Source: Gonapodya sp. JEL0774
Taxonomy: Eukaryota
Direction of reading: 5' to 3'
Assembly (NCBI GenBank): GCA_027604505.1
Contig: JADIIX010000063.1
Span: forward strand, 111,508 to 131,507
Length of the DNA stretch: 20,000 nucleotides
Part shown: in pieces, positions 1 to 20,000 of the stretch
How positions within the stretch are numbered: position 1 is the stretch's first letter
Layout: the number at the start of each line of letters is the position of its first letter
Notes under the pieces: model-generated
Told to the model about the DNA's origin: nothing
Database searches by the model: none
The model's input: only the letters and a program-made list of their open reading frames with translations
Position numbers and translations under genes: made by a program

Positions 1-6
1 ACTGAC

Positions 7-1347
7 CTGGTTTTTGGTTCCCATGATGAATGTTCTGAAGTCTTTGTACCCTCCTGGCTCACTCCTCCCCCACATTGTGTCCATCGTAAAGTTGATCTTC
101 CTCGCAGCTTCCACAACACCTTCGAGCCCAGCATTGAAGGCGGTACGGTCAGCCCGAGCGAGACCATCCAACGCGGCTGCAGTTGCGGTGACCAAGGATC
201 CAGAGTGACGGACCATGGCAACGTGCACGAGGATGAAGCCGGATTCCTGGTCGAGGAGGAGTCATTTCGGTTGGAAGGGTGTGATAAACAGAATTGGACG
301 TGCCAGCAGCGCGCCACGCACGGACTCTGATCCCGCAAAGCTTCTGATAACACGAATGTTCCTATAATCGGGCGGCGCTTCCTTGTTGATTCTTTCGTAG
401 TTGTACAACGCGTAGGATTGGGCGTACTCCATGAAGGGCTTGGAGTAGAGACTTTTTGAATACGTAGCGCAATATAAGCAAAATGCAGAATAGTCCAGTG
501 ATAAAACGAAAGGTGTGGGACAAAAATTAATATAGAACTGATGGCGATACAAACTTACCGGTCGCTGAGCGTGGCCAGCGGCACCGCGATCTGCTTTGGC
601 AGGACAGGACGACCAAGACCATAGGAGTCACCAGTTCTGGTGAGTGGTGAGCCAATTGTCAGATACGATTCGAAGCGCCAGGGAAGTGGGGTTTCGCACG
701 CACGAACCTTCGGATTTCCAAATCGCAAGGTTCTAAAAGGTATGCGGATGCAAGAAACGTGTAGTCGCGGTACAGCTGATTGACAAAAGGAAAGAGCGAA
801 GTTGGTTCACATGACGAGTTTTCATCACACCCACAGAGTACCAACGCACAACGTACCGCCGCAAGCAACTCAGGATCTGTGACCTCGCTCACGTCCAGCG
901 TGGGAAATTTCTCCAGGACTTCCCCTCCCAACTCTCCTCTGGACAGCAAGCCCCTGCCTCCCTCTGGTAGGTAAACGGGCATCCGACGGAGGAGCGAATC
1001 GAGCGGGTCATACTTGGAAGGAAGAGTGCTGAGCGGGTCCTGTAAGATTTTGGGAGACGGATCAGTTTCATTTGGGTGTAGGATGGGGTGGTGTGTGCGG
1101 CCCGAGGAGACTCAGACGACCCCTTTACCTTTCGCGGGAGAAATCCGTTCTGTCTCCCAACAGTGAAAACCGGCAGGCTCTTTACATCTGCGTAGTCCTC
1201 GGCAAGTTTGAACGTTGGCGGCGCCGGGGTGGTGTCCATGATCGACGGGGGAAGTGCGGACGCGAAAAGGGTCGGTCGCGACCGGGAGACGAAGGACCTA
1301 CTAAAAGACAGGCCCGCCCGCGCAGCATGGGATTTGAGCCTGAGCAT
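7..1347 (-). CDS. IDO: Indoleamine 2,3-dioxygenase family protein, 3'-partial (continues past the left edge of the window)
   Basis: Manual splice model, all GT-AG: exons 1347-1129, 1039-857, 775-708, 636-559, 451-322, 246-7, followed by donor GTCAGT at 6-1. The joined peptide has IDO-family motifs: NGFLPRKDPL, LYRDYTFLASAYLLEPC, LPKQIAVPL, KPFMEYAQSYALYNY, SESESGFILVHVAM, MDTMWGRS..GYKDFRTFIMG. The family was recognised from memory of the motifs. Confidence 0.88.
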
Positions 1348-2234
1348 AGTGCGCTGGGGTGGATTTGTAGCTTCTGAGCGTGGGTTTCTGGTTTGTCTGT
1401 AAATGTGGGGAAACTTACTTTTTCGAAATTGTATCCCAAAGCCCTGAATCCCTTTTTTTGAAGGCGTGATTCAAACTGTTGTTTGCCACTCTACGGTGTC
1501 GGGCAAAAGTCTGGACACGAGAAGCAAACACACTCACCGTGCCTCTAGATGCAACTGATGCATCAAGGAACGGAACTGATGAGGGACGCCGTCTCAGGCT
1601 CCATTCTGACGTGTGTATGGGAGTGAGCAGTTGAACTATTGCCAACTGTGCGGCCGGGACCTCACGAAGAGAGTGGAAAAAGGTGCATCGAGGCTGACTT
1701 GGAGAATCTTTAATAATTATCTACAAATACGAAGAACAGAGTACAATGCCGATAATTGCTTATCAGGAAATACAGCCCCAGAGGAGATATCTACTCAACA
1801 CACTTGTACTTTATTCTCAACCAGTGCTAAGAGGAGAAATTGGAGCATTGTCAAGTTGCCGCGCACGAATACAGCGACTTTTTAGAGTGTTGTGGTGTAT
1901 CGGGATCATCCTGAGGGTCGAGGGATGGGTCGAGCGAATACGCTGCGTCACCATCACCCTCATATACTAACCAGTGCTAGTACCACTAAAAGTCCCAAAC
2001 GTGGGATCTTCCACCAAGAAGTAAATCACCCCAAGCAAATTCGGCACCATCCCCAGGGACAAGAGCGACCACGCAAAGCACAGCCCGGCAAACACATTTA
2101 ATTCTTCAAGGGACTTGCACCCGAATCAGAAATAGCGTCTCTGTGTTCTGAGAAGAATCAATGGTTGTAATACTTTGGGACTGCCTGCCGTGGCCTCTTG
2201 AATTCTCCGACCCAAACACCGCTTCCCGCTCACC

Positions 2235-4453
2235 ATGGAACCCGCCCGCGTCCATCCACCGCCGCCACCTCCACAGTCTGCGCCACCGCCCCCACCACCG
2301 TGTGTTCCAGTCATCGATATCTCAGATCCGATTCAAGTAACACAAATTCTGCCATTCGCTTTGCTCGAGTGCGGAAACTTTCTCATTGTAAATCATGGCG
2401 TGGAAACTGAAACCATTAAACGTTATGCGAATCAACTTTTTGAGCTGCCGGACGAAGTGAAGAGGGCAATGGCAGTCGACGAGAGCAGACACTTCTTCGG
2501 ATATACCGGCATAGGTCAGCTGTTGGTCCTTTGCATACCGAACTCTCCATTCATTTGTTTTTGATAAATTTATGGCTGCTGTTACGATGGCTGATGTTCA
2601 ACGTTGACGAAACACATCGTTTTCGTGCGGATCACAACGATCGAACACCTGTCTCTCACTTGAGTAGGTCACGCCACCACAGAGGGAAAACCCGATTGCA
2701 GAGAAGACTTCGGTGTGTTGTCGATTCACAGCCAGAACGGTACTCTCAGACGAACCCAGATTAAATGACATTCACGTGTCGCTTTGATCTTTCGCGGGCG
2801 TTGGTCCGCTCACAGACTTTGGCAATGACCTCCCATGTAAGTGTTTGACATCGAGTGATGCATGGAAATTGGGTTCATGTGTGCAGGACATTTCGCTTTC
2901 CCACTCTCAGAGTATGGTGCATTGTACAAAGAGGGCGAAACACGTCCTGGCGAAGCTTCACGGATAGACATCATGATGACTTTAGATACGCGCGACCTAC
3001 CTACTCATACCTGCCATTTCACCTCACCTGTCTATCCTCCACAGCCATCTGGCGCCCAAACGACCCGCCCCATCTCCGGTACAGACCAGGCCCGAACCAA
3101 TGGCCGCCCGAACATCTCTTACCAGGATTCAAGGATGCGTCTAAGGCGTACTCGGACCAGATGATGAAGTTGGGGATGAAGTTCATGCGGTGGATTGCCG
3201 ACGTGGTGCAGGGACGACAGATCCGGACGGACGACGGTGTGACTGGCGCTGGCGAGCCCGCGGCCACGACACACGGTGCGACGGAGCAGCACACCGAGCA
3301 CCACGGTCGCCACGGCGAGCTCTCGACCGACCTCGCCATCACGTTGCCTCGCAATCCTCCTCTCGACCCTCTCGACCCGTCCATCTTCGCCCGCTACTTC
3401 GACGGATCCTCCATACGCGGCGGGAGGATAAAGTTCGTGAGGTACCCTCCTGCGGGATCGAAGGACCTCGTGGGGGTTGAGAATGGACAGGGAGGTACGG
3501 TGGGACTTGTTGTGCGTGGTTGTTCTCGAACGACCCTAAACCGAAACAAATCGCACTCCCGTCCTCAGTCGGACCTCACCGAGATTTATGGCTGACCTTC
3601 CTCCTTCACGCGAATGATTTGCCCGGTCTCCAGGTCCAGGCACGGGATGGTGCGTATCGTGTGAAAACAGCATGTCGCCAGAACACAACAATCCAGTCTC
3701 ACCATCCACACACACACACATATACACTCAAAAAAAAACTGACCTACTTACCCAGGCACATGGCTTTCCGTACCTCCCATCCCAAACTCCTTTGCCGTCA
3801 CTGTAGGGCAAGCTCTGGAATCAGTTACCCACGGCATCCTCCTGGCCACCCACCACTGCGCCACCATACCTCCACCCGGTTCTCCGGCGAGGATAACAAT
3901 ACCGTATTTTATGGATATCTCAGGCGATACGACGCTGGGCATGATTAAGGAGGGACTGGAAGTTGGGGAGGGAGGCTTGGAGAAGAGGATGGTAGAGTGG
4001 GCGAGGTGGCGGAGGTGGGAGGAGGAGAGGAGGAAGAGAGCGAAATTGGCTGCAACGGCACGTATGAGAATCCAATGTGGAAATGGTGATGGGGCGTCTG
4101 CATCCTCCTGCCCAGCTGTTACGCCATTGTCAGTCGCTAACCCCACCACGGAAGCACCATCGACACCGTCAAGCACCACCGCCCCCACACAACCACCTGT
4201 TACAACACCACCTGATCTATCTTCGACCTCAGATATAACAACACGCACTATCACACCGGATTCGGCACCTCCATGGCAACCCACTGAGTCCTCCACCCTC
4301 CGTGAGCTCCACTTCCGTGGTATGCTCGCTCGAAGACCCCAAGTTGGCCGCCGCTGGTACCCGGAGATGATGGCGGAGATTGAAGCGCAGGGAAACCCGG
4401 TCAGCGGAGCTGGTACAAGGAACGAGAAAGGAGAGACAAATTCGGACATGTGA
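2235..4453 (+). CDS. 2-oxoglutarate/Fe(II)-dependent oxygenase, isopenicillin N synthase-like (DIOX_N + 2OG-FeII_Oxy), about 524 aa
   Basis: Exons 2235-2514, 2668-2712, 2816-2836, 3045-3494, 3569-3649, 3756-4453 total 1575 nt, in frame, all GT-AG. Motifs: VPVIDIS, GNFLIVNHGV, LFELPDEVK, GPNQWP, KFVRYPP, HxD (GPHRD), GLQVQ..GTWLSVPPIPNSFAVTVG, distal His (ATHH) and R-x-T at the 2OG-binding position. Confidence 0.85.
3707..3738 (+). repeat. Short (CA)n microsatellite followed by a poly-A tract in intron 5 of the 2OG oxygenase
   Basis: The sequence cacacacacacaca...aaaaaaaaa is read directly. Confidence 0.7.
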
Positions 4454-4784
4454 CCCGGTACACGTGGTGGTAAACGCATATTATTTTTGGTGTATCCCCT
4501 CGTGCGGTTACAGTGAGTCAGGGTAAATAGTGTAAGGGTATCAACAGGGCATGCAAACGGGCCGTTCTATGTAAATGTCCTCATGGAACATCGATCAACA
4601 CGACCTGGGGCCATACGCTCCAGATGGCACGGCTGCCATCTCGCGGGGCTCACAGGATCGGCCGGTCCTGGTATTATTCTAAACCCTCGAGCATCTCCAA
4701 AGCATTAGAGTCCATTTATCTCAACCAATCCACATGGGAGTCCCATGACCATTGCGATACCGATGGAGAGTGTAGAGGCTCAGC

Positions 4785-5225
4785 TTATGCCCGTCCCTTT
4801 GCAGGCGACTGTGCCGAGACGGGGGAAGAACTCTGCTGCTCTGCCAATAGAAGCTGTCGAGCTGCCATGGCCTCACGATGTTGCTGGACTGGAGTCGCCG
4901 GAAGAAGACCAGCCTGACGCGGATGCGTTAGGGACACGAACAGTCTGCAGAGCATACTTCAAACTCTCAAACACCAACACACCTTGTTCAGCAGCCATCC
5001 CACCCTGTCAGTTGGCTCAGCGCCATTAGCAATCCAATACTTTGCTCGCTCAAAGTCCAGTTCGATGTGTTTCACCCCGTTCGCGTCCGGGATGGGGTTG
5101 TAAGTCCCGATTCTTTCGATGTGCCGTCCATCCCGGGGAGCGCGAGCCTCAGCGACAACGATGCCATAGAAAGGGTTGTGGCGGACGCCCCAGCGAGCCA
5201 GACGAATGCGGACGGCGTTGCCCAT
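4785..5225 (-). CDS. MRPS16: Mitochondrial ribosomal protein S16 (bS16m), 123 aa
   Basis: Exon 1 (5225-4983) reads MGNAVRIRLARWGVRHNPFYGIVVAEARAPRDGRHIERIGTYNPIP...YWIANGAEPTDRVGWLLNK, a classic S16 signature. Intron 4982-4914 is GTGTGT..CAG. Exon 2 (4913-4785) reads AGLLP...KGRA*. Confidence 0.95.
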
Positions 5226-5360
5226 GAATGAGGATGAGAAAGTTTGTTAAGCTGGTATCCACGTTGCTGCGGTCAAAAAGCCCGCCATGATCGTCACTAT
5301 CGGTTCCGATTCGCGTTATCACTTTCTGGGGTATACATCAAAATTGAAATGGCCGAATTC

Positions 5361-8300
5361 CTAGAACCATTCGACACTCAAATCAAGCTCAAGTAGATCA
5401 TCCAAAACACGGTCAACGCTGCTGCCCACACTCTTGGACACTTCTCGTTGCCGCCGTATGCTTAAGTTATTGAACATTTCGATCACATTTCCATCTAAAA
5501 TGTTGGCCCCTCGCGTGACGGTGGATGGGGAACTTAGAAAGGACGCGGACGTGGAACGGAGACGCCTGAACAACGTGATTCAAAGCAAGGTGGAGCCGTG
5601 AACTGGTGATCCACAGAAATAAGAAACCCACCTGAAACCTCTCGGATTCAATCCAGCAATCTGCTGTGCTCCGGCAACTAGACGGTTTGCTACTGCAGTC
5701 AATCGGCGGTACATTTTTTCGGGAATGGGAACCATGGCACACAGGCCACCATCCGCAGTCGCTGAATCCAATACAGGTGTGACATAAATCATCGAATCAC
5801 GACATTTTCTTCGAATTAAACCATTCGAAGTCAAGAAATCTCACTCATTATTACCGCTTGCTGCCTGCTCGCCATTGCCGGCCCGCCCTTTCTCCTGGGT
5901 AGGGTCATTTTGCGCACTCTGACCATTTGGAGAACCTGACTGCCGACGTGAAACTCGCCCCGACGGAGAAGCTTGGTGCCACCAATGGACCGCACATCTG
6001 CGAAAAAGCCCGTCACAGAAGAGCATAAGTCACAACAGAATGCCAACAGCATAGAGGCTCAAGGACACCAGATTCCAAACGCAAAATGTTGTACTTACCC
6101 TCGGGAGAGAACGCAAACATGAGCAAATTCCCCTCCGAATCTGCGGTGAGCAAAGATAATTGGTTGTGGTCGATGAGGAAGTCGGTGGCACAAACTTCCA
6201 ATTGGCTGAAGTCGCGGCCCAAGGAGCCAAGCTTGGCTGGCTCCTCCTGAAAAAATAAAACAGGTTCCAGGAACAGTTAACTTCATGAGGGTCAAACGAC
6301 CATTGTCACACGTCCCAATTCACTAACTTGGAACCCCATGAACCACAAACTCTTCATTATGTCTCCTGCGACAATGACATTCTTTATGGCGCTTACCGAC
6401 CGCACATAAATATTCACGTCCAAGAACGCTACACCATCCAACGATTCTCCGTCTTCAAATGAATGTACGATAACCTACACAGGAACTCTGCTGATCATAT
6501 GGACTTCTCCGAATTATCACTCGCATTAATATCGACACACCTTGTTGCCAATGGCGGCGAGCAAGTATCCATTCACGCCACACAATTTGGTCACTGGTCC
6601 CGCCGTACCTTTGTCATCCGACTGGTAGAGCAGTTTGAGTTTATGGTTCGTCCGAGGATTGTCTGGTTCTGGCACCACCTCTATCACGTCGAAGATGTAA
6701 ATCTTCGAGGAAGAAGCACACAGAAATGAAAATCGCATTTCAATAAAAACCAAAAACCAAATACCAGTTTTTTTTGTGGTTTTCTATTGGCGATTCGTCA
6801 TCATTTCGTGCTCACCTTGCCTCGCGACGAGAGGTCCTCAGCTCGAACGAAGCCCGTGCCTACAACGATGAACAGTTTCCGCCCGCTCGCAGTTTGTTTA
6901 CTTTCAAGACTGATAGTCTGGGCGTCCAGTATGTGCTCGTACTCTGCAAACTGGTATCTGTGCAAGGTTTGGAGAGTCAGACGTGACACCTCAAGATATT
7001 TGAAAGGCAGGAAACAAACCGGTCTACTGTTTCCCAAGTGAGTGGCGAGATAAGCTCTAGTTGGAATTGCCTATCCTCAGGAAGAAACGCGCCAGGAGCT
7101 GACGACGGTGGAACCGTTCAATGTGGTAAAACACGTTGGCTCATCAAGATAGTAGTCGCACTCACGTCGACCTTCCATGCCAGTGTCAGGTTTGAGAGGA
7201 TCGGCCGTTGGTACTTGCCCATTCACCTGTTCGCCCTCCTCTATAACACCCGCGAGCACTGCTGCAGCATACTGTGCGCGGCTGAGAATAAACGGTACCG
7301 TAGTCGAAGTCGCGAGAACAAACGTTTGCGAGGTAGCGTGGGCCATGACATGGTGGGGTGTGCGTTTGAGTGGAATTTTTCGGATCGGCCAATCTGCGTC
7401 GAGATTGTGGGCACTCGGAAGACGGGCTATGCGGAGGTTGCCCTGCGAGCAACATTATTGCGGTCAGCTAGTCAATTTTTCAGCCGTTCACAATCAACTC
7501 ACATTGGAATTAACGTACACGAACCCGTGCTTGCAAGTCGCTGAGTCAAATTCACTAAAGCCGAGAATTTCTCCATCTACAACCATTGGGTGAACTCGAA
7601 TATTTCTCTTCCCAGAAATCGCAGATGGAATGGAGAGGGGTACAAACTGAGGATCAAGCGCTACGGAATGATCCATGCCGCTCCCAGTGTGATGCGCGAG
7701 GTCGTCTTCCAATTTGTTGCCATTTGCTTTCTTTGAAGATCGAATCTCCAATCCAGCCGCATCAATATCCAACGAGGTAATCGGAATGCTAGTGTTCACC
7801 ATTCCCAGCACAATGGAGGGTCGAGCACCTGCCACGAAAACCCCTTCATATATTGCGCTGTCGTCCCAGCCGACCAAGCTATTGAATTTTCGAAGCTTCC
7901 GTCGCCGGATATCTTTTGGGTCTTGGATGTTCAGATCATGCGGGGAGGTTTGCAGTTTGTCAAGATCTACAAAGAAGCGTAGTTCTCTGCCATTGTGATC
8001 GTGGTGATGGCGGACAAACCGAATAGCCAATCGGTTCTGAGCTTTGTCAGGTATGGTCTCATCGTAGGAAGAGGATCCCGTTGCACGTGCAGATAATATG
8101 TTAGTGCTACTTGCTCCTGGAGTCATGAGAGTACTTGGGAACGCCGAAGGTGCTGGAATATCGCCTGCCGCCTCCAGGTGGTAGAATCCTCGGTAAATTG
8201 CTATATCTCCACCCGCCGCTCGTGCCTTGAACGCATGCACTTAATTTATTAAGCAAGCGCAAACTACGAACGATCCTCACCAACAAATAGAGATCCTTCT

Positions 8301-11300
8301 CGGTGCCTTCTCGTCCAATGTGACACAATAGCACTTCGGAGATTGGTGCTCCTCCAGCTGCAGCAGTGTTTGAACCGAGTTGCGGTGCATCGGTGATCAC
8401 TGTTGGAAGCAAGTCGAAATATGGCACCAGATAGCACGATTCCATATCTGGAAGCCTGCAGATCTGAGAGTGCATCATTCCAAAGTGTCCTTGTTTCGAC
8501 AATTGTTGTCATTGTTAATATCGCAGGATGAGTACGCACCTCCAATGTTCCATTCTCATGCAAGATCGTCGCCCAGAAGTTTGCATCACCAGCAGGACTC
8601 ACACCCATACGGCTCACATTCTCCATAGTGATCTCTGCGTGTACTGAGACGGAACCCTCTGCTGCACGTCCCTTTCCCTTAAGGCTCAACGGATCATCTT
8701 GGCCGCTGTGTTCTCCTGTCATTCGTCTTACGTCATCAAGAAAATCCTCTTTTCCCATTCCATACAAGTTCGAGTCGCTGACCTCGCGGGTCGCTATGCC
8801 ATTTACACGAGCACCCGCCTCGTCACCACCATACAAAAGATCCCTGTCCAATTCATCCAAATACCCATCTGCCCCAGCGAGCTCTGATATTGGTGCCGAA
8901 GACAAAGTTCTGCCGTCGTATGGCTTTTGACGGGATCGTGGAGGCTGCTGGAGTCGCGTCATGTCATCAAACCCTCCTCCCTCGCTTAACCGTGAAATAG
9001 CTGTGAATCGTTTCTCCGCTTCACGGAGTGTTGGCAATAGCCGCCCTTTTGTGGGATCCATGTAAATAGAAAAGGCTTTGATCGAACTGAATTCTGCCTG
9101 AAAGGTTCACCAGAGAATCTCAAACAAAAGTCCATGGACGAGTCACAACAAACAATACCTTCAGCTCTTTTACAATGTTCAACTTCCCAGCATGCACTAT
9201 TTGCTCCCCAGGCTCTGCTGCATCCCCGCTGTGATCATCCTCTGCCACCATTATCAAGCTGTTGCCATCTACACTCATCACCCAAACGTAGGGATCAACA
9301 ATATCTGCAGAAACGATTATTTGATCGGCAAAAAGGTCCGAGATTTTCAGCTCCTGCACCAAACGACCAGTTATGTCCAAGGCAGTCACGCTACCCTGCG
9401 TGATCTGAACAATTAGTGATCCGTTCAAGACGGATCCCGCCGCTACTGTCCTCACAGACCGATGGAAACCCAGAGCTTTCGCTTCTAGCAGATCTCCCCC
9501 AGAAGTGTCCAAAACGGTTGTTCCGTTGTTGCGTGAAATAAAGAGGAACCCCTTTTGCGGTTGTAGTCGACTTTCATCTTGCTCATATTCATCACTGCTC
9601 ACAACCACTTTCCACACATCTTCCAGCTTTGTTTCCTCTTCATCCACAATCGCACCATCATCGGATTCATCACCAGTGACCGCAGACTCTGGTTCTTTGG
9701 ATGCCCTGAAATCCGCCGATTGGAAACTGGCAATGACGACTGGCGCTATGTTCTTCCGCAGAATCGTCAGGGTACCGGAAAGATCGCCACCAGTGCCACA
9801 CATAAGCTCAAGATCCTGTCGCGGAAAAGTGGGTTCATATATGGGGGGTGCTGGATCATCGATGGGTTCTGGAAATGACGAGGGCCACCACGTTGGAATA
9901 GAAACAACACAGTCACGAAGAGGTCCAATGGAGGAAAGCTGATCTGTCGCACAAAAGCGAAGCTTTCGACGGATGGTTTGAAGACGATTCTCCGTTTTCG
10001 CCGTCGCCATTGTGCCTCTTGTGCCATTAGTCTCGTCGGTCGAATGCCCGTAAAGATCTTGTCATTGCAATCATGATCAGATCGAGCGATCGAGCGACCG
10101 AAATGGGTCGGTACAGCTCACCGGAGTCCATGTCGTCTTCGAACTTCATCCGCTTCCCGTTCACGGATCCGTCTCCTTCTTCAAATGCGTCGTCTGCTCT
10201 TCGCTTGGTCCCGTGAAGGCTGCCGTTGACTAAATCGTTCTCGACTTCCTCTACTTCTTCTTCATTTAATTCAACCTGTGCTTCTTCAAACTTGAATACA
10301 ACGTCATCACCCAAACGGTTTGAAAGGAATACAAAGCCTTCCCGAGCACCTGGAACGACATCGCCCACCCTTGCGACACAGCCTGGAACGCCAACAAGTT
10401 TTACACCACACCTTTCAACTTCGATTCTTCGCAATCCGCCCTTTTTCCGTCCCCAGCCACGACCTGAATCTTCCCCACCGACCAAGTCGACCCGCACAAA
10501 CTCCCCCTTCTTGGTCACCAAAACAACCGTATCCGGATCCACGTCCCACACAACCGCCCCCGACAGATCTACTCCAACATCTTCTCCGCCTTTGCAACAC
10601 TGTCCATGGTAAAGAGGGTTCGGTCGGTCATCCGGAATCGATCCGGGGCCGTAGGATAAAGGCGCGGCTTTTTTGCCAGGACCACCTGCCATCGCAGCAT
10701 TAGCAAGGTTCGTTATCCGCTCCTCCGATCCCCAAAAAAAGTTGACAGGGGCCGCGATTCCTGGAACCGTTGTTTGATCGACGTAGACCACTCCGTTTGG
10801 ATGGAGAACGAGGACTCCACCGAGGGGTTGAGGAAGCGGGTGAAGGCGAAAAGAGCCCGTGGGCAAACGATCATGAGAGAAAAGAACAGGGTATGGTCGG
10901 TGATTGGGGTTGAGTGATGCATTAGGGTTTGGCGGCGTGAGTGGCAAAGTAACAGCCATCAGATGTACAGTATCGCGACGGGCAGGATACCGACTACGCA
11001 GGTTTGTTTTTCAGAGCGAAGTCAAATACATTAAATCGACACGCGTGGGGACACGGAACTGCATATAAGCTCACCCAGTCCATGTTCTGTGTGATTCGTA
11101 TAATATGACAATGGTTGGAGTGTTGTATCCGTGAAGAAAAGCCACGTCGATAATGTTAACCATAGCAGGATCGATAGAGGAGAATGGAATCACAAAAGAA
11201 GGGTGAAAAGGTGCCCTGAAGCGAATGAATGTGTGTTGCGTTCGAAGCTACTTAGTCCTCCGAATACAGTCAACGATGCAGACGAAGAGCGAGCGCAGCT

Positions 11301-12530
11301 GAGCTTACATTTCGTCGTCTTCATCCTCACCACTAGCAATCTTAGGTTTTCGGGCACTTCCACGTGCCCCGTACAGCTCGTCATCATCCACTGCCATACG
11401 GATTTCGTCCGCTTGCCTAACAGGTACGATCGCCATCCTTCCACCATACACCCTGAAAACCACACATCTATTCCGAGGGTCCACGCGTATCTCAGGGTGA
11501 AGATGGGTGGGGTTAAGGTGCTCGGAACGGTACTCCTCCCTCTCGTAAAAGTGTAAAGAGAGTGTAGAAAGGGAATGGGTCGGAGGGTGCCAAGAAACGA
11601 GGGACATCTATAACATCAGTTAAAGAGGAGGAGAATCGATCAGCCTGCGTCCAAAACTTGAGCTAAACATTGGAAGTCGAAGCTGTTCTTCACAGAGTCA
11701 AACTCTGCCGTACGTCACGAAACGGAGCCACTCCTTCAATTGCGTCGGAATTTCTCCTACTATCAACACCGAGGTTCTCCGATTGAGCAGAGATTGACGT
11801 CACTGGCTCGCACCTTTGCGTCTGCAAACCCCAGGAGCAAACTATCCATACCAGCGGCACCGACACCAACGGCAGTACGAACGACGCCCATAGATTCAAT
11901 CACACCAGCTAGCTTGCACGAGTGAATGTGATGGAGTCGAGCAACCTTTCGGCGTTGGGAGGCGAGCGCAGAGGAAACCGATGGTCGAAACTGAAAAAGG
12001 AGCGGATGTACAAGGCAAGTTGCGATAGCAACATCAGCGGTCAGAGATGGCGCGAAAACTATATCCATGGTTTGTATAAATTCATTACCGAGTACCATAG
12101 TTTCTGAGCATATGGCTCAAATCGAGTCGGCATTCTCACACTTTTTGCTGCTTGCGGCTGCCAACAATGTCTCACCAATAGGTTCCTCCAATCAGCATAT
12201 CCAGTTGTGCGCTCGACAATCCCGGTAACGAAATTTCCCGAAGACACAGTCTCTTCGTCCCTCTTCCCTTCAACTCACTTGTTGGTCCTCCAAATCCCCA
12301 AACGCCATCCCCGCCTCCATTTCAATTGCAGCTGCATCATCACTGGTACCTCCAGGACCCCCAGTAGCTCCAAAGTTCGGGATAGTCTCCTCTTCTTGAC
12401 GAACTTCGAAGATTTGGAGAGTGTTTCCTCTAGCAACTGCGAGATTCCTGGCGTCGGGGCTCACAAGAACACCAGAGACACAACATGACGCCACGGAAGG
12501 GGGCAAGAGATCGCGGTACAGGTGGAACAT
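5361..12530 (-). CDS. CFT1: Cleavage and polyadenylation specificity factor subunit 1 (CPSF160/Cft1), multi-exon
   Basis: ATG at 12530 (MFHLYRDLLPPSV..NLAVARGNTLQIFEV). Internal exons encode DSLLLGFADAK/MSLVSW..LSTLSLHFYE, IRVDP..RC, PLGGVLV..NGVVYVDQ, DQLSSIGPL, GVFVAGARPS, HGFVYVN, WPIRKIPL, FIVVGTG..EDLSSRGKIYIFDVIEVVPEP, KGTAGPVTKLCGVNGYL and RGEFHVG. The C-terminus reads GLNPRGFR...ILDG..MF..LS...EVSK.VG.....LDDL, with TAG at 5363-5361. Not all internal exon boundaries were resolved. Confidence 0.93.
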
Positions 12531-12748
12531 GCTGGGTACCAAACCCAGGTATCGGATTACCCTTCTGCTGTTGACCGCAGCATATGAGTTCTCGTCTTAT
12601 CGCAAACATTAATAACTCCTTGATAGTTTCGGGACAACCGAAGAATACTGCATTCATGCATATAGTTGTACTGTTTTTGATTGCGATTGCAGCTATCTTG
12701 GTACAACTAATGGTAGCGTTCTTGCACAACGGTGGTATGTCTCACAAC

Positions 12749-13329
12749 TCAAAGTTTGGACCAGACGCAGATAGTAACACCAAAAACAATCAGAGACATA
12801 CCGAAAAGGGAACCTGTTTGGACGAAATGGGTCCTTAAAAGTCGGGTGGATTGAATGGAAGCGGGCGCACAACGATGACCAGCACTTACCACCTGATATT
12901 CGCTCACCCAACACAAACCAGCCAGACAGACACGTGAAAACAAATGCGAGTGCGTTCACCACCGGTACAGCAATGGAGAGCCCGGTATCAGACAGGAGGT
13001 AGTAGTACAGAATTGAGCCTGAAAGATTCGCAGCAAGCGCGAGCAGATACTACAAGGACCAGTTGCGTACCATCAGTTTAAGGCAAGGACATGCAAGTAA
13101 TGGTCTGAAAAGCGATTGTCTCCACCTTCCATCGAGTTCCGAGAAACGCTAACTCATTCGCCAGACGTTTCACCCGTCCAATTTCGCCTAATGATGGTCG
13201 TGAGTCCTCCAGGCCTTTTGAGCTGCTACGAAGGAGCGGATTCGTGGCGCCCCATAGGAAGGAAACTGCGAGCAATCGAGGAATCGAGGCTGCCTCGAAG
13301 TGGGAAAGTTTTCCTTCTGCCGTTATCAT
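12749..13329 (-). CDS. TMEM234: TMEM234-family (EamA/DMT-like) small membrane protein, about 142 aa
   Basis: Exons 13329-13126, 13049-12890, 12813-12749 total 429 nt in frame. Motifs: LLAVSFLWGATNPLLR, WKYLLALAANLSGSILYYYLL, LSIAVPVVNALAFVFT, GE, GMSLIVFGVTIC. Confidence 0.88.
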
Positions 13330-13614
13330 TTTACAATCGACGCGAACGCACAGAGCGTATTAGTGGAAGGCATCGGTGGAATAAGTGAAAGTGAAATATG
13401 GTTCCAATGGGGAACAAATGAGTTTTTGAAGGGCTTGCGCCCACAACTCTGGTTTGAACAGACGTTTCGTTTTGGAGGACCGTAGGAACAACCTGCACGA
13501 AGTCCGTGCCTCCAACCACTTTGGGCCATGAACAGAGGAACTAATAATAGCATGTAACTTGTGATCTTGTTCAAAAACTGTTCTGAAAATATGCCGCGTT
13601 TGTTCAAAATATTC

Positions 13615-15684
13615 TCAGCCGCGATATGTTCTCAGCTTTCGCGATACTGTCTGTCGACAGATCTTCGCAGTGCATATTTTATTAAAAGGTTACGGAATGT
13701 GATGTCATTATATCAAACAAAGTGGGCACTCACTGGACAACGAGTCAGTTCCTGCCCACAATTCTCACAAAGACAATAGTGCCCACAATTCAAAAGAATG
13801 ATAGACGGTTTCTGGTACATTTCGTGTAGCATGAAGGAATGGATGTTCAATTTATGTGTGAGGAAAAGAATAGATGTTAGATGTTAATTGGTGTATGAGG
13901 GAAGAATATCAAAGTTGAACTTGCCTCCACAAAACAAACTACACAGCTCACACTCTCCTCCACTCCATCCGGATCATCCGATTCCAAAGTTCCATCACCG
14001 GCCTGAGTGCTACCGCCAGTAGCAGTGGTACCACCGACTGTTCGTCTTTGGAAAGATATTGTCCGTGGCCCCCCAGAACCATTTACGCTCACTATTCTCC
14101 CCAGCATCACACCAGACAAAAGCACTGCCGCAAGAGCTAGTAGTTGCGAAGCCCACTTCCAGGATGCAAAGGATTGTCGTAGGGCTTTGATGTAGTCAGG
14201 TAGGGTGGAAAGCACAAGGATGTGAGGGTAGGTCGAGGGCGGTGATGGTGGTGCAATTGCCCCGGCAGTTTTAGCTCTTGTTGGAAGCAATGTTGTGGAA
14301 AGATTCGAGGGCGGGTTAGCAAGAAGGAGCGGAGGGAACTTGATGGTGGTGTGCTTTGTAATTCCAGGAGTAGGTGTGGAGGCTGAGCTTGAGCTCAGCA
14401 CGGCAGGACGCATCGGCGACTTTGCAGAAACGGACGACAATGGCGTCGATACATCTGGCGGACCCGGTTTTAATACCTCAACTAGAGGTAGGGCTGTCTC
14501 CATAGCCCCAAGTCGTGCAGAACTGCCATAGAAGTCCAAATACCCCATAGCTGTCACCTTTTCACCAACCCTGAGCGCTCGCTCTACCGTCTCGAGTCCA
14601 CTCGAAACGCGGCCTGCAGCAAGCCCTGTTCCTATCGTGGCAGATAACGCAGAGAGTGCAGGTGCGGCGACAGCCCCACCTGTCACCGCTGACGCTGCCC
14701 CGGCCGCAAGCTCTCCAATTAAGGGCTGAGCCAGCTGGGAGGACGAAAGGGCAATCGCATGAAAGTCCTTCGAGACAGAAGGAAGATCCAAAGTTTTGGG
14801 AAGAGGATTGGTGGCAGAGTACCCTGGTACGGAGACAATCGGCAACGACGGCGGCGTTAAGGGAGATGGATGAATCGACAAAGGTATAGGGGTTTGATAT
14901 TGCGAGCTTAGATCCGCAAGTTTTGAGGAGGCAGTGGATGGCAGCGGGGACTTGGACGGGGTACTTTGTCTCTGATTGTTTGTGGAAGGCACTGAACTAT
15001 CACCCGTGATCGAATCGATTGCCACAGAAATGTGGAATGGAATAGAACGGAGGAAGCGACTGACTTGTTCGGAGCCAGATACTTCGAAGGGGACGAGCAT
15101 CGCATTCGGGTGCCCAAGAGAAGTCGATGAAGAAGAGTGCTCCATGGTGAGAGAGGTTACTCAGCGTAAAGCACAATTGCACTCACTCACCCCACTCCCT
15201 CCTCTCGGGTACATATGTTGTCCAATGTCTGTTGATCACCTTCTCATATATTACTGCCTGAACAAACCTCGCCAGGCCTGTGAGCTCTAAAACAGAGGTC
15301 GGCGTAGAAGGTGTAACAATGCCTAGATGTGTTTCACACCAAGAAGGGTGCTCATGATATACTCAAAGCATTTCGGTAACTTGCAAACCCTACGACAAGC
15401 ATCTTCAGTTCACCTTCGATAGCCACATACTTCCCGTGGAATTTTCTTGCCAGCTCCCTGATTGCCACCGGATCTATAGTTTTTGCAACTGCATCCCCAG
15501 CTGCTCCAGTGATGAGCAGGCGGGCCAACAGCTTCGGCGGTGGGTATACGATTGCCGAATGAGCTGCCGCGAGCTGCATCCGCGCTCGACGTTGTACCCA
15601 ATAGGAGCTCAAGGCACCAATTATTGCAGCGATAAGGAGAAACTTGAGGTTCTGATCCGTGTGATCGGCGCCGCTCAGTGGCAT
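13615..15684 (-). CDS. MUL1: MUL1/MAPL/SP1-like E3 ubiquitin ligase (TM - GIDE - TM - C3HC4 RING), about 587 aa
   Basis: Model: exons 15684-15414, 15322-15191, 15159-13925, 13811-13734, 13662-13615. It has an N-terminal TM (FLLIAAIIGALSSYWV), GIDE-like motifs (YVAIEGIV, LVPF, ETVERALRVGEKVTAMG) and a second TM (WASQLLALAAVLLSGVML). The RING reads CVVCFVE|KPSIILLNCGHYCLCENCGQELTRCP|ICR. The model requires one GC-AG intron and one very short intron (see findings). Confidence 0.8.
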
Positions 15685-15809
15685 TGGAACTCCTGTTAGT
15701 TGCAGGGTGATACGACATGACACAGAATCGGCTACAGTAGTTATTTAGACAGCACCTTTCGCTGCGACTCCTAATACAATACATTTCTCGAAAGCGTTAA
15801 CAATACTCT

Positions 15810-16693
15810 CTAGAAGTCCAAATCCGGCTTCGCCTTCTCCTTTGCAATTGCGCGGTCCTGTGGAGCAAACACAATTCGGTCACATTTCTCTCGAAACGTC
15901 CCAAGAAAAAAACCTACCCTTTTCCACGTGGCAATCATCTCAGGCATTTTTTGGAGGAGTTCCTGCTGGCGTTTTTGTCTTGAAAGGAGAAGTTGTGAGC
16001 AACAAGAATAAAATGCACGATGTCCACCAACACCCGAATTTGCCGTATCCAAATCAGCATTCATTTCCGTTTCGTACGTTGATACAGGAGAGAGCAACAG
16101 GGAATGGCAGGCGCTGTTCCCAGAAGTACGTACCTCTCGTACTTCTTCATCTCATTTTTTCCTTCTGGCAACTTCGCAAACACCTTCACCTCCCGCACCT
16201 CCTTTTCCGGCAGTCCCACATCTTTTACAGGATCCAGCCCACACAACAATGCGACCTTCCTGATCCGCGCCTGGTTCCTCAACGAGACGCGAGGTTTCCA
16301 CCACACGCCATTGACTAGTGTTGGCTTAAAATCGGAAGCAGGGTGACGGTACGAAGCTTGTTGGAAGACCCAGTCTGTAGGGAAGCGACGCGGGAGTTTG
16401 ATGCCACGAAGTTGAGGCGCAGAACGGGAGGTGTCCCTCAACCTCGAAGGATAGCCACCGGGCTTCGCGGAAGACGATGAGGATGATTTCCCTTCAGTCG
16501 CGGTGGGTTTGAATTTCACACGGGAGGATCGACCGGTCGACAGCGCGGCAATGTGCAATCGATGGGGAAGTAGTGATGTTCCAGAAAGGGGGATCATGGC
16601 GCATGATACGGAAAGGGACGGGAGCGATGGCGAGGGTGCACGTGAATGAGACGCGGTGTGGAGATGGAGCAAGCAGCTTCGAAGGATTGTCAT
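15810..16693 (-). CDS. MRPL25: Mitochondrial large-subunit ribosomal protein mL59 (yeast Mrpl25-like), about 222 aa
   Basis: Exons 16693-16134, 15978-15918, 15857-15810 total 669 nt. Motifs: FKPTLVNGVWWKPRVSLRNQARIRKVA, GLP, KLPEGKNE, KMPEMIATWK and C-terminal KAKPDLDF. The N-terminus is Ser/Arg/Leu-rich and presequence-like. The start could instead be the downstream ATG (MIPL). Confidence 0.8.
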
Positions 16694-16845
16694 TGTTGTA
16701 CAATAATTGTCGGATTGCAGTGCATTGAGAGTTAGACAATCAATCAAACCTACAAAAGCAAATTCGGACCTTGCCCAAAATCAAAAGTATATCACAGCTC
16801 AGTAGCATCAATAGTCATAGGCGCTACCACTCTTCCGACTCCAAT

Positions 16846-16955
16846 ATCTAATCTCTTGAGTCTCAGGCATCTCCTATACAGTTGCGGACTGCTTTGACTC
16901 TCACCCTTCAAGGGTTAGTAGGTTTAGAGGTACCATCATAAAAGTAGAGATTGAT
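16846..16955 (-). promoter_or_regulatory. Candidate eukaryotic SECIS element in the 3' UTR of the SelU/PRXL2A-like gene
   Basis: On the minus strand, helix I is ATC-AATCTCT (16955-16946) paired with AGAGATT-A-GAT (16856-16846). The core is A-UGAU (16939-16935) opposite UGAG (16865-16862). Helix II is GGUACCUCU / GGAGAUGCC (8 of 9 paired, including G-U), followed by unpaired AAA at 16925-16923. The element starts about 59 nt after the TAG stop. Confidence 0.75.
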
Positions 16956-17013
16956 GTCAGAAGAACACAGCGCTCAGACACAGTTATAGCCGGGACATGG
17001 ACAGGCGTGGTTG

Positions 17014-18124
17014 CTACCCTGGGACCGTGCCCACTTCGGCAGCGGCTTCTGCGACAGCAGTGAGAACGGCAGAGATGGGGGCATGATCGCCAAAGGTCTG
17101 TAGATATGACGTGAATGGGGGATATGTTAGTTGAGTGGATTGTTTGATTCGGGGGTAACTTACCTTCTCCCCGTAAAAGCTTTGGGACGTGACAAGAAAG
17201 TGGAGTTGAACAAGACCATCGACATCGCCGGATCAAACATCCAGTAATTAAGTTACAAGGGGCTGACAGTCACTCCACAAACTAAAACTTACTAATGAAC
17301 GCCCTTTGTTGAGATCACAGCCAGCCCGCCGAGCAACCTGCCTTCACCCGCCAAATTACCAGTCACGCCCTTCGCGTTCGCCCGATTGAGGTTCGCCCGA
17401 GCATCGCTGCTGAAGAGGCTGAAGATCGAAGCCCAATTTTGTTTGCCCCCTTGTACGACCTCGTAAAACTTCTTCTCTTCATCGAGCTGAAGGGTGAGGT
17501 GGAAATTTCGTGTGAGGACTGAGTCTGGACGTCGGCGGTATACACGACTGACTATGCTTGGGGAGCAGATCTTACGTAAAGTGGTTTCTTCCAGTAGTTT
17601 TCTGCGAAATCACGCGCCCCGAATTCCTAATTGATAGGTGAGATTCGTACGGGGTGAACCAAATAGGATTATTGAGCCCGGTACGGACGATGAACTCACT
17701 TGATGCACAACCGCGTACATATCAGCATACTTTTCTATAACGGATGACTGGGAGGCCAAATCAAGGGCCTCTACATAAGAGCAGCAACGTGAGATTGAAT
17801 AAACCAGGAACCATCCACCACTACGATTAGTGCCACCATTACACTGCAGGTACCCACCCTCTCTGCACAACAGTCATCCAGGTCTCCGCACCACGACGAT
17901 AAGAGCAGGCCGTTTAGACCAGAGCGTAGCGGCGTCCAGAGTAGGCTTCCCGGCTGCCAGAATGTCCTGATCGAGGATGAACAGAAGAGGTGAGGAGTGT
18001 GATTTGAAGTCGGCAACACATACCGAACTACGTAGGATGATGGGGCCACAAAAACACCAGTTCACTGTTGCTGGTAAGACAAACGCACCCTGAGGACAAT
18101 CTGTGGAACAGTCGTGGTCGCCAT
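17014..18124 (-). CDS. SELENOU: Peroxiredoxin-like 2A / selenoprotein U family (AhpC-TSA_2, thioredoxin-like fold) selenoprotein with a UxxC motif, 186 aa, Sec43
   Basis: Exons 18124-18089, 17966-17858, 17770-17700, 17626-17576, 17486-17293, 17179-17164, 17097-17014 total 561 nt, all GT-AG. Translation: MATTTVPQIVLRDILAAGKPTLDAATLWSKRPALIVVVRRPG[TGA]LLCREEALDLASQSSVIEKYADMYAVVHQEFGARDFAENYWKKPLYLDEEKKFYEVVQGGKQNWASIFSLFSSDARANLNRANAKGVTGNLAGEGRLLGGLAVISTKGVHYFYGEKTFGDHAPISAVLTAVAEAAAEVGTVPG*. It matches the PRXL2A/FAM213A motifs RRPGCxxCREEA, AVV, LDE.KKFY, GNL.GEG..LGG..VI and EK.FGD. Confidence 0.9.
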
Positions 18125-18273
18125 TTCGAATAATTTGCAACAATCGTCGTGTTTGGCGGAGAGCTGGGAGGCACCCAACACAAAGAATGTCAACATCCAA
18201 ATTGCGATTCAAAACAACATCCCGAAACGAAGACCATCAAGACTTGTTGATCAAATCAAGATACATCATTGAA

Positions 18274-19698
18274 ATGCCCTCGGCGGTGCCCAGATCCGTC
18301 GCTTTCCTAGGTCCTCTGGGGACATATACTCACCAGGTGCTTGACAGTCCTATTTGAAAGGCGATTCTGCCCAGCATACCAGCAGTTCTACCACTGAACT
18401 GATGTTTTTCAAGGTAGCGAAAGGAAACTTTGGAGAGGAAGCTTCTTATGTTGCCCAGAAGACAATATCAGGTACTCGTCTCGACCTTGCGTTCCGAGTC
18501 TCGCCCATCATTCATTCCGGATTCCACCATCTTCGACCGTAAACGGGTATCTTTCTAATAAGATATTTATGGTGCCGTTGAAAGACGCGAGACAGATTTC
18601 GGGGTTGTACCTTTCGAGAACTCCACTCAAGGTTCTGTCAACCAGAGCTTGGACCGTCTCCCCTCCGCCAACGTTGAAATAGTAGCAGAAGCCTACTTAC
18701 CAGTGCGTAGAATCCTGTCTCGTGCGTTCGGGCGTCATGAGTGTAACTGGGAAGGCCGGAAGTCGGATTTCGTTATTGAGATAACACTCCACTCCCCACA
18801 CCTGGTGCGGCTTTGATGTGGTTCATATGTTTAAGTTGCTTTCTCAGATGACGTTTTCTCGGCTATGGAATGTTTTAGACAGTCATCCTTGACTGTTCAG
18901 TTGCTGCACAGTTTGTCTCGGAGAGGACGTGGAGGCTCAGTGATTCAATGCAACCTGGCCCCTCTTTCCGCATCATTCCCCTATTTTCCTTCAGGTTCAC
19001 CACTGTCTCCTTTCTAAACCCTCCACCAAACCCCGCCGTGTCTTCTCCCACCCGGAAGCCTTTGCCCAATGCTCAAAGTGGCTAGAACGGAATTTACCAG
19101 GTGTTGACCGGGTACCAGTATCCTCGACAGCGCATGCTGCAGAGCTTGCAGGCAGAGAAGTGGACTCGGCCGCTATCGCGTCGGCGATGTGCGCCACGCT
19201 GTACCATTTGGAGTTGGTACACGAGAATATCGAGGACTTAAGCAGTGAGAAATTTTCTTTGAGTGCCAACGCGAGTGTACCGATCGAGTGGAAGTACCTG
19301 GTCTAATACACCTTTTGGAATCTCATTACATCTCACAAATGTTCTGTCAAGACAACACCACGCGCTTCTTCATCATCACTGCGTACCCGTCCCACGCTCA
19401 CACCACATTCTCTCCTTCCTCTGTGGTCACGTCACCACTCAAAACCGTCATTCTGCTTTCCGTGCCTCCCACGCCAAATGCCCTAACAACAATCCTGCTC
19501 GCGCTCACGAAACACCAAGTGTCCATATCTATGATGTACTCTCGGCCTACTGGTGTGCGACAATGGAGCTATTGGTACTATCTGGACGTGGATGGTGATC
19601 CGAGCCAGGATGGACAGTTGAAAGATGCAGTTGAAGAAATGAGATCAGCGTGTGAAACTTTGAGGGTCGTAGGAACATACAGGAGTGTACGAGAATAG
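18274..19698 (+). CDS. PHA2: Prephenate dehydratase with a C-terminal ACT domain, about 285 aa
   Basis: Exons 18274-18336, 18414-18471, 18563-18702, 18995-19244, 19352-19698 total 858 nt. Motifs: VAFLGPLGTYTHQ, GVVPFENSTQGSV, VHHCLL, SHPEAFAQCSKWL, SSTAHAA, AAIAS, NIED..NTTRF, SRP..W.YWYYLD and LRVVGTY. Confidence 0.95.
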
Positions 19699-20000
19699 AT
19701 GAACAACTTACCATAGTGCCGGCGTGAATGCATGGTGTACTCAAGACATTAAATAATACGACTGTGGGATGGGGATCAATCTCTCAGTTTTATATAGTTT
19801 TTGGGTTCTTCAATGCTTCTATATTGAAATATTGAGTGTTCAAAATTCGAGCTTGAAACGAGCAGAATTGCAGTCAGCGGATTCATGTTTGTGTCCAATG
19901 TTTTTGGTCAAGACACAGTTACTGTTTTGTGGGGGCGAAAACCTGTATAGGTTTTTGCCCGGCTCATGTGCCGCTGCGGTTCGAGGCCCCTGCACGCATC

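Follow-up and report, generated by a model that had tools for sequence, protein, structure and literature searches.

Of the three stop codons, UGA is also the selenocysteine (Sec) codon, and an in-frame TGA can be read in either sense. Here we consider one such triplet in the fungus Gonapodya sp. JEL0774, within a 20,000-nt stretch of genomic DNA (hereafter the window), and ask whether it ends translation, stems from a sequence error, is bypassed, or is decoded as Sec.

An intact seven-exon gene with one in-frame TGA

The gene occupies positions 18124-17014 of the minus strand and comprises seven exons separated by introns of 66-122 nt, all six of which are GT..AG (Table 1). Its 561-nt coding sequence specifies 186 aa and a TAG stop, giving a product of about 20.1 kDa. 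The sole internal stop is a TGA at codon 43 (17876-17874), in the context RRPG-TGA-LLCREEA; it is placed 16 nt from the end of exon 2, with 143 codons downstream. A profile built from 75 full-length homologues (at least 180 aa, motif present) aligns to residues 4-180 of the 186 with E=1.5e-67 and 214 bits. Since this alignment spans nearly the whole protein, homology far beyond chance backs each of the seven exons together with its phase, and the seven-exon GT-AG model of the first-pass annotation proves exact. The same profile alignment, which that annotation had proposed as a check, also bears out its claim that the only interruption falls on the first Cys of the family: the TGA lands on precisely that column. 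No second lesion was found across the 186 codons and 12 splice sites, and the family motifs downstream of the TGA are intact over all 143 codons, as had been stated. The observation of an intact seven-exon gene with an in-frame TGA is thus confirmed.

Table 1. Coordinates of the SelU-type gene and of the candidate SECIS downstream of it (window positions)
Feature	Position	Strand	Basis
Exon 1 (ATG, 12 codons)	18089..18124	-	Residues 4-12 on family profile
Exon 2, carries RRPG-TGA-LL-C-RE	17858..17966	-	Sequence and profile alignment
In-frame TGA, codon 43, predicted selenocysteine	17874..17876	-	Sequence; falls on the initial CxxC Cys in the alignment
TGC, Cys46, sole Cys codon in the gene; predicted to be the resolving Cys of UxxC	17865..17867	-	
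Exon 3, carries Met66 (17720-17718)	17700..17770	-	Sequence; start of G. prolifera orthologue
Exon 4	17576..17626	-	Sequence and profile
Exon 5, match to Pfam AhpC-TSA_2 (PF13911)	17293..17486	-	Above curated cut-off
Exon 6 (16 nt)	17164..17179	-	Sequence and profile
Exon 7, including TAG stop	17014..17097	-	Sequence and profile
Candidate SECIS (predicted)	16850..16952	-	Pattern scan and inspection by eye
Apical part of candidate, 51 nt, with AAA (16925-16923) followed by a predicted pair of small hairpins	16875..16925	-	
GT..AG stretch in apical part, 31 nt (speculative intron)	16874..16904	-	

Exon 5 alone scores 29.5 bits against PF13911 (cut-off 27), and the clusters returned by an Atlas search, named PF13911 or PRXL2A, belong to the same family. 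A metagenome scan with exon 5 returned a single locus, an MreB-like bacterial gene, which was set aside as a chance match. A 4-nt micro-exon within intron 1 (18027-18024, minus strand) was likewise rejected: its inclusion shifts the frame, and the direct join of exons 1 and 2 fits the profile. A good acceptor (TAG) precedes these four nucleotides and a strong donor (GTATGT) follows them; they may mark an unproductive splice form.

The TGA occupies the redox-active position of a SelU-type protein

The protein carries the RRPG-(U/C)-xx-C-RE motif of SELENOU1/PRXL2A. Among the 75 homologues the TGA column holds Cys in 70 and Trp in 5, and the column of the second motif Cys, Cys46, holds Cys in 74. 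The five exceptions at the first position are metagenomic proteins that read RRPG-W-xx-C (P0048, P0132, P0147, P0170 and P0180); their Trp probably reflects a TGA codon read with a translation table in which TGA=Trp, hence these are likely to be additional Sec forms. Named fungal homologues possess Cys at the site in 26 of 30 cases (25 by pattern, Allomyces javanicus by eye), and in the other four the site is absent from the annotated protein. These are the Gonapodya prolifera orthologue described below, Gonapodya sp. JEL0774 HDU93_006257, Hyaloraphidium curvatum KAI9016090.1 (P0017), whose annotated start lies two residues past the first Cys site, and Synchytrium microbalum SmJEL517_g01535 (P0014), in which that site is skipped in mid-sequence. 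Judged by these gaps, the H. curvatum and S. microbalum proteins are candidates for more hidden fungal SelU selenoproteins.

A degenerate RRPG-TGA-xx-CRE pattern matched 85 prokaryote and 16 viral-collection loci, and just one of the 102 loci in total is a homologue. This is L100, a contig unrelated to the window, which at 47-790 encodes an intronless SelU1-like protein with TGA at the same site; at the level of DNA sequence it offers confirmation that the SelU family uses TGA at this position. Rfam places a SECIS_1 match 57 nt past its stop, at 22.3 bits and so below the gathering score of 35. L100 comes from the viral collection; a single strand bears both the gene and a hairpin resembling a canonical SECIS, beside virus-like sequence, and the contig is probably a chimeric assembly with host mRNA.

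Known relatives include the animal SELENOU1/PRXL2A proteins (FAM213A, PAMM, adiporedoxin), which have RRPG-(U/C)-xx-C-REEA in common with the window protein and are 37-40% identical to it over 158-170 aa. The available portions of three studies describe SELENOU1 as Sec-containing in fish and birds and Cys-containing in mammals and frogs (PMC13134290, PMC3316567), and document Sec/Cys switching in the vertebrate gene (PMC13134290, PMC3316567, PMC3473315). Vertebrate PRXL2A acts through the CXXC in its active site and has a leader/transmembrane segment, according to the accessible part of PMC4632174. The window protein, in contrast, lacks this N-terminal segment and groups with fungal proteins outside the animal clade. 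AhpC-like selenoproteins, as represented in Selenoprofiles, share with it the thioredoxin fold, UxxC and superfamily (PMC3753652, supplement seen in part). However, the 19 AhpC profile rows in that part of the supplement feature RHFL-(C/U)-xx-C-K or RGxW-U-PYC, and none has RRPG (PMC3753652). By-eye comparison with these 19 rows detected neither RHFL-(U/C)xxC nor RGxW-U-PYC in the window protein, and on the strength of these rows we class the gene as SelU-type.

Two trees were computed, one of 54 rows and one of 24, the latter an author-chosen subset of the former. In the 24-row tree the window protein lies within an 18-row clade (support 96), of which 17 rows are fungal and one is unassigned, a placement that fits vertical descent in fungi. 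When this tree is rooted at its midpoint, the fungal clade falls on the side of three animal PRXL2A rows as opposed to two putative PRXL2B-like rows; the tree has no named PRXL2B or PRXL2C, and the 54-row tree leaves the PRXL2A grouping unresolved. Topology tests neither reject nor show a single clade of all four Gonapodya proteins (p-AU 0.485) or a grouping of the window pair with animal PRXL2A (p-AU 0.083). Scored by its C-terminal half, the G. prolifera orthologue reaches 45-59 bits against PRXL2A, compared with 43 bits against human PRXL2B. A label of SelU1/PRXL2A orthologue is supported by the motif, but weakly by similarity scores.

A second Gonapodya species argues against a dead gene or a sequence error

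The closest protein is M427DRAFT_54534 (KXS17610.1) of Gonapodya prolifera JEL478, which is 86% identical over exon 5 and 78% over 115 aa, and is the sister of the window protein in both trees (100/95 in the 54-row tree, 89 in the 24-row tree). It is annotated as a 119-aa protein starting at the equivalent of Met66 (17720-17718), the first Met past the TGA site, as expected from the earlier prediction that annotation would truncate such a gene. Judged from the protein alone, the model is presumably short because the annotator met an upstream stop, and the truncation suggests that the same interruption exists in a second species. G. prolifera also encodes a full-length CxxC paralogue, M427DRAFT_55113, which shares 47% identity with the window protein and whose orthologue in Gonapodya sp. 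JEL0774 is HDU93_006257 (P0016). Since this orthologue of a Cys paralogue also lacks the motif, a missing N-terminus or motif is not diagnostic of a TGA. Speculatively, the Cys paralogue would give the genus a selenium-independent backup.

These observations bear on two alternatives. Were the triplet a true stop, the gene would be a nonsense allele or young pseudogene, dispensable by virtue of the Cys paralogue, or would yield a 121-aa product from Met66 devoid of the redox motif. One base change suffices to turn TGC into TGA, the full Cys paralogue is kept in G. prolifera, and the database model of the orthologue begins precisely at the Met66 equivalent. A gene so interrupted would not be expected to be free of any further lesion in codons and splice sites, to retain in exons 1 and 2 a match to the family profile, or to be followed by a SECIS-like element in the expected position. 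Moreover, its identity to the orthologue past the TGA site (78%) exceeds that between the two Gonapodya Cys-paralogue proteins (70%), a rough comparison in which species distances may differ. We consider a true stop very unlikely. The second alternative, an assembly or sequencing error for TGC or TGT in an ordinary CxxC PRXL2 protein, agrees with the prevalence of Cys at the site in named fungal homologues (26/30), but the error must have struck this one codon of 186, and an independently sequenced orthologue is truncated just as a stop here predicts. This leaves such an error scarcely credible.

UGA retains its stop function in neighbouring genes

The frame that terminates in the TGA at 4451-4453 has a Pfam match to 2OG-FeII_Oxy, and the one terminating at 12751-12749 has a match to TMEM234. 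The first-pass annotation had counted a third neighbour that stops at TGA, at 13617-13615; the triplet is present, and that it ends a gene is plausible by eye, so that the claim stands on Pfam-backed frames for two of the three. Seven long neighbouring frames contain 25 TGG codons for Trp, and all three Trp codons of the SelU-type gene are TGG, which upholds the earlier reading of Trp as TGG. The lack of TGA within those seven frames is no test, because they were chosen as stop-free. With at least two neighbouring genes terminating in TGA, and TGG as the Trp codon, there is no global code change, in agreement with the earlier view.

This evidence weighs on a further alternative, in which the UGA is bypassed without Sec, either by read-through as Cys or Trp or by use of an alternative intron. 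The Trp seen in 5 of 75 homologues might be taken to favour it, though TGA codons read with a TGA=Trp table are the likelier explanation, and there are 31 GT..AG pairs, 40-200 nt long, that could enclose the triplet. Read-through sits poorly with neighbouring genes that end in TGA and encode Trp as TGG. All the splice-out options begin 15-43 nt before the TGA and remove the RRPG motif and the Cys46 region, and would therefore destroy the active site. A bypass of this kind is, in our estimation, about as improbable as a sequence error.

A candidate SECIS lies downstream of the stop codon

A predicted SECIS, overlooked in the first-pass annotation, starts 74 nt 3' of the TAG stop and ahead of the next gene, within the 40-420 nt past the stop at which fungal SECIS lie (10.1101/314781). 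On the spliced mRNA, its predicted AUGA/GA kink-turn would be 506 nt downstream of the UGA. Helix I consists of seven contiguous pairs (16952-16946 with 16856-16850) and is separated by a 6 by 5 internal loop from the core, where AUGA (16939-16936) and U 16935 stand opposite UGAG (16865-16862). Helix II (16934-16926 with 16874-16866) forms eight of nine pairs, with one C-A mismatch, and its length is at the short end. An AA follows 10-11 nt past the AUGA. The apical part is predicted to fold into hairpins at approximately 16915-16903 and 16892-16878; the upper part reaches -16.9 kcal/mol, and the AA-to-GA distance is 60 nt.

Compared with the canonical definition, as far as the available portions of its sources give it, the core elements are all present: the AUGA...GA quartet, an AA at 10-13 nt, a helix II of 7-15 pairs, and a helix I. 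The same portions give an apical part of 8-30 nt, an AA-to-GA distance of 15-39 nt and an unbranched top, and the candidate, whose top is predicted to branch, lies outside all three. SECISearch3 discards apical parts above 30 nt (PMC3753652, supplement seen in part), and older searches, according to the accessible part of PMC2375036, required an AA-to-GA distance of 15-39 nt and removed Y-shaped folds. The long mini-stem SECIS described in that part for Ostreococcus, Chlamydomonas and the Dictyostelium deiodinase-like gene resemble the candidate in having an extended apical part above helix II, and Dictyostelium SECIS further share the U-U after the core and the AAA (PMC2375036). Those elements, however, were found within the 15-39 nt AA-to-GA range with Y-shapes filtered out, whereas the candidate measures 60 nt and is predicted to branch (PMC2375036, same portion). 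If the 31-nt GT..AG stretch of the apical part were spliced out, AA-to-GA would fall to 29 nt, the usual size; this is speculative, the stretch being half the length of the shortest intron of the gene, with no branch-point match inside. A short, standard-sized reading that uses the same AUGA with a GA at 16900 passes loose patterns and was rejected for weak pairing (-1.0 versus -16.9 kcal/mol).

Chance expectation was estimated with two scorers, both written after the candidate was seen, the first of which missed the L100 control. The first finds the candidate as its only minus-strand match in the window (two sites per 40,000 nt over both strands); when the 414-nt region was shuffled 1000 times it gave a match in 13 cases, and in unrelated loci totalling 564,308 nt it returned 18 sites. 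Its other match in the window (7038-7095, plus strand) lies on the opposite strand of a coding gene and is taken as chance. At the lenient level that admits the L100 control, the second scorer gives 45 matches in 2000 shuffles; helix II of the candidate is equalled in 4/2000, and in none of the 2000 with helix I too. Rfam reports no SECIS in 16500-18500 (none at E<=5), and one unrelated weak match. Four re-implemented SECISearch patterns all detect the L100 control and all miss the long-topped form of the candidate; in the window the two loose patterns detect only the poorly paired short reading, and the strict and default patterns miss it. The region is not more stable than its shuffles (z -1.24), and the SECIS fold is less favourable by 4.4 kcal/mol than the minimum free energy fold under an energy model that does not score kink-turns. 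In wider context, pair probability is 0.02 for helix I and 0.10 for helix II, the latter rising to 0.90 with the core held unpaired. Support from folding is thus mixed, and on balance we lean, by a small margin, towards the candidate being the working SECIS of the gene.

Proposed decoding and function

We conclude that this is an intact, spliced fungal SelU (peroxiredoxin-like 2) gene whose UGA, as the first-pass annotation inferred, is probably decoded as Sec, likely under the control of the predicted SECIS; a true stop, a sequence error and read-through or splice-out are improbable even when taken together. In known systems SBP2 binds the kink-turn core of the SECIS and eEFSec delivers Sec-tRNA (10.1101/314781; PMC2761289, in its available part). 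By analogy, SBP2 would bind the predicted AUGA/GA kink-turn in the 3' untranslated region, and eEFSec would bring Sec-tRNA to UGA codon 43, giving a 186-aa, 20-kDa UxxC protein. The product would be a thioredoxin-fold thiol/selenol oxidoreductase, in which Sec43 would attack a peroxide or disulfide and Cys46 would resolve the intermediate to a selenenyl-sulfide, to be re-reduced by a thioredoxin-type system. The protein has no counterpart of the N-terminal leader/transmembrane segment found in vertebrate PRXL2A and is for this reason predicted to be soluble; a soluble peroxide- or disulfide-reducing role is our best guess.

Structural context comes from the predicted model of a Basidiobolus Cys homologue (P0019, pLDDT 87.9), used as a stand-in for the window protein; its best fold match is human prostamide/prostaglandin F synthase, followed by peroxiredoxins. 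In this model and the alignment, the (U/C)xxC motif opens the first helix of the thioredoxin fold. The only solved relatives by sequence are structures of that same synthase, PRXL2B (PDB 9US9 and its C44S/C47S form 9USA), whose C44 and C47 comprise a CxxC at the same motif position. Human PRXL2B differs in that its motif, RRFGCxxCRW, contains Cys only, and the protein is 26-27% identical to the modelled homologue.

Relation to published fungal selenoproteins

Mariotti et al. reported Sec machinery in five early-diverging fungi, with the full set in G. prolifera (10.1101/314781), which substantiates the earlier claim of Sec use in a few early-branching fungi. The Nature Microbiology 2019 version counts nine species (PMC10573291, available part), and another count of Sec-encoding genomes is 11 (PMC9457484, likewise in part). 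The window gene shares with that study an early-diverging fungal host, a UGA at a known Sec position and a family, SelenoU, that is among its seven fungal selenoprotein families (10.1101/314781). However, SelenoU was reported missing in G. prolifera, for which AhpC selenoproteins were listed, with AhpC and SelenoU in one tree (10.1101/314781); our analysis places a SelU-type gene in the genus, with a G. prolifera orthologue. It is possible that the 2019 version includes this gene, or assigns the AhpC and SelenoU labels differently. In the literature searched, which took in few subscription papers, we found neither this gene nor an oversized fungal SECIS described. Sec use in Gonapodya and fungal SelenoU are already published, and the oversized SECIS candidate is the new lead. 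The gene adds one fungal species and, relative to 10.1101/314781, one family to the Gonapodya selenoproteome, and it illustrates how annotation of such genes loses the active site.

The candidate also bears on a question left open in 10.1101/314781, namely what fungal SECIS look like, as the 16 fungal selenoprotein genes of that study include just 5 with a SECIS identified, leaving 11 without. It predicts that dropping the 30-nt apical limit recovers missing fungal SECIS, and a native fungal SECIS would be relevant to selenoprotein production in yeast. The same study states that Sec-less fungi have no Cys orthologues, the selenoprotein genes having been lost outright and not converted from Sec to Cys (10.1101/314781). 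In contrast, we find many fungal CxxC homologues, which together with the Sec/Cys paralogue pair would question the statement of outright loss if those species lack Sec machinery. As a tentative proposal, which we hold to be possible yet less probable than its converse, Gonapodya-type fungi may recode UGA by way of SECIS with branched tops of about 50 nt that are invisible to SECISearch3; this would explain some of the 11 SECIS-less genes of 16, and SelU would be an unreported Sec member of a Sec/Cys-switching family, beside its Cys paralogue.

Genomic neighbourhood

The window is fungal-looking, intron-rich DNA of even GC, with no tRNA gene in its 20,000 nt. On one side of the SelU-type gene is a prephenate dehydratase gene in divergent orientation, and on the other an mL59-like mitoribosomal gene. 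The start of the SelU-type gene (18124) and the ATG of the prephenate dehydratase gene (18274, PF00800, plus strand) are arranged head to head 150 bp apart, and a shared promoter is possible. Elsewhere, an indoleamine 2,3-dioxygenase-like gene leaves the window at 1-1300 (minus strand), with PF01231 below cut-off on the piece tested. The 2OG-Fe(II) oxygenase gene at 2126-4453 (plus strand; DIOX_N and 2OG-FeII_Oxy) features long insertions of low complexity, and its C-terminal tail is likewise long. A large gene with multiple exons spans approximately 5300-12600 on the minus strand; it is of the RSE1/DDB1/CPSF1 kind (PF23726) and may correspond to CPSF160/Cft1, which it resembles.
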